From a virus (lineage: Duplodnaviria; Caudoviricetes), in the IMG/VR virus record IMGVR_UViG_2871745582_000001, positions 30,410 through 94,409 of that record: DNA of 64,000 nt; one strand, written 5' to 3'. A program made the position numbers and the translations under genes. Under the pieces are notes generated by a model. The model saw nothing but the letters and a program-made list of their open reading frames with translations. It was not told where the DNA came from and made no database searches. Below, one piece after another: positions 1 through 64,000 of the stretch (the stretch's first letter is position 1; each line of letters begins with the position of its first letter).

Positions 1-737
1 TTGAGCCGTTTGCTGGTGGCGGATCCGTATTCCTGAACGCGGGATTCAGCGAGGCGCTGGTTAACGACATCAACCCGGACCTGATCCTGACTTACCGCAT
101 GCTGAAGGAAGAGGGGCACAGCCTCATCACGCAGACGCATCGCATGTTTCAGGATTACAACACGCCGGAGGGGTTCGTCCATGTTCGCACCCGCTTCAAC
201 AAGCGTGAATACAGCGATTTTGAGCGCGCTGCAGCCTTCATCTACCTTAACCGCCACTGCTTCAACGGGCTGACGCGCTACAACCTGAAAGGCGAATTCA
301 ACGTTGGCTACGGGAAGTACAAAAAGCCTTATTTCCCGCTTGAGGAGATGGAGGGCTTTTTGTCACTTGCCGATCGCCTGACGTTCTCCTGCAGCAGCTT
401 TGCCGACGTCATAGCAACGGCCGGCGAGGGGGATGTGATTTTCTGCGATCCGCCTTATGAGCCCATGCCCGGCTCTGATGGCTTCACCTCTTACAGCGGT
501 GGCACATTCCGCTTCGAAAAGCAGGCCGAGCTGGCCGTAAGCCTCAAGGCCGCCTGTCAGCGTGGCGCCAGGGCTGTGATTACCAACAGCAGCGCGCCGG
601 CCATCATCGAACTATACCGCGGGGAAGGCTTTGAAATCCATCCGCTGTTCGCCCGCCGCTCCGTATCCTGCGCAGGCGACACCCGGGAAACGGCTGAAGA
701 CATCATCGCTTTGGTAAATTGCTCTAAAAAAGTTTGA
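1..737 (+). CDS. Dam-family DNA adenine methyltransferase, 5'-truncated by the window edge (P1 dmt-like)
   Basis: Frame is open from position 3 (EPFAGGGSVFLN, SAM-binding motif) into ORF 99..737, which has FIYLNRHCFNGL and the catalytic DPPY motif. Confidence 0.9.
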   Translation, partial: EPFAGGGSVFLNAGFSEALVNDINPDLILTYRMLKEEGHSLITQTHRMFQDYNTPEGFVHVRTRFNKREYSDFERAAAFIYLNRHCFNGLTRYNLKGEFNVGYGKYKKPYFPLEEMEGFLSLADRLTFSCSSFADVIATAGEGDVIFCDPPYEPMPGSDGFTSYSGGTFRFEKQAELAVSLKAACQRGARAVITNSSAPAIIELYRGEGFEIHPLFARRSVSCAGDTRETAEDIIALVNCSKKV

Positions 738-759
738 TTTTTATTGCTCTAATAAATTA
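718..759 (+). promoter_or_regulatory. Two tandem C1 repressor operator-like sites upstream of the tci-ban operon
   Basis: ATTGCTCTAAAAAAGTT (718-734) and ATTGCTCTAATAAATTA (743-759) match the P1 C1 operator consensus ATTGCTCTAATAAATTT. Confidence 0.8.
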
Positions 760-815
760 CATTTATTGCCACCTAATCGCCGCCATCAGGGCGGCTTAAT
801 CATGCAGGGGTTTCT

Positions 816-1238
816 ATGTTCGGTCTGGGTAAAAAAGCGCGTAAAGCAGTAGTTGAAGTGAAAAAAATGGAAAACCGCGACGCGGTGGAAGCGACCGTCT
901 GGGGGGCTTACGCCATTTCTTATTCTAATGGCACCTGTGACGCTAAAGAAATTAGCGTGCTGGAAAAAACCACCAGCGCGTTACCGGCGTTCTCACCCTT
1001 TGCCGGCGAGATTGCACAGATGAGCAGCAATATTCGTGCGCGCTACGAAGCGTCGCCGCGCTCTGCCAATGCGGAAGCCTTCCGCCAGCTGGCGGACGTG
1101 GCTGGCACCCCTGATGCAGTAGACGTACTGTGCCTGTGCCTGGACATTGCAGATCAGGACGGCATTGGTGAAGACGAGATGGCTACCCTGAAGAAAATTG
1201 CCCAGGCTCTGCAGCTGCCGCTGGACCAATACCTGTAA
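816..1238 (+). CDS. tciA: TerB-family protein (P1 TciA-like)
   Basis: TerB-like motifs (GTCDAKE; CLDIADQDGIGEDE..LKKIAQAL); lies upstream of ban as in P1. Confidence 0.8.
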   Translation: MFGLGKKARKAVVEVKKMENRDAVEATVWGAYAISYSNGTCDAKEISVLEKTTSALPAFSPFAGEIAQMSSNIRARYEASPRSANAEAFRQLADVAGTPDAVDVLCLCLDIADQDGIGEDEMATLKKIAQALQLPLDQYL

Positions 1239-1387
1239 TGGCGAAGATTCGCCTTATCGCCTGCCTGGCGCTACTGGCGCTGGTGGTGGCGGTCGATTTC
1301 ACCAGTCGGGTGATGTCCATTCTCTCTGACGGTTTGCTGGCAGCAATAATCGTATTCATTGCTCTGCCAGTCTTCAAAAAGCAGTAA
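1238..1387 (+). CDS. tciB: Small membrane protein (TciB-like), 49 aa
   Basis: Manual translation MAKIRLIACLALLALVVAVDFTSRVMSILSDGLLAAIIVFIALPVFKKQ; start overlaps the tciA stop (TAATG). Confidence 0.65.
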   Translation: MAKIRLIACLALLALVVAVDFTSRVMSILSDGLLAAIIVFIALPVFKKQ

Positions 1388-1432
1388 CCAAAGGGGCCGC
1401 CACAGCGGCCTTTTCCAAACGGAGTTTACACA

Positions 1433-1747
1433 GTGAGCGGCAAGAAATTTGACGGCGGCAAGCCGCGCATAAGCCTGGTGCCTTTAAAGCAGTTCTGGAT
1501 GGTTATTGACGTGCTGGAGTTTGGCGCACGCAAATATGCAGAAGACAACTGGAAGCGCGTGGCAGGCGCCCGCGTGCGCTACTTCGACGCCGCGATGCGC
1601 CATATTTCGAGCTGGTGGAATGGCGAGAAAACCGATCCGGAAACCGACCTGCCACACCTGGCGCACGCCATTTGCTGCCTGCTGTTCTTAATGTGGCTGG
1701 ATGATAACCCCACCAGCGAAGCTGAAGGCCCGGCAAATGCCGAATGA
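1433..1747 (+). CDS. dATP/dGTP diphosphohydrolase-like protein (DUF5664)
   Basis: Motifs GKKFDGGKP, FGARKYAEDNW, YFDAAMRH, DPETDLPHLAHA are typical of this family. Confidence 0.75.
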   Translation: MSGKKFDGGKPRISLVPLKQFWMVIDVLEFGARKYAEDNWKRVAGARVRYFDAAMRHISSWWNGEKTDPETDLPHLAHAICCLLFLMWLDDNPTSEAEGPANAE

Positions 1748-3104
1748 AGCTGCTGTAAAGATGCCTCCGCATTCTACTGAGGCGGAGCAATCCGTCCTCG
1801 GTGGACTCATGCTGGATAACGATCGCTGGGAGCAGGTTTCCGAGCGTGCCAGCGCAGGCGATTTTTTTTCCCGGCCGCACAGGCTGATTTTCGCCGAAAT
1901 GCAACGGCTGCTGGATGCAGGCCAGCCGATTGACCTGATCACGCTCTCTGAGTCGCTGGAGCGCCGCGGGGAGCTTGAGCAGGCTGGCGGCTTTGCCTAT
2001 CTGGCTGAGCTCGCCAAAAACACCCCCAGCGCTGCCAACATTAACGCTTACGCCGATATTGTGCGCGAGCGCGCCGTTGTGCGCGAGATGATCGCCGTTG
2101 CCAACCAGATAGCCGATGCCGGGTACAGCCCCCAGGGGCGCAGCAGTGCCGAACTGCTCGACTTTGCCGAATCGCGTGTTTTCCAGATTGCCGAGAGCCG
2201 CGCCAGAAAAAGCGCCGGTCCGATGGGTATAGACGCCATTCTGGATCGCACCGTTACCCGCATTGAGCAGATAGCCTGCCAGCCGCACGATGGCGTAACC
2301 GGCCTCGATACGGGCTATCACGACCTCAACAAAAAGACGGCCGGTCTGCAGCCATCAGATTTGATCATCGTGGCCGCGCGCCCGTCTATGGGTAAAACCA
2401 CATTCGCCATGAACCTGGTGGAAGCGGCGGCCATCAAAGCGGACAAGCCTGCGCTGGTATTCAGCCTTGAAATGCCTGCCGACCAGCTGATGATGCGTAT
2501 GCTTGCCTCTATGGGCAGGGTTGATCAGACCCGCATCCGCACCGGCCAGCTTGACGATGAAGACTGGTCACGGATCTCCGGCGTGATGGGTGTCTTTCTG
2601 GAAAAGAAAAATATCTATATCGACGACGCCAGCGGCCTGACGCCAACCGAACTGCGCAGCCGCGCGCGCCGCGTCTACCGTGAAAACGGCGGGCTTTCCA
2701 TGATTATGGTCGATTACCTGCAGCTGATGCGCGTGCCCGAAATGAAAGATAACCGCACGCAGGAAATCGCAGAGATCTCGCGCTCGTTAAAAGCGCTGGC
2801 CAAAGAGCTCAACGTGCCGGTAGTGGCGCTGTCGCAGCTGAACCGCTCGCTCGAAAATCGCTCCGACAAGCGCCCGGTTAATTCAGATTTGCGCGAATCC
2901 GGCTCTATTGAGCAGGACGCCGACCTCATCATGTTTATTTACCGCGATGAGGTTTATCACGAAAACAGCGACCAGAAAGGGATCGCGGAAATCATTATCG
3001 GCAAGCAGCGTAACGGGCCGATCGGCACCGTTCGCCTTGCATTTAACGGCCAGTGGTCGCGGTTTGATAATTACGCCGGACCACAATATGAGGAAGGGCA
3101 CTGA
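1737..3104 (+). CDS. ban: DnaB-like replicative helicase (Ban)
   Basis: PPHSTEAEQSVLG, Walker A AARPSMGKT, VDYLQLM, SDLRESGSIEQDAD, KQRNGP. Confidence 0.95.
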   Translation: MPNEAAVKMPPHSTEAEQSVLGGLMLDNDRWEQVSERASAGDFFSRPHRLIFAEMQRLLDAGQPIDLITLSESLERRGELEQAGGFAYLAELAKNTPSAANINAYADIVRERAVVREMIAVANQIADAGYSPQGRSSAELLDFAESRVFQIAESRARKSAGPMGIDAILDRTVTRIEQIACQPHDGVTGLDTGYHDLNKKTAGLQPSDLIIVAARPSMGKTTFAMNLVEAAAIKADKPALVFSLEMPADQLMMRMLASMGRVDQTRIRTGQLDDEDWSRISGVMGVFLEKKNIYIDDASGLTPTELRSRARRVYRENGGLSMIMVDYLQLMRVPEMKDNRTQEIAEISRSLKALAKELNVPVVALSQLNRSLENRSDKRPVNSDLRESGSIEQDADLIMFIYRDEVYHENSDQKGIAEIIIGKQRNGPIGTVRLAFNGQWSRFDNYAGPQYEEGH

Positions 3105-3433
3105 TGAAAAATAAACTGATAAAACGCAACAAAAAATATCTGACCAAACTTCTTACTCTTGCAAACCGGAATGACATGTATCTCAACGATGCTGCCTTAA
3201 TCGGGCGCGGCGCGTCGGAAGCCAAGATGCTTGGTCGGCATATGGCCCGCTTTGAAACAAAAGCCGATTTTTCGAAATGCGAGCCTTTTCTGGGTGGGGG
3301 TAAATTTTTCATGGCACCTGTTATCAGCTCTCGCGGTAAAGAATGCGGCTACCAAATGTTTAGCCGTGATGAAATTAAAAGGATTGCCGAAGGAAGCAAT
3401 GAAGAAATCAGAGCCATTCTGGAAGGCCTTTAA
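3104..3433 (+). CDS. Hypothetical protein
   Basis: 109-aa ORF coupled to the ban stop (TGATG). Confidence 0.6.
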   Translation: MKNKLIKRNKKYLTKLLTLANRNDMYLNDAALIGRGASEAKMLGRHMARFETKADFSKCEPFLGGGKFFMAPVISSRGKECGYQMFSRDEIKRIAEGSNEEIRAILEGL

Positions 3434-3722
3434 TTAATTTCCGATCCAGTACACCTGTTCGCAAATATAGCAAAACGGTTCGCTTTCAGGCTGGTGGTTG
3501 AGCTTGTTAACAAAGAGTGGCGAGCTCACCAACAAAATTTCAGGGCAATAGAGATGACACAGGTAATTCATGGTTTGACCCGCGAGCAGTTAGTGGCTCA
3601 GGTGTTCAACAAATCATTGGTATGCGGCGCGGTGACAACGATTTTAGTCAAATCTGCTGAGAAGGCCGAGCGTCACTCCCGATCAGAGAAATCTGGCATG
3701 AACAAAAAGCGGGAGGTGAAAT

Positions 3723-4139
3723 GTGGTTTATAACGACATGACAGATTTTGAGATCAATAAAGCCGTGGCTGAAATTATGTATGGCCCAGTGGAAGAGCGC
3801 GACATCAATGCGTGCTCAGTTCCAGATGTATACCATGATGGTGGTGAGGTTTACTTAGTAAATCCTGACCGGTTGAGCGGAGCGTGGCGGCAATTTAACC
3901 CTTGCAATGCCTGGAGTCAGGCAGGGCCAATTATAGAGAAAAATAAAATCAATATTGAATGGGGCGATAATAAGTCAGCTGCTCTTATTGACGTGTCTGG
4001 CGCAACCAAAAGGATTGAGATCGGTGGCAAATCTTATCGCATCGTACATGAACATAAGAACTCGTTGCGGGCCGCGATGGTTGTATTTCTGATAATGCAA
4101 GAAGCTAAAGCCTGGGAGGGTGCGCCCGGTGAACCATAA
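3723..4139 (+). CDS. NinX/DUF2591-like phage protein
   Basis: MTDFEINKAVA, FNPCNAWSQAGPII and LRAAMVVFL motifs; GGAGG RBS. Confidence 0.7.
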   Translation: MVYNDMTDFEINKAVAEIMYGPVEERDINACSVPDVYHDGGEVYLVNPDRLSGAWRQFNPCNAWSQAGPIIEKNKINIEWGDNKSAALIDVSGATKRIEIGGKSYRIVHEHKNSLRAAMVVFLIMQEAKAWEGAPGEP

Positions 4140-4485
4140 TACTATGCCAGCACTAACTGAAGAGTGTCACGCAGAACTGGCCGTTGCACTGAGAGCGTTC
4201 ATAGCTAACCCGCTAGATTACCCATTATCCCGCAGCCAGATTATGGAAGTTGCTCGACTTGCACTCCCTATACTGGAGCAGCAGGAGAAGGGTGGCTGGA
4301 TTGAGTGGAAGGGTGGTGACTGTCCAGTAGGGAATTATGCTGAAGTTGAGTACCGGACGCGGCTTGGCAACAAATGGAAGAATCAGGCTGGCTGGTTGCG
4401 ATGGGTTCACGAGGGGCTGGGTGGTGACATCATCGCCTATCGAGTGGTTGAGCAGCAGGAACGCGAGCGAGGAGAGGATGAATGA
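4120..4485 (+). CDS. Hypothetical phage protein
   Basis: GWIEWKGGDCPV...DIIAYRV motif seen in phage early proteins; overlaps both neighbours. Confidence 0.6.
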   Translation: MRPVNHNTMPALTEECHAELAVALRAFIANPLDYPLSRSQIMEVARLALPILEQQEKGGWIEWKGGDCPVGNYAEVEYRTRLGNKWKNQAGWLRWVHEGLGGDIIAYRVVEQQERERGEDE

Positions 4486-4706
4486 GGTTCAAGGTTGGTG
4501 ATAATAAATGGGCTTCTTATTTTCCTCAAGAAAGGCCGCTGAAAGGCAGAAAGCTAAAAGTATGGGCAGAGCATGGCGGATTTCTTGGCGAAGGGCTGGC
4601 AACTGAACGTCGTGAAACTGGAGGTGGAATATTCGCTGCAGGCAAGAATTTTGATTCCAATTACATTCTGCACTGGATTTATGATGACCAACCGGAGGAA
4701 GCATGA
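4482..4706 (+). CDS. Hypothetical protein
   Basis: ATGA overlap with the previous gene; GAGG RBS. Confidence 0.55.
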   Translation: MRFKVGDNKWASYFPQERPLKGRKLKVWAEHGGFLGEGLATERRETGGGIFAAGKNFDSNYILHWIYDDQPEEA

Positions 4707-4861
4707 GCGACAAAGATGAGCTGGAGCGGCATAAATTCGAAAAGTGGATTAAGTCGAAGGGGCATCGAACAGACAGAGATTGCAAAGGTGAGTATGTCTT
4801 CTCCTACGCAGCATCAACATGGGCAGGATGGCTGGCCCGCAGCAAGCAGGATAAAGCATGA
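4703..4861 (+). CDS. Hypothetical protein, 52 aa
   Basis: Manual translation MSDKDELERHKFEKW...WAGWLARSKQDKA; ATGA overlap and GGAGG RBS. Confidence 0.55.
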   Translation: MSDKDELERHKFEKWIKSKGHRTDRDCKGEYVFSYAASTWAGWLARSKQDKA

Positions 4862-5011
4862 ACGAATACCCATATTCAGCTTTTACGATCGGTGATGCCA
4901 TCGCTTATATGGAAGTCTATGGGGCGCCAACGAGTTGCGATGCGGACTCGCAATATGCGATCCCTATGGGGACGGAAGCAATCTAATCGGCGACAGCGAT
5001 TCAAAGCCGGG

Positions 5012-5383
5012 CTACCCGTTGCAGGGTAGCGCATTCAGAATATGCGTCACTACACCAAAGCAAATCGTGCCGTCGCCATCAAAGCAGCTGTCTTCAGAAA
5101 TTACCCCTCTGGATGGATTATCCAGCAATTCCAGCCTGATCACGCCCTGCGCCTGCACATACCGGCGAACATGAAACTCCCCGTTTAAATCGACCACCAC
5201 AAGCGAGCCATTGACGGGCTTTTTTGCGCTATCCACCACCAGCAGCGCCCCTTTTTTAATACCTTCCCGAATCGAATCGGTTGAATATTTCATGAGGTAA
5301 ACGGAGGGCATCCGTAGCCCACAAAGCCCATCGAGGGAAAGCTGACCTTCAGCATAATCCTGTGCAGGAGAAGGGAATCCCAT
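5012..5383 (-). CDS. humD: UmuD/HumD-like S24-family protein
   Basis: MGFPSPAQDYAE start typical of UmuD'-like proteins; upstream LexA box. Confidence 0.8.
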   Translation of the reverse strand: MGFPSPAQDYAEGQLSLDGLCGLRMPSVYLMKYSTDSIREGIKKGALLVVDSAKKPVNGSLVVVDLNGEFHVRRYVQAQGVIRLELLDNPSRGVISEDSCFDGDGTICFGVVTHILNALPCNG

Positions 5384-5396
5384 AGTGCCACCTTTA

Positions 5397-5412
5397 CTGT
5401 TTTTTCATACAG
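5397..5412. promoter_or_regulatory. LexA (SOS) box upstream of humD
   Basis: CTG-TTTTTTCATA-CAG fits CTG-N10-CAG. Confidence 0.75.
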
Positions 5413-5483
5413 TGTACATAAAGACAGTAAAGTTTATAAATTTTATAGGGTGAAATAAAAAAGCCCGCGCGCGGCGGGACGTG

Positions 5484-6092
5484 TTAAAGCTTATTGATAG
5501 CAACCTTCGTAGCCGCCAGCGTCATGGTTCCGGCGGCAGTGAGATCCATATCGCCGCCGGACTTCACCACCATATTCCCTGCTGAGTAGATAAACATTTC
5601 CCCTTGGCTTATCAGGTAGGGCACGCCGCTGTCATTGATACCCAGCGTGGCACCTGTGTTTTTGCTGGTAACAGACCAGCCGCCATTAGCGTTTCGCACT
5701 TCCATAAAGCCGAACCGGTCATACACGTAATCCTTTTTCGCGGACGTGGTGGCAGCAGCAGGCGCGCCGTCAACGTCTGGCGCAGTGTAGCCCGTTCCCT
5801 TACCGGAAGCCTCAGCGGCCACGTTCGGCGATCCGCTGGTGGCATCCTGTGCAAATCCCACAATGAGCGGGCGGCGGGAATCTCCGCCATAGGGAAACTC
5901 GACCCAGACCAGGTTGCCCGCAACGAACGGGCTGAAAGCGTTTGCGGAAGGCAGAATACATTCTGCCCACGGCAGGCTGGCTGTAGGTACGCCGTCCATC
6001 AGCGCGTTTACACGGACTTGCGTGCGCATCAGCCCCTGCGGATCGTCAACGCTTATCACGGTGGCGCGATGCTTACCCTGTAAGTTAGCCAC
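5484..6092 (-). CDS. Baseplate spike / GpV-like protein (P1 gp5-like)
   Basis: OB-fold-like [26 protein letters not shown]; beta-helix-like C-terminus. Confidence 0.8.
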
Positions 6093-7104
6093 TGGTCACC
6101 TCCCCGAGCAGCGCACGGGACGAATAGCGGAACCGATCTTCCTGGTGCGCCACCTGCATAACAACCATTTTTGCGGGGAGGGTTTCATCCTGCGATTTAT
6201 CATCGCCCTCGTTATGCACCAGGACTTTAACCACGGTGCCGGGCGTCAGGGCGCAGTTACCTTCCACCAGCATATCGAATCGCGGCATGAGGAATTTGTT
6301 GTAGTTGGCCAGCGCGGTTTCATCGGCATAGCTGAGGAACTTCACCGGGTAGTCAGTGCTGCCGGAATAGATAATGCCTTTGGACTGATCGTAAGCGGCC
6401 AGGCGGTAATTGTGCTGGCGCTGAAACTGATAGTCAGCGTGCAGGACATTAAACCGGCTGATGGTCAGGCCTGACGACTTGGGATTAGACGCCTCGTAAG
6501 TCAGCGTAGCGCTGGCGCTGGCCAGCTTATCCATACTGCGAAAATTGATGTTGCCGCGCGAGGACCAGCACATTGACCCCGTATTGCGGCCCAGCTCCTG
6601 AAGCAGTTGTGTTGCTTTCTCGCCGACGTTCAGGTGATAGGTGCCCGTTTTCTTGAAAGAGTCCGCATTGACCGTCAGGGACGGTGCCAGCGCCGCGAGA
6701 ATGGCCGAGGGCTGCTTATCAACAAAGTATTGCGCGCTGGTGGTCGGCGTTTTCAGCAGGCGAACCGGATTACTGAACGCCAGTATTGTGACCTTATCGC
6801 CGCTGCGGGGCGCTTTCAGCACGAAAAAGGTTTCAGTAAACAGCAGACCGCCGTTACCGTCCGGATCGCCCAGTGACACGGTAAGCAGCGTGCCATAGGA
6901 CACGCCCAGCTTGTCGGTAATGTAGTTTGAGCGGTCAAGAGCCACCAGCCTCAGCTGCGGGCCTGTCATGGTGCCATGCTCAATGTAGGTGCACCCGACA
7001 AACATATGCCGGGGAATCTCTGTCGTGCCTACCTTTACCGTTTGCAGAAGCAGCTGCGTGCGGGAATTGCTGGTGGAGGAAGATGACGTTACCGAGGTGG
7101 CCAT
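6085..7104 (-). CDS. Baseplate hub/tail protein (P1 gp6-like)
   Basis: 339 aa; synteny with P1 genes 5-6-24-7-25-26. Confidence 0.7.
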
Positions 7105-7105
7105 A

Positions 7106-7921
7106 TTATCTTACTCCCCGCCAGCCACAATCGCTGGCCACAGACGAGCCGACCTCAATGCGGCCGGTCACCTCTTTGACATAGGAGGCGATCGGCATAT
7201 CCGCGATGACGGTTAAGTCCAGGCCGGCGGCGAAAATACGGTTTTCCTGCGTGCCGGCCGTCAGATCGGAAAAAGCGATCGACTTTTGCGCTTCCAGCAC
7301 ACAGTGAATGCCGATCTCCGTCTTGCCAAGGCGGGTTTCAGTCATAAAGGATGCTTTCCCATGGCTGGCATACAGGCGCAGCCAGAAGGCCAGCGCCATG
7401 CACACCATACCGAGCGACTGCTTTTCTTCACTCACTACCCACAGGCTGTAGCTGAGCGATACAGGCATGGTAGAGACCACGGCAATAGCTTTGCTGTCCT
7501 CGATGAGCTCGCCGGCGTCGTAATCGTCTTTGCTGATATCACCGTCATACACGGCAAAGGCGGGAGATCGTGAAAGATTCACTATAGGGAGCGCCAGCTT
7601 GTTCACCGCCTGCTTTCTGGCCGCCTGAGTATCTTTCCGGCCCGCCCGGGAATCCTCAAAAGAGGCGAGAAAGGCGTTAACGTCAGGGAAAGATCCGAGG
7701 GTTATCCGGTCGCGCGCCGTGCGCGTCAAAAACTCGCTGAACGATTTGTTATAGCGGGAAGGCTCGCTGACGATCAGCGGATCGAAAGCCTGATTAAGGG
7801 CTTTGGCAAAGGCGCTGTCTATGTCATCCAGCGGCGTAAATTCCTGTACGCCAGACGGGATAAGCGATCGCTTCCGGAAGGATGCGAGAAGCCACTCATG
7901 CTGATTATTCAGACTCGCCAT
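7106..7921 (-). CDS. Tail/baseplate protein (P1 gp24-like)
   Basis: Likely start [12 protein letters not shown]; synteny. Confidence 0.65.
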
Positions 7922-8708
7922 CAAAAATCCCTTCGAATGAGCGACACGGCACGCAGTAGAACAGGCTGCCCACTTTGGCGGTGCCATAGTTAAAAATGCG
8001 GTGGATATACCAGAAGCGGCGCGCATGGGTGCCGTCCGACAGCTCCTCAAGCCATTCCAGAATAGAGCCGACTGGAATGTTCTGGGCCGCCAGGCGGAGG
8101 ATCAGCGCGGCGTCACTGTATCCAGAGTTATCGGAGCTGTCGTACAGCGACCGAAAGGAGTCCATTTCGTCCGGGCAATCCAGCGCCGTGATGAGCTCTG
8201 CAGGCGCGTAGTCATAAACCTGCTGGTTGGGCTCAATAACTTCAGACTCGCCCACCTGATGCCCCGTATCGCCCTCATCGCGCTTATGAGGTGACGCCCG
8301 GTACAGAACCGCGTCAAAAGCATCAGGGCTTAGCTTGATTGCTTTGAGCCAGTCCAGCCGCACAAGGTTATTAAAAGCTGCATGACCTTCATAACGAGCG
8401 CGCAGATGAGTGTCACCAGGCAGGCTCCTATCCAGACTGGGGAGGTTACCGTTCGCCACAGGATCACAAGGATTACCAATGTGCAGACCATCGCTTTCGA
8501 CTTCAGCATCGCTATCTTCCTCTTGCGTATCGTCCACCAGCAGATCGGGGTTATTTTCCCCGTCGTCTTCATGAGACGAATCGGGCTCTGTTACCTCTTC
8601 TTCGCTGGTGGAATCATATTCCGTATCGTTAAAAGCCGGACGGATTGTATCCTCTGTGCTTTGTTCGCTGGCGTCGTCGTCGAACATGTCACTGTAAAAA
8701 TTGCTCAT
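7905..8708 (-). CDS. Tail stability protein (P1 gp7-like)
   Basis: Acidic N-terminus, [11 protein letters not shown]-terminus; synteny. Confidence 0.65.
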
Positions 8709-8717
8709 GCGGTTTCC

Positions 8718-9926
8718 TTACCGTTTCATGGCTTCGTTGATCTGGGTCTGAAGGATGGTTTTAGCCTGTACGGTGGCAGCCTCTTTGCTTAGCCCCGTAG
8801 ACATAAAATATTTGATCAGGTTGTTGGCCTGATCCTGCAGGGCTTTCTTCAGTGCGGCGGCTTCTGCTTTTGCCTGTTGGGCTTTCGCCTCGGCTGCCTT
8901 GCGGGCGGTCGCGTTTTTGGAAACGCTGGTGCGCGCTTTTTTAAGCAGCCGGCGCACGTTGTCCGTCGTGACGTCCGCCGACTTCAGTTTTTTGCCAAGC
9001 GAGGCTTGCGCCTGCTGGTATTTATCAAATTCCTGCTTTGCTTTGGCCTGATTGGTGGTGGTGGTGCGGTTGCGCGCCAGGGCTTTCGCCACTTCGCCTT
9101 TAAAGAAGGTTTGCGTCTTGCGCTTGTCGTCGCCGAATGCCGTCTGATCGGCGGCTTTCTCCAGCGCGGTTATAAGCGGCCGGTGCCAGGTGGCTGACTG
9201 AAACTTGGTAAGAGCGTGCAGAACGTGTTTACAGGCAACGCCCGTCAGTTCCGGGTTGCGCTCTTTGGGGTAGGCGTACTCTTTCGGCGGCGCCACGGCG
9301 TAATTGCCTGCGGTGGCCATGTAGCGGTACCAGTATTGGTGTCGGCCGCAGTCGCAATCAAACGAGACGCGCCCCTTGCACAGCGCCGCCGCAATGCGGG
9401 GCTTTTTAGCGCCGTCCTCGCCGATATCGTCAACCGCCTGATCCCACTCTTCGAAACGTATTTTTACCCGGTGATGCTGGTGCACTGACGCATCTGAGGC
9501 GCGCACGGAGATAATGGCCAGATTATGCTTCATGCCCAGGAACGTGGCTGATTTTATGCCTGTGCCGTCGTCAACCTTGTTACTGGCGCGCTTGATATCA
9601 ATGCTGGTGGATTGCGCCACAACCTGCGCATAGGTGATCCCGGCAACATTGTTGCGGAAGTTGGTTTTATGCGCCTGCCGGGAGGCATCAAACTGCCGGA
9701 TATCGTCTGGCGTGAAATAAGTGCCGTCCTTTTTCCGCCCCAGGCTGAGGAATGCGTCCAGTTCCCGGTTGCGCTTGCCCATTAGCCGCGGCGTCAGCGT
9801 GCGCTTGGCTCCTCGCCGCTTCTGGCGCTGCTGCTTCTGGATCAGGTCGAATACCTTATGAAACTGCTTAGCATCAAGCCCGTCGGTCTGATATCGCCCC
9901 TGATCGTCCTTTTCAAAGTCGGCCAT
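8718..9926 (-). CDS. Tail protein with SWIM-like Zn finger (P1 gp25-like)
   Basis: FDCDCGRHQYWYRY...ACKHV motif; synteny. Confidence 0.7.
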   Translation of the reverse strand: MADFEKDDQGRYQTDGLDAKQFHKVFDLIQKQQRQKRRGAKRTLTPRLMGKRNRELDAFLSLGRKKDGTYFTPDDIRQFDASRQAHKTNFRNNVAGITYAQVVAQSTSIDIKRASNKVDDGTGIKSATFLGMKHNLAIISVRASDASVHQHHRVKIRFEEWDQAVDDIGEDGAKKPRIAAALCKGRVSFDCDCGRHQYWYRYMATAGNYAVAPPKEYAYPKERNPELTGVACKHVLHALTKFQSATWHRPLITALEKAADQTAFGDDKRKTQTFFKGEVAKALARNRTTTTNQAKAKQEFDKYQQAQASLGKKLKSADVTTDNVRRLLKKARTSVSKNATARKAAEAKAQQAKAEAAALKKALQDQANNLIKYFMSTGLSKEAATVQAKTILQTQINEAMKR

Positions 9927-9935
9927 GCTTTTTCC

Positions 9936-10313
9936 TTACGATACCGACAGCGTGCCCATGATCTGCCCGTCGTTTTCAAAATGGCGGATCATTTCACGTA
10001 TCCATACGGCGGGAGGCAGATACAGCTTCTGGCCGATGGTCATCTCGTCAGATTCATCCTCCAGCCCGGCAGCAAGCGTTACGACCCAGCGGAGCTCATG
10101 AACGCCCCACAGGCGATACGCCAGAAGGTCAGGGCGGTAGGCTTCATCAGGTCGCACGTATCGCACATAGAGATTCTGGTCACTGGATTCGCATTTTTTC
10201 ATTACTTCCTGGCGAAGCAGGGCGCGAAGAACCGGATCGGAGATGTTGCGATCGTCATAACGTGACAGAGTCACTTCACTGGTGCTGTCGGTGCTGGTGG
10301 TAGATGTGGCCAT
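9936..10313 (-). CDS. Baseplate wedge protein (P1 gp26-like)
   Basis: YRPDLLAYRLWG..LRWVV LysM-like tail X motif. Confidence 0.75.
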   Translation of the reverse strand: MATSTTSTDSTSEVTLSRYDDRNISDPVLRALLRQEVMKKCESSDQNLYVRYVRPDEAYRPDLLAYRLWGVHELRWVVTLAAGLEDESDEMTIGQKLYLPPAVWIREMIRHFENDGQIMGTLSVS

Positions 10314-10338
10314 ACGTCCCCCGTAAAAAGTCAGGTGG

Positions 10339-10357
10339 AGTGTAGGGCAGGTTAATT
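10339..10357 (-). promoter_or_regulatory. Putative Lpa-dependent late promoter
   Basis: AATTAACCT-N4-TACACT on the minus strand before gp26; same layout as at other late operons. Confidence 0.5.
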
Positions 10358-10419
10358 GTCACATTACCGGTGACGCCTTTACCGGAAGGTGAAAATTACC
10401 CGCCCGGTAAACAAATAAG

Positions 10420-10448
10420 TTGACCAAGTAAGCATTAGTGTTTACTAT
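10420..10448 (+). promoter_or_regulatory. sigma70 promoter of hicAB with an overlapping imperfect palindrome
   Basis: TTGACC-17 bp-TACTAT; AGTAAGCATT/AGTGTTTACT imperfect inverted repeat across the spacer. Confidence 0.55.
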
Positions 10449-10477
10449 TCTTCCATGTTCAACAGACAGGAGGAGTA

Positions 10478-10654
10478 GTGAAGCAAAGCGAGTTCAGGCG
10501 GTGGCTTGAATCTCAGGGAGTCGAGGTTTCAAACGGCGCAAACCATTTGAAACTGAGATACAAAGGGAAGCGAAGCGTAATGCCCAGGCATCCCGGCTCA
10601 GAGATTAAAGAAGGACTGCGAAAGGCCATCATTAAGCAGCTTGGCCTGAAATAA
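10478..10654 (+). CDS. hicA: HicA mRNA interferase toxin, 58 aa (not in the ORF track)
   Basis: Manual translation MKQSEFRRWLESQGVEVSNGANHLKLRYKGKRSVMPRHPGSEIKEGLRKAIIKQLGLK; AGGAGG RBS; GTG start. Confidence 0.9.
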   Translation: MKQSEFRRWLESQGVEVSNGANHLKLRYKGKRSVMPRHPGSEIKEGLRKAIIKQLGLK

Positions 10655-10702
10655 CTAACCAGCCCTCCGGGGCTGGTTCTCGCGGAGATTCACTAAGACG
10701 AT

Positions 10703-11110
10703 ATGCGATACCCAGTAAATCTTGAGCCTTGCGAAGGCGGATATGTGGTTTCGTTCCCGGATATACCGGAGGCGCTTACTCAGGGCGACACGCGCGAGGA
10801 GGCTCTGGAGATGGGGCTGGACGCGCTGGTAACTTCATTCGATTTTTATTTTGAAGATAACCAGCCGGTACCCGCGCCAGGCAATATAACCGGTGATTTT
10901 GTAGAGGTGCCGGCCAGCGTAGCGGCAAAGGTGCTGCTGCTTAATGCGTTCATTGGATCCGGCTTGACTCAGGTTGAGCTGGCTTCACGCATGGGCGTTA
11001 AAAAGCAGGAAGTGACCCGCCTGTTTAACCTGCATCACTCCACCAAGATCGACACGGTACAAAAGGCACTGTCGGCGCTGGGTAAGCAACTGGAATTGAT
11101 AGCGGCCTGA
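10703..11110 (+). CDS. hicB: HicB antitoxin
   Basis: YVVSFPDIPEALTQGDTREEA plus a C-terminal HTH. Confidence 0.9.
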   Translation: MRYPVNLEPCEGGYVVSFPDIPEALTQGDTREEALEMGLDALVTSFDFYFEDNQPVPAPGNITGDFVEVPASVAAKVLLLNAFIGSGLTQVELASRMGVKKQEVTRLFNLHHSTKIDTVQKALSALGKQLELIAA

Positions 11111-11118
11111 GCCACCAC

Positions 11119-11138
11119 AAGCCCCGAAAGGGGCTTTT
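11119..11138. terminator. Intrinsic terminator between convergent hicB and mat
   Basis: AAGCCCC-GAAA-GGGGCTTTT. Confidence 0.7.
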
Positions 11139-11141
11139 CAT

Positions 11142-11783
11142 TTACAGATACCGTCCCGTCCCTGTCAGCTCTCCCTGCGGCACTTTTTCTTCATCAAGCT
11201 GGTGCAGACCGCGAAGCAGGTTGAAGAAAGGATCGAGGGGATGCGTGGCGTCGTGCCGCTCGATTTCTCCGGCCATTGCCCGGATGTAATCTGCGCTGGC
11301 CGGGTTGTGGTATTCAGTGGCGTAACAGCTTAGCAGCGTCAGGACGTGTTCTGCCTGAAGCGCCGCCCAGTCAATGCGGTAAAATTCTTCGCCGTCTTTG
11401 GTGCGGTCCGTGTCGAAAATATTCGGGGGTAACTGGAATTTGCCGGAGTCCTGGCGCGGGAAACGCAGCGCGCTTTGGCGATCCAGTTCGTTATAAATAT
11501 TCATCGCGGCCACAAGCACGGGTGTTCCGCCCGTCAGCTCATCCCGGAGGCGCACGCGATGCCCGGCGCGGCCGGTAATGAAGCTGTTTTCTTCATCCAC
11601 CAGCACCATAAAGCCTTTTTCTTCTTTCTCACGGATATCGCTGAGAAGGCTCAACTCCATCGCACGACGCTTCTCCGGATACAGGGTCTTTTCACCCATG
11701 ATCAGCTCGTTATCACGCCAGCCGGCTGTCAGCATTACCGGGCGGCCGACGCTCATGCACACGACACAGATTTTCTTATCCAT
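11142..11783 (-). CDS. mat: Particle maturation protein (P1 Mat-like)
   Basis: MDKKICVVCMSVG...EKEEKGF resembles recalled P1 Mat; cre-ref-mat order as in P1. Confidence 0.7.
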   Translation of the reverse strand: MDKKICVVCMSVGRPVMLTAGWRDNELIMGEKTLYPEKRRAMELSLLSDIREKEEKGFMVLVDEENSFITGRAGHRVRLRDELTGGTPVLVAAMNIYNELDRQSALRFPRQDSGKFQLPPNIFDTDRTKDGEEFYRIDWAALQAEHVLTLLSCYATEYHNPASADYIRAMAGEIERHDATHPLDPFFNLLRGLHQLDEEKVPQGELTGTGRYL

Positions 11784-11903
11784 ACGTCTCCAGAAAAAGA
11801 AAAAGCCACCATGAATGGCGGCCTTATATGCGTTGCCCGGCACCTGGCTAGTGCCGTCCATGGAAGTTTTTGGAAAGAGTCCCATCGGCACCGGGCGTCA
11901 GTA

Positions 11904-11922
11904 ATGATAGAGAAAGTGCTTT
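11904..11922 (-). promoter_or_regulatory. Putative late promoter of mat
   Basis: AAAGCACTT-N4-TATCAT. Confidence 0.55.
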
Positions 11923-12015
11923 GTTAGCTCGCGGCTTTTTTCTCTTCCTGCTTTGGGGTGCTCAGCTGGTGGAAAAACCACTGCCGGCGGATCGCTTTGC
12001 TTTTAACTCGTGACC

Positions 12016-12288
12016 TCACAGATTCACCTCGGACACGTCATTACGAAGAGGGTTAAGCAACGGATGACGGAGCTTTGTGTCGTGGCCAACGCAGAAAACA
12101 ATCCCGGTTGAATCGCGGATCAGCCATGAGCCGATAGCCTGGCGGCTTGTATGCTCCGGAGAGGCCTTGCGTGCCTGTACCGCCCATGCTGGCGCGCTGG
12201 AAGGGTAGCCCGCAAGGAATGCTGCTGAGAGGCGGTAAGCCTGTTCAGGCGTGGGGCAATTGTCCGGTACGGAAATGCAGTTGATCAT
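12016..12288 (-). CDS. Hypothetical protein
   Basis: 90-aa ORF with ATGA overlap. Confidence 0.5.
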   Translation of the reverse strand: MINCISVPDNCPTPEQAYRLSAAFLAGYPSSAPAWAVQARKASPEHTSRQAIGSWLIRDSTGIVFCVGHDTKLRHPLLNPLRNDVSEVNL

Positions 12289-12878
12289 GGGCGCACCATC
12301 CAGTCTTCAGCCATTAAATCGCCCGTGGAAGGCACCCAGCCGCACACCAGATCCCCGCCAGCATTTTTAAGCGCCAGTACGTCGTCAAAAGCCAGACCCT
12401 CGATATCAGCCCCCAGACCAACCGCTGCAGAGCGAGCAAGATTGGCCCCCGGGACAAGAACGATAAATTGCCCTTTGCCGTTCCAGCCAGCACGCGCAAC
12501 GCGTTTACCTTTCTTTAACCATAAAAGGGCGGCTGAAAAGTCAGCCATAGCCTGAGCATCTGCCGGGCTATCGTCAGCAGGCTTGCCGGGATTACCGCAG
12601 GGTTCTGAGCAGCGGTAGTAGCCCTGACCAGTCTGTATCAGCAGAGAAAACGCCTGCGCACATATGAGAATAGCCCTGCGCCCTATGACCGGAATTAAGA
12701 GCCAGTCATTTTCATCTGAGCCCTCAAGGATCAGGGGCTGCTGTTGAACAACTGACGCAATCTCTGCCGGCGAATGAAACAGCATACCTGCAGCGTAAAA
12801 ATCACCGACGCGGACGGCGCGGTACTCATTGTCTTTAACGTCTTTTACAGAAATGAATTTCACTTTATGAGAAGTCAT
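12285..12878 (-). CDS. DUF2829-domain protein
   Basis: C-terminal FSAAL.LKKGKRVARAGWNGKGQF...WVPSTGDLMAEDW. Confidence 0.75.
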   Translation of the reverse strand: MTSHKVKFISVKDVKDNEYRAVRVGDFYAAGMLFHSPAEIASVVQQQPLILEGSDENDWLLIPVIGRRAILICAQAFSLLIQTGQGYYRCSEPCGNPGKPADDSPADAQAMADFSAALLWLKKGKRVARAGWNGKGQFIVLVPGANLARSAAVGLGADIEGLAFDDVLALKNAGGDLVCGWVPSTGDLMAEDWMVRP

Positions 12879-12901
12879 AGTTGCCTCAAATAATTTATTA
12901 A

Positions 12902-13486
12902 TTAGAGTAATATTTCAGCAATAGAAACCGCATCCACCAGCAGTTCTAATTCTGGCTTGTTCAGGCGGTTAAATTCAGATTTGCCGCCTACGTTACCGTC
13001 TGCATGCACCGGCACCAGCCAGGGGTAAATGGCGCGGATCTCAGCGGGTGCCGCGTGCTGGTGGTGCCATTTGCATAACGGCAAGACCAGCTTGTGCGCG
13101 CCGGGCTTTGTACGCCCCTCGATATGGTGAAGGCTGATTTCCTCTGTGGTTTTGCCGTGCATGAGGCAGGCTATGCAGGGCAGGCGGCCAAGTGCATTCA
13201 TTACGCGCCTTTCATCGGCGGTAGGCGTTCGCCCTTTGGTGCCACGACCGGAGGATTTTCGCGTTCTGGAGAGGGTTGTTTTCGGCTTGGGGGCAGCGGC
13301 GCGCTCTTTTGCGCGTTCAATGGCCCGCGCCTGCATGCGCTGGTGGGTTTTGCGCTGGCGCTCATACTGGCTGGCGCGCCATTCAGGATCGGCCAGCTTG
13401 TCGCGCTGCTTGTCGATTTGTTTCTGACGGGCTTTCTGCTGCTTCTGTCGATGGCTAAGCAGCTGGTCCGGGCTAAGTTCTGGCAT
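12902..13486 (-). CDS. ref: RecA-dependent HNH nuclease Ref
   Basis: KLADPEWR, GRTPTADE, LPCIAC, SLHHI.GRT, LPLCKWHHQH closely match P1 Ref. Confidence 0.92.
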   Translation of the reverse strand: MPELSPDQLLSHRQKQQKARQKQIDKQRDKLADPEWRASQYERQRKTHQRMQARAIERAKERAAAPKPKTTLSRTRKSSGRGTKGRTPTADERRVMNALGRLPCIACLMHGKTTEEISLHHIEGRTKPGAHKLVLPLCKWHHQHAAPAEIRAIYPWLVPVHADGNVGGKSEFNRLNKPELELLVDAVSIAEILL

Positions 13487-13643
13487 GATTGAGTTCTCGC
13501 TGGCATGCGTCCATGTATCCGCTCTCTTGCCGGTCAGGATGTTTTCACCCCGAGCAATCCGGCTTATGCCCGCTGAATCCAAAAAAAGCCGCCCGGAGGC
13601 GGCAAAGATCAGGACTACAGATTGGGTTGCCTTATAAAATAAT

Positions 13644-13660
13644 AAATTTATTAGAGCAAA
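13644..13660 (-). promoter_or_regulatory. C1 operator-like site upstream of ref
   Basis: TTTGCTCTAATAAATTT on the minus strand; a related site lies at 12895-12911. Confidence 0.75.
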
Positions 13661-13989
13661 TCAAGGTTGATATAAAAACTCTGATATCTGCGCTCCACAA
13701 TGTGCCGGGCGAATATACCGGCGTAACCCGGCTCCAGCATGCCTGACTCCTGCATCTCATTGCGCAATTCCTCTGCTTTCTGCCCGATAAAGGTCATTAC
13801 CCAGAGATTATGAATGTGGGAATTATGCCGCTCTGTCACGCGACGGCGGGCGAGGGAGCACCGCCACACCACCAGCAGGCACACCTGGATCATGGTGGTA
13901 AAGATGCTCATACCGGGATCGCCATGGGAAAGCGCTAAATTCAGAAAGCCCACGCCGAAGACACCAATATTAAATTGCGTATGCGTCAT
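13651..13989 (-). CDS. Hypothetical membrane protein
   Basis: Two hydrophobic N-terminal segments. Confidence 0.5.
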   Translation of the reverse strand: MTHTQFNIGVFGVGFLNLALSHGDPGMSIFTTMIQVCLLVVWRCSLARRRVTERHNSHIHNLWVMTFIGQKAEELRNEMQESGMLEPGYAGIFARHIVERRYQSFYINLDLL

Positions 13990-13991
13990 GC

Positions 13992-14498
13992 TCAGTTCCC
14001 GCCCGTATGGCCAAAGCCACCAGCGCCGCGCTGCGTTTCGCTGAGTTCGTTAACTTCATTAAACCTGACGCGATACGCCTCCTGTAGCTTGCCCTGTGCG
14101 ATACGCTCGGAGATATTCGCGTCAACCAGTGTCGCCATGCCATACAGTTCTTTATAACCAGCGTCACTGTCAGCTGTCAGTGCGATCAGCACTTCGCCAC
14201 GGTAATCGCTGTCAATGACGCCTTCGCAGTTTGCCAGGCGGATATTGTGCTTAAAGCCGTGTCCGCTGCGCCCCACGATAACCATTTCCCAGCCGGGAGG
14301 TATTTCGAACGCCAGACCGGTAGTAAAGACGATCGTGCGGGCGTGCTCTCTGATGCACTCGACGCCCAGCGCAAAGAAATCAAAGCGCGCGGCACCCTCG
14401 GAGGCATAAACGGGAAGCCGGGCTTCAGGGCTGAGTTTTTTGACGGCCAGGTCAATGCACTTTACGCCAGTCGGGATAATCGTTTGTAAATGGGTCAT
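13992..14498 (-). CDS. dut: Trimeric dUTPase
   Basis: GRSG, GVIDSDYRGE, RIAQ, RGAGGFGHTG motifs. Confidence 0.93.
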   Translation of the reverse strand: MTHLQTIIPTGVKCIDLAVKKLSPEARLPVYASEGAARFDFFALGVECIREHARTIVFTTGLAFEIPPGWEMVIVGRSGHGFKHNIRLANCEGVIDSDYRGEVLIALTADSDAGYKELYGMATLVDANISERIAQGKLQEAYRVRFNEVNELSETQRGAGGFGHTGGN

Positions 14499-14500
14499 GT

Positions 14501-14947
14501 TTATTCCTGCATCCAGATTTCATTTGTGTCCTGGCACATAAAGCCATGACAGAAGCGGTTATATTGCTGCTTATAGGGGATGTGATTCGGCTTTTGTGTT
14601 TCGTGCCAGTGCTGGTGGCCAGCAACAAAAGCCATGCCGTTGGCGTTATAGGCGCTGTACTCGATGCCTTCGCCGTTTTCTGCTGCGCGCGCGCCGGCAG
14701 CCCAGGCGCTGAGGAAATCGCTGCGATCGGCAAACACGACTGTAAAATCGCCTTCGTCACCAACGCAGCGGATCATGCCTGCCTTGCTCAGCTGCCCCAG
14801 CGTTTTGCTGTCACCGGTAATGTCTTCGCCTGAATAGTTCCCGGCCTCATCCACGTAAGCAAAATGCGTATAGGGAGAATTAAGCTCAACCGGTACCGCG
14901 CAGGCGGCGGCAGTGAAAAAGCGCATCTGGCGTTTTGATACTTTCAT
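14501..14947 (-). CDS. Hypothetical protein
   Basis: 148-aa ORF in operon with GAGG RBS. Confidence 0.6.
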   Translation of the reverse strand: MKVSKRQMRFFTAAACAVPVELNSPYTHFAYVDEAGNYSGEDITGDSKTLGQLSKAGMIRCVGDEGDFTVVFADRSDFLSAWAAGARAAENGEGIEYSAYNANGMAFVAGHQHWHETQKPNHIPYKQQYNRFCHGFMCQDTNEIWMQE

Positions 14948-14961
14948 GCAGCCCTCACCTT

Positions 14962-15195
14962 TTATTCGCTTGGTTCCTGCCAGGCAATTTTCTGCTCTTC
15001 AATGGCGGCGCGGATTTTGGTTACTGACTTGCGGCCAAAGCCTGAGAGGCTCATCAGTCGCTTTTCGCCGGCATTAATCACGTCAAGCACCGTATGCAAA
15101 CCTTCCTGCATCAGCGTATCGAGCTGGCCCGGCGTGACAGGGAGAACGCTGGACGGGCCGGTGATGAAATTATTAACGGTGTTGCTGGACTTCAT
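14962..15195 (-). CDS. RNA polymerase alpha-CTD-like (HhH) small protein
   Basis: L..EGLHTVLDV...EKRLMSLSGFGRKSVTKIR resembles alpha-CTD (L..E.IHYIGDL...E.ELLK.PNLGKKSL.EI). Confidence 0.6.
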   Translation of the reverse strand: MKSSNTVNNFITGPSSVLPVTPGQLDTLMQEGLHTVLDVINAGEKRLMSLSGFGRKSVTKIRAAIEEQKIAWQEPSE

Positions 15196-15255
15196 GTTGA
15201 TGCTCCGTGCAATAAACAGGGTTGAGGCTGGTGGAGGTATCCACCAGCCGGGGAA

Positions 15256-15516
15256 TTAGATCAATGAATAGCCATCCATAAAGGCTTCTTTCGGGGAATA
15301 CGACGCATAAGAATCCCCGTAGATGACATAAAAGCCGCCTACCTGCGGGTTGTGCTTGTTGACCCAGTCGGCATTAACCTGCACAGACGCCAGCTGAGGG
15401 TCAGAAGGCGAAAGCGCGGCGCCATCTGGCGCGTGATTGATCTGCGCAATCTGGAATGCCTGTACAACCTTATGGCTTCTCCAGCGTGGGTAATTGGTCG
15501 AAAGTTCCTGGGTCAT
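15256..15516 (-). CDS. Conserved phage hypothetical protein
   Basis: HKVVQA.QI...PQVGGFYVIYGDSYASYSPKEAF..GY motif. Confidence 0.65.
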   Translation of the reverse strand: MTQELSTNYPRWRSHKVVQAFQIAQINHAPDGAALSPSDPQLASVQVNADWVNKHNPQVGGFYVIYGDSYASYSPKEAFMDGYSLI

Positions 15517-15526
15517 GTGGTTATCC

Positions 15527-16330
15527 TTATTTCTTTTCAGTAACGAATGCTTTGCCGTAGGCGTTATGGTGGTACGCGATCACCCATGCGGCGGGCGCAG
15601 TGTCGTAATATTTTTCCGCTGTTTTGTTGACGCCCACAAAATAGGTCAACTTAAAACGCTTTCCCTCTGCCGATACCTCGCCTGCTTGCGCTTCCTGCAC
15701 AGGCCCAGTCTTTGGGTTTTTACGGTATTCACGCAGTTCTTTCCAGAACGTTTCTGACACCACTTTTTTCTCGCGGCCGGTGAAATCATTAACGTGGACC
15801 CAGTGCGTCTGGCCTTCGAATTTAGCGTAGTGCTCTGCAAACTCTTCCATCGTCGGACGACCTGAGAAGTTGACGGCATAGCTGTTTGCTGAGTTCTTCA
15901 GGCGGCAGATAACAATAATTTGCCAGGGATAATAAGGATCCTTAGCAAAATCAGATGTGATATAGAATCGCTCACCCGCTTTAACTGGTGGGCGATGGAG
16001 CGGTGCCTCAATCGTGCCGGTCTCCGTCTTCACCGGCTCGACAGAAACAATCTGCTCATCACTGCGCTGGCTGGAGCCAGGCGGCGTGGGGAATGCTGAC
16101 GCGCCTGCAGTGACAGGAATAGACGGCGACTCGATTGTCACAGGCGACGCTGGCGCGTGCGGGGCGGCAGCTGCAGGTGTGCCATCGGCGGCCTGCTTAC
16201 TCGTGCGGCCCCAGAAATTCGACACGCGGTGAAGTCGCAGAAGCAGCTCGATGTGCTCGGGCTCAATACTGATGCCGGTAACCGCCTGGAATGTGCTGGC
16301 GGTATGCTGGAAAGGATTTTGTTGTGGCAA
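15527..16330 (-). CDS. Hypothetical protein with Pro/Ala-rich linker
   Basis: 267-aa ORF, TTG start with AGGAG RBS. Confidence 0.6.
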   Translation of the reverse strand: MPQQNPFQHTASTFQAVTGISIEPEHIELLLRLHRVSNFWGRTSKQAADGTPAAAAPHAPASPVTIESPSIPVTAGASAFPTPPGSSQRSDEQIVSVEPVKTETGTIEAPLHRPPVKAGERFYITSDFAKDPYYPWQIIVICRLKNSANSYAVNFSGRPTMEEFAEHYAKFEGQTHWVHVNDFTGREKKVVSETFWKELREYRKNPKTGPVQEAQAGEVSAEGKRFKLTYFVGVNKTAEKYYDTAPAAWVIAYHHNAYGKAFVTEKK

Positions 16331-16429
16331 TTTTTCACTCCTGCATGTGCTGTGTTATAGTGACTTCGATTGATTGTGTGGATGTTCTGGCATTCATACG
16401 CTGAGCAGGCCGGCGAAAGCTGGCCTTTT

Positions 16430-16600
16430 TTATTTCCCCTGGCTGGTCTTATACAGCGCCACCAGCACGACCATAGCGGCGGCAACCAACAGGAACACGC
16501 CCGCCTTATCCGCATCATGCTGAATAAATACCAGCCATGCATGCCAGCCCAGCGAACCTGCCCCGAAGAGACAAAAGCCCCAGGTGATCAGCTTTTTCAT
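16430..16600 (-). CDS. Small two-TM membrane protein, 56 aa
   Basis: Manual translation MKKLITWGFCLFGAGSLGWHAWLVFIQHDADKAGVFLLVAAAMVVLVALYKTSQGK; ATGA overlap; hairpin follows at 16407-16426. Confidence 0.55.
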   Translation of the reverse strand: MKKLITWGFCLFGAGSLGWHAWLVFIQHDADKAGVFLLVAAAMVVLVALYKTSQGK

Positions 16601-16911
16601 TTGCGCATCTCCAGCACTGCTGCCTGCGTTTTTGAGCGAATAAGGCTTGCATTCACAGCGCCGATAAAAGGGCCGAATTCTGCCAGCAGCTTATCCAGAC
16701 CGCGCCGCGCGGTTTCTTCAGTGGCCTTCACGACAAACGCATTGGCTTTTTCGACGGAGCGCATAGGGTATTCCGCCGTAACGCCAGCGAGGTCTGGCAT
16801 ATCCTCTGAAAGGTCCATATACACCAACACCACGGGGTTACCGCGGCGGATGGCCGACACGAGCCAGACCGTCTGTATGCCCAGATTAAATTCGCGTTTG
16901 ATGGCTGACAT
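16597..16911 (-). CDS. Hypothetical protein
   Basis: Likely start MSAIKREF with AAGGA RBS. Confidence 0.5.
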   Translation of the reverse strand: MSAIKREFNLGIQTVWLVSAIRRGNPVVLVYMDLSEDMPDLAGVTAEYPMRSVEKANAFVVKATEETARRGLDKLLAEFGPFIGAVNASLIRSKTQAAVLEMRK

Positions 16912-17149
16912 CGCATGCCGTCCTTGCAATGAACTCTTTAAGCTGGCTGGTGGGGCGCCATGTGAAGGGCGTATTACGGGTAACCCATCCGTTGCTTTCC
17001 AGCCGGCCAACAACGCGGTACCAGCTGCCGCCGCTCCGGTAAAGGCGGCTGAGCAGACCTTTAGTCAGGACGATCGAATCAAGGGAGTCGCCTTTTTCTG
17101 TCATTGCGCGGACTTCGTAGGCGAGGCGGACGGGAGCTCTGACTGCCAT
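16886..17149 (-). CDS. Hypothetical protein
   Basis: First ORF after the C1 operator at 17169-17185. Confidence 0.5.
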   Translation of the reverse strand: MAVRAPVRLAYEVRAMTEKGDSLDSIVLTKGLLSRLYRSGGSWYRVVGRLESNGWVTRNTPFTWRPTSQLKEFIARTACDVSHQTRI

Positions 17150-17168
17150 GTGATTACCCTATAAAAAT

Positions 17169-17185
17169 AAATTAATTAGAGCAAT
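17169..17185 (-). promoter_or_regulatory. C1 operator-like site
   Basis: ATTGCTCTAATTAATTT on the minus strand. Confidence 0.8.
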
Positions 17186-17227
17186 TTACACGGCAATCAG
17201 CGCGCTGTCATTCATTTTTGACGGGCT

Positions 17228-18277
17228 TTAGTTGTCTTCCAGTATGCGCACCATGGCGCTGCCTTCAGATTCCAGGTTACGGATATAGGCGATCACCATC
17301 TCCACGCGAGACCAGCCGCCCGCCTGCATAATCTCCGTCACCGATACACCAGCGCGCGCCATATCAACCGCGGCGCCAACGCGCGCACTGTGGCCAGACC
17401 AAGCCTGATAGCGCAAATCGGTCTTTTTCTTCCTGCCGTGCAGGCGTGAGTGCGCCGATTCAAACAGGGCTTCAAGCGAGCGGGGCGTTAATGGCTTCTC
17501 AGCAGACGGAACCGGCGCGCCATTTTTAAGGATGCGGCAGAACAGATAATTATCCGGATCTTCCATCACGCCGGACACCTGCATCCAGCTGTCCACCAGC
17601 CCGGTAATGTCACGGCTCAGAGTCTTGAGTGTGCCCGCCGTGCTGACCAGCGTTTTGGTACGGCCAACACGGATCTGAATGCGCCCTTCATCCGTGCGGG
17701 TAATGTCTTTGGCACGAATGCGGGATATTTCACTGATACGTAGTAGCGTGTTATACGCCAGCCCCAGGAATGCCAGCTCCCTAATCTCGGCGATTTCTTC
17801 TGTGCCGGCCAGCCGCCCGCGCAGCTTATCCAGATCGCGGCGCTGGAATGGCAGCGCCTGACCAGCCTGCTCGCCAGAGTCCACGTTCTCGCGCCGGATG
17901 CGGCGCATAACCAGGCTGACCGCGTTAGAATCGCTGGGCCGCGCCAGCCCGGCGCGCTTGTGGATGATATTGAGCATCTGCAGGTGCATGGTAATGGTTT
18001 TCACCGCCCGCCCCGCCGCCTGCAGGTGAAGCAGGTAATCCCTCACATCTTCCGACTGCGCCGGGAACCAGACGCGGCCACCCTCCTGGCACCAGGCGGA
18101 CCACTGGCGCGCCACCTGCATCAGCATCTTCCAGGTGTGCTCAGAAAAGCCGGTTTTGTCCCGGAACAGTTCGAACAGGTTGCGGCGCACCTCATCGCTG
18201 GTGGCCTCGACTGGCAGTGCGGGAAGATTGATATGAACGGGCGACGAATCAATCAGCGCCATGCTGTTTTTGGTCAT
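17228..18277 (-). CDS. cre: Cre-like tyrosine recombinase
   Basis: LPALPVEATSDEVRRNL, FSEHTWKML, and catalytic LLRISEI, RTKT, WSGHSARVG, AGGW, YIRNL. Confidence 0.95.
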   Translation of the reverse strand: MTKNSMALIDSSPVHINLPALPVEATSDEVRRNLFELFRDKTGFSEHTWKMLMQVARQWSAWCQEGGRVWFPAQSEDVRDYLLHLQAAGRAVKTITMHLQMLNIIHKRAGLARPSDSNAVSLVMRRIRRENVDSGEQAGQALPFQRRDLDKLRGRLAGTEEIAEIRELAFLGLAYNTLLRISEISRIRAKDITRTDEGRIQIRVGRTKTLVSTAGTLKTLSRDITGLVDSWMQVSGVMEDPDNYLFCRILKNGAPVPSAEKPLTPRSLEALFESAHSRLHGRKKKTDLRYQAWSGHSARVGAAVDMARAGVSVTEIMQAGGWSRVEMVIAYIRNLESEGSAMVRILEDN

Positions 18278-18285
18278 GATATTCC

Positions 18286-18504
18286 CTAAATAATGCGCGT
18301 CAGCAGCGACCAGAGAAGCGGGAATGATTTTTCCCTTTCCCCGGCAGCGTTGAAATAGGCCCAGCGCCCACGCCACAGCCGTATTGTCCCGTCACGGCGG
18401 GTAAGATGCCAGCCCTCTTTGACAAAACCTTTGGCGCGCCAGATGCCGCGCATTTTTTCAAGTTCCTGATTCTGGGCTACGTTCAAAGCTTTTTCAGATG
18501 ACAT
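18286..18504 (-). CDS. Hypothetical basic protein
   Basis: MSSEKALNV start with GAGG RBS, directly upstream of cre. Confidence 0.5.
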   Translation of the reverse strand: MSSEKALNVAQNQELEKMRGIWRAKGFVKEGWHLTRRDGTIRLWRGRWAYFNAAGEREKSFPLLWSLLTRII

Positions 18505-18925
18505 GAGCACCTCTTTCCTGTGCTGCTTGTGGTTTTGAATAATCAGGTTCGCCATGATAAACAGGACAGACATAGCCGCCTATCTCACCCGCGATTCGCC
18601 TGGCGCATGATTCTGGCCCGCTATGAGAGTGAACCCTGAAGCATTCTTCATCCGTATCCGGGTGATAAGTGATCCAGTAAGCCGGATGGCTAAATTTTTC
18701 CCGAAGCGCCTGCAGCTCTTTTTCCAGCTGGCTTGCCCGCGCACACCATTTAGCTTCACCCTCCGCCATATCAGCAGCCGATCGCTCAGAAGCCCTTAAA
18801 TTTATTGCCGCGTTGATAAGCCTTTCATCGGCATTTAGCAGCATTTTTGCCATCATGGCGACTTCTTCCTTTGATGCCTGGCTGCCATCCTCAGAAAAAA
18901 GTGTAATAGTCTCTTTATCAATCAT
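18494..18925 (-). CDS. Hypothetical phage protein (coiled coil)
   Basis: 143-aa ORF overlapping neighbours. Confidence 0.55.
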   Translation of the reverse strand: MIDKETITLFSEDGSQASKEEVAMMAKMLLNADERLINAAINLRASERSAADMAEGEAKWCARASQLEKELQALREKFSHPAYWITYHPDTDEECFRVHSHSGPESCARRIAGEIGGYVCPVYHGEPDYSKPQAAQERGAHVI

Positions 18926-19980
18926 GATGCTTTATCCATATCCACCAGCGCGATCGGCTCCAGCTGGTTATCGTCGCTGTTTCCGAAGCGCTGGCACTCA
19001 TCAAGACGGAATTTGCCGGCATAGTTTGGATCTTTGGTGTAGCCGTTAAACCCTGAGCGATGGTAGAGCTGGTGCTCAGTATTAAAGACGCGATACAGCT
19101 GCTCATCTGGCTTGAAAAGCAGGCCTTTCAGCTGGTGGGCGCGCAGAAAATCCATCTTGGTTACGGCATCGGAAAGCAGAGATTCCAGGCGCTGGCGGCG
19201 GCGGCGCTCGTTGCGTTTCATGCGGAGATTCTCCGGCACCGACGTGTACAGGTCAAAGCTGGCCTGATTGGCCCAGTCATACTTGCCGGTGATCACCCAC
19301 CACATATTGTTGATATTGTAATACGCCGTTCCGGTCTGGACGCGGCCTTTCCAGTCAAAGAAATAGACACGCTGGCCGTGCGCCAGCGACTTGCCATCGG
19401 CGGATCCCCGGTTGGAATCACTGATTCCGTAAGTTGTCAGGTCGCCTTTAAAATGCCAGCTTTCTTTGTATTGTTGCTCCAGCCAGTGCATGGCAGTGAT
19501 GCCGCCGGGACCAACGTTACGCCTTGATCTGCCCTGATAATCGTCAACGGTATAATCTGTAAATACGGTGGTCAGGTACTTGATAATTGCGTTACGGGTG
19601 CGGCGCATCTCCATCAGTATGAGGAAAGGCATGTGCTTTTCCTTATCAGATTGGTAGCGACCATCGTGATCGGGGCGGTCTGGCGCGTTGACGTTCTGGA
19701 AAAATTCAAGCTCGATGCAGCAGCCGGAAATTTTCAGGTCAGCCTTTAAATCCCCCTTTACGCAAAAGCGGAAGCGGCGCGCAAACCCAATGCCGTACTG
19801 CTGCACTTTTTCTTGCGGGACAGATAAAGACCAGCCCAGACGGTTCATTTTCTGGATGATGCGCTTAAACACCTGCTGTTTGAATTTGTCCTCAGACGGA
19901 TCGCACAGCGAAATGCCCTCTTCCCGTATAAACAGAGCGGCGTCAGTAAGACGGATTTTGCCGGTTCTTTCGATTTTCAT
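18922..19980 (-). CDS. Conserved phage hypothetical protein
   Basis: 352-aa ORF with GTAYYNINNMWWV; ATGA coupling. Confidence 0.7.
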   Translation of the reverse strand: MKIERTGKIRLTDAALFIREEGISLCDPSEDKFKQQVFKRIIQKMNRLGWSLSVPQEKVQQYGIGFARRFRFCVKGDLKADLKISGCCIELEFFQNVNAPDRPDHDGRYQSDKEKHMPFLILMEMRRTRNAIIKYLTTVFTDYTVDDYQGRSRRNVGPGGITAMHWLEQQYKESWHFKGDLTTYGISDSNRGSADGKSLAHGQRVYFFDWKGRVQTGTAYYNINNMWWVITGKYDWANQASFDLYTSVPENLRMKRNERRRRQRLESLLSDAVTKMDFLRAHQLKGLLFKPDEQLYRVFNTEHQLYHRSGFNGYTKDPNYAGKFRLDECQRFGNSDDNQLEPIALVDMDKAS

Positions 19981-20543
19981 TGTGGCTTCTCCACCAGCAC
20001 CAGGCGGCCATCCATCAGGGCTTCTTTGATGGCATTAAATTCCCAGCAGTAAATGTTGGCGTCCACGTATATACGCAGCTCCCGGTAGTCATGCCGTTTA
20101 CGTTTGATGTAAGCCTCAGCAGCTTCGCGCGTGAAGTGAGAATTGACGTATCGCCATTCTTCGGCATAACCCGTGACGGTGTGATCTTCCAGTTCGCTCA
20201 GAACGTCCCACTGAACTTTAGGTGTAGCTTTCAGGAATGTGTCGCCATCGGTTAAAAGCCGTGCCTTGGCGTTTAACTTTTTACGGAGACTGGTGCCAGC
20301 ATCTTTCCAGTAATCAACTGGTGAAAACCATTCGTGCTCGTGGCAAATAACGATTAGGTCATCCGTGTAATCGGTATCGATGCCTGTGACGATGCGTTTT
20401 TGTTCAACGTTGAAAATTGCGTCGGCGGTGCAGTGGTCGTTAACACCTTCGCCGCGTGCGTGATATTCCAGGCGGGTGATGAAATCCGCGAATGTTTCCG
20501 GCGTCAGGCGCGAGCCTGTGGCCAGCGTTTCTGTTGTGCTCAT
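19977..20543 (-). CDS. Ead/Ea22-associated phage hypothetical protein
   Basis: HCTADAIF...HFTREAAEAYIKRKRHDY..LRIYV..YCWEFN.I motif. Confidence 0.65.
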   Translation of the reverse strand: MSTTETLATGSRLTPETFADFITRLEYHARGEGVNDHCTADAIFNVEQKRIVTGIDTDYTDDLIVICHEHEWFSPVDYWKDAGTSLRKKLNAKARLLTDGDTFLKATPKVQWDVLSELEDHTVTGYAEEWRYVNSHFTREAAEAYIKRKRHDYRELRIYVDANIYCWEFNAIKEALMDGRLVLVEKPQ

Positions 20544-20719
20544 CCTTACCCCTGTGATTGATTGCTGCTGTTACGCTGAGTTAAAAATCTGCATTTATTA
20601 GTAAGGGCGCGCTGCGTGAAATCTGGCGGGTAATACCCCTGATTGCTTCCCAGAATTCACGTAGCGACGCCAAATGATCATTGATCAGATCACGGTTAAA
20701 AACCCCGCAACCCCTTGCA

Positions 20720-20735
20720 CTGTATGGATAAACAG
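20720..20735. promoter_or_regulatory. LexA box next to the lox site
   Basis: CTG-TATGGATAAA-CAG. Confidence 0.7.
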
Positions 20736-20765
20736 CCCTCAGTGATCATAAAACCGCCCTTTTAA

Positions 20766-20799
20766 ATTCCTTCGTATAATTGGAGCTATACGAAGTAAT
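20766..20799. other. lox-type recombination site (loxP variant)
   Basis: ATTCCTTCGTATA-ATTGGAGC-TATACGAAGTAAT: 13-8-13 layout, inner 9 bp of each arm identical to loxP; cre is 2.5 kb away. Confidence 0.92.
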
Positions 20800-20849
20800 C
20801 CATGCCGGTGAGGATACAGACCCTCTTGCGTGCCGTCCATAATAATATG

Positions 20850-20944
20850 GAATTTTTTAGAGCAATGCATTATCGCCTTGCTGATTGCAAAATGACCACA
20901 TACGGAAATCGTGAATTGACTGTAGCTCTAATCAAATATAATTT
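20850..20944. promoter_or_regulatory. Divergent C1 operator-like sites and a putative rightward promoter for the RNA array
   Basis: Minus ATTGCTCTAAAAAATT (20851-20866); plus GTAGCTCTAATCAAATA (20922-20938) between TTGACT (20916-20921) and TATAAT/TAATTT (20937-20944). Confidence 0.6.
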
Positions 20945-21073
20945 ACGAACGGTCGGCAACGCAGGATGCGTTACTAAGCGCCAGGATGGCCGCCAGCAGT
21001 TCTGTAACATCAGGTGACCAGCCTACGGGCCTCCTTCACGTCTGCCAGTACGTGGATCAATACTGGCAACCCT

Positions 21074-21149
21074 GGCTCCTTAGCTCAGTTGGTAGAGCGG
21101 CACGTTGAAGGCGTGCGCGTCGCTGGTTCAATTCCAGCAGGAGCCACCA
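21074..21149 (+). tRNA. tRNA-Phe(GAA)
   Basis: GGCTCCT/AGGAGCC acceptor, anticodon arm GCACG-TTGAAGG-CGTGC, T loop TTCAATT, encoded CCA; 76 nt. Confidence 0.9.
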
Positions 21150-21368
21150 TCATTAAGCGCACTATCAAACATCTTCGGCCTGGCGAAGTGGCGTAAAAGC
21201 TGGTGGTAGTGCGCTTAATGATGGGTGATTGCGGCCATGCGGCGCATTGAAGTAAAGGTTCCGCCCGGATCCTGACCTGATATGTCCCGCTGGCCACCAG
21301 CATCTATCCGGGTGACGCTTCCCGACAGACGTCCGCGCCCACTGCGCAGTGTGGGGAATACTGATTAT

Positions 21369-21443
21369 GGGTAGGTCGTATAAAGGCTATTACGGTTGGC
21401 TGTTAACCAACTTATCCGGGTTCGAATCCCGGCCTTCCCGCCA
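21369..21443 (+). tRNA. tRNA-Asn(GTT)
   Basis: Anticodon arm GTTGG-CTGTTAA-CCAAC, T arm CCGGG-TTCGAAT-CCCGG, ends GCCA; one U:U mismatch in the acceptor stem. Confidence 0.85.
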
Positions 21444-21552
21444 ACACAACAGGTAAGCAGCCTGACGAATGAACCGCCTGGCGGGGCGCTCGTGTTGTGA
21501 AACAGGCTGCTTTCCGTTGTGAAGATTTCCGCCTCTCCTACGGGGATCTGCT

Positions 21553-21622
21553 GGTGGCGTAGCATAACTAGTAATGCAGGACGTCATAAACCCGCATATC
21601 GGTGCAAATCCGATCGCCACCA
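21553..21622 (+). ncRNA. tRNA-like RNA / pseudo-tRNA with disrupted anticodon arm
   Basis: Perfect acceptor GGTGGCG/CGCCACC, D stem GCAT/ATGC, T arm ATCGG-TGCAAAT-CCGAT; anticodon region GGACGTCATAAACCCGC cannot form a 5-bp stem; no CCA after the discriminator. Confidence 0.6.
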
Positions 21623-21978
21623 CACAACACACAACGGTGAGAGCCCTGCATTGGTCATGACAGATGAGCCATTGGCAGCAATAGCAAAGAAGCTGCGCCT
21701 GGTTAGCCAGTGCTCTCAACCGTTGTGGTGATTAAAGCCCGGCAACCTTTCACGTTGCGCAGGGGAAACAGTCAGAGCGCGGACTGGAGGGAAACGGCGT
21801 TACTGCGGCATGAAAGGGTCGCCACTACAACACTAACCCGCAGGCTGGTTCAGTCTTCATAGACCATCAGTGCCTGCGCCGGATGGGGTAACCGGCACAC
21901 AATGGTGAGAGGGCTGAACAACAGGCGAGAACCGGCTAACCCGTAATGCCATCCGGTCGGGCAGCTCTCTCAACCATT

Positions 21979-22120
21979 GTGGTGAATGCGCAGGCTGAAG
22001 CGCCATGTATGGGTGGTTCGACAATCGGCATTGCCATCCAGAGGCGACCTTTGCCGGATAGGTTGACGCCCCTGCGAGTATCTGGAAACGAACGCCGGAG
22101 ACCAGCACCGGCCACCACAA
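21979..22120 (+). ncRNA. Structured tRNA-like ncRNA unit (acceptor-like helix plus GCCGG-N9-CCGGC arm)
   Basis: GTGGTG...CACCAC closing helix next to GCCGG-AGACCAGCA-CCGGC; paralogous to 22966-23090. Confidence 0.55.
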
Positions 22121-22125
22121 ACCAA

Positions 22126-22189
22126 TTTGCACGGCCGGAGAGCTGGCCAGCGTGAAAGCGACTGCCGGGAATAAGCGCCGGCGTGCAAA
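22126..22189 (+). ncRNA. 64-nt mini-cloverleaf RNA
   Basis: TTTGCAC/GTGCAAA closing stem, GGCCGG-AGAG-CTGGCC arm, short middle arm, GCCGG-GAATAAGCG-CCGGC arm. Confidence 0.5.
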
Positions 22190-22195
22190 CATTCT

Positions 22196-22271
22196 GGCCC
22201 TTTAGCTCAGCGGTTAGAGCAGGCGGCTCATAACCGCTTTGTCGCCGGTTCAAACCCGGCAAGGGCCACCA
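22196..22271 (+). tRNA. tRNA-Ile2(CAT), lysidine type (Met not excluded)
   Basis: GGCCCTT/AAGGGCC acceptor, CTCATAA loop, close resemblance to enterobacterial ileX; encoded CCA. Confidence 0.88.
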
Positions 22272-22965
22272 GCTTTTGCAGCCAGGCTGACAACGTACTG
22301 TCGTAAACACTGCATTCCTCAATGAGTTGGCTAACTTGAGGCGGGGGCACTCCCTGTAATGTAGGTCCGACCTGCGGACGAGACGAGTGATAGCCGTCCA
22401 TCTGGTAAGTGGCTTAGTGCCTGCAACTGGATGGAATGGCAAGGGTGACGGGCGGAGAGAGTGCCGCACACAACGGAAAGAGCATTGATGAGTTGACGCC
22501 AGACCCAACGCTTAACGGCGTCAGGGATAGGATACAAATGAACAATGCTCTTCCCGTTGTGGTGACACAACAGATAGTTTTCATCAGGCAATGCGGCTGT
22601 TTTTATCATCTAAAGATAAATGCAAACGATGATCTGATGTTGGCAGCGGCCTAAGAAACCAAACGCCACGGGGTATTCCAGTTCCCCGCCACCGAATCTG
22701 GCGCACTGGCCCGGTGTGATTCCGAATGGGCACTTACTCAAACGTACCCTCGGCGGGTTCGATTCCCGACTAGGCCCGGACGGCGACGGGGAGGGTCCAT
22801 TTGAGTGGGTAACAACGGGCATATCGCCTTAGTAAATCCCGCATCGGTGCTGGGTTAATCGCCAGCCGTCCGCTCCACGAAACGGAGCACACAACAGGCA
22901 AGAGCATTAACACCTGGCCGATGCATTCAATCAGAACGAGTGCATATTGGTTTAGTGCTCTTGCC

Positions 22966-23090
22966 GTTGTGGCGATTGCGCCTGCTGAGGCGACCCCGGA
23001 ACGCGGCCGATCCCGAGGGGTGGAAGTGGCGAATATCGGGAAAAGAAGGCACTGCATTCCCTGCCGGAGATCAGCCCCGGCCGTCACAAC
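22966..23090 (+). ncRNA. Structured tRNA-like ncRNA unit, paralog of 21979-22120
   Basis: GTTGTGGCG/CGTCACAAC closing helix; 5' TGCG.C.GCTGA.GCG; 3' GCCGG-AGATCAGCC-CCGGC. Confidence 0.55.
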
Positions 23091-23339
23091 TCAGGCCCGT
23101 AATTGTTATGCCAGTGATCCCTGCTGGTGGCCGTAAGTGGGGCATATGGCACATGTGGGCGCGGAGTCAGGCCGATAAACCTTTTTCGGCTATATGGTTA
23201 TCCGATTAAAGCAGAATGTGTAAGCCAGGGCTTTTCTGTTCTGCCTATTGAGCGCTTAGACAGCGCGGCGATTCGTCTTGACGGCTGGAAGAGACAGCAA
23301 ACAACAGTTAAGCGCACTGCGCCAGGAAAGGCAGCGCGC

Positions 23340-23603
23340 TTAACTATTCTTTTTGGCGTTGTAAAAACCCAGGATGATTTGCGCCAGCTCATCTTCATCT
23401 TCAGGCGTGTAGAGGTATGACACAGGAACGTTGAGAACCCGGGCAATTTTTCGCGCTGTGTCAAACGAAGGGCTATTGGTTCCGCTCTCGTAATAGGAAA
23501 TGCGGGAGCGGGCAGTAGATTCATCGATCCCCACCAGCACCCCTAATTTTTCCTGAGTTAAATTGGCCCTGTGACGAGCCTCTCTGAGTCGGGCTGGAAC
23601 CAT
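23340..23603 (-). CDS. Xre-family HTH regulator
   Basis: RLREARHRANLTQEKLG...RISYYESG..SPSF. Confidence 0.88.
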   Translation of the reverse strand: MVPARLREARHRANLTQEKLGVLVGIDESTARSRISYYESGTNSPSFDTARKIARVLNVPVSYLYTPEDEDELAQIILGFYNAKKNS

Positions 23604-23658
23604 GATAATGCGCCTAAATTAATTTGCCGCATGTTTACCACGACTTCCCAAAAATTGT

Positions 23659-23699
23659 GTTGAGAATCCATCAACCCTTGATGTTGAGAAAAAATCAAC
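23659..23699. promoter_or_regulatory. Two tandem palindromic operators GTTGA-N7-TCAAC
   Basis: GTTGAGAATCCATCAAC (23659-23675) and GTTGAGAAAAAATCAAC (23683-23699), upstream of the Xre gene. Confidence 0.65.
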
Positions 23700-23744
23700 C
23701 TTTTCAAAAACATCAAAATTACTTAGACTCAGAGCCATCTTTTA

Positions 23745-23760
23745 CTGTATAAAAACACAG
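23745..23760. promoter_or_regulatory. LexA box upstream of coi-c1
   Basis: TA-CTG-TATAAAAACA-CAG. Confidence 0.7.
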
Positions 23761-23966
23761 GTTTTAACTGCAATTTTTCTGTAAAATTCTTTGCAGTTTC
23801 TTACACGCACTCTTATGATGGGCTCGGTTCCAAAATAAGACGAATCTGATGTTTTGTACGCTTTCTGAAAGGAATGAACCGAATGATCGGGGAAGTAAGT
23901 TTTCAACAATCTGCCTTTAACCACAGCCACAAAGCCAATGGCGTGCATCACTTCAATGGAACAGTA

Positions 23967-24182
23967 ATGGTCACCTCTTTCCCCACAGCTGACGATGTCA
24001 TTTCTTATTCTAAAAAATTATTTATTGACTTGAATCATCCTGCTGCTGCCACTGCCATTACAAAGCATTACCTTATCTTAACAGGCCGCTATAATGCGCC
24101 TCGCAAAGAAAAAGCAGCCATAGAGACGGCCATGCGCTCAGTTATTAGCCTGCTGGTTACGAATCCTCCGAAACCGCTCTAA
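23967..24182 (+). CDS. coi: C1 inactivator Coi-like protein, 71 aa
   Basis: PTADDV..S..L.ID....AA.AI..HY...L.TN.P pattern matches recalled P1 Coi; sits directly upstream of c1. Confidence 0.7.
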   Translation: MVTSFPTADDVISYSKKLFIDLNHPAAATAITKHYLILTGRYNAPRKEKAAIETAMRSVISLLVTNPPKPL

Positions 24183-24261
24183 AAAAAACAATTTTTTAGA
24201 GATCTTATTCTGACAACGATCTACTATTGCCCGACAACAGATACTAATTTTGGAGCATATA

Positions 24262-25110
24262 GTGGTCGATTACATCAAGGGTGAAACGCTTTATCGCGAA
24301 TTCATTGAATTCCGTTATGGCTTCATTAGCCGTGCTATCGCGCGCGCGAGCCATACTGATGTTACCAGCGACGGTCGCCAGGTGCGGCCGGTTGTTGTTT
24401 TACCCTTCCGCGAAGTTGAAAAGATTCAGGTTGAGATCGACCGGTGGTCTGCGCTGGTGGCTGAACTTGAGCAATACCCGGATCTGGGCATCCCTAAAAC
24501 TCTGCTCTACCCCATCCCGGCTATCATTCGCGGAGTGCGCAAGGCTACGGCTTACAATACAGAAGCTATTAACAGCCGGAACGTTACCGCTGGCCACCTT
24601 GTTCATCTCATTGATAAAGACATCCGCGGACAGAAAAAAGGGCCAGTGACTCCTGCGGCAGAGGCCTACATTGCCAGCCTTGAGAAGGCACGCAAACAGC
24701 TCGCTTCTTACCCGGACGATGAGCCTATGCGCATGCGTATTCACGGCTACCGCGAAACGTTGCTGAACCTCAATTACATATCCACCAGCCCCAACTATAA
24801 AAATGGCCGGAAACAGTCCTATCACGTCCCGGCATGCGGCGTATTCATCTGCGATGAGACCTTGCGTGATGGCCTGACAATTGGCCCCAGCACTGAAAAG
24901 CAGCCATACAGCGTTTACGATGCTGTCGAGCCGATCACCTGCAGCCGCTGGCCAACAGCGAAAATTTACCGCACCGCTGATATTGAAGAGGTCAAAGCCT
25001 CCCGCACAGACGGCGCGGATGCAGAAACGCCTAAATCACTGACAGAATCCCCGCGCGCTCATAAGGCGTCCCGCAAAATTAAAACCGCTCTGCCAGTAAG
25101 CGGGCAGTAA
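24262..25110 (+). CDS. c1: C1 primary repressor
   Basis: SDGRQVRPVVVLPF, ELEQYPDLGIPKT, HLIDKDIR, CGVFICDETLRDG match P1 C1; GTG start with GGAG RBS. Confidence 0.92.
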   Translation: MVDYIKGETLYREFIEFRYGFISRAIARASHTDVTSDGRQVRPVVVLPFREVEKIQVEIDRWSALVAELEQYPDLGIPKTLLYPIPAIIRGVRKATAYNTEAINSRNVTAGHLVHLIDKDIRGQKKGPVTPAAEAYIASLEKARKQLASYPDDEPMRMRIHGYRETLLNLNYISTSPNYKNGRKQSYHVPACGVFICDETLRDGLTIGPSTEKQPYSVYDAVEPITCSRWPTAKIYRTADIEEVKASRTDGADAETPKSLTESPRAHKASRKIKTALPVSGQ

Positions 25111-25116
25111 GCCCGC

Positions 25117-26601
25117 TTATTCATTCAGCCATGCCAGCGCCTCGTCATATTTACTCTCATCATCTGTAGTCAGCACTTCAGAACGTGCAACGTAGTTTGC
25201 TAGCATAGAAAAGCAGTACGTATCCCACCGGTCCGGCGATTTCAGGTTGAGTTTCTTCTTCATGTCCTCTTTGGTCATGACCTTCCACTGACCCGCCGGA
25301 TTAATGCCTGCCGGCATCTTCGAAGCCTGGTCAATCGTGTCGCCGCCTTTATCAATGCGCATGCGCCCTTCTCTGACGGCATTTGCCGCCATGACGTTGG
25401 CGTAGGCGCGCTGATCGAAGAAGCGGCTCTTGTCTTCTCGGCTGAACATTTTCTTACCCCAGCGAATGCGCTGGACCGTGATGCCGTGCTTTTCATAAAG
25501 CAGGTTTGCCGTGTCGGCGCCGAGGCCGTCGCCGTCGATCGCGATGCTGATATTCGGGTAACGGTCCGGGCTGCATTCGGCAAAGATATAATCCGCCAGG
25601 CGGGTGGGTGTGACGTCCGAATACTCCAGAAGCTTATGGGCGATTACGCGGCGCTTCTCACGCTCTCCGGACACCATCATGATATTGATAATGGATTTAT
25701 CCCGCCCTGTACCGCCAGAGACGTCTACGCACGCGATCCACCCCCAGCCCTTCGCTATCTTCACCTTCCGGCGAGATGCCCGTTCAACCTCATCACGGCC
25801 CAGCAGGAAGCCATCCTGTGATTTAGGGAACAGGCCGCGGACCTTGATAAGGTATTCGGGCCGATCGCGGCCGCCGTACTCCGCCAGCTTCATTTTGATA
25901 AAGTCCGGGTCCACCAGTGGCGACTCTTCGGAGTTCAGAGTAATGCTGGTGTAAATGCCGTCCGGGTTTTGCGGCGTCCTGGCGAGCTTATGGTGCGTAT
26001 CGTAAAAGTAGCCACTCGGGCGGGTGGGCTGTGACAGCAACAGGATCCGGTTATCTGCGCCCGTAAGCGCGCCGGTCATGATGCCGAAAGCCTTATCTGA
26101 TACGCCCGATGCCTCATCGATAATATACAGCAGGTGATCGGCGTGCTCGCCCGCCAGCGCTTCTTCGTTGCCCAGACGGAAGCCTTTCGGGATCACCGTC
26201 CAGACGCCTTTGCGCGTTATTTCATAAAAAGACGTTTCGGTGAGGACGAAGTATTCATTGAGCCAGGGGAACCGGCTGACGGCTGTTGACCAGTTTATTT
26301 TGATGTACTTGAAAATACCGGTCATCACCTGCTGGATTTTGTTGGCCACAATGATGACGCGGGCGTCCGGGTACAGGATGATGTAGAGCATGATCATGAT
26401 ACTGGTCATGTCTGATTTGCCGGTGCCGTGCCCGGACGCCACAGTGGTTTTGCTCTTCGTCTCCTGGACCGACTCAATAATCAGATCCTGCTGCCATGTG
26501 GGCGTCTTGCCGAAGAGTACATCCGCGGCGCTTATCCAGTCATAGCGAAAGCGGGTGACCAGCTCGCGCCAGCGCGGGTCTGTAACGATGCTCTTGGCCA
26601 T
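25117..26601 (-). CDS. pacB: Terminase large subunit PacB
   Basis: Walker A SGHGTGKS, Walker B YIIDEA, RNase H-like VDVSGG, KSPDRWD. Confidence 0.93.
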
Positions 26602-27800
26602 CAGTCATCGTCCCCATACAGCTCGCGCGTTACGTCCTCATCTTCCTCTTCATCTTCATCAAGCTCCTGCGCCAGCCAGGCTTCGTTGGCCTCACCGTTT
26701 ATGTCCACGTCCCCATGGCCACCACGATCGACGATGTCGTCGATGTCATCCCGGCGCTGCTCTAACCACAGCGTTGTATCCACGCGGCGGGCCTGCGCCC
26801 GCTCCCTGGCTGCGCGGTCCAGATCCTCAAGGGACGGTGCGCCGGCGGCCGTTTGCTGCTCCTCGTCGCTGGATTCGCTTTCTCGCGGAAACTTCAGCTC
26901 ATTGCGCACCAGCTCCATCAGGAAGGGTGGAACCTTTCCGCCGTTTTCCTCGATGTATGCTGCCGTATCCTGATCGCTCCAGCCGTGCTCGCGGCGTTTT
27001 TGATAAGCGAGCTTCACAACGCCGGCATTGCCCATCATGAAGGCGTGCTTTTCCTGCTCCCTGACCTCTTTACGGTAAGTGTTGCGGATGCCGTAGACGG
27101 TATTCACCAGGTTCACTATTTGCGCGGTGCAGTTGGCCAGCATATTCGCCATGCGGTGCTGTACCGGCGTGTCGTCACCCTCTCGTTTCAAATCGTCGAT
27201 GAGCTCCAGGCACGAGTCGCGCGCGGTCTCCAGCATGAGAAGATGGCAAAGCGTCTTCTCTATCAGCGTGATCTCCATGTGGTCGGCGCCAGTGCGTTTA
27301 AGCATGGCGCGCGCCTCCCGGGTTATTTCATCGTTATCAATGCGGAAGTCGGCCGCCTGAAACTCAAAATCCTTTCCCCGGTCTGCCCGATCGCGCGCCA
27401 GCCGCTCTTTCATGGAGCGCTTGGCTCGGGTGATCACCTCATGGTCTTGATCATTGCCTTCCCTTACCTCCTCCACAGTGATCAGGGGGCCGTGTGTCGC
27501 CGCGCCGGTGGCGTCGCCGCCATCACGCTGATTATTAAGGAAATTGGCATGATCATGATCACGTCCGGCTTGATCGCTCTTTTGATCATTACGGATGAGG
27601 GCTTTTATTTTTTTTGCGTGGCCTCGCACGGCTTTGTTCTTCACCACGCCATTACGCGCGGGGCTGGCATCCTTCTGAGACCGAAGATAGCGACGGGCTG
27701 TGTTGGGGTTTAGGCCGTATTCCTCAGCATATTGAGCAATGGTATAGCCGCCTTCACGAGACAGCTTTTCATAGTTCTTAATGTGGTCTTCCCAGGTCAT
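26601..27800 (-). CDS. pacA: Terminase small subunit PacA
   Basis: [30 protein letters not shown]; acidic C-terminus; coupled to pacB. Confidence 0.9.
27431..27588. other. pac packaging site inside pacA
   Basis: Seven TGATC(A/G) hexamers at 27431, 27448, 27479 and 27550, 27556, 27571, 27583: the 3+4 Dam-site layout of P1 pac. Confidence 0.85.
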
Positions 27801-27831
27801 AGCTCTTGCAATCCTTTGCTTTAGTGCAGTG

Positions 27832-27850
27832 ACGCTACCACATGTAATTT
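27832..27850 (-). promoter_or_regulatory. Putative late promoter of pacAB
   Basis: AAATTACAT-N4-TAGCGT. Confidence 0.5.
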
Positions 27851-27958
27851 GTGAGTTTTCCTCTCTAAAAAATTGAAATTTACGCGCTATTTCATTGCTG
27901 GTATGATGTTATTTCGTAGAGCATTTACGATCATAACAATCAATCATGAGGTCCAAGA

Positions 27959-29032
27959 ATGTCCAAAAAGCCACTGCTCGTTGCTGTTGATGGCGGTTCC
28001 GGTAACATTGCGCTGCGTTATTTTGATGATAAAGGTCAGCTGCATACCCACATCCAGCCATCCCTGGTCCGTCGTGGCCAGATGAATACCGGCAATGCGA
28101 TGTCCTCTTCCACATGGAGCGTTAAAGACGGCTCAGTTTATTCAGTGGTGACTACGGGCAGAAAAGCCGAGCTGATCAATACCTGCGATCCGCTTTACCA
28201 GACTTCTGACGCGCACCGTGTACTCGTCATCGACGCGCTTTGTAAGGCAGGCCTCGCCGGCCGCGACGTGATTCTGGCTGACACCCTGCCGGCCTCTCAG
28301 TATTACGCAGACAACGGCATCAACACCGCGCTGATCGCCCGCAAACAGGCCTCACTTAAAGAGCCTGTCATTAACTCCTCTGGCACCGTTAAAGCGCCGC
28401 GCGTGCTCGATGTGCTGGTTTATCCGGAATCAGTGCCCGTCTACATTTCCTGTAAGTTCAGCGACTATGAAGGCACCGAAAACCCGGATTTTGAGGGAAT
28501 GGAAAACGTCATCATCATCGACATTGGCCGCTTTACCTGCGATATCACGCGGCTCGATAAAGACAACGACATTGTGGATCGCACCACCAGCGAGAACGGC
28601 ATTCATCGCATGGTTGAGCGCCTGCACGAGCTACTGCAGGAAGAAGAGACTAAACTCGGCCTGAGTGAGGTTGTTGAGTTCAGCTCAGTCACGCTCGACA
28701 GCATCATCAAAAACGGCTTCGTCGGCAGCGCCGCGCCTCGCCTGGCTGATAAGCGCATTTACGTTGAAAAGCTCATCCAGCAGGCCGCCAATGAGCTGGC
28801 GGTCGATATCCGCAACGATCTGCGCGATGTGATTTACAGCACCAAAGAGATTGACGCTCTTATCATCGGTGGCGGCGGCGCCAACTGGCTGGGCGGCAAG
28901 CTGCCACACATTCCTAACCTGTTCGAAGACTGGGCCGACTTTGTTTACATCCCGGATAACCCGGAAGAAGCGGTATCTCGTGGTGTTCACCTGCTTATGC
29001 TTGATGAGCCCTCAGTTAATCCAGAGGAGTAA
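27959..29032 (+). CDS. ParM/StbA-like actin ATPase
   Basis: Actin motifs VAVDGGSGN, YPES, IIDIGRFTCD, IIGGGGA. Confidence 0.85.
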   Translation: MSKKPLLVAVDGGSGNIALRYFDDKGQLHTHIQPSLVRRGQMNTGNAMSSSTWSVKDGSVYSVVTTGRKAELINTCDPLYQTSDAHRVLVIDALCKAGLAGRDVILADTLPASQYYADNGINTALIARKQASLKEPVINSSGTVKAPRVLDVLVYPESVPVYISCKFSDYEGTENPDFEGMENVIIIDIGRFTCDITRLDKDNDIVDRTTSENGIHRMVERLHELLQEEETKLGLSEVVEFSSVTLDSIIKNGFVGSAAPRLADKRIYVEKLIQQAANELAVDIRNDLRDVIYSTKEIDALIIGGGGANWLGGKLPHIPNLFEDWADFVYIPDNPEEAVSRGVHLLMLDEPSVNPEE

Positions 29033-29034
29033 GC

Positions 29035-29520
29035 ATGCAACAACGAAAGACCATCACGTTGAATCTGGCGGGGCTGCTTGAGCAGTCCCCAGCAGCACAA
29101 CGATTTTACGAAGACTATACGCAGAATGCCGGACATGCAGTTAAGCGCAACCTTGTGGATCGCATCTTCCGGGCCGGCGCTGTACTCGATGCGTGCGGGC
29201 TGTCAGCCATCGTTAATCTGCTGGACAATGATGTGTTTCAGGCGGCTTCTACAGCTGAGCGACAGGCGATGTTTTTTAAGGCGGCTGAGCTGGCGGGCGT
29301 TATCCCTGCAGCGGCGCCAGTGAAGCAGCGCAAACAGAGTCAGCGGGCAGAAGTTGTTGCAGAAAGCGAGTCGGTAAAGCCAGAAGTTGCGCCTGAAGAA
29401 GTTAAGCCTGAAGTGAAGGAGCCACCAGCCAGCGCTGATAAGCCGGCTACGCCTCGGCGCACTGGCGCAGGTAAGATGTTTTCAAGTTTTCAGCCCCCTA
29501 AAGGCTCTGGCGACGCCTGA
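29035..29520 (+). CDS. Putative ParR-like adaptor
   Basis: Follows the parM-like gene; RKTITLNL start, low-complexity tail ending KMFSSF. Confidence 0.5.
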   Translation: MQQRKTITLNLAGLLEQSPAAQRFYEDYTQNAGHAVKRNLVDRIFRAGAVLDACGLSAIVNLLDNDVFQAASTAERQAMFFKAAELAGVIPAAAPVKQRKQSQRAEVVAESESVKPEVAPEEVKPEVKEPPASADKPATPRRTGAGKMFSSFQPPKGSGDA

Positions 29521-29926
29521 GCACTTCATCCATAAGGTGGCGGCCGGATACACAGGGCTGATGCTCGCGCTGCTCCTTATCATCAACACTCATTCGTAAC
29601 TCTTTAAGAAGGCGCTCACTGTAGCGCCTTGGTCCTCTGCTGCGTCGGTAGAATTCCGGATCCAGTGATTCAATGCGGAAGCGGCGCGGGCGGCTCGCGT
29701 CGAATACCTGAACTGACGAATACTTTGAGGCGGCGATAGAGCGCAGGCGCAAATAGACTTCGCGGCTGTCTACTTCAAGGGTGGGGTGCAGTCTGGTGAG
29801 AATAACGGAGAGTTCGCGGGCGGAGAGCGTCTCGCGCGATGAAATCATGTACTCCGCTATTTCAAACGAAGTGATTTTGTTGTGATGCACGCGCGGAGCG
29901 GCCAGTCCAGCTTTCATAAGAGGCAT
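29498..29926 (-). CDS. lpa: Late promoter activator Lpa
   Basis: ITSFEIAEYMI, VYLRLRSIAASKYSSV, RPRRFRI, EQREHQP match recalled P1 Lpa. Confidence 0.8.
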   Translation of the reverse strand: MPLMKAGLAAPRVHHNKITSFEIAEYMISSRETLSARELSVILTRLHPTLEVDSREVYLRLRSIAASKYSSVQVFDASRPRRFRIESLDPEFYRRSRGPRRYSERLLKELRMSVDDKEQREHQPCVSGRHLMDEVLRRRQSL

Positions 29927-30071
29927 CCATGCCGTTTAAGTCAGCGTCCTGCTGACTGTATTGCGTAAGGTGGCTTCCTTGCCGGTTAGGGTGGCGTCCT
30001 GCCTCCCTGTCATCGAGGTGACAGCTGCATAATATATCGCCCTCTAAAAATAGCAATAGATTAGAGCTATT

Positions 30072-31061
30072 TTATTCGCAGCTGATGGCGCCAACATTCA
30101 TCGCATAGTTGAAATGCTTCATCCAGTGGGACAGCAGCGAACCATATAACGACACCCATCCATTCGGATCCCTTTTATGCTGCTTATGGCAATAGTCGCA
30201 CATAGGGATGACAAAAACGTCGTGACGGTCCAGCAGCCGATGCTCTGCCTGGTAAGCATGCTCAGCCTTCCGGTTACAGCCGCAACATGGCCGCGTCAGC
30301 GTGAAGTCAATAAATGCCTGGCTACGGAATAACTGCACCTTCGGGTTGCGCATGTATGCCGCGCCCGGATCGGGATCCATTCTCATATGGGCAACCTTGC
30401 CCGCCATATGGGTGACTACCTGTGTGGCTGTTTCGCTCGGCTCAATGTCGCTTTCATACAGTGTGCCGGTTTCTATTTCATCCCTTGGCCGTGCCAGACT
30501 GATGCGGCACAGTTCCTCAGTGAGCGCGTGATGTACGCCGCGCATAGTGGCCCACCAGCACAGCTCCGGAATGCTGACGTCTCGCCCTTCCGGTATCAGC
30601 AACTCTCTTACGACGCGCTCCAGAATGAACAGCGCCTTGTTTTCCTGCAAAAGCGCCTCAATCTCGCCGTGCCCCTTCTCCCTGTAATGATTGTCGTGGT
30701 GCCAGCACATGCGCGCCATACTGTCACCAAACGGTGATACAGAGCTACCCGGCGAATGAAAGGAGTCATCAGGTGACTGGCACCGGTCTCCACCGCGTTT
30801 AAGCCACCCGCGAAACCCGCCTTTGCCGCCCGCAGCTTCCAGTACCTGTTCATCATTAAAAAAAGGCGCCAGTTCTTTAACGGCTGCAAGAGGCTGACTG
30901 GCCACCAGCAGGCCGTCAGGCAGCTTGTCCTGCATTTCCCGCTGTACGGGTTCGATAATGAAGCGTTTACCACGCTGCAGGAGCAAAAGCGTGTCTGGAT
31001 CGGCCTTGAAGACAGCTATGCCAGCCTGCATTTGGGCAAAAGGGGTAATAATCGCCTTCAT
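30072..31061 (-). CDS. DUF968-family protein (P1 PdcB-like)
   Basis: MCWHHDN, IPELCWWA, PCCGC, IPMCDYCH motifs; operator-like site upstream at 31071-31087. Confidence 0.8.
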   Translation of the reverse strand: MKAIITPFAQMQAGIAVFKADPDTLLLLQRGKRFIIEPVQREMQDKLPDGLLVASQPLAAVKELAPFFNDEQVLEAAGGKGGFRGWLKRGGDRCQSPDDSFHSPGSSVSPFGDSMARMCWHHDNHYREKGHGEIEALLQENKALFILERVVRELLIPEGRDVSIPELCWWATMRGVHHALTEELCRISLARPRDEIETGTLYESDIEPSETATQVVTHMAGKVAHMRMDPDPGAAYMRNPKVQLFRSQAFIDFTLTRPCCGCNRKAEHAYQAEHRLLDRHDVFVIPMCDYCHKQHKRDPNGWVSLYGSLLSHWMKHFNYAMNVGAISCE

Positions 31062-31154
31062 TATAAATTCCAATTTATTAGAGCTAATATATCTACAATA
31101 ATACTCGAAATTTTCTGCAATAACAGGTCTGACGATGATTTGTAGCGACGCTTT

Positions 31155-31412
31155 TTACACGTTGTGGCTGGTGTGGATAGCGGGGATCAGCGCTCTGACC
31201 ATAAAACCTGATTTAGCCATGCCCGCCGCTGCTTCCTTATCCACATCAACCCATTTCCCGGTTTCGTCTCTGTACTGATGGATTACCTCAGCGAGCAAAA
31301 CTGAAAGCGCGAGCTCACAGGCTATGTGATCAAACTGGTCCTGCTTCGTTCTCCCCAGTTCCGCCTGATCACGCCTGCCCCTTATACCCTCAATGAGTTT
31401 ATGCAGATACAT
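31155..31412 (-). CDS. Hypothetical protein
   Basis: GGAGG RBS. Confidence 0.5.
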   Translation of the reverse strand: MYLHKLIEGIRGRRDQAELGRTKQDQFDHIACELALSVLLAEVIHQYRDETGKWVDVDKEAAAGMAKSGFMVRALIPAIHTSHNV

Positions 31413-31437
31413 TTATGGCCTCCCGCGCAGTGTTTGC

Positions 31438-31656
31438 TTAATGTCTCTGCCCGCCATTTTGCGAAAGCTCCTGATGGCCCGGCGCAACGCAACTCTTGCG
31501 ATCGCTGCTAATCCACCAGTTGTCTTCCTGCGCAGCGCTGGCGCATTCTTTCCAGTCCTCGCCTGTATACTCCGCCCGCGATCTGGCCCCCATGGCAAGT
31601 GGTGTGCATGTTGCACAGTCGCACACGAGCATCAACACGTAATCTGCCGCTACCAT
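31438..31656 (-). CDS. Hypothetical Cys-rich protein
   Basis: CDC..C motif; AGGAG RBS. Confidence 0.55.
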   Translation of the reverse strand: MVAADYVLMLVCDCATCTPLAMGARSRAEYTGEDWKECASAAQEDNWWISSDRKSCVAPGHQELSQNGGQRH

Positions 31657-31707
31657 TTGATCTCCTGATTTTTAGAAAGGCTGGCAGCCATGGCCACCAG
31701 CAAAGAT

Positions 31708-31923
31708 TTACTGCTTGCGAACGTCTAGGCCAACGCCGCGGGCATTAGTTGAACATGCCGTGCATATTAACAGACCGTGCTCATGCTGTGTGCCGCAGGG
31801 GTATTTCTGGCCCTGATAGGCGATCGTGGCGCCGCAGCTGATCAGGTAAGGATTGTAAGCGCGCTTGGTTTCCGGGCGCTTCGGCGCTGCGCTGGCCGGC
31901 TTTTTGCCGTTAACTCTGCTCAT
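31708..31923 (-). CDS. Hypothetical Zn-ribbon protein
   Basis: C..CG/C..C motifs; overlaps the upstream gene. Confidence 0.5.
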   Translation of the reverse strand: MSRVNGKKPASAAPKRPETKRAYNPYLISCGATIAYQGQKYPCGTQHEHGLLICTACSTNARGVGLDVRKQ

Positions 31924-32314
31924 TTATCAGCTCTTCAGGGAAATTGACTGTGTCGCCCAGCTGGCGGCGTACCACAGCGCGGCAAATTGCAATAAGCACT
32001 GTTTCGCCGATACTCCAAACAAAATCCGTCTGGGCGAACCAGGGCTGCTCTGGCGTGGAAAACTCATCAAAACTTTTATCCACCATCATGCTGAAGCGAT
32101 CGATAAGCGGCGCGCCCTGGCTGTAATTGCGCGAGGGGTGGAATGGCTCACGGCTACCCCATGGCTCACCATCAATAAGCACCGGCTGATACCAGCGCCG
32201 CCAATGGCCATCATTATCACGCTGGTCTGGTTTTGGAAGTCCAATAGCGTCGGCGACGGCCCAGTCGAGGGCCGCTCCGGTTAAATCTTCTGTCTTAATC
32301 GTTACTGTCGGCAT
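31910..32314 (-). CDS. NinX/DUF2591-like protein
   Basis: DLTGAALDWAVA, FHPS..YSQGAPLI, GETVLIAICRAVV. Confidence 0.75.
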   Translation of the reverse strand: MPTVTIKTEDLTGAALDWAVADAIGLPKPDQRDNDGHWRRWYQPVLIDGEPWGSREPFHPSRNYSQGAPLIDRFSMMVDKSFDEFSTPEQPWFAQTDFVWSIGETVLIAICRAVVRRQLGDTVNFPEELINEQS

Positions 32315-32928
32315 TTCATCTGCTCATTTACTGCATTTTCGCTCATCGTAGCACGCAGCACAGCCTGAACGACTCGCACACCATTATCGCCGGTTGAATC
32401 CTCAACCAGCTCGCGTAACGCGGCATCTACCTCTGGAAGGTCAGAGATAGCCTGGCAGGCAGCCCAACTATCCGGGAACTCCGGATGGTTGGATTTTGGG
32501 GCCATTTCCTGCGCCAGCGCTTTGTATTGCTCTGCAGTGAGATCAATAGAGCTGTGCTCTACCTGACGCGTTTGCGTTTCGTAACTCGTCACCTCGGCGC
32601 GGTATTGCTGGCTGGTAACTGAAAATTCCCCGGTTGGCTTAAGATGCAATTCTGCCGGCACGCCAGCGACGCGATCCAGGCGTTCTATTTCAGCCAAAAT
32701 TAAAGCGCCGGCTTTTACCAAATCACGACGTGCCGTAGTGGGCTTCCACCATTCCTCTGCCCAAGGCCATTCTTCTGGTGATGGGTGGAGGTCACTTAAC
32801 ATGGCATAGCAGCCTGCCGCTTTAGCCAATTCACCGTTTACATACTGGTCGTCATATTCTGGTGCCCAGCCTTCCACACTTACCTGGCGCTGGCGCTCCG
32901 CGATCACATCATTCAGTGCTTTGCTCAT
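32302..32928 (-). CDS. Conserved phage hypothetical protein
   Basis: DVIAERQRQ..EGW..E.DD...GELAKAA.CYA..WPW..WWKP...RRDLVKAGALILAEIERLDR domain. Confidence 0.75.
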   Translation of the reverse strand: MSKALNDVIAERQRQVSVEGWAPEYDDQYVNGELAKAAGCYAMLSDLHPSPEEWPWAEEWWKPTTARRDLVKAGALILAEIERLDRVAGVPAELHLKPTGEFSVTSQQYRAEVTSYETQTRQVEHSSIDLTAEQYKALAQEMAPKSNHPEFPDSWAACQAISDLPEVDAALRELVEDSTGDNGVRVVQAVLRATMSENAVNEQMKCRQ

Positions 32929-33269
32929 TCAGTCACCTTTACTGCAATACCATGTCTGGCCAGCGCGCCCACCCACTGCGAATCACGAATTTCCAGCAGC
33001 TGGCCGTATGTTGATTGCGGGAAGTTGGCCTGGGTCTCGTTTTTGATTGGCGCAGTAATGACAGGCATCTCCTGCTGATCCACCAGCAGCGGATTTGTGG
33101 CGGCCAGCATCTGGCTCGCGGCGCCGCGGCGCTGCAGCCGGCGCAGCACCTCGTAAAGCTCAAACGCGTCTGTGCGTTCGTCCCCAATCTCCAGCGTGCA
33201 GGCATGCTGGTGCGCATTGCGAACCAGCTCATCAAGCTGGTCACGGATACTCTGCTTATCGGTCATCAT
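32925..33269 (-). CDS. Hypothetical protein
   Basis: ATGA-coupled ORF in the early operon. Confidence 0.6.
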   Translation of the reverse strand: MMTDKQSIRDQLDELVRNAHQHACTLEIGDERTDAFELYEVLRRLQRRGAASQMLAATNPLLVDQQEMPVITAPIKNETQANFPQSTYGQLLEIRDSQWVGALARHGIAVKVTE

Positions 33270-33436
33270 TCAAACTTCCATTTAGCTTCGATAATTTCTG
33301 AGTTGTCGCCGCGGCATGGGTTATCCAGCTTCATGCCGCCGCAGTGGCCATATTCAACGTCTACAAAGTCGCTGATGTCTTTGTCGGCCGCATGATCAGG
33401 GACTTCAAGCTCTACAGTCACGATGATGGTTTTCAC
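33266..33436 (-). CDS. Hypothetical protein, 56 aa
   Basis: Manual translation MKTIIVTVELEVPDHAADKDISDFVDVEYGHCGGMKLDNPC...; fills the gap with 4-bp overlaps on both sides. Confidence 0.55.
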   Translation of the reverse strand: MKTIIVTVELEVPDHAADKDISDFVDVEYGHCGGMKLDNPCRGDNSEIIEAKWKFE

Positions 33437-33735
33437 GGCTTTTCCTCTCTTGATTCGCTGGCAAAAACAGCTTCAACACATTCGATAAAGGCATTGGCAT
33501 CCAGGTGCAACAGCCCTTCAGTAGGCTGAAATTCAGGGCTGCGCTCCCAACGCTTAGTGGAATGGTTGAGCACCAAGGAGACATTGAGCTGGCGATACCG
33601 CCTCAAATCACGCGTTGCCGTAGGCTCTGTGACCCCAAATAAGGTGGTGATGTCGGCGCGGTTGATAGAGCCATGAGTGATCAGCTTCGCCTCAATGAAG
33701 CGCAGCCGTACCTGAGTGAAATCGCCGTTTCTCAC
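33433..33735 (-). CDS. Winged-helix protein resembling the N-terminal domain of CapW/BrxR-type WYL regulators
   Basis: RLRFIEAKL..HGSINRADITTLFGVTEPTATRDLRRY...F.P; ends without a WYL domain. Confidence 0.65.
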   Translation of the reverse strand: MRNGDFTQVRLRFIEAKLITHGSINRADITTLFGVTEPTATRDLRRYRQLNVSLVLNHSTKRWERSPEFQPTEGLLHLDANAFIECVEAVFASESREEKP

Positions 33736-33968
33736 TGGCCATGCTCCACCAGCACCCAGCCTTTTGTCGTGCTTTGGATTTTCCCGGCTTTGCGCAGCGC
33801 CTGCAGGCGGCGATCCAACACCCGGAATGGCTCTTTCCCAATCCCCATTGCAGCCAGTCGGCCGCACTCTGCGGCGACTTGGCCTACGAAGATCGCACCG
33901 AAACGCTTCGGTTTATGCGTAATGGCACCCTGTATTAACGCATCCAGCTGTTCGTATTTATTTGGCAT
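33732..33968 (-). CDS. Hypothetical protein (wHTH-like)
   Basis: FRVLDRRLQALRKAGKI..GW. Confidence 0.6.
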   Translation of the reverse strand: MPNKYEQLDALIQGAITHKPKRFGAIFVGQVAAECGRLAAMGIGKEPFRVLDRRLQALRKAGKIQSTTKGWVLVEHGQ

Positions 33969-34611
33969 TTTCCATCTCCGGGGCGGCTGCGAATGCGGCC
34001 AGTATGTAATCTCGGGGCACCGTTTCGTTTTTGCCGCCATTCATGGCTTCGCGGCGCTCTTTGAGCACTACTTCAACTACAGCGTCAATCATGGCAGCGG
34101 TAGGCTCAGCCGGAACGAGCTTCCAGCCCGGCGGAGCAACGTGGTGCACGATTACTGTTTTATCTTGACCACCAGCCGGGTCAAAGCCGATTTGCATCGC
34201 TGGCGCGGTGGCGTTCAGGCGCTTAACTTCCTCTTCATACCAGGCGCATCCGAGACCGAAGGCGTGGCGGAATTTCATGTCACGCTCTGACAGGTCTGCT
34301 GGCTCATTAGGCAGCCTTAGCGCGGCAACAGGCGGGAAGGTGTAGACAGCAAAGTGACTTGCGGAACACGAATACATTTCATTGCCGTCTTCGCCACCAG
34401 TGCATACTGCTTGCTTATACTCATGCCAGGCGTGCTTATGGATATAGCCCAAAGGCTTCGACTCCAGCGCCGCCAGATATGCGTCGGTAACTCGAATCAG
34501 GAATTCAGCGTCAAAGCCCGATGCGTGCCCCCAGAAGCCCAGGTGATTGAGTAGTTCTTTGGCCTGTTCAATTTCGGCAGCACGCTGTTCTGCTGTTAAT
34601 GCCTGCATCAT
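33958..34611 (-). CDS. Hypothetical phage early protein
   Basis: C-terminal PPGWKLVPAEPTAAM...AAAP motif. Confidence 0.65.
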   Translation of the reverse strand: MMQALTAEQRAAEIEQAKELLNHLGFWGHASGFDAEFLIRVTDAYLAALESKPLGYIHKHAWHEYKQAVCTGGEDGNEMYSCSASHFAVYTFPPVAALRLPNEPADLSERDMKFRHAFGLGCAWYEEEVKRLNATAPAMQIGFDPAGGQDKTVIVHHVAPPGWKLVPAEPTAAMIDAVVEVVLKERREAMNGGKNETVPRDYILAAFAAAPEMENAK

Positions 34612-35288
34612 TCCCCCTCCACGCGCTTAAATTCGATCACCCAGACCCACGGGTTAGCCTGCCAGCTGTCAGCGCCGTAGATGCTCCACCATGTTTGCCC
34701 GAACCATGAACGGGAGAAGTCCGGGAAACCGTAATGACGAGATACCGCGTCAATTGACGGATGGCTAGGCGGCCCGCCTTCTGCAATAGCATCGGCACGG
34801 CTGATATCCTGCAACCGCTCCACACGAACGCCAGTAATCTCCAGCGTTATGCGGGAATACTTGCGGCGCATATGAAGAGAAGGGGTCCATTTCATCGGGT
34901 GCGGCTTGCCGTTGCAGTCAAACAAACGCACTGCGTCAGGCTTAGATGCGCGATAAACAAGCTGTTTATGAGGTGCTCCGCCAACAGAGCGGATTTCAAA
35001 TCCGAACGTCTCACGCACCCACAGGCGATCGCCTACTGCACCGAACGGGCAGGCGAAAAGCGCTGAGCGTGTATGGGTGCCAGTCGCGTTTGATTCTGCC
35101 CAGTGGTATTTGCCGATATCAGCGCGCTTTGTCGAATCAGTGATGCGCAGTAAGCCAAAGTTGGGCGAGTCCGGCTGCGCCGTCATAATCCGGCGCGTCT
35201 GCGTCTTGCTGCCGTTCAGTACGGCGCGCACCATGTCGCCGTTTAAGAGGATTGGGCGCTCACGCATCTTCTTCATCCTCCTCGACAT
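34608..35288 (-). CDS. ASCH-like phage protein
   Basis: ERPIL..MVRAVL.GSKTQTRR, GDRLWVRETF, WTPSLHM, SRITLEIT.VRVERLQDIS, NPWVWVIEF. Confidence 0.8.
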   Translation of the reverse strand: MSRRMKKMRERPILLNGDMVRAVLNGSKTQTRRIMTAQPDSPNFGLLRITDSTKRADIGKYHWAESNATGTHTRSALFACPFGAVGDRLWVRETFGFEIRSVGGAPHKQLVYRASKPDAVRLFDCNGKPHPMKWTPSLHMRRKYSRITLEITGVRVERLQDISRADAIAEGGPPSHPSIDAVSRHYGFPDFSRSWFGQTWWSIYGADSWQANPWVWVIEFKRVEGE

Positions 35289-35454
35289 GCTCTACTTCCG
35301 TGCCATCGTAGGCCGCCTTGACGCTATTGGCCGCTGCGATAATGGCGTTGAACTGCTCAGGATTTACCGTCACGCTGGGGAACTGGCGCGAAACTTCAAA
35401 GCTGATCGCAGCAACGAGTTTCATCTGGTCGATGCAGATAGTGGTTTTCATCAC
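35260..35454 (-). CDS. Hypothetical protein
   Basis: 64-aa ORF coupled to neighbours. Confidence 0.5.
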   Translation of the reverse strand: MMKTTICIDQMKLVAAISFEVSRQFPSVTVNPEQFNAIIAAANSVKAAYDGTEVEHVEEDEEDA

Positions 35455-36224
35455 TTACCGTCCTTACCGGCGCGCAGCTGGGCTGCAAAACTCTTCGCGT
35501 GTGATTTAGCGTTGCTGTTATAAAGCGCGATGTATTTAGCAAACATCTCCACACCCTCAGCCCGCACAGAGTTGAGGTAGGCGTCAGTGGCTGGCGCTTC
35601 AGGCGCGCTCATCATGTAATTAACCGAACCGAGGAAGCCGTTATCTTCAGAAGGCTGCTGCACATCGTGCTGGCGCGCATAAGACATAACGATACCGAAA
35701 CAAACCTGATCAACCTCGTCGCACCAGCCATCGGCTGCGTCCTCCCGGTAGTCATCAATCATTTCATTGGCCGCTTTAATAGCTGCATCCTGGCTGTCGA
35801 AGCGTTCAAACCCACAATCAGGCCCATACATGAAATATTCCGCGCCATGTTTTAGCGCCGCACTCTCTGCCGCCAGCGCATCCAGCAGTTCCAAATCTTG
35901 GGCATGACCAGCCACCGCTGCACCGCGCATCTTCTTATACATCGCCGACAGCCGCTTTTCTGACTCCAAAGCCTCCTGTGCCTCGCCTAACTGACGCGCC
36001 AGACGTTCCGATAGCTGCAACCCAACCTGAGCATCACCTTCAGCCTGTTCAAGCTTTTGCTGGAGGGCGGCTATTTGCATATCGCGCCAGCCCAGCTCGG
36101 CAGCAATATCAGATTTGCTGTCCAGCCCTTCGCGCGTCATTGCCGAAATATGGCGGCAGTAATGGTTTCCTGCCTCATCCATGCCCATCAGGTCGCGCTC
36201 TGCGTATTGCTTTTCTTCACTCAC
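35451..36224 (-). CDS. Ead/Ea22-like protein
   Basis: HISAMTREGLDSKSDIAAELGWRD and PATDAYLNSVRAEGVEMFA motifs. Confidence 0.7.
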   Translation of the reverse strand: MSEEKQYAERDLMGMDEAGNHYCRHISAMTREGLDSKSDIAAELGWRDMQIAALQQKLEQAEGDAQVGLQLSERLARQLGEAQEALESEKRLSAMYKKMRGAAVAGHAQDLELLDALAAESAALKHGAEYFMYGPDCGFERFDSQDAAIKAANEMIDDYREDAADGWCDEVDQVCFGIVMSYARQHDVQQPSEDNGFLGSVNYMMSAPEAPATDAYLNSVRAEGVEMFAKYIALYNSNAKSHAKSFAAQLRAGKDGK

Positions 36225-36822
36225 CTGCTTTCTCCTGTGCGCGATATGGCGCGCGGTAGGCTTCCCATGCGTCAACGTCATTAAGGCCAACGCGCACGTT
36301 CTGATTTCCGGCCTGCCAGACAGCGCTGCTGGTACAGCCGGGGAAGTCGAAAAAAACCATCGTTACTTTTCGCATGTCGGTAACGGCGCGGATGTTTGTA
36401 ATGTCGGGGAAGGTTTCCAGAGCGAGCGCGGCGGCTTCACTCTCCGCAACGCTTTTACGGTCGCATTCAGCCCGCCAGTCGCGATCCCGGTCGATGTAAT
36501 GCGCCTGGCAATGCATGTCGCAATAGACGTCGTCCTCATCCCAAACGCGGCCGTCAGTGTTCGCATTCACCTGGTTTTCACAGTAAGAGCAGTATTGCCA
36601 CCAGCCATGCTTTTCAACGAGCGCCTGGCGCGGCACGCGGCCGGCTTCAGCATACGAATCGAACTCCGGCGCCAGGCGGCAGGAAACCACCTCAGCGGAT
36701 GAGCACTCAAGACGTTCTGCACCGTCGCGGCGGGCAATTACGTTTGAAATGGCGAATACGACGCAGCCGCCATCATTGCCCTGCACGCTGTAAGCCCTGA
36801 TGAGTTTTCCCGGGTTTCTCAT
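36217..36822 (-). CDS. Hypothetical Cys-rich phage protein
   Basis: GWWQYCSYC...YCDMHC. Confidence 0.65.
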   Translation of the reverse strand: MRNPGKLIRAYSVQGNDGGCVVFAISNVIARRDGAERLECSSAEVVSCRLAPEFDSYAEAGRVPRQALVEKHGWWQYCSYCENQVNANTDGRVWDEDDVYCDMHCQAHYIDRDRDWRAECDRKSVAESEAAALALETFPDITNIRAVTDMRKVTMVFFDFPGCTSSAVWQAGNQNVRVGLNDVDAWEAYRAPYRAQEKAGE

Positions 36823-37289
36823 GCTGCGAGCCTCGCCTGCTGAACCGGCCGCAGCAGACTATCAAACTCAACCAGGCGAGCGCTGTGTCCGTAGATTTTG
36901 TTGCTCCGGACATAGCGCCAAGCTTTGGTGTTGGCGACAAATTCCCGCGTGAGGAGGTGCTGATCAAGAAGGTTGCGCAGAGAGTGGCGGGAATAGTCTT
37001 CCGGGATCCCCATGACCTGAGCGATCTCAACGGCAGTGGCCCCGCCCCGCTCCGTAATGAACTGCAGGATGCGAGCTTTTACATCTTTGCGGCGCTCAGC
37101 CCGCACGCCTTTATAGAGGCATTTTTTTCCGTCGCGGCTGACGCAGCGCTCAGCGAGCTGACGGTCAAGCAGTGTCCGGATGGCGCGGTTTACTTGTGGA
37201 TAGGTGAGCCCGGTCCCGCTAACGATGTCTTTCGTTGAGGACCGCGGCGAGGCATTGATAAAGTTGTGAACGGTTTGTTGAATGTTCAT
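36819..37289 (-). CDS. Tandem wHTH protein
   Basis: Two HTH-like repeats; first gene after the operator at 37376-37392. Confidence 0.65.
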   Translation of the reverse strand: MNIQQTVHNFINASPRSSTKDIVSGTGLTYPQVNRAIRTLLDRQLAERCVSRDGKKCLYKGVRAERRKDVKARILQFITERGGATAVEIAQVMGIPEDYSRHSLRNLLDQHLLTREFVANTKAWRYVRSNKIYGHSARLVEFDSLLRPVQQARLAA

Positions 37290-37375
37290 GGCTGAACCTC
37301 TGATTGATTGATTGTCACCACCCTATAAAAGCAGAAGGGCGAGACGCATTTTCACGCCTCGCCCTTAAAAAATCA

Positions 37376-37392
37376 ATATTTTTTAGAGCAAT
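37376..37392 (-). promoter_or_regulatory. C1 operator-like site
   Basis: ATTGCTCTAAAAAATAT. Confidence 0.7.
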
Positions 37393-37880
37393 TATTTTTG
37401 ATGAATCAGCGGATTTTCATACTCACGAACCAGCATGGTGACAACACCTGCAGCCCTGAAAGCCCTTGCGACTTCAACTTTATCTTCCAGCGCAAACGCG
37501 ATACGGGATTTACCGATTTTTTCGAGCAAATCCACCTTAACCGGCGCGTCTGGACGATGATCGTCTTCGCCACGCATAAGCATCAGGAGCGGCTTCACCT
37601 TGATGTGCTCTGTTACCCAGGCGATGGTCTGTTTCAGGCAGATTTCACAGCGTCCGGTCACATAGGCGATGTCATAAATCTCGCTCAGCTGCTCCACCAG
37701 CGCGATGATCTCGCGAATGGGCTCATCCGAGTAGCAGGCAAGGTTAAACTCATCCCAGTCGCTGGTCAGGCTCCCTTTGCCGGGTGGTGGCAGCAGGTGA
37801 AGGCGGTTAACCGCCTCCGCCACTGTACCGTCAATATCGACAACGACAATTTTGCGTGTCGCGAGCGTGGCAGCAGTCAT
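37392..37880 (-). CDS. HAD-family phosphatase (polynucleotide 3'-phosphatase-like; P1 Pap-like)
   Basis: VVDIDGT, VTGR, MR..DD.RPD..VK, LEDK. Confidence 0.8.
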   Translation of the reverse strand: MTAATLATRKIVVVDIDGTVAEAVNRLHLLPPPGKGSLTSDWDEFNLACYSDEPIREIIALVEQLSEIYDIAYVTGRCEICLKQTIAWVTEHIKVKPLLMLMRGEDDHRPDAPVKVDLLEKIGKSRIAFALEDKVEVARAFRAAGVVTMLVREYENPLIHQK

Positions 37881-38185
37881 TATTCCGACGCGCTCTCCAG
37901 CTCTTCTTCTGCGGTTTCCGCCATGGTGTTGTTGACCAGGCCGCAGGTGAATTTGCTGAACAGGTTGCGAATGGTGTGCTTGTCTTCTTCGTCACCATAC
38001 ACTTTGTCGAAAACAATGCCGGTGGCGGCCAGGGCGCTGCCGGCGGTGCCGGTTGATTCGGTGCCGTCGGTCTGGGTCACGGTTGCCGTGTAGGCGCCGT
38101 TCTGGCCTTCCAGCTTAAACGCCTGACCGTCTTTTGACAGCCACCAGATCATTTCTTCCAGTTCAAGTCCTTTGTGGTTACGCAT
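37880..38185 (-). CDS. Hypothetical protein
   Basis: GAGG RBS; coupled to the next gene. Confidence 0.55.
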   Translation of the reverse strand: MRNHKGLELEEMIWWLSKDGQAFKLEGQNGAYTATVTQTDGTESTGTAGSALAATGIVFDKVYGDEEDKHTIRNLFSKFTCGLVNNTMAETAEEELESASE

Positions 38186-38197
38186 GGCAAGCCTCGT

Positions 38198-38746
38198 TTA
38201 GTTACGTTGAGTGATAATTTGATAGGATTTGCTCACCAGTTCCGCCTGATAAAGGGCGTCATTGAGAGCGTGATGTGCGCCTTTATTGGCGGGCACCAGC
38301 GCCTTTGGGTCAGTGCCTAAACTGCACGCCAGTGCAACGATGGTCCTGACGCAGCGATCGAGCCGGAAATGCACTGGCTGCCGGATCCCGGTCAGGCGAT
38401 ACGCCTCATCAAGGATGGCGTTATCAAAAGCCGGCCCGTTGCCCCACAGGCCGGTGCAGCTGTCGCCGATGAAGGCGGCAAAATCTTTAAGCGCGGTTTC
38501 GATGGAAACAGCATCAGGGCAATTAAGCACGGCCCGGGCGCTTTCCGTTTGCTCATTCCACCAGCGCATGGTATCGGCGTCTGTTTCCATGCCGAAGGCC
38601 AGGCAGCTGGCAATCCTGACGGTGCGATAAAACGTATCGGTAACGTGACCGGTTGCCATATCAAAGCGGACGGCGCCAATACTGACGATCGCCGCGCGCT
38701 TGTTCAGGCCTCCGGTTTCAATGTCTACGCTCACATTAGCGGACAT
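38198..38746 (-). CDS. DEDDh 3'-5' exonuclease/exoribonuclease
   Basis: VDIET, WGNGPAFD, RCVRT, HHALNDA. Confidence 0.85.
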   Translation of the reverse strand: MSANVSVDIETGGLNKRAAIVSIGAVRFDMATGHVTDTFYRTVRIASCLAFGMETDADTMRWWNEQTESARAVLNCPDAVSIETALKDFAAFIGDSCTGLWGNGPAFDNAILDEAYRLTGIRQPVHFRLDRCVRTIVALACSLGTDPKALVPANKGAHHALNDALYQAELVSKSYQIITQRN

Positions 38747-40007
38747 AGAAGTTCCCCCCATGGCGCCGCTCCCATGCGTTAACTTCCGCATAGCAGAGGT
38801 CAAGCAGGCGCTGGGCGTCTTCCGGCTGCAGAGCATGGCTGTTCACCAGGCCACCTTTGCGGTGATGGACTACGTCAAACAGGGAAAAGAGTTCGCGCTC
38901 GCTGAGGTATTCAGCCAGGTCTTCACTGATTGGCAAGTTGAGATCGGCGATCATGGTTTCTTTCGCCCACTCTACGCGGCGCACCAGCTCCGGCCGGCGG
39001 GACTCGGTTTCCGCCAGGATCAGCTCGTGGAAGAATTCGACCCACCCGTCTGGCTGATAGTTCGTGAACATTTCCATAGGCTGGATATTGGGCATCAGCC
39101 ACTCATTGATGCGGATATCCAGGGCGTAGCCCAGGTCGCAGCAAATCTGGAAAGCGAAATTGAGGCCCGAGACAATGTAGGGGCGATCGCTGTTGCTCTT
39201 TTTATCCGCCACGATGCCATAGGCAATGATGCGCGGCGTATACGTCAGTAAACCGTGCTCAGGATGCGGCACAGCCGAGACAAGCCTTTTGGACGAAATG
39301 CCAAACATCTCTTTCTGGAGAGTTTCGAAGCGAGTAAGCTCGCCCGCCAGCCGGGTTGCTTCCGCTTTCTGCTGTGCATAGCCAACGCGGGTGGTTGACA
39401 GCTCGCGCTCGGATTTTTTAAGTTTGGCCGACAGATCCTGCACTGACCGGCGCGCTTCGTTTCGCTCGTCCTGCGCGGTTTTGCAGCGCTTGTTCAGGCC
39501 ATGCGGATCGAGCTTCATAATCTCTTTGAAAGATTTATTGAGCGTTTCAAGCTGCTCGTTACGCAGCTGGATCATGGCCGCGCTCTCCATCACTTTATTT
39601 TCCAGCGCTGAAGCCTGACCTTCCGCAGCTGCCGCCCGCTGCTCTGACGCATAGGTAGCGTTACTGATTGCTTCCTGCTGCTCCAGCACCTGCTTATTCA
39701 GCTGTGCCTGCAGGTCGTTAACTTCAGCCTGCTTGAAACCCAGGCGGAGGTTAGCCTTCTCCAGCTCGTCAGCTAATTCGTTATAGGCATCGACCTCAGC
39801 ATTGCTGATATCAATGAGCTGTGCCGCCATTATGTCGAGTGATGACACGGCGTTATCAAAGAAGCGCGCAGTGAGATCATCACAGTTAACGCGGCGCTGC
39901 GCGCTCTGAATATTGAGCGTAGCGGCCGCGATGCCGGTTTTAATGGCATCGCCAAGGGACATCGGGGCAGAGAAATTTGATTGATTGCTTTCTGGCATGG
40001 CTGACAT
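38736..40007 (-). CDS. Coiled-coil protein (P1 PmgS-like)
   Basis: 423 aa, long heptad region; position after the pmg cluster. Confidence 0.6.
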   Translation of the reverse strand: MSAMPESNQSNFSAPMSLGDAIKTGIAAATLNIQSAQRRVNCDDLTARFFDNAVSSLDIMAAQLIDISNAEVDAYNELADELEKANLRLGFKQAEVNDLQAQLNKQVLEQQEAISNATYASEQRAAAAEGQASALENKVMESAAMIQLRNEQLETLNKSFKEIMKLDPHGLNKRCKTAQDERNEARRSVQDLSAKLKKSERELSTTRVGYAQQKAEATRLAGELTRFETLQKEMFGISSKRLVSAVPHPEHGLLTYTPRIIAYGIVADKKSNSDRPYIVSGLNFAFQICCDLGYALDIRINEWLMPNIQPMEMFTNYQPDGWVEFFHELILAETESRRPELVRRVEWAKETMIADLNLPISEDLAEYLSERELFSLFDVVHHRKGGLVNSHALQPEDAQRLLDLCYAEVNAWERRHGGNFYVR

Positions 40008-40010
40008 TCG

Positions 40011-40238
40011 TTAAATCCTCGTTTTTGCTTGCTCTTCCGTCATTTTCCCCATGTAGCTGTGGGCGAGGACAGTGCAGTCTGTATCCTGCCCTTCCCCCTG
40101 CGCGATGAGATACAGGCGAGCCATCGTCATCAGGCGATCGGGATAGCCAACAACGACACTCCGCGCGCCCGACGGCGTCAGCAGGCAGACATTATGAAAA
40201 TGAAGTTTTCTCGAAAAAAGCTTTGCGAACATTCTCAT
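40011..40238 (-). CDS. Hypothetical protein (PmgR-like)
   Basis: SYMGKMTEEQ C-terminus; operator-like pair upstream at 40245-40310. Confidence 0.55.
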   Translation of the reverse strand: MRMFAKLFSRKLHFHNVCLLTPSGARSVVVGYPDRLMTMARLYLIAQGEGQDTDCTVLAHSYMGKMTEEQAKTRI

Positions 40239-40310
40239 TCCTTTTTTGCTCTAATCAAGATGTGGCGATAATACACCACACCTTAATAAAATCAATTTTA
40301 TTAGAGTAAT

Positions 40311-41036
40311 TTATACAGAGTCTGTTTCGTCGGATGGCATTTCAGGCGGCGTATAGTCCAGCGCGCCGGGGATCCAGGGCTCTTTAACAACGCGCGGGCG
40401 CGGATTGCCATGGAAAATGACCATCCGGCAGTCGGCCGGCAGCGTGCCATCCCCTTTTGAATAGCGTGCCGTGGCGAACGGGCTGGAGCCCACTTTCAGG
40501 ATGTTCGCCTTATAGCTCTTGAACCAGTCGGGGAATATGTCGTTAAAGCATGGCGTATTGTCGCCCATGACTTTACGCAGAAAGCCCTGGTCCCCCCAGC
40601 ATTCAGTCGTGACGCATTTCTTCATCCAGCCTTTCGGGTCTTTCCAGAACGCGGTCCAGATTTTTTCCTTGTCGCGCGCCGGGATCCACATCACGGAGGA
40701 CATCAGGTATTGCGGGTGGTAGAAGTCACGCAGCATGGTGAAACTGGACGGCTGACTTTTCAGAATGGCCGTAATATCACCGGTAATGACCGTATCCAGA
40801 TCCAGGTAAAATAAATCGTCTTCAATATCCGGGCGAAACAGTTCGATTTTGGCCCACCAGCCGCGATTTTTACTCCAGTCATTGATGAGCGGAACGCGCT
40901 TCACGCGAGGCACACGGATTTGACGAAAATCGGTGAAGCAAAGCACCTCATACCCGGCAGGCAGCTGATTTACCAGCCATTCAACATCAGAAACGTCATA
41001 ATCACCGCCTGAGCGGAGCACTAATGCAATTTTCAT
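40311..41036 (-). CDS. GT-A fold glycosyltransferase-like protein (P1 PmgQ-like)
   Basis: [19 protein letters not shown] (DxD), SSVM, GDQGFL, FHGNPRP resemble GT8-like enzymes. Confidence 0.75.
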
Positions 41037-41718
41037 CGTTACTTCCCTGTAACTGGATAAGCGTAAGGTTGCCGCAGAATACGGCACCGGTATCTATGTA
41101 AAGCTGGTTGCTGAATCTGGCCGGTCGGTTAACCGGAGAATGGCCAAATACAAATAAATCGGCACCGGTTATCGCGGTGGACTTCCCGTCCAGCGCATCG
41201 CCGATACGCTCGCGATTCCAGATAACCTGGTGGTTTGAAAGCTGCTGGCCAAAAGCATAATGGGCAGCTGGATAATCTGCGTGCGCTATCACAACGCGCC
41301 GGTCACGCGTCTGCAGCTCGATAACGTGCGGCAGGTGCTTAACCAGCTCCATTAACGCGCGCGTCAGGATCTCTTTGTCCAGATCCTGACGGAAATACCA
41401 GTCGCCGCCGTTCGCCATCCAGTTCGCGACATCACCCGCGCCCAGCCCGTCTATCGCCATTTGCTCATGATTGCCACGCACGGCCCGGAACCAGGGCATC
41501 TGCAACAGCTCAAGACATTCCGCATTGTCCGGGCCGCGGTCGATCAGGTCGCCTACCGAGATCAGCAGATCGCAGGAGGGTTTAAACCCCACTTCGTCAA
41601 GCCGGTTCATCAGCAGGCGGTGACAGCCGTGAAGATCACCCACCGCCCAGATATGGCGGTATTTGTTGCCATTAACTGCCTGATAAAGAGTCGGAGGGAT
41701 CATGTGTTTTTCAGCCAC
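41002..41718 (-). CDS. ppp: Ser/Thr protein phosphatase (NinI/PphA-like)
   Basis: GDLHG, GDLIDRG, RGNHE, FGHSP, IDTG. Confidence 0.92.
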
Positions 41719-42326
41719 TCTTTAAGCGTCATCTGAGGGATGCCGCCCATTTTGCCGCATGACACAACGTCAATCTGATCGCGGGCGGACTGGAAAAGTA
41801 ACGGCAGATGGCACAGCTCATTTGGTCGCCCGCCACTGTACGCGCGCGGCTCCCGCGTGGCGTCCACGCCCACCAGCGCGACATGCTTAAAGCCGATATG
41901 GTGCGCCAGATTAAGTGCGCCCCAGGCGCTGTTGCCATTGGCGATCTCGTTTTTGTTTTCGCACAGGCCATATTTGGCGCTCCATCGCCAGACCCACCAT
42001 TCAGGGGAACGCGCCGGCTCTGGCTCATCACCGCGCTCTGATACGCGGTTGAAATACCAGACGCCTTCTCGTTTATGGATTTCGGAGACGTCTTTTTCAG
42101 CGCAGCAATACTGGACTCCCCGGCGGCGGCGTCCGGCGGCCATGCGTCGCTTGTTGATAGCAGACTGGTCCAGGGTAAAAAAGAAAGACGCGCGGTCTAT
42201 CCAGTCAATAGCTCCGTTCACGGCGATGATCGGCACGCCTTTTGGGGCTTTGAAGCCGTATGCGCTGGGTCCGCTGGCTACGATAATGCAGCGATCGCCT
42301 CTTCCAGAGTTATCAAAGGGAAACAT
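41700..42326 (-). CDS. Rossmann-like putative sugar/nucleotide transferase (P1 PmgP-like)
   Basis: [25 protein letters not shown]. Confidence 0.65.
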
Positions 42327-42844
42327 TGCAGTTCTGTCCTCCTGCTTGCGTTTAAAATTGTCAGATCTTTGTGCTTTTCACGTTCCCGGCGGAAATGCAC
42401 CTGCCACTTGCCGGGCGAGGCTTCCGTTGGGTCTTTCAGCTGTCCGCTGTGACTGCCGTGCCAGTGCGCGCCCTGCTTCAGGGAGCAGTCATACCCGACG
42501 AGAATGATGCGAAGCGCCCCGAGCTCAGCGGCGAGGCTGATGGCCATGGCGCCGCTGTTAAACCCTTCTCCGCGCTCGATGTAGCGGCGGTATTCAAGGT
42601 CATACTTTTGCGACGCGACTTTGTTTGCACAGAAAAGCCGGAAGCGGCCGCGCGGCACCTGACTGCTGTACTCTTTCCACCAGCCCAGATCGCCTGCATA
42701 CAATGCGTAAGGCGCATTGAATAAGCGCCAGGTGTTATTTACCGCAATGACCCTGCAACCTGTGGCTTCGATAAGCGCACAATCTTCCGGCGTCAGTGAC
42801 GGACCGCTGGCAACACAGAAAATCGTGTCATTCTGCTGGCGCAT
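42278..42844 (-). CDS. Paralogous putative transferase (P1 PmgM-like)
   Basis: CVASGPSL, IAVN, FNSGAMAISLA, LVGYD, HWHG.H, ILNASR. Confidence 0.65.
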   Translation of the reverse strand: MRQQNDTIFCVASGPSLTPEDCALIEATGCRVIAVNNTWRLFNAPYALYAGDLGWWKEYSSQVPRGRFRLFCANKVASQKYDLEYRRYIERGEGFNSGAMAISLAAELGALRIILVGYDCSLKQGAHWHGSHSGQLKDPTEASPGKWQVHFRREREKHKDLTILNASRRTELQCFPLITLEEAIAALS

Positions 42845-43004
42845 CGACGATCTCAGCTTCCTCAGCCTCCTCGGATTCCAGGCGGACTTCCATCAGCGCG
42901 ACTTCGCTGTCTACGGCCTGATTGATCTCGCTTTCGCTTTTCAGCATGACTTTTTCAAGGATGGCTTCACGCGTCACGGCGTCTTTAGGGTGAGTCAGTG
43001 GCAT
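42828..43004 (-). CDS. Small acidic protein (PmgL-like), 58 aa
   Basis: Manual translation MPLTHPKDAVTREAILEKVMLKSESEINQAVDSEVALMEVRLESEEAEEAEIVDAPAE; AGGA RBS. Confidence 0.55.
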   Translation of the reverse strand: MPLTHPKDAVTREAILEKVMLKSESEINQAVDSEVALMEVRLESEEAEEAEIVDAPAE

Positions 43005-43037
43005 TTAAACGTCCTGTTAAGTTGTCCATGGGCACAG

Positions 43038-43056
43038 AGGTTAAGTCAGGTGCTTT
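43038..43056 (-). promoter_or_regulatory. Putative late promoter of the pmg/ppp operon
   Basis: AAAGCACCT-N4-TAACCT. Confidence 0.55.
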
Positions 43057-43090
43057 CATGCCTACTACTCTAATCAATAAATTAATTTTA

Positions 43091-43645
43091 TTAGAGTGTT
43101 TTCCATCTGGAATCGTTTAAATGTTGGTCAATATGCTGGTTTTGTTGAAGGGACATATATTCATTGATGGCGCTGATAGCCTGATCGGCCCCGTAGCAAA
43201 GAACGCAGTAGTAGCCCTGCTGAGCCAGCCTGTTCAGCCAGGTTATCTGCTCCTCTGTTGGCCCTCTTCCCTCGGGCTCTTTCAGCTCAATGCGCATGCC
43301 GTGATAAGCGCCTCGGGGGATATCAAGCGACATATCCGGATAGCCTTTCTTCTGGCCCTCCGCTTTCATCTTGCCGCCTGCTGTCTCTCCTCGCCAGCCC
43401 CCGTTAGGCGTGGCATGTAAGCACGCGTAGACTTCAGGAGCCCGGCGCTCAAAGTAGTCAAAAATGTAGACCTGCTCGTAATGCTCTTTGTTGCCCTTAA
43501 TCAGGTCGGGCTTTTTCACGAGCCTAGCGAGAGCCTGAGCGTGTGGAGAGATTACTGAAGGTGAAGGAATGGCCGCCGCGGCCTTTTTAGTCCGGCTTTT
43601 TCGCTCGCTGAAAAGCCGGAACTGATCCTCGGTGAAACGCAGCAT
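43091..43645 (-). CDS. VRR-NUC domain nuclease (P1 Lxr-like)
   Basis: EHYEQ, HATPNGG, GYPD, RIELK, PTEEQ..W. Confidence 0.8.
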   Translation of the reverse strand: MLRFTEDQFRLFSERKSRTKKAAAAIPSPSVISPHAQALARLVKKPDLIKGNKEHYEQVYIFDYFERRAPEVYACLHATPNGGWRGETAGGKMKAEGQKKGYPDMSLDIPRGAYHGMRIELKEPEGRGPTEEQITWLNRLAQQGYYCVLCYGADQAISAINEYMSLQQNQHIDQHLNDSRWKTL

Positions 43646-43890
43646 TAAGCGGGGTCGTTCAGGACTGACGGGCGCATGCCGAACTTCCGGCGCTCTGCAT
43701 CCATGCGCTTGCGATGATCCTGCACGCATTCCCTGTCGCAGTAGTTCTCTGCTTCAAGGGGTTCACCACAGTTATAACATTTTCCGGTAAAAGGAAGGTC
43801 TACAGAGCCCGCGCGACGGCGGATCTGGGTAATTGCCATTTCCTTCAGGTTTTCTTCCTGAACGGTCAGTAAATCCAGTTCATCAGCCAT
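43645..43890 (-). CDS. DksA/TraR-like C4 zinc-finger protein
   Basis: MADELD start; CYNCGEPL...YCDREC. Confidence 0.65.
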   Translation of the reverse strand: MADELDLLTVQEENLKEMAITQIRRRAGSVDLPFTGKCYNCGEPLEAENYCDRECVQDHRKRMDAERRKFGMRPSVLNDPA

Positions 43891-44406
43891 AATTGTCATC
43901 GTGCGCTACCCCGTCTCAGTTCACGCGCAGCATTCAGTTTCAGCATCGGGTTGTAGGTCTTTCCGTTATCTGCTGGTGCTGCGGGCTTGTTGGTGCGGCG
44001 GCGGCGGTTATGCTCGCGTCCAAAGTTAATATCGCGTTCAGCGATGTCCCATACGCGCATGGTATCCCTTGTTATTTGTCGGCTGGAGAAAACAGAAAAC
44101 GCCCTGCTATGGGCGTTTTTATCAATTTGTTAGAGCTATATTAGATACCATGTTTTGCAAAATCGTAGATTTTGAGCAAAAGAAACAGAACGGTAAAGGT
44201 AACGCAGAAGGCTTTGGCAGTGAAGGCGGTTACTTCAGCCGCGCCCGGGCGCGCTGAGCGGGTCTGTGCCATGTGCGGGCGTGACGCAACGAAATCTGTT
44301 TTCATAGTCTGGTATCCTGATTGATTGTTTTAGAGCCGCTAATGCGTGCGGCCACAATCTGAATATAACAGACCAGAAAAAAATTTCAAATTTATTAGAC
44401 CAAAAA

Positions 44407-44646
44407 TCAGGTCTGGTTTAGCAGCTCCGCATTCTCTTTAATGATGCGCTCCCACTGCTCGTAAGAGCGCGAGCGTACACCCTGCGGGACTTCTTTGTTG
44501 TCCAGATCCACAACTATCCGCGTCTGGTCCCCCTTCTTTAACTTCAGGCAGCGCTGCGCACCTTCCCGAAAAACAGTAACCCCAAACGGATCAGCGATTT
44601 TCTGAAGGTGCGACAGCGTTCCGTGTTTCAGGTTGCTGTCGCTCAT
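44407..44646 (-). CDS. lxc: C1 co-repressor Lxc
   Basis: KHGTL, REG, VPQGVR.R.YEQWE.II..NA.LLN match recalled P1 Lxc; lxc-ulx-darB synteny. Confidence 0.82.
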   Translation of the reverse strand: MSDSNLKHGTLSHLQKIADPFGVTVFREGAQRCLKLKKGDQTRIVVDLDNKEVPQGVRSRSYEQWERIIKENAELLNQT

Positions 44647-44656
44647 TACGTTCTCC

Positions 44657-45085
44657 TTACGGCCGGACTAAATCTTCAACTTCTTTATCCAGCGAATCGT
44701 ATTCATATTCTTCATCATCTGCCGCTGGCGTGACGGGCAAAAGATGGTAGGCAGAGTAAATCTGGCCGTTATCGAACCGCTCCTGACTGTACAGCGTCGC
44801 GGCTATCAGGGTCAGTGCCGGACGGGGGAAATGGTAGATATGTCGCACGTCCCGGTCGATGAGGCGGCCGAAATTGCCATAACCCGCATTGAGAAGCAAA
44901 CGCTTTATTTCAGGCCAGTAGGGGCCGTAGCTGCGGTACAGGCGCGGGCTTTTTAACAGCCGGTCCCTGAGCCCCTTGAGGAAGAAGTTTACATAATCTT
45001 CTTCGCTTTTTCCCTGTAGCGCGGTTTTTAACAAACCTTCCAGATAAATCGGATTCGGCTTGACGGTATCAGATAATGTCGCCAT
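44657..45085 (-). CDS. ulx: Ulx, DarB packaging helper
   Basis: MATLSDT.KPN, RLYRSYGPYWPEIK, RPALTLIAATLYS. Confidence 0.85.
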   Translation of the reverse strand: MATLSDTVKPNPIYLEGLLKTALQGKSEEDYVNFFLKGLRDRLLKSPRLYRSYGPYWPEIKRLLLNAGYGNFGRLIDRDVRHIYHFPRPALTLIAATLYSQERFDNGQIYSAYHLLPVTPAADDEEYEYDSLDKEVEDLVRP

Positions 45086-45115
45086 GTTTATTCGCCCGGC
45101 TTCCCGGGCGCTCCG

Positions 45116-48100
45116 TTATGCGTGTTTTTTCACGACCGCCAGGACATCCAGCGGGTTATGTTTGGTCTCGATAATCCACCAGTTGCCGGGAAAGTCAGCG
45201 TTCCTGGCTTTTGCGGGCAGCCACTTCGCGCCAAAGGCCGCTTTCAGCTCATCTTTAGCGAGGAACAGCGCGCCCTTAGTGCCTGATGCCTCCTGCAGCC
45301 CGAATACCTGGCCCGCGGCATATTTCGGCGCGTACATCATCTTGAGATCGGCTGTTGAAATACGGAAGTTAAGCCCCAGGGACTGCGCCTCCGCCACCGC
45401 GTCGCCCTGCGCGGTCGAGATGGCACTGGTTTCGTCAGCGACCGGCTGCGCTGCTGGCGCCGGGTCTGCCTCTGGCCCCGCCGTTTCGATACCCAGCGCT
45501 TCGTTGATGCGCGCTTTATCCGCTGCCTTTTGCTCTTCTGACCGGCCTGCTAACGCTTCTGACACGCCCACCAGCACGCTGACATAGCTGTTACGGCTGC
45601 TCAGCATTTCAGGCGTGACCGCTGTGATATCCACCAGGCCGGCCAGCACCAGGTCAGAAAACAGTGACACAAAATTCAGCGTGCTGACATTCTGTGTGCC
45701 GCCATAAAGCCCACTGACTTCCACGGTTTCACTGGTGGCATAGGTATCCATCATCTTTTTGCCATCATTAACGACGGCGCTGATCAGCGGCGTCAGGATG
45801 CCTTTATCCACGGCTCCGCGGATGGCGGCTACCCATGACTGAGTCTGCGACAGCACCGCCTGGCGCAGGTTGTCGCGGCGGGAGGCCTTGATCCTGAAGT
45901 TGGCATCGTCAATTGCCTGTTTGATGGCGTCCTGATTAGCATACTGTGCCGTCTGCCCCAGAGAGCTTTTGCGCAGCAGATATTCATCGTCACTGAACTC
46001 CGAGCGCCCATAGATGGCATTCATCACTTCATTTTCGGAATTTCCCTCGATGGTTGTCAGCTTGTACGTGGCCGGGCGGTTCGCCAGCGCTGTACTCACG
46101 CGATCCTGAAGCGCTTCAGGTGAAAGCGTTTCCGCATAGGAATAGACAGCCGTCATGTAATCCTGACCGTAGAGGGCTTTAAAGAACATTTCTCCGCCGG
46201 AAATGGCGTAGCTTTTCCCCTGACCCAGCATGCTCAGGATCCATTCGGCAACAGACGATTTAAGTGCCCCATCGTTCACGTCCGGGTAAACGGCCCGCTT
46301 CAGGTCGGCATCGCCGTAAATGCCTTGGGCTTCATATCCACCCGCGGCAACTGACAGCACAGCGGTTTTATCCGTGATCGCCACCAGCCCGCGGTTGAGG
46401 TAGTCATAAAACTGATCGCGAGACAGGATGTCGGCCACGCTGGCCACCGAGACGCCGCCATTGATTTTACCCAGCAGGGTAAGCTCATCAGGGGTGTAGT
46501 CTGTTTGCTCACTCATCAGGCCAAGCAGCGTTGAGCCATCTTTCATCCCTTTCGGGCTGTAAATGACCTCGTAACTGCCGCGCTTCTGGTCCAGGTCAAT
46601 AGTCTTCAGGCGAACAATGCTGCTGTTGTAGACATAGTAATTCCCCACCTTCCAGGCCTTATTCCCGTCAAAATAGTAGTCGCGGGCATGGCTGACAATA
46701 TCAGCGTCCAGATCCAGCAGGCCGCTGCTGATAGCATCTTCCACCTGCGGGCGAAGGCGCTTGATTTCGGACTCTGACTTCTTAACGCGGGCGAGAATGG
46801 CTTCTTTGATTTTCACGCTACGTCCCAGCATTTGTTTTTGCTCGATCGCGGACTTCAGCTGATAGCGATACTGCGCCAGCAGCGCGCGATCGGAGCTGTA
46901 CAGAGAGCCAAACTTCTGTTTCCAGTCATCGTTTGAGGCCTGCTTGTCCAGCACGTTTTTGCGGTTCCGCTCTACCGATTCGTTAGCCTTCTCCAGCGCG
47001 GCACGTTCCGATTCCAGTTGCTGCGTCAGCGCCACCACATCCACGGCGCTGGCGTGCTGGGCTTTGATATAGTTCTGCAGATCTACCCCAGCCTGCTCTT
47101 TACGGCGGGCCAGCTGCGCGGCTTTTGCGGCATCCATCTGCGTTTGCATCATGGCAAGGCGGGTGCCGTCATCCTTCGCGGTATACATCTGCATTTCGAT
47201 CATGTCGTTGGCGTCGGCGTTCTCCATAGTGGATTTGTCCGAGCGCAGAATATCGCTGATCCAGGTGGCTTTACGCTTGAGGGTTTTCAGGCGGTATTCA
47301 TCAAACGAGCCCTTGCCGCAATAGTAATGCACGCGAACGCTGGCGCGGCCTGAGCCGACGCGCGCGCCGCGCCCGTTTCGCTGAGCGATGCTGGCGGGCG
47401 TCCAGGGCAGCGTGAGGTGGTGAATATCCGTCGTGCCCTTGTGCAGGTTGATCCCCACTTCCGCCTTTTTGTTGCAGATGATGATGGGGGTGCGTCCCTC
47501 CTGGAAATCGGCCGCGATCTGCTCCAGCCCGCCGAGAGAGATTTCATTTTGCTGGGCGATGTACGCATCATAAAGCGCCATCTGATCGGTGTACTTCTGC
47601 AGCTGTGCTTCCGTCGGCTCGTCAGGTAACTCTTTTGGCGGCTTAACGGCCTTGAGTTTCTTACCTGTCTTGCCGGCGTCAGCCACGGTCTGCGCATTGA
47701 GAATGCCGATTTTGGCGGGATCGATGTCCAGCGCGTGCGCAATGATACGCTTCAGCTTCTGATGCTGCGTTTTTTCATCGGTAAAGATGATTTGCTTGCC
47801 CTGCGGAAAGAACTCTTTCAGGGTGGCAATCAGCTTTTCATATTTTGGCGTTACCGGGTGCGTGACGCGGCGCTCATCAATGCCGAATTTTGCCAGGCGC
47901 TTGTTCACCTCGTTTTCATACTGCTCGCGGACCTGCAGCTGGATAAAGCCTCCCTTATCCAGGAGCGAATACTCAACGCCGGCGGTTTCGGTTTCTTCGT
48001 CGTCTTCGCCTTCACTGCTGACCGTTTTAGGCAGGCTGTCCACCAGCTTCTGTACGGCGTCTTTGTATTCCGGCGGGAAGCGGTAGGTGATGCGGCGGTG

Positions 48101-51100
48101 ATACAGATCCATATCCGTGCACACGCGGTCCATGTCACGAATGATAGAGAAAATCGGACGCTGGCCGATCTCTTCAATTTCCCCCTGGCCGTTAATCACT
48201 CTTCCGTCATTGGATAGCGCCTCCGCCTGCAGGCGCAGATCCTCATAGGCTTCCAGCTGCTCAGGCGTCAGCGGCGCATCCTGCTGGTGTTCGTCAAGTT
48301 CGGGGATTTCAACCGTGTCTTTAACGTCCTCAGCCGTTTTGAGCGTGGTCCAGCGATGGAATATGCCGCGCAGCGCATCAAGGTTTTCGAAGCCCACCAG
48401 CGCCATTTTCTCTTCCACTTCGCCGCTCAGCTTCTGGATGGTTTCGAGGCGGGTTTTACCAAAGAGCTTGACGAAGTCATCCGGCCCGTAAATGCCGAGC
48501 TTCTGCCAGTATTCTTTCGGCAGCACATGGGAGAGCATGTTGTAGGCATCAACTGGCGTATTCACTACCGGCGTCGCCGTAAGCAGCACCGGCCCGCGCC
48601 CGCCGTTCTGCTTCATCAGGTACGCATTTTTAATCGCCATATCACGGGCAGACTGCGCAACGGCTGAGCCAGGCAGGTAGGCCAGCTGAGAGGCTTCACG
48701 CCCGTTTTTGTAGCTGTTACGGTAGTTGTGGCCCTCATCCGCGATCACGCTGTCAAAGCCCATATCTTCAAAATAGGGGTATTTCTCAGCTTTTTCGGTG
48801 CCGGTGTCCGCGCCTTCGGCCAGCACGCGGCGGCGCGCCGCTTCTTTGCGGTGACTGTCGGAGTCGGCGGCGCCCGCCACTTTGCCGGCGGCCACGAAGT
48901 CCATCAGCACGTCCTGCGCATGCTCATCGACCGTTTCATCGCGCAGTGGGATGCGAGAATACTGCTCTTTGGTGAAGACCACCGCACGATAGTTGCTGTG
49001 GGGAATGGCGTTCATGCGGGCGGTGATTGTCGCCTCATCGGCAATTTTGAGGCCGTCGCGCATTTTCGGCGTGCCGTCCGCATTCATCACCTGCTCGCCG
49101 TTTTCATCCAGCACCGGCACCTGTTTAATCTGATCGCCATCCGTCAGCACATCCAGACCAACAAACAGATAATTGCTGAACGCGTCTGCACTCAGAAAAT
49201 CTTTCGCCTCGTAATACCAGTTTTCCAGCACCGACTTGGGCACCACATAAGCGGTTCGCGCTGATCGCCCGTTCTCGAAGTTAAACGCTTCCAGCGCCAG
49301 GGCTGTTGTTGTCTTCCCGAGGCCGGTTCCGAAACCCAGGATGCCGCGGCCATCTTCAGAGAGGCGGCGCACTTCCTGGTTCTGATAGTCAAAGGGCTGG
49401 CGCTTCCCGCTCACGCCCTGCAGGCCTAGCGGGTCGCCAGAATGCTCGTAGGGGATATTGCTGTTGAACACGTTGTTATACGTGCCTATCAGCTCATCGT
49501 AGCGATCGTGCGTTTTAATCCACTTGTTGAACTGCTCTTCAAGCTTATCAACCGCGTCGCGATAGCCGTTTGCGGTGGCTGAATCTTTTCCGCCAATGCG
49601 GGCGCCGTTGAGATACTTTTCCAGCTGCGCCGGGAAGCCGGTCGCGTTATCGCCTGATTTGCGATCCCATTCATAAATGGTTTCCCCGGATTCCTTGTCT
49701 TTACGTTGCACAACGCCATAGCGGTGGCCTACAAAAATCCCGTCGCCGCCGTTATACGTCTCGGAAACCATCGCGTCGCCGTCAAGCTGAATATCCCGGA
49801 CGTATTTCAGATCCGGATAGCCATGCTCCTGCAAAAACTCCAGGATAACTGAGCGGTCAAACCAGCGGCTGTTCAGCTTAAACCGGACGCTTTCCGCTGG
49901 CGTGATGAAGCGTTTTTCTTCGATGGCGGCCAGCTGGCTGAGGATGTTGTTTTTAACCGGCCCGTCTTCAAGCTTGCTGAGGTAAGCCAGCTTTGGCGCC
50001 GTGATTTCGCCAATATCGCCGCTGGTGGCGCGCGCAAACGGGACAATGCCGCCATACGGCGAGACCGCTATGCCGGGAGTGTTAGCCAGCAGGTTAAGCA
50101 GTTCATCGTCGCTTTCCGGCAATTCACCGCTGAACGCGGCGCGGAAGGCATCCAGCTGAACCGGATCCTGAGTCAGGTCACTGTACAGATGGCGCAGCGT
50201 GTCCTGATGGCTGGTGGCGTCATAGCTGGCCTTCGAATCGAACTTAACCAGTTTTCCGGTCAGTTCGTCGGAAAGGGTACCATCAGACTTGATGGCGCCG
50301 CGGAAGGCAAACCATGCTTTTGCCCCCTTGCCAGACAAGCGGGAGACGGGCCCGCGCCCTGGGTTGCCATAGCGATCAATCTCCGCCTGGAGATGGTCTC
50401 TCAGCGTCAGGCGCTGAGCTTCTGTCTCTTCTGCTGATGCACCAGCCGCTTTCAGATCCTGGTACTCTGTCAGCATGCGGCCTATCATGGCCCCACGATA
50501 CAGGCGCTCGCGGAATTTCTCAGGCTGGGCGTTTACCCAGTCCACCAGCTCAACCATATCCTTGCTGAGCTCACTGGTGTAGCTGGCGCGCACGTTTGCC
50601 ATCTGGCGGAATGACATGCCAAGCCGTCCCTGGCTGGTTTCCAGGTTACGGCGCAGGCCATCCCAGGAGTCAGCGCCAAACTGCTCGCTGTTGACGGACA
50701 GCTCTTTCCCGGCGTCCGCCATAATCCATTTGCCACCGGCCATCCGGTACCAGACCCCGTTAATGATGCGCATTTCGCCATCATCAACCAGCCCCGCCAT
50801 GTCTGAGGGCTGTTCCACATCAAGCAGCAGCCAGTTGATGCGGCTGTCAAACTTGTGGATCATTTTCTGCTTCAGCGCGGCATTATCGACCTGCCCGTCA
50901 GCTTTAACTTCAATACGCCCCTGGAAGCCCTGCGTTTGCTCGCCATGAACGAACCGCCGGCCCTCCTGCTCAAACCATTTGCCGTTGATGAACTCTGGCC
51001 AGAGCACGCTGGCTTCGGTGAGCACGTCATCGCTGAGATCCGGGATTTTGGCCGCCATATCCTCGGGGTGCTTTCGCATCAGTACGACATCAACCACCGT

Positions 51101-51892
51101 GTCAGTACCGTTTGCATCAAAGGTGCCGGTAGGGAGACGATGCGCCCCCAGGAACTCCGCCTTGCGGGACAGGCGATCACGCAGCTTCTTGTTGTTGTTA
51201 CCTGAGACAATGCCCGGCGGCACAATCACGCACATGAAGCCGTTAGGCTTGATTTTGTCCAGCATGCGCAGCATGAAATAAGCCCCCATATCCTTTTCAT
51301 CGGCGTAGGGCTTATCGATGTTGCGGGAGTTGTCGCGCCCGCCAAATGGCACGTTGCCCACGACATGATCGAATGAATCATCAGGTGATTCGGACGCGAG
51401 AGATTCAAAGGGGCTGACGCGAACATTGTCTTCGGGGTGGAGCAGTTGGTTGATGCGGCCGGAAACCGGGCTGATTTCCGTTGCGGTCATCAGGGTGCCT
51501 TTCGGCTTGGTTTCATTGAAGATGCCGGTACCGGCGGACGGCTCCAGTGTATTACCGACGTCAGCGCCGTAGAGCTTCATGATTTCCCACACGCCCTCCG
51601 CGATCGGCTGCGGCGTATAGTATTCAGAAACCGACCCACCAATGCCGCCTTCACCGGTATAACCGGCCAGGATCTGGCGCTGCTCATCAGTCAGCGTCGC
51701 CCCGTCGGGCAGGCTGTTAAGCAGATCCACAGCTTTTCGGTTCGCCTCCCGGCGCAGCCGGTCATAACTCTTCCCGGCTTCTTTCTGCACCCCGAATGTA
51801 ACCGGAACGCGCGTGCTGCTGAGAGCCAGCAGGTACTTAATAATTTCGCCAATGCTCTGGCAGGCGTGAATGCCTTTTGAAAGGTCGGCCAT
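45116..51892 (-). CDS. darB: DarB antirestriction protein (methyltransferase-like plus SNF2 helicase)
   Basis: EYYTP, LEPSAGTG, VGNVPF; GTGLGKT, DEGH, LTATP, QRNGRGAR; 2258 aa from MADLSKG. Confidence 0.93.
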   Translation of the reverse strand: MADLSKGIHACQSIGEIIKYLLALSSTRVPVTFGVQKEAGKSYDRLRREANRKAVDLLNSLPDGATLTDEQRQILAGYTGEGGIGGSVSEYYTPQPIAEGVWEIMKLYGADVGNTLEPSAGTGIFNETKPKGTLMTATEISPVSGRINQLLHPEDNVRVSPFESLASESPDDSFDHVVGNVPFGGRDNSRNIDKPYADEKDMGAYFMLRMLDKIKPNGFMCVIVPPGIVSGNNNKKLRDRLSRKAEFLGAHRLPTGTFDANGTDTVVDVVLMRKHPEDMAAKIPDLSDDVLTEASVLWPEFINGKWFEQEGRRFVHGEQTQGFQGRIEVKADGQVDNAALKQKMIHKFDSRINWLLLDVEQPSDMAGLVDDGEMRIINGVWYRMAGGKWIMADAGKELSVNSEQFGADSWDGLRRNLETSQGRLGMSFRQMANVRASYTSELSKDMVELVDWVNAQPEKFRERLYRGAMIGRMLTEYQDLKAAGASAEETEAQRLTLRDHLQAEIDRYGNPGRGPVSRLSGKGAKAWFAFRGAIKSDGTLSDELTGKLVKFDSKASYDATSHQDTLRHLYSDLTQDPVQLDAFRAAFSGELPESDDELLNLLANTPGIAVSPYGGIVPFARATSGDIGEITAPKLAYLSKLEDGPVKNNILSQLAAIEEKRFITPAESVRFKLNSRWFDRSVILEFLQEHGYPDLKYVRDIQLDGDAMVSETYNGGDGIFVGHRYGVVQRKDKESGETIYEWDRKSGDNATGFPAQLEKYLNGARIGGKDSATANGYRDAVDKLEEQFNKWIKTHDRYDELIGTYNNVFNSNIPYEHSGDPLGLQGVSGKRQPFDYQNQEVRRLSEDGRGILGFGTGLGKTTTALALEAFNFENGRSARTAYVVPKSVLENWYYEAKDFLSADAFSNYLFVGLDVLTDGDQIKQVPVLDENGEQVMNADGTPKMRDGLKIADEATITARMNAIPHSNYRAVVFTKEQYSRIPLRDETVDEHAQDVLMDFVAAGKVAGAADSDSHRKEAARRRVLAEGADTGTEKAEKYPYFEDMGFDSVIADEGHNYRNSYKNGREASQLAYLPGSAVAQSARDMAIKNAYLMKQNGGRGPVLLTATPVVNTPVDAYNMLSHVLPKEYWQKLGIYGPDDFVKLFGKTRLETIQKLSGEVEEKMALVGFENLDALRGIFHRWTTLKTAEDVKDTVEIPELDEHQQDAPLTPEQLEAYEDLRLQAEALSNDGRVINGQGEIEEIGQRPIFSIIRDMDRVCTDMDLYHRRITYRFPPEYKDAVQKLVDSLPKTVSSEGEDDEETETAGVEYSLLDKGGFIQLQVREQYENEVNKRLAKFGIDERRVTHPVTPKYEKLIATLKEFFPQGKQIIFTDEKTQHQKLKRIIAHALDIDPAKIGILNAQTVADAGKTGKKLKAVKPPKELPDEPTEAQLQKYTDQMALYDAYIAQQNEISLGGLEQIAADFQEGRTPIIICNKKAEVGINLHKGTTDIHHLTLPWTPASIAQRNGRGARVGSGRASVRVHYYCGKGSFDEYRLKTLKRKATWISDILRSDKSTMENADANDMIEMQMYTAKDDGTRLAMMQTQMDAAKAAQLARRKEQAGVDLQNYIKAQHASAVDVVALTQQLESERAALEKANESVERNRKNVLDKQASNDDWKQKFGSLYSSDRALLAQYRYQLKSAIEQKQMLGRSVKIKEAILARVKKSESEIKRLRPQVEDAISSGLLDLDADIVSHARDYYFDGNKAWKVGNYYVYNSSIVRLKTIDLDQKRGSYEVIYSPKGMKDGSTLLGLMSEQTDYTPDELTLLGKINGGVSVASVADILSRDQFYDYLNRGLVAITDKTAVLSVAAGGYEAQGIYGDADLKRAVYPDVNDGALKSSVAEWILSMLGQGKSYAISGGEMFFKALYGQDYMTAVYSYAETLSPEALQDRVSTALANRPATYKLTTIEGNSENEVMNAIYGRSEFSDDEYLLRKSSLGQTAQYANQDAIKQAIDDANFRIKASRRDNLRQAVLSQTQSWVAAIRGAVDKGILTPLISAVVNDGKKMMDTYATSETVEVSGLYGGTQNVSTLNFVSLFSDLVLAGLVDITAVTPEMLSSRNSYVSVLVGVSEALAGRSEEQKAADKARINEALGIETAGPEADPAPAAQPVADETSAISTAQGDAVAEAQSLGLNFRISTADLKMMYAPKYAAGQVFGLQEASGTKGALFLAKDELKAAFGAKWLPAKARNADFPGNWWIIETKHNPLDVLAVVKKHA

Positions 51893-51906
51893 GTGTGATC
51901 CTTCAC

Positions 51907-51925
51907 AAGTAACCAGTGATAAATT
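51907..51925 (+). promoter_or_regulatory. Putative late promoter of prt-pro
   Basis: AAGTAACCA-N4-TAAATT. Confidence 0.5.
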
Positions 51926-51959
51926 CCGATAAAAGCGTGAATACTTTAACGAAGGTGCG

Positions 51960-53687
51960 ATGTTGGCTGATAACAAACTCAGCTTTTCTTCAGTGAGAAA
52001 AGCGCTGGCTGAGGTGCTGCCCGGCAGTGACCGTAAGCAGGAAGATATGCAATTTATGACCTCCCTCGCCACGAATGGCGGGGGCGGATATCTTTTCTCA
52101 CGATCAGGCGCACCTGGCGCGCTTGCCGGGCTGGCGGGCTTCGCACCAAACAAGGAAAAAGATGGCGGCGCACCGGGCATGGTGGATGGCAGTCGCTTCA
52201 TTTTTGATGAAGCCAGCCTTCCTGTAGACAGGATCCAGCGCTATCCGTTGCTGGAAGAAATGTCGGTATATTCCACCATCGCCAGCGCCCTTAACATCCA
52301 CATCACGCACGCCCTGTCTACGGATAAAAAAAGCGGAAAGACGTTCACCATCGAGGCAGTAAATAACGGTAACGATGCCGACTATGCGGATGCGCAAAAG
52401 CTGTGCGCTGAGCTGATGGCTGATATTGGCGATGTGATAAATCGCGAAATCTCCGGCTGGGCGACCGTCATGTGTGTTTTCGGCTCCGCCTACATCCGAC
52501 CCTATGCTAAAGAGGGCGTCGGGATCACAAGCTTTGAGTGCAGTTATTACACCCTGCCCTATTTCGTTCGCGAGTTTGAGCAGGGCGGCCGCCTGGCAGG
52601 CTTTACTGGTGATTACCTGAAAGACAAGGCGGGCAAGCATGTCTTTGCTGAGCCCTGGGCGTTGATCCCAATGAAGGTGCCGTACTGGCGCCCACGCCAC
52701 GATCAGATGCCGGTCTATTATGGAAAATCGCCCTACAGCCTGCTCGATGAGCCTGAAGAGCGTATGCCCATCGAAACGCAAAATTATGGCACCAGCTTTT
52801 TAGAGCACGCTTTCGAGCCGTATATCAACCTGCGCGCGGCCATTCGGTCCATGAAGGCCACCCGCTTCAATGCCAGCAAAATCGATCGCATCATCGGCCT
52901 GGCAATGAACAGCCTGGACCCGGTCAAAGGCGCGGATTATTCACGCACCATCTCGCAGACGCTCAAGCGCGCCGCTGACATGATGGAAAAGCGGGCACGC
53001 GGGGCAAACAACATGCCAACGGTTACCAATACCGTTCTGCCTGTCATAGGCGACGGTAAGGGCCAGATGACCATTGATACGCAGAGCATTCCTGCGGACA
53101 TTACGGGCATTGAAGACATCCTGACTTACATGAAGCAGCTGGCGGCCGCGCTGGGACTGGATTACACCCTGCTCGGATGGGCAGATCAGATGTCGGGCGG
53201 GCTTGGCGAGGGCGGCTTCCTGCGCACGGCCATTCAGGCCGCCATGCGGGCCGCGTGGATCCAGCAGGGTGTTGAAGAATTTATTCAGCGCGCTATCGAA
53301 ATTCACCTGGCGTTCAAATACAGCAAGTTTTATCCGGCTGAAGCCCGCCCCTATAAAGTGTCATTCCATTCTGTGAATACCGCGCTCCAGCAGGAGCATA
53401 ACGATAACCGCGATGCACAGGCGAACTACGCCACCGTTGTGACGCAAATTCTTGATGCGGTCAGCAATAACAGCGTGCTGGCCAAGAGTGAGGCGTTCAA
53501 GCGCTACATCATCAGTGATGTGCTTGAAATAAACGAGGCTGTGGCAAACGCGCTTGTTGACCAAATCAAGACCAATGCCGGCGGTGATGGCAACACGTCC
53601 ATGATGGACGCGTTAATTCGCAGTTCGCCGGATGAAATATCCGCAATTCTCGAATCAGTATTTTCAGAGGGATCTAGTAATGACTGA
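51960..53687 (+). CDS. prt: Portal protein
   Basis: 575 aa, divergent from darB and followed by pro as in P1; [16 protein letters not shown]. Confidence 0.82.
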
Positions 53688-54699
53688 TGTATTGAAAACG
53701 GTCACGGACCGCTTTTGCCTGTACCGCAACGCCCGCACCGGGCGTCAGAACGGCCGTAACTATGTGCTTTCAGCCGTCCGCGCCATGCTTGAGAGCAAGG
53801 AAACGCAGGAAGGGCTCAGGCTGGGCGAGCACTTCGGCTATTACGGCCATGGCCGCCGGGAAATGACCAAAAAACTGGATCTGCCTGAGACCAGCGTCAT
53901 CATGGTCGAAGGCCGCCCGGTTGTCATCGACAACGTGCCCGCATGCCGCACGGTGTCCATCTCCGTGGACGACGACGGCGTGGTTACGCACACCCAGGAA
54001 ATCCTGAACACGCCACCGGGTAAAATTGTGGCCGCGATGATTGAGTCCCGCGCAGGCGGCTGGTCATGGGCAACCGGCGGCCGCCAGGCGGGGAATACGG
54101 CCATCACCACCAGCTTCCACGGGTTCGATTATGTGACTAACCCGAACTATGTCAGCCTGGATCATCCGGCCAGCGCAGGGCTGTTTGAGAGCGCGGATTC
54201 GCAGACGCTCCTGGCCGAATCGCTGGAAGGTGCCGGATTCTCCGCCAGTGCGGCAGGCGACATCATCACCCATTATGGCAAGCTGGCCGAGCTGGAAATG
54301 ATGATCGAGTCTACCCAGCGTAATGCTGAGCTTGAGCAGATGCTGCTGGAAAGTCAGGGGCGCCTGCTGGAGGCTCAGACGGCTGAAGCGGCGCTGAAAG
54401 AGCGCATTGCCCTGCTGGAGTCCGCAAGTGGCACACGCGACGACGTGATGGCTGGCATTCTTGCCCGCCTGGATGATCTCCCTATTTTTGTCAGCCGTGC
54501 TCAGCGGGATGCCTTCCGTTTCCGCAATGCGAATGACGCGGAGATTGTGGGCGGCCTGTTCGAATCACTCATGAAAGTTCACGCTCGCGGATTGCCGGTG
54601 GTGAATGTGGCTGATCTCGCGCCGGCAAGCACGCCAGCAGCAAAAACTGCCCCTGCGGCGATCAGTTTCAGCGGCGATAAAAATCCGTTCGCTCGATAA
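53680..54699 (+). CDS. pro: Prohead protease
   Basis: [20 protein letters not shown] catalytic-type motifs. Confidence 0.82.
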
Positions 54700-54702
54700 T
54701 AA

Positions 54703-54719
54703 TTTTTTATTAGAGCAAA
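54703..54719 (-). promoter_or_regulatory. C1 operator-like site upstream of repL
   Basis: TTTGCTCTAATAAAAAA on the minus strand. Confidence 0.65.
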
Positions 54720-54825
54720 AAGGGGTTGCAGCTTGCGACCCCTTTAATGTTTAATCCCTGCCCATTAGCCCATGAAAAACCCCGGCCAAGGCCAGGGTGA
54801 TATGGATGTATAAACAGTTATTTAG

Positions 54826-55827
54826 ATGGCAATAATGGCACAATATTCCACCAAAAACAAAAGTTTTTCCTTTTCGGCTGATGGCTCGTTAAATCAGTGC
54901 GGCCTTCGTGAGATCATCCAGTCTATCTCGCCAAAAATCCTTCGCCCGGCAGTGAAATACACGCTGCTGGTGGCCAGCGAGCACGCCACAGCGTCCGATC
55001 GTCTTTGCATTTTCAAAAGCCTGCAGACCATTGCAGATGAATGCGGCATTTCGAAGGATACCGCCCGTCGCCATCTGCATACTCTCACTCATATGGGCAT
55101 CCTGAACCGCAAAATCATGCTCGACCAGGAGACCGGAAAGCAGCGTCCTTGCCTGTACACCTATTCAGCGCTGTTCGTGCGCATTGCCAAAGCGTTCCGC
55201 CGCATTGCTGATGGTCAAAAGAGCAGACGAAGCGAGCTGTACAAAACCGCGCTCAGTAAATTTAACGCCTTGCTTTCAGCGCTGATATCCAGAGCCCGAT
55301 CAGCCTCATCCAGGGCAGGCGACGCCGGAGAGGAAGCCGATACCCCCTTGCAATCTGCCACCCTCCCCCCCTCGCAAAATCAGCCCCAATACAGTAGATC
55401 TTTTGATCCTGTAGATAAAAAAGACAATGCGGTTATCGACGTTTCAAAGGACAAAACCCCAACAGGCCTGAGCTCTTCTGCTGGTGGGCTAAAAAGCCCG
55501 GTCGCCTTCATGGAAGAGATGCGAGCGGCCCTTGCCAGCGCCATCTCCTCCAAGCGCGCCGCGTGCAAAAACGCGGTGCATCAGGCCAAAACCAGCAGTC
55601 GCAGTCATTCTGCTGCCCCAGCGGGTACCAGCCCCAGACCAAAACCGGAAACCACAACGTTCCAGCATGGCATTTATGAGGCGGCTAACCGCGAGGAAGA
55701 AGCCCGATATGCTGAGCGTCAGCAGGCAGCAGCAAGCATGACATTAGAGCAAACTCAGGCCAGAATAAGCGGTTTGCGGGCGCTACTTAAACGCAACACT
55801 TCTACTCAACAAAACGCAGGTGCCTGA
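54826..55827 (+). CDS. repL: Lytic replication initiator, RepL-like
   Basis: wHTH FKSLQTIADECGISKDTARRHL..L..MGIL and TPLQSATLPPSQN resemble recalled P1 RepL. Confidence 0.6.
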   Translation: MAIMAQYSTKNKSFSFSADGSLNQCGLREIIQSISPKILRPAVKYTLLVASEHATASDRLCIFKSLQTIADECGISKDTARRHLHTLTHMGILNRKIMLDQETGKQRPCLYTYSALFVRIAKAFRRIADGQKSRRSELYKTALSKFNALLSALISRARSASSRAGDAGEEADTPLQSATLPPSQNQPQYSRSFDPVDKKDNAVIDVSKDKTPTGLSSSAGGLKSPVAFMEEMRAALASAISSKRAACKNAVHQAKTSSRSHSAAPAGTSPRPKPETTTFQHGIYEAANREEEARYAERQQAAASMTLEQTQARISGLRALLKRNTSTQQNAGA

Positions 55828-56378
55828 TGCAGGAAACAATCAAAAAGCGCGTACCACTGAGCAAGCGAATTCAGATCCCCGGACAAGGCGAACTGAAGGC
55901 TGCCAATACCCCGAGCCGCCCGCGCCCGAGTCATGGCGGACGCAGGCAGAATCCAGCGCCGGGACGCGTGAAGAAGCTGAGCCTGAAAGATATCCGGGAT
56001 AACCAGCGAAAGCTCATTAAATACTGGCCGCAGCTCTTTCGAAACGGACGAATTTTACCGCTGAAGGCAGGCATCAAAGAAGCCATGCTGGCAGATCTGG
56101 AAGCGCGTGGCGTGGTGATCAATCCCAAGCGCATCGCGAGCGAGCTGTTTTCTGCCACCAACACAGAGAACTATTGCCGCCGTATGCTTTTCCTGAAGTG
56201 GCGGTTTGATCTCAATGGCAAGCCCGCCGTGAAAATTACGGAGGCTGAACGCGACTTCGCCTACAGCAAGCTGGCCCGGCGCATGACAGAGCGCGGGCGC
56301 ACTCCGCCAAAAGAAGGTTTCTGGAAAATTCAGAAGCCACGCTTTCGCCGCCGCGAGGTTAAAAAGGATCCCGCCTGA
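55827..56378 (+). CDS. ProQ/FinO-domain RNA-binding protein
   Basis: WPQLF...PLKAGIK..L, Y.R......RFDLNG.P...IT..E..FA. Confidence 0.8.
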   Translation: MQETIKKRVPLSKRIQIPGQGELKAANTPSRPRPSHGGRRQNPAPGRVKKLSLKDIRDNQRKLIKYWPQLFRNGRILPLKAGIKEAMLADLEARGVVINPKRIASELFSATNTENYCRRMLFLKWRFDLNGKPAVKITEAERDFAYSKLARRMTERGRTPPKEGFWKIQKPRFRRREVKKDPA

Positions 56379-56392
56379 GCGGGATCTTAGTG

Positions 56393-56641
56393 CTATTCAG
56401 GCCGCGACTCCGGCACTTCTTTGCCGCCAGTGGCGCGTTGCTGTACCAGCCGCGCGCCCATTGATAGCAACGTCAGCAGCAGCCGCAGAGAGGCATACCA
56501 AATCGGCTCCATCGGGAAAGTTTCATTCCAGACGGAAATGATAATGAACAGGGTATCGAAAACGATGGCGATCATTGCCAGCTGCAGTGACGAGAAGCGC
56601 CAGCAGTGCCGCCAGTTATCAACGGGCTTTAGCTTAGCCAC
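56393..56641 (-). CDS. lydD: Holin-like protein (P1 LydD-like)
   Basis: VDNWRHCWRFSS, two TM segments, ARLVQQ; follows the endolysin. Confidence 0.65.
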   Translation of the reverse strand: MAKLKPVDNWRHCWRFSSLQLAMIAIVFDTLFIIISVWNETFPMEPIWYASLRLLLTLLSMGARLVQQRATGGKEVPESRPE

Positions 56642-57197
56642 GAGTCACCCCCGACAGGCACAGCTGCTGCTCAGCGCCGCGGCGCGCCTTCAGTCCGGGC
56701 AGCACCCGGCCACCTGCAAAAGCGAAATCAGGGAGATGGTTGCACATATTTACCCATTTCCCCTGCTGGGCCCATTTGTGGATTGAGGTTTCTACCCGCA
56801 CGCCCCGCGCGCGGCTGTAGTACGTTTTGAGGTTACTACACCCCATATTGAACGCCGCTGAGGTCATGGCGCTGAAGGTGTTATCGGACATGTCTGCACC
56901 GCGGAAGTTCTGGTTTATGCAGGTTTCCGCAGTCAGAATGTTGCGCTCCCAGTCTTTCGCAATTTGCTTGTCCGTTTTCCTTACTCCGGGCGTAACCCCT
57001 GTGGTATTGCCGATCCCATCCGTCCATTTATTGGCCGGGCACTGATAAGGATCGCGTCGGCAGCTCTCATAATTCCCAATCAGCCGGAGTCCGGCCTCGT
57101 TGGTTCGAACGTGACCGTTACTCAGGACAATCATTATCATGGTAGCCACAGCGCAGATCGCACCGGAAGCTCCCATAACTTTCCCTTTCCTTGCCAT
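56634..57197 (-). CDS. lyz: SAR endolysin (T4-type lysozyme)
   Basis: N-terminal SAR helix; E-8x-C-5x-T triad (ESCRRDPYQCPANKWT); AFNMG; GLKARR. Confidence 0.9.
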   Translation of the reverse strand: MARKGKVMGASGAICAVATMIMIVLSNGHVRTNEAGLRLIGNYESCRRDPYQCPANKWTDGIGNTTGVTPGVRKTDKQIAKDWERNILTAETCINQNFRGADMSDNTFSAMTSAAFNMGCSNLKTYYSRARGVRVETSIHKWAQQGKWVNMCNHLPDFAFAGGRVLPGLKARRGAEQQLCLSGVTRG

Positions 57198-57211
57198 ATA
57201 CACTCCCTTTC

Positions 57212-57297
57212 ATTGCTCTAACACATTTTGCATTCACCATCATAAATCTTGTCCTTTGTTGCTCTGAAAGGATGTGTTATTTTGCTCTAATAAATTT
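57212..57297 (+). promoter_or_regulatory. C1 operator-like sites upstream of the ssb operon
   Basis: ATTGCTCTAACACATTT (57212-57228) and TTTGCTCTAATAAATTT (57281-57297). Confidence 0.75.
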
Positions 57298-57316
57298 TAA
57301 ATTTATTGGCGGCAAT

Positions 57317-57541
57317 ATGATTGTTGAAATAGGTTTTGCACTTTTCATGAGTAGCTGTTCAGCGCCGAATCCGGGTAACAGCTGTGATTTCAGGCCGGCT
57401 GGCGAGAACATTTACGAAAGCAAAAGCGCGTGCATGACTTCAGAGCAAAGCCGGAGAATTCCGGCAGTGTTTTTCATTGATTGCTTCCCGGTTTACCGGG
57501 ACATTAACGAGGTAAGCGAAATTGGCCAGTCGGGGCGTTAA
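57317..57541 (+). CDS. Hypothetical Cys-containing small protein
   Basis: [14 protein letters not shown]...; hydrophobic N-terminus; weak RBS. Confidence 0.4.
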
Positions 57542-58031
57542 CAAAGTCATTCTTGTCGGGAACCTGGGTCAGGATCCGGAAGTCCGCTATATGCCGAACG
57601 GCGGCAAAGCGGTAGCCAACATTACGCTGGCCACGTCGGAAAGCTGGCGTGATAAACAGACCGGCGAAAACAAAGAGATCACCGAATGGCACCGCGTGGT
57701 GCTGTTCGGCAAGCTGGCGGAAGTGGCCGGCGAGTATCTGCGCAAAGGGTCTCAGGTCTACATTGAGGGCCAGTTGCGCACCCGCAAATGGCAGGATCAG
57801 GGCGGCCAGGACCGGTACACCACTGAGGTGGTTGTCGGGCAGAACGGCACCATGCAGATGCTGGGCGGGCGCCAGGGTGGTAGTTCTGGCGGTCAGGGCG
57901 GCGGTAATAATAATGGCTGGGGAGCGCCACAGCAGCCGCAGCAGTCAGGTGGCAGCCAGCCGCGCAGTTCCGCGCCAGCGGGCAGCCCGGACGAGCCGCC
58001 AATGGATTTCGATGACGATATTCCGTTCTGA
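57522..58031 (+). CDS. ssb: Single-stranded DNA-binding protein
   Basis: [19 protein letters not shown] ... DFDDDIPF. Confidence 0.96.
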
Positions 58032-58038
58032 ATGACAT

Positions 58039-58062
58039 AAAACCGCCATCAGGCGGTTTTTT
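58039..58062. terminator. Bidirectional intrinsic terminator
   Basis: AAAACCGCC-ATCA-GGCGGTTTTTT. Confidence 0.75.
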
Positions 58063-58367
58063 TAATTAACACAGGACTCAGTGATTTCCTCTGAGGCTTC
58101 CAGCCTCCATTCCTCCGGCCAGATCACAGTGAAACCCATGTCTTCCAGCGTATAAAGCAGGTCGCCAGGAGAGCAATTTTCTGCATCACCGGTAAATCCC
58201 ATGACCGGGCTGGCACCGTATGCCCGAACCATTGACGCTATTTCATCGTGCCCGAATTCACCTGTTACCGAAAACTCACTGATCGCATCAGGGTCACTCT
58301 CAACAAACGAGAGCGTGGCATTACGGATTAAATTTTCACCAATTTTCAGGGATATATTCACGTCCAA
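58062..58367 (-). CDS. Hxr-like protein
   Basis: Last gene of the dar operon, about 100 aa as in P1; synteny only. Confidence 0.5.
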   Translation of the reverse strand: MDVNISLKIGENLIRNATLSFVESDPDAISEFSVTGEFGHDEIASMVRAYGASPVMGFTGDAENCSPGDLLYTLEDMGFTVIWPEEWRLEASEEITESCVN

Positions 58368-58368
58368 T

Positions 58369-59961
58369 TTATCTTCCCTCGCTCAAGCCTTTCAATGCTC
58401 CCAGTACGAATTCAAGAAGCCCATCATTGTTCAGAACAGATCGCAACAGATAATCTTCATTATGATACATCTGGAGAGCCATGGAGAAGATTTCCGTGGC
58501 ATCTGTACCATCAATTGTTTTGTCACCGTATACCCTGCCAATATAATCATGACTGAGCCCGCCGACGACAGCTACTTCGGACCTGCCTTTATACACACGC
58601 ATGACTTTATAGCCCGGGTCTTCACCAGCCCGAGCCCGCAGAAAAGCCTTGGCCTTTGCAAGAAGGTTGGGGTTCGAAAATTCAATATGGTGGCCGACTT
58701 CATGCCAGAGCACGTCAATTTTATTATCGTCACTTAAAATTACTTTGCCAACGCCTACCTGGGCATTTGCCCTTGCGCCTTTTTTAATTTCAAATGCCGA
58801 CAGTGACCCTAAGCTCCCTCCGCTCAGTTTAAAAATATTGCGCAGGGATTCTTCGGCTTCAGACTCACCGTTACTGTTCTGGTACATTTTTTTGAGTTTG
58901 GCAGGGAGAGATATGCCCTGAACCCACTTCGTTGCCTGCTCATCTGTTACTGAAGAGGATGAAATCAACGTATCAAACGCTTTTTTGGTGCTGTCACTTA
59001 CTTTTGATTTCAGCGCGTTGAATTCATCATAAAAAGCCTGTACTGCTTTCTGTGCTTCTGGCGTCTGATCAAAGTCAGCAGGTATGGCGACAAAAATGCT
59101 CTGCATAATATCCAGCAGGGATGACATATTATCGCTGTTAAGCCCTTCCCCGTTCACTATATTACTGGTGTAGAAGTTGCTGATGTTATTAATCAGCCGC
59201 AAATTAGCGTACTGCTTAATCTCCTCACCAGAGGTATTTGATGCAATATTTTTCATCGCCGCGGTCAGGCCATCAAAATGCGGCTGCAGGTCAAGTGAGC
59301 CCAGCAATTCTTTTCCAGCCTGGCTGTCAGTTGCCATGGCTTTTGCCGCATCCTCGCCTGCGAGGGTGGCTTTTCCACCTATCATTGCCGCGTAATCATT
59401 GACGGTGTTCCACATTGTCTGTGGATCAGATATCCCGGCTACTGCCATGACGCGAGGAATGGCGCCGCCCGCAAAAGGGGAGAAAGCACGAAGGATCAGC
59501 CGGGCAAGCCCCGGCAGTTCCTGATCGTCTTTACTGGTGCCATAAACAGCAACGAAGCGTTTTAGGGGATCGACCGCCTGCCAGTATGTGCCGTTGGTAA
59601 TCAGCAGAGACCATAACTTCTGGTCCCGCACATACTGCATGCCTATTCCCCTCAGGAAGTTCCACAGACTGGCATAGCCAAATTTATCCCGGGCTGTGCG
59701 ATACATGCCGGGAAGATACGCTGAAACCAATGCCCGGTAATCTTTCAAAGCCTGCGCATCATCAACGTTTGATTTCATTAGTTGATTCCGCGCATACGTT
59801 ATCATCGGTGTTATCCGGGATAGCATGTCATCACTACTTTCCGTTAGCCCCTGAACGCTAGATACCGCAGCCTTCAGATCCGCTATGGTTTTACAGGGCT
59901 CCGTCAGAATTACCCCTGTCGTTCTCTTTTTTGCCGCTTCCAGCAGCTGTACTGCTTCCAT
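58369..59961 (-). CDS. DdrB-like protein with a zincin HExxH motif
   Basis: Follows ddrA; LWHEVGHHIE plus a downstream TEIFSM. Confidence 0.6.
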   Translation of the reverse strand: MEAVQLLEAAKKRTTGVILTEPCKTIADLKAAVSSVQGLTESSDDMLSRITPMITYARNQLMKSNVDDAQALKDYRALVSAYLPGMYRTARDKFGYASLWNFLRGIGMQYVRDQKLWSLLITNGTYWQAVDPLKRFVAVYGTSKDDQELPGLARLILRAFSPFAGGAIPRVMAVAGISDPQTMWNTVNDYAAMIGGKATLAGEDAAKAMATDSQAGKELLGSLDLQPHFDGLTAAMKNIASNTSGEEIKQYANLRLINNISNFYTSNIVNGEGLNSDNMSSLLDIMQSIFVAIPADFDQTPEAQKAVQAFYDEFNALKSKVSDSTKKAFDTLISSSSVTDEQATKWVQGISLPAKLKKMYQNSNGESEAEESLRNIFKLSGGSLGSLSAFEIKKGARANAQVGVGKVILSDDNKIDVLWHEVGHHIEFSNPNLLAKAKAFLRARAGEDPGYKVMRVYKGRSEVAVVGGLSHDYIGRVYGDKTIDGTDATEIFSMALQMYHNEDYLLRSVLNNDGLLEFVLGALKGLSEGR

Positions 59962-59970
59962 GGCCTTTCC

Positions 59971-60327
59971 TTATGAATCCTGTTTTATATTGGCATCTAT
60001 CCATGCGGCCGTTTGCCTTTGAACGTCAGCAAAGGAAAGGTACTTCCCGATGTATTGCTCCAGGCTCTGCAATGTTTCGATAAAATCCAGGCTGTACTGT
60101 TCTAAAAATGCGCCAGCGAGGAAATCGGTGACAATTTTCGGCGTAATGGCCTGCTCAGATTCAGGTTCGGGTTGCGGGGCCGAAGCCCCGTATCCCATCT
60201 GTAGCATGACCTGATCTATTTCATCACTTATATCCAATAAATCGAGGCCCGCTGCCGTTTGCTGCCTGCCCATCAAGCCATCCAGCTTGTCGCTCAGATC
60301 CATTAATTCCAGTGCTGACAGAGCCAT
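59971..60327 (-). CDS. ddrA: DdrA-like protein
   Basis: MALSALELMDLSDKLD...LDLLDISDEIDQ; synteny. Confidence 0.7.
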   Translation of the reverse strand: MALSALELMDLSDKLDGLMGRQQTAAGLDLLDISDEIDQVMLQMGYGASAPQPEPESEQAITPKIVTDFLAGAFLEQYSLDFIETLQSLEQYIGKYLSFADVQRQTAAWIDANIKQDS

Positions 60328-62375
60328 TATTTCACCCCCGCTTTCTGGATGGCGACTAACAGATCAGCCAGGTGGCGGGCGGCGGCATTGACTAAATCTT
60401 CGTTTTCATCAAAGCGACCCGCTGCCTGCAATGCCGCGATCGCCTCGCGCACCTGTCCGCGGGCATTGCGGATTTCCACCATGTCAGAGGACTGCATACC
60501 CGCAACTGACCGCAGGTAATCAATCGCATTATTCGCAGCCATATCCGCTTCACTCACAGGGTCTGGCTCAGGTTCCGGCTCTGGTGCGGGCGCAGGCGCA
60601 TTGGCCTTTAGCTCATCTACCAGTGAATAAAACTCGTCAGCCCCGGCTTTACCCCCGAGATACCCTGCCTTTTTCATCAGCGCCACAATGCTGGCTTTAT
60701 CGTAACCCTCAATATTGACGTAAACTTCCTGATCGCCCGTGACCAGCAAGCGCGCAAAAGTTTTCGCGTCTCCAGCCCATTTGGACGCAGCATTACGGAT
60801 AGCCGCCGTGAGGGTTTCCACTGCGCTGGTGGCTGTTTCGCCACGGCGCAAATCAACCAGTTCATAATCGGCCACGACGGCCGTCGGCAGCTCAACGCGA
60901 TAGCCGATCGCGCCATAGCGGATGTCATCAGTTGAGAAGCCTTTCCCGGTAAAGACGGGTAATGTCTGCGCTTCCTCTGGCGAAATCATTCCCACCCCCT
61001 GATATTCCGGCTCATTTGGCCCGCCAGCACGCAGACGCATGCCGTACCAGAATATCGACGGATCATTGATCTCCTGTGCGTTAGGGGTTGGCTGCGGGTC
61101 AGAATCAGGCTCCGGCGCGGGCGCGGCCTCAGGTTGAGGCTCTGGCTCAGCATGAGATTCCGGCGTTAGCTCAGCCGCAGGCTGTGGTTCCGGGGTGGGC
61201 TGCGGTTCCGGCGCAGGTTCCGGCGCCACCACCTTATAGCTGTCCGCTTTCCCGGCACGGTATGCCTTAAACAGCGTTCCGGTAGCGGCGTCAAGCTTCC
61301 CGCCCTGCATGGATTCAGCCTGAATCTGGTATTCAGTGCCGTCGGGATCGGCCAGAGTCACATAGCCTTCCCCGTCGCGGATAAACTGCTTCATAACTGC
61401 GCCATTGCTCAGCGTGGCCTGACCATCAATGTGCATATTTTGCTTAACGGCTGCCAGTCGATCAGCAACGATTTTCGGCTGGCCTGTGCTCTGGGAAGCC
61501 GGTGCGCCTGAATTTTGCCCGCCTGATTTGGTCAGCGCATCGACCTGGATCTGAAGCTGTTCGTTCTCGGCTTCTACGGCATCCGCCAGACCCGCAGCCG
61601 CACTGACCTGCTGCTCTAATTCAGCTGTCTGGCTGGTTATCGTTTCTGACTGGTCAGAAACATCGCTCATCGCGTCTTCTTTCTGGTCGCTGTCTGCCTG
61701 CAGCTGGCTGATTTCATCAGTGAGCGCTTTTTGCTTTTTCTGTGCCTTCTGGAATTTGCCGCTGTTTTTTTCTGCCAGGTTAGCCAGCTTCATGGTTACC
61801 TGCGCCAGCGTCATATCCTGCCCGCTCATGGGCGCGACAGTATGGGTCACGTCTTTTTTATTCAGCAGAAACTGGAATGCCACCAGCGTATCGTTGTTCG
61901 TGATCTTCCCGTCGGCAGTCGGGCTGTGGAACAGAATCGAAATGGTCTGACCGTCACTCAGAGGAATGATGGCGGGCAGGACCGGCAGGCCGTTAATGTT
62001 GCGGGCGCGGCCTATGTCGGCACCGCCAATTTCGGTGGCGCCGTCCTGCACCGGGCCGCCTGAATTATTACTGCCCGCCTGCAGGCCTGTGCCGGTTAAT
62101 TTCTGGTTCAGCGTGCGGATAAAGGCCTTCATGGTGCGGCTTAACTGCAGGCGGCTTGAGGTGATCGCCTCCAGCATCTGGCCGCTCTGCCAGTGAACCG
62201 GATCATCATAAAAAAACGTCGCTTCCAGATCGGCCAGCGTATTGGCTTCGGTCATGAGGTAGCGATCTTCGCCCGCCATTAACTCGCGGTATTCCTCATC
62301 CGTGACGCTGGGCGGTAAAACGTCATGGCCCGGGCGAACCGTTACGCCTTTGTGCAATAAAAAACGATTCTGCAT
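60327..62375 (-). CDS. darA: DarA antirestriction/head protein
   Basis: LSDGQTISILFHSP, FQFLLNKKDVTHTVAP, LANLAEKNS; coiled coil and PE repeats. Confidence 0.85.
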   Translation of the reverse strand: MQNRFLLHKGVTVRPGHDVLPPSVTDEEYRELMAGEDRYLMTEANTLADLEATFFYDDPVHWQSGQMLEAITSSRLQLSRTMKAFIRTLNQKLTGTGLQAGSNNSGGPVQDGATEIGGADIGRARNINGLPVLPAIIPLSDGQTISILFHSPTADGKITNNDTLVAFQFLLNKKDVTHTVAPMSGQDMTLAQVTMKLANLAEKNSGKFQKAQKKQKALTDEISQLQADSDQKEDAMSDVSDQSETITSQTAELEQQVSAAAGLADAVEAENEQLQIQVDALTKSGGQNSGAPASQSTGQPKIVADRLAAVKQNMHIDGQATLSNGAVMKQFIRDGEGYVTLADPDGTEYQIQAESMQGGKLDAATGTLFKAYRAGKADSYKVVAPEPAPEPQPTPEPQPAAELTPESHAEPEPQPEAAPAPEPDSDPQPTPNAQEINDPSIFWYGMRLRAGGPNEPEYQGVGMISPEEAQTLPVFTGKGFSTDDIRYGAIGYRVELPTAVVADYELVDLRRGETATSAVETLTAAIRNAASKWAGDAKTFARLLVTGDQEVYVNIEGYDKASIVALMKKAGYLGGKAGADEFYSLVDELKANAPAPAPEPEPEPDPVSEADMAANNAIDYLRSVAGMQSSDMVEIRNARGQVREAIAALQAAGRFDENEDLVNAAARHLADLLVAIQKAGVK

Positions 62376-62376
62376 G

Positions 62377-62991
62377 TTAGCTTCCTGCCTTGAGTTGTTT
62401 GATCCGCTGCTTTAACTGCTGGTTCAGCGCCTGCGCATGGGTCAGGCGGCCGTTTTCCTTATCCAGGCGGGCTTTGAGGTCCGTAATCGCCTGCTGTCCG
62501 GCGGTAACCGTTCGCGTGATGGCCTGATAATTTGCTGTGACCTGCGCATTGCGCTCTTTGGCTTCCTGCAGCTTCTGGAAGTTAGATTTAACCGCTGGCT
62601 TTTTATCAACCGGGTTAGCAACGCGGGCCGACTTGGCAGCCAGGGATGCGGTGAACTTGGCAGTATTTCGCTGCGCTGCATTTCCCATCACAGCGCCCAG
62701 CGCCTGCACGCTGGCAGACTGCCCATTCGGGATAGCCTTGCCGTTGAGTTTAATGGCAGAGATGTCACCCGTATCGTTCACCTGAAGGGCCAGCGCCTGG
62801 CCGTCCTGCAGGATAATTTTGGCTGTCTTGACCTTCACGCCATCTTTCAGGGTGGCGCGGTTGCTGGAATCCACTTCCAGCACAGTAGCGCCCGTTTTGT
62901 TGATCGCAGTGATAAGCTCTTTGAGCCCTTTCTGATTAACCTGGTCAAAATCGACCTGGGCATATTTCGCGCCGTTAGCCGGTCCGCTCAT
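62377..62991 (-). CDS. hdf: Hdf (DarA-homologous fragment)
   Basis: VDFDQVN.KGLK, DGQ...QVNDTGDI; between lydB and darA. Confidence 0.8.
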   Translation of the reverse strand: MSGPANGAKYAQVDFDQVNQKGLKELITAINKTGATVLEVDSSNRATLKDGVKVKTAKIILQDGQALALQVNDTGDISAIKLNGKAIPNGQSASVQALGAVMGNAAQRNTAKFTASLAAKSARVANPVDKKPAVKSNFQKLQEAKERNAQVTANYQAITRTVTAGQQAITDLKARLDKENGRLTHAQALNQQLKQRIKQLKAGS

Positions 62992-63424
62992 TAGTCTCGT
63001 CCTCTGTGATTGTCAGGTGATACGTCCGTGTCACCGTTTGCGAAATCGGGAAGATGCGATACAGCGGGTTAAAAAAAGAATCGCCGTGCGTCACCGTCAC
63101 CGATAAGACCCAGTCGCCAGATCCCTCACCCATATGAAGGGTGGGAATGTGCAGCCATTCGCTGTTATCCCCGCGGCAGACACAGGCAAGCCGGCGCGCC
63201 TCACCTTCGATAAGCGTCGTCGGTTTACGTGCGTCCCGGATCCAGTAATCTACTGTCGCCCCGCGCAGCTTTGAGAAGCGGCTGTGATAAATGACCGGCA
63301 CCCTGACGAAATGGCGCTGGACATCAACGTCTCCCAGCCCCATGATCTCAATATCTTTACGCTGTAAAACAAGGCGATCTGCTAACGCTATCAGTGCTAT
63401 GGCCGCAGCAATCATTTCAATCAC
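62975..63424 (-). CDS. lydB: Antiholin LydB-like
   Basis: N-terminal TM; VTHGDSFFNPLYRIFP; synteny. Confidence 0.72.
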   Translation of the reverse strand: MIEMIAAAIALIALADRLVLQRKDIEIMGLGDVDVQRHFVRVPVIYHSRFSKLRGATVDYWIRDARKPTTLIEGEARRLACVCRGDNSEWLHIPTLHMGEGSGDWVLSVTVTHGDSFFNPLYRIFPISQTVTRTYHLTITEDETNERTG

Positions 63425-63750
63425 TTGCCGCCCCCTTTTTTAAATAAATTGGTTAATCCATTCAGGAGCATGTCTAGGTTAAAGCGCCTGACAGCGGCCA
63501 TTACTTCGTGCCCGTTATTGCTCGCCAGTAAGACCGACAGGTACGTTATATAGACTTCCCATTTTTGGTGCTGCCCTATCAGGTACGCCATCATCCCCGC
63601 CGTGACGGCCACAAAAAGCTCCGTCACGAAATCCAGGGATCGCCCTTTCAGGCGCCCGTCCCGGATGGCCATAAGAAACGCACCGATCCCACTGACAACT
63701 GATAGCAACAGGGCAATCGCAACCTGAATCTGTTCCTGTGTCAGTGCCAC
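63421..63750 (-). CDS. lydA: Holin LydA-like
   Basis: Three TM segments, SNNGHE; first gene of the dar operon. Confidence 0.75.
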   Translation of the reverse strand: MALTQEQIQVAIALLLSVVSGIGAFLMAIRDGRLKGRSLDFVTELFVAVTAGMMAYLIGQHQKWEVYITYLSVLLASNNGHEVMAAVRRFNLDMLLNGLTNLFKKGGGK

Positions 63751-63781
63751 CGGAGTTACTCCATGTCCATTGCCTGCCCTG

Positions 63782-63800
63782 ATTTTAATGAAAGTGCATT
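63782..63800 (-). promoter_or_regulatory. Putative late promoter of the lydA-dar operon
   Basis: AATGCACTT-N4-TAAAAT. Confidence 0.55.
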
Positions 63801-63846
63801 CTCGGTATTTCTGGGCTTTTCGGGCGGACAGAAAAAACCGCTACGA

Positions 63847-64000
63847 AAGACGATCACCATCACCATTGGCTCTGGCGGCTCGGCAGGGAAAGCTAGCACC
63901 GGCTCTGATGGTACAGCTGGCTCCGCCGGAGGGGCTTCATCTTTTGGCAGCTATATCTCACTTGCAGCTGGCTCTGGTGGAAGTGGTGGCGGGGGGGGGG
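63847..64000 (+). other. Start-less glycine-rich tail-fibre-like reading frame running off the window
   Basis: KTITITIGSGGSAGKASTGSDGTAGSAGGASSFGSYISLAAGSGGSGGGG with no start codon or RBS in the frame back to the lydA promoter. Confidence 0.5.

What the first reader, a model, noticed from the sequence alone, without database searches (positions are those of the whole stretch)
21445..22971. Five hairpins with conserved, covarying arms around unrelated inserts (repeat/spacer-like)
Seen arms: CACAACAGGTAAGCAGCCTG/CAGGCTGCTTTCCGTTGTG (21445-21521), CACAACGGTGAGAGCCCTG/CAGTGCTCTCAACCGTTGTG (21630-21727), CACAATGGTGAGAGGGCTG/CAGCTCTCTCAACCATTGTG (21898-21981), CACAACGGAAAGAGCATTG/CAATGCTCTTCCCGTTGTG (22469-22561), CACAACAGGCAAGAGCATTAA/TTAGTGCTCTTGCCGTTGTG (22890-22971). 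Changes are compensatory (AACGG/CCGTT to AATGG/CCATT; GCAGCC/GGCTGC), so structure is selected. The 38-59 nt inserts differ and each has its own small internal stem. Inference: the ~19-bp stems fit RNase III substrates; cleavage would free both the flanking units and the variable apical inserts, which could themselves be guide or antisense RNAs.
Basis: partly seen in the sequence, partly recalled or inferred. Interest (0 to 1): 0.8.

Follow-up and report, generated by a model that had tools for sequence, protein, structure and literature searches.

The report
Conserved phage RNA punctuation hairpins
The five hairpins are real members of a large, unannotated family of RNA stem-loops that separate tRNAs and other small RNAs in untranslated regions of P1-like and lambda-like phages, most likely as cutting sites for the host enzyme RNase III.

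Summary
Observation confirmed: five hairpins at the stated coordinates (5 matches against 0.02 expected; fold z -4.35 to -9.02). A sixth, diverged copy lies at 21147-21224, and a family-derived terminator at 23299-23352.

The window is a P1-like phage-plasmid. The hairpins punctuate a 2.3-kb untranslated + strand array: three tRNAs, one tRNA-like RNA, a tmRNA-like tag-coding RNA and two copies of a tRNA-shaped RNA.

The same hairpin family (about 19 bp of conserved stem, a bulged A, a U.U mismatch, a U.G wobble, a 25-80 nt variable top) occurs in P1, HK620, phage lambda just after tR', more than 120 viral contigs and 19 Enterobacterales genomes. It is unannotated and matches no Rfam family.

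Covariation, G.U strand bias, co-orientation with tRNAs in 39 of 39 loci and flush contact with tRNA ends place it at the RNA level.

RNase III processing is the best reading. Support is indirect: stem geometry, and a 1988 paper, seen by title only, reporting RNase III sites in the lambda late transcript.

The guide or antisense idea found no support.

The parts
20850..20942 (+). Probable control region of the array. It holds a P1 C1-operator-like site (20850-20866, minus strand, 2 mismatches) and a TTGACT/TATAAT pair with a 15-nt spacer (20916-20942).
   Evidence: 12 operator-like sites in the window against 0.09 expected. Sequence read. The promoter scan did not call it. That this region controls the array is an inference.
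21074..21149 (+). tRNA-Phe (GAA)
   Evidence: 63.3 bits.
21147..21224 (+). Diverged family hairpin (H0), flush with and overlapping the CCA end of tRNA-Phe.
   Evidence: I2: 21-nt arms, 95% complementary; z -8.28.
21369..21443 (+). tRNA-Asn (GTT)
21445..21521 (+). Hairpin H1. It has the bulged A and the U.U mismatch of the family consensus and starts 1 nt after tRNA-Asn.
21553..21622 (+). tRNA-like RNA ending in CCA, followed by a CACAACA half-site (21623-21629).
   Evidence: Rfam tRNA, 40.6 bits against a gathering score of 29. ARAGORN does not call it.
21630..21727 (+). Hairpin H2.
21728..21897 (+). Unnamed RNA module. It ends in a T-arm-like stem-loop, GCCGGATGGGGTAACCGGC, 1 nt before H3.
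   Evidence: Sequence. The stem-loop class is enriched just before hairpins (36 of 97 contexts against 195 of 1940 random positions).
21898..21981 (+). Hairpin H3, with base pair C-G changed to U-A.
   Evidence: Its insert has a clear relative in L107/L048 (score 36 against a null maximum of 21).
21982..22120 (+). 'G-unit' copy 1, a tRNA-shaped RNA. It starts GTGAATGCGCAGGCTGA and ends GCCGGAGACCAGCACCGGCCACCACAA. The closing helix uses the 3' base of H3.
   Evidence: (D6).
22196..22271 (+). tRNA with anticodon CAT (Met/Ile2 type).
   Evidence: 68.8 bits.
22469..22561 (+). Hairpin H4.
   Evidence: (I1).
22556..22571 (+). Empty junction GTTGTG-GTGA-CACAAC: the 3' base of a hairpin pairs with a solitary 5' base motif.
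   Evidence: (listed as a small stem) and sequence.
22572..22735 (+). tmRNA-like module with a 10-codon tag frame (22622-22654, ANDDLMLAAA then stop) and no tRNA-like domain.
22736..22889 (+). Unnamed module. It holds a T-arm-like GGGTTCGATTCCC and ends in the stem-loop GCTCCACGAAACGGAGC 2 nt before H5.
   Evidence: D12; H16, Proteus phage match.
22890..22971 (+). Hairpin H5.
22972..23090 (+). 'G-unit' copy 2. Its closing helix shows the compensatory change GCG/CGT.
   Evidence: (D6).
23299..23357 (+). Terminator of the array. Its 5' arm, ACAACAGTTAAGCGCAC, resembles the family arm; a U-run replaces GTTGTG.
   Evidence: I3, D5; z -3.21.

Best explanation
The hairpins are RNA-level punctuation elements of a phage 'RNA island'.

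A promoter that is probably repressed by C1 drives one long untranslated + strand transcript, which ends at the terminator at 23299-23357. In it, each hairpin is a stem of about 19-20 bp and fixed geometry. From the base upward the stem has CACAAC/GUUGUG, usually a bulged A, a U.U mismatch and a U.G wobble, and it carries a variable top.

The hairpins sit flush against the ends of tRNAs and of other small structured RNAs.

The most likely mechanism is that host RNase III cuts the stem. This splits the precursor into units. RNase P then trims the 5' ends of the tRNAs and tRNA-shaped units, and 3' exonucleases trim back to CCA.

Because the arms are nearly identical between hairpins and between phages, they also act as portable homology. 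Through it, RNA modules are shuffled among P1-like, lambda-like and P22-like phages.

Shown: the structure, its RNA-level selection, its strand, its position relative to tRNAs, its spread, and the shuffling of modules.

Inferred: transcription as a single unit, C1 control, RNase III as the enzyme, and the order of processing steps. The role of the variable tops is unknown.
For: 1. Real structure. One search gives 5 matches against 0.02 expected. One search gives z of -4.35 to -9.02.

2. Family-wide covariation on 97 of my 98 distinct arm pairs. One likely false positive, L012:11289-11385, was dropped. 94.5% of cells pair, 15 of 19 pairs change on both sides, and the score is 0.305 against 0.114 shuffled (0 of 500) and at most 0.081 slid.

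3. The diverged members are not an artefact of my stability filter. 68 of 114 non-canonical hairpins lie within 500 nt of a hairpin found by pattern alone, where 0.71 spurious hits are expected.

4. RNA on the tRNA strand.
- The bulged-A orientation agrees with the tRNA strand in 39 of the 39 loci where both could be read, out of 136 loci.
- The + strand fold is the more stable in 82 of 98 arm pairs.
- G.U pairs number 128 on the + fold against 49 on the - fold.

5. Fixed length. The basal helix has a median of 19 bp and an interquartile range of 18-21. In 76 hairpins fetched by pattern alone, position 20 of the 5' arm pairs in 68 of 76 (shuffled mean 41.5) and the next position in 35 of 76 (shuffled mean 31.2). 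E. coli RNase III accommodates about 22 bp (PMC6212723, passages).

6. Flush contact with tRNAs. The distance from a tRNA 3' end to the hairpin is -2 to +2 in nearly all arrays; the one exception is +17. One hairpin overlaps tRNA-Arg by 3 nt. 16 of 113 distinct upstream contexts are a tRNA.

7. A hairpin this stable directly after CCA would block 3' exonucleases, so an endonucleolytic cut is needed. This rests on established knowledge of tRNA 3' maturation in E. coli, not on a call.

8. Phage lambda carries a family member at NC_001416 44787-44862, directly after tR'. With its extension it is the longest inverted repeat in the late leader. Daniels et al. [quoted passage not shown]

9. Module shuffling. 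The same insert family appears with different neighbours, and the same neighbours with different hairpins. In many phage records only the hairpin part of the lambda query is conserved, query positions 9-90 at 90-97% identity.
Against: - No cleavage or expression data could be obtained. No RNA run was listed, and I could not read the 1988 paper, so its coordinates may not fall in this hairpin.
- RNase III does not need a conserved sequence. Yet the base motif, the bulged A, the U.U mismatch (48 of 68 canonical unique hairpins; 56 of 97) and the U.G wobble (62 of 97) are kept. This points to a more specific partner, or to a second function.
- Lambda has a single hairpin and no tRNA to release, so 'separating small RNAs' cannot be the whole story.
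- The tops are kept as families across phages, which suggests they do something themselves.
- GTTGTG can also pair with the next CACAAC to close the module in between. Compensatory changes such as ATG/CAT and GCG/CGT support this. RNase P acting on tRNA-shaped modules could therefore do the cutting instead of, or beside, RNase III.
- My hairpin finder has a measured false-positive rate of about 31 per 5.35 Mb per strand on the GC-rich host genome. About 7 of the 225 non-window hairpins may be spurious.
Confidence: 0.5

Rival explanations
1. The hairpins are small RNAs in their own right. The conserved stem is a protective and recognisable scaffold. The hypervariable top is the working part, for example a tRNA mimic, a protein decoy or an anti-defence RNA. 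The neighbouring tRNA-processing enzymes merely set them free. This can coexist with RNase III cutting.
For: - There are 64 insert families among 117 unique hairpins.
- Some are kept across distant phages. The lambda type occurs in 58 phage records with diverged flanks. The H3 insert has a clear relative.
- Several tops carry T-arm-like GGTTCGAATCC motifs and fold like D-armless tRNAs (families 5, 6, 17).
- Lambda keeps a lone hairpin with nothing to separate.
- tRNA ends abut the stem base, so RNase P and 3' trimming would release the hairpin intact.
Against: - No expression data.
- Only 1 of the 5 window inserts has a clear relative. Three are at the edge of the null and one has none.
- No Rfam family, YrlA included, matches the window hairpins.
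- No target or partner could be named.
Confidence: 0.25
2. The elements work at the DNA level as boundaries of RNA-gene cassettes. Either they are sites of a site-specific recombinase, like integron attC sites, or simply shared 20-bp homologies at which phage recombinases swap modules.
For: - Modules recombine in many combinations, with junctions at the hairpin base.
- The window holds an empty junction, GTTGTG-GTGA-CACAAC (22556-22571), and a duplicated CACAACA (21623-21629).
- The layout recalls attC sites: conserved inverted ends containing AAC/GTT, an imperfect stem with a bulge, and a variable centre.
- Arms are more alike within one phage than between distant hosts. Aeromonas phage pAh6-C has its own arm sequence on both sides of the same tag module.
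Against: - Strand asymmetry fits RNA, not DNA: G.U pairs 128 against 49, and the + fold more stable in 82 of 98.
- Orientation always follows the tRNAs (39 of 39).
- The attC R-box consensus RYYYAAC/GTTRRRY, recalled from memory, is not met by ACACAAC/GTTGTGG.
- The only tyrosine recombinase near the array scores 27.5 bits against XerC (cut-off 335) and matches no integron-integrase model above cut-off.
- Lambda, P1 and HK620 have no integron integrase (established knowledge).
- Shuffling can be a by-product of homology.
Confidence: 0.1
3. One reading: a repeat/spacer-like array whose variable inserts are guide or antisense RNAs against host or competing mobile-element transcripts.
For: - Conserved arms surround variable inserts.
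- A stem of about 19 bp could release the top after RNase III cleavage.
Against: - The arms are inverted, not direct.
- No cas genes are known in P1, lambda or HK620 (established knowledge).
- blastn-short of the five inserts against the 5.35-Mb host genome gives nothing better than E = 0.17. Matches to other mobile elements were not searched.
- Identical inserts are shared by many phages, which is the opposite of acquired spacers.
Confidence: 0.05
4. The hairpins are transcription signals: terminators, pause sites or processive antitermination RNAs that protect a long untranslated transcript from Rho.
For: - They lie in long untranslated transcripts that would be exposed to Rho.
- The last hairpin of the array is a family-like stem turned into an intrinsic terminator (23299-23357).
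- In lambda the hairpin follows tR' directly.
Against: - None of the five has a U-run; all are followed by GTG and the next RNA. The terminator scan calls none of them.
- Five to seven copies per array are not needed for antitermination.
- Sequence-specific conservation of the stem is not explained.
Confidence: 0.04

Closest known systems
RNase III processing sites of the phage lambda late (pR') transcript (Daniels, Subbarao, Blattner, Lozeron 1988, Virology 167:568; title seen only in the reference list of PMC7547250)
   Same: Lambda carries a member of this hairpin family in exactly that leader, at NC_001416 44787-44862, right after tR'. If the mapped sites lie in it, the family is a set of RNase III sites.
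   Different: I could not see the mapped coordinates. None of the papers I could search describes a family, its variable tops, or its use between tRNAs in P1-like arrays.
RNase III sites between genes of the phage T7 early transcript, and the processing stems of rRNA operons (established knowledge)
   Same: Conserved hairpins with internal non-Watson-Crick features separate functional units of one polycistronic transcript. The host enzyme does the cutting.
   Different: Here the units are tRNAs and small RNAs rather than mRNAs or rRNAs. The stem carries a 25-80 nt hypervariable top. The stem base (CACAAC/GUUGUG) can also pair across the neighbouring module.
Integron attC sites
   Same: Imperfect inverted repeats with conserved ends containing AAC...GTT, a bulged base, a variable centre and a length of 57-141 bp. 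They bound exchangeable cassettes, and the sites of one array resemble each other.
   Different: The R-box consensus is not met and no integron integrase is present. The asymmetry follows transcription and G.U pairing. The cassettes are RNA genes of 70-490 nt.
tRNA-miRNA-encoding RNAs (TMERs) of murine gammaherpesvirus 68 (recalled)
   Same: A virus places hairpins flush against tRNA(-like) units, so that tRNA-processing enzymes release them.
   Different: That is a eukaryotic virus with RNase Z and Dicer. No sequence relation exists. Here no downstream small-RNA machinery is known.
CRISPR repeat-spacer arrays
   Same: Conserved repeated sequence alternates with variable sequence, and RNase III is used in some systems.
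   Different: Here the repeats are inverted pairs forming one stem. There are no cas genes. Inserts are shared between phages rather than acquired. tRNAs and other RNAs lie between the hairpins.
Correia/nemis elements of Neisseria and other miniature inverted-repeat elements (recalled)
   Same: Short elements with terminal inverted repeats are transcribed into hairpins, and some are cut by RNase III.
   Different: Those are scattered over the chromosome with a common core. These occur only in phage RNA islands: the own-genome copies lie in the plasmid array and in two other loci, C64 next to phage-type repressor genes and C56 unexamined. They have 64 different cores.

Membership tests
RNase III processing hairpin | Double-stranded stem of about two helical turns (about 20-22 bp) | tested here: met
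   The basal helix has a median of 19 bp, interquartile range 18-21, n = 117. The stem ends after position 20 of the 5' arm. The enzyme's valley holds about 22 bp (PMC6212723, passages).
RNase III processing hairpin | rnc-dependent cleavage in the stem leaving 2-nt 3' overhangs | not testable with these tools
   No RNA run was listed. The Daniels 1988 paper is not held.
RNase III processing hairpin | Lies between functional units of one transcript | tested here: met
   The hairpins are flush with tRNAs and small RNAs on the same strand. That there is a single transcript is inferred.
Integron attC site | R'' RYYYAAC and R' GTTRRRY core sites (consensus recalled) | tested here: not met
   The family consensus is ACACAAC / GTTGTGG. 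H3 has AAT/ATT, and HK620 has GGTGTG.
Integron attC site | Integron integrase beside the array | tested here: not met
   The recombinase at 17228-18376 scores 27.5 bits against XerC (cut-off 335) and matches no integron-integrase model above cut-off.
CRISPR array | Direct repeats in one orientation separated by spacers | tested here: not met
   The arms are reverse complements of each other and pair within one hairpin.
Intrinsic terminator | GC-rich stem followed by a U-run | tested here: not met
   None of the five is called by the terminator scan. Only the last, family-like hairpin at 23299-23357 has a U-run.
Any Rfam family (release 15) | Score at or above the gathering cut-off | tested here: not met
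   Only tRNAs pass in the window. Scans at E up to 10 and of the P1, HK620, lambda and pAh6-C loci at E up to 1 give no real hit on any hairpin.
Miniature inverted-repeat element (MITE/REP-like) | Many copies scattered over the chromosome, with a common core | tested here: not met
   In the own genome the family-like copies lie in the plasmid array and in two other loci, C64 and C56. There are 64 insert families among 117 unique hairpins.
tmRNA (for the tag module at 22572-22735) | Tag reading frame starting at a GCA resume codon and ending in a hydrophobic AA-type tail | tested here: met
   All 34 distinct variants have 10 codons plus a stop: ANDDLMLAAA, ANDDLMMVAA, ANEEMYLAVA and others, with synonymous differences. 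The host tag is ANDENYALAA.
tmRNA (for the tag module at 22572-22735) | tRNA-like domain with an alanine acceptor stem, T-arm and CCA end | tested here: not met
   ARAGORN finds no tmRNA in the window. Rfam tmRNA models score 16-24 bits against cut-offs of 47-84, and only over the tag region.

The most novel reading that the evidence does not exclude
Temperate enterobacterial phages (lambda, P1, HK620 and their relatives) carry a modular 'RNA cassette' system. A conserved 20-bp stem acts as a universal scaffold and processing handle, and it displays an open repertoire of at least 64 kinds of small apical RNA domain. These stand beside tRNAs, tRNA-shaped RNAs and a tmRNA mimic that has a tag frame but no tRNA-like domain. 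The cassettes are released by host RNase III and RNase P and are swapped between phages through the shared arms. Together they would form a fast-evolving set of RNA decoys or tRNA mimics aimed at host translation-targeting defences.
Probability: 0.2. Interest if true: 0.9.

Novelty: new variant of a known kind. Interest (0 to 1): 0.68.

Why it matters
A conserved structured RNA element sits unannotated in the two best-studied temperate phages, lambda and P1. A lambda-type query that includes the hairpin matches 705 of 5426 complete E. coli genomes.

If the hairpins are RNase III handles, they explain how phages mature tRNAs and small RNAs from long untranslated transcripts. They would also give a ready rule for finding new phage small RNAs: whatever lies between GTTGTG and CACAAC.

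Following them has already exposed two further RNA families that I could not find described:
- a tRNA-shaped 'G-unit';
- a tmRNA-like RNA with a conserved 10-codon tag frame but no tRNA-like domain. This raises a directly testable question about phage interference with ribosome rescue.

The conserved-stem, variable-top design may also serve as a natural scaffold for expressing small RNAs.

Tried and rejected
- **Close relatives of the array.** I searched 60 related genomes.
- **Plasmid collection**. One irrelevant tRNA-sized match.
- **E. coli K-12 MG1655.** No copy was found by either of two searches: the unbulged-form pattern and the consensus 5' arm with up to 3 mismatches. Published K-12 RNase III maps therefore cannot help.
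- **RNA evidence.** The look-up of sequencing runs with a lambda-identical stretch listed no RNA holder.
- **GcvB sponge idea.** The 5' base CACAACA equals the GcvB R1 target consensus named by Tree et al. 2014 (PMC4104026, passages). But predicted duplexes of all five 5' arms with the host's own GcvB are no better than shuffles (z -0.11 to -1.44). Rejected.
- **AgvB, AsxR and the Pas sRNAs.** They are terminator-bearing Hfq sRNAs. The Rfam models for AgvB and AsxR do not hit the array. Not the same thing.
- **Antisense targets in the host genome.** Nothing above chance.
- **Sigma-70 promoter scan.** No call before the array.
- **Earlier findings of this scan.** Closed.
- **Literature.** Ten searches found no paper holding the arm, G-unit or tag sequences, and none describing the hairpins. 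The P1 genome paper and Daniels 1988 are not held. Old lambda and P1 papers, and supplements I could not open, may hold relevant maps.
- **Scoring against the RNase III in vivo motif** of PMC6212723. Not possible: the matrix is in a figure and a supplement.
Full report
**1.

Reading the window, the repeat finder and a pattern search of the host genome show the five hairpins at the stated coordinates. A loose end-pattern finds 5 copies in the window where 0.02 are expected. Each folds far better than its shuffles, with z from -4.35 to -9.02.

One is a sixth, diverged copy at 21147-21224 (z -8.28) that overlaps the CCA end of tRNA-Phe. The other is a closing hairpin at 23299-23357 whose 5' arm resembles the family arm but which ends in a U-run, that is, a terminator.

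**2. Context.**

The region 20870-23360 has no convincing reading frame. On the + strand it holds:
- tRNA-Phe, tRNA-Asn and a tRNA with anticodon CAT;
- a fourth tRNA-like RNA, seen only by Rfam at 40.6 bits.

The window is a P1-like phage-plasmid. It encodes:
- a C1 repressor homologue at 24250-25110 (392 bits);
- a DarB-like giant protein, PmgS, portal and tail proteins, and a Ban-like helicase;
- terminase, ParM and a tyrosine recombinase.

Twelve P1 C1-operator-like sites lie in the window against 0.09 expected. One is 208 nt upstream of tRNA-Phe, next to a TTGACT/TATAAT pair. Control of the array by C1 is therefore likely, but it is an inference.

**3. The hairpins belong to a large family.**

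A stretch between H4 and H5 matched unannotated DNA of HK620, Klebsiella, Salmonella and Aeromonas phages. Reading those loci showed the same kind of hairpin beside it.

Pattern scans then found:
- three copies in the leader of the P1 ban operon;
- one copy in the HK620 late leader;
- one copy in phage lambda itself, directly after tR', at NC_001416 44787-44862.

A 271-base lambda-type query that includes the hairpin matches 705 of 5426 complete E. coli genomes, and a 91-base query over the hairpin matches 58 phage records. MG1655 gave no match to the two patterns searched.

Among one genome per species, 40 have the canonical form. Of these, 21 are identical to lambda in non-enteric, low-coverage assemblies and look like lambda DNA contamination. 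The other 19 are all Enterobacterales. No record annotates the hairpin as an RNA. Rfam has no family for it.

**4. Anatomy of the family.**

My script collected 230 hairpins in 136 loci: 117 unique sequences and 98 distinct arm pairs.

The consensus is 5' CACAACAGGTAAGAGCATTG ... CAGTGCTCTTTCCGTTGTG 3'.

On 97 sequences, with one likely false positive dropped:
- 94.5% of cells pair;
- 15 of 19 pairs show changes on both sides;
- the covariation score is 0.305, against 0.114 in shuffles (0 of 500 reach it) and at most 0.081 when the partners are slid.

Three non-Watson-Crick features are kept:
- an extra A after CACAAC;
- a U.U mismatch (56 of 97; 48 of 68 canonical unique hairpins);
- a U.G wobble (62 of 97).

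There is a caveat. My finder selects stable stems, and on the GC-rich host genome it gives about 31 unrelated hits per 5.35 Mb per strand. About 7 of the 225 non-window hairpins may therefore be spurious. Against that, 68 of the 114 non-canonical hairpins lie within 500 nt of a hairpin found by pattern alone, where 0.71 are expected. The diverged members are real array partners.

In the set fetched by pattern alone, the one freely varying stem position pairs in 68 of 76 (shuffled mean 41.5). The next position does not (35 of 76, shuffled mean 31.2). The stem therefore has a fixed end. The basal helix has a median of 19 bp.

**5. RNA, not DNA.**

- The asymmetric bulged-A form points the same way as the neighbouring tRNAs in 39 of the 39 loci where both can be read.
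- The + strand fold is the more stable in 82 of 98 arm pairs, and G.U pairs number 128 against 49.
- Hairpins start -2 to +2 nt from the 3' end of a tRNA in nearly all arrays. One type overlaps the 5' end of tRNA-Arg by 3 nt.

**6. What lies between the hairpins.**

Arrays are built from interchangeable modules: tRNAs (Asn, Thr, Tyr, Arg, Ser, Met/Ile, Phe, Gly), a tag module, a 'G-unit' and several unnamed RNAs. The same hairpin type occurs with different neighbours, and the reverse.

Many modules end in a stem-loop of T-arm size, 0-2 nt before the next hairpin (36 of 97 non-tRNA contexts against 195 of 1940 random positions).

The G-unit begins directly after a hairpin. Its 3' end, CACCACAA, can pair with the GTTGTG-GTG that includes the hairpin's 3' base. 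Compensatory changes are seen there (ATG/CAT in several lineages, GCG/CGT in the window). Its T-like hairpin also covaries.

So GTTGTG can close either the hairpin or the following tRNA-shaped module. The hairpin is far more stable, and within-hairpin changes are Watson-Crick (H3). Even so, the alternative pairing offers RNase P a substrate.

**7. Mechanism.**

A stable hairpin directly after CCA would block the 3' exonucleases that finish tRNAs, so an endonuclease must open it. The stem has the length RNase III needs (about 22 bp; PMC6212723, passages).

The lambda member, with its extension, is the longest inverted repeat of the late leader. [quoted passage not shown] The paper itself is not held, so the coordinates remain unchecked.

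I therefore favour RNase III punctuation at 0.5. RNase P and exonucleases would finish the units. The shared arms would act as homology for module exchange.

The kept sequence and the kept non-canonical features, the lone hairpin in lambda and the conserved insert families leave room for a second role of the hairpins as RNAs in their own right (0.25).

**8. The inserts.**

There are 64 families among 117 unique hairpins.

Of the five window inserts:
- one (H3) has a clear relative elsewhere;
- three are at the edge of the null;
- one has none.

None matches the host genome above chance. Some tops elsewhere carry T-arm motifs.

The lambda-type hairpin, insert included, is 90-100% identical in 55 of 58 matching phage records. 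In the Klebsiella, Shigella and Salmonella phage rows listed, the match stops at the hairpin's edges. That speaks for a unit that is either selected or mobile, and against acquired spacers.

**9. Comparison with known systems.**

- Closest in working: RNase III sites of phage polycistronic transcripts and of rRNA operons.
- Closest in form: integron attC sites, but two defining features fail (core consensus and integrase), and the strand bias fits RNA.
- CRISPR, miniature inverted-repeat elements, terminators and all Rfam families fail their tests (see the membership table).

Ten literature searches found no description. Old lambda and P1 papers that I could not read may hold one.

**10. Verdict.**

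The structural inference is right. RNase III is plausible and now has an indirect anchor in lambda. The guide-RNA idea is unsupported.

What is new is the family itself: a conserved stem with hypervariable tops, used as punctuation in phage RNA islands from lambda to P1. With it come the two RNA modules it led to.

Noticed in passing
window 22572-22735 (tag frame 22622-22654); also L020 2445-2477 (P1 ban leader), L006 3016-3048 (HK620), L007 about 3040-3080 (Aeromonas phage pAh6-C): A tmRNA-like RNA with a conserved 10-codon tag frame and no tRNA-like domain. Tags are ANDDLMLAAA here, ANDDLMMVAA in P1 and ANEEMYLAVA in HK620. All 34 distinct variants have 10 codons plus a stop, with synonymous differences. 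ARAGORN and the Rfam cut-offs miss it. The tmRNA Website paper (PMC4131195, passages) lists phage ssrA only in mycobacteriophages and Bacillus phage G.
   Followed up: partly
window 21982-22120 and 22972-23090; own genome C64:272095-272215; L006 3233-3320: A 'G-unit': an RNA family of 76-224 nt that starts right after a hairpin (GTGAATGCGCAGGCTGATGCGC) and ends in a covarying hairpin plus CACCACAA. The shape is tRNA-like, with a closing helix, a D-like hairpin and a T-like hairpin. No Rfam match.
   Followed up: partly
window 21553-21622: A tRNA-like RNA with acceptor stem, D-arm, T-arm and CCA but an irregular anticodon arm. Rfam gives 40.6 bits; ARAGORN is silent.
   Followed up: no
L020 2973-3542 (P1 plp and upl, minus strand): The annotated P1 genes plp and upl lie opposite the conserved + strand hairpins at L020 3004-3090 and 3227-3326, and opposite a G-unit. 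The RNA elements may be the real content of this stretch.
   Followed up: no
own genome C64:270300-272350, C64:262060-262139, C56:143028-143103: A second locus in the same genome (C64, beside HTH and LexA/S24-type repressor-like genes by eye) carries two hairpins and a G-unit downstream of the repressor-like gene. Two more family-like hairpins lie elsewhere.
   Followed up: partly
L164, L165, L169, L170, L172-L176, L179, L181, L185, L188, L189, L191-L193, L195, L199, L200, L202: Twenty-one species-representative assemblies of non-enteric bacteria (Pseudomonas, Bacillaceae, Bradyrhizobium, actinomycetes and others) hold a hairpin identical to lambda's. It sits on short or roughly 48-kb low-coverage contigs, which most likely means lambda DNA contamination.
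   Followed up: partly
window 718-759, 13644, 17169, 20850, 31071, 37376, 40294, 44123, 44388, 57212-57297: Twelve P1 C1-operator-like sites (0.09 expected) mark a P1-type immunity regulon in this plasmid.
   Followed up: no
L162 1053-1066 with 1134-1147 (lambda 44852-44946): In lambda the 3' base of the hairpin (TTTCCGTTGTGCTG) can also pair with CAGCACAACCCAAA 67 nt downstream. This encloses a small module, the same toggle seen in the arrays.
   Followed up: no
L020 3581-3700: A sub-threshold STnc100 match (33.4 bits, cut-off 47) in the P1 ban operon between upl and tciA.
   Followed up: no
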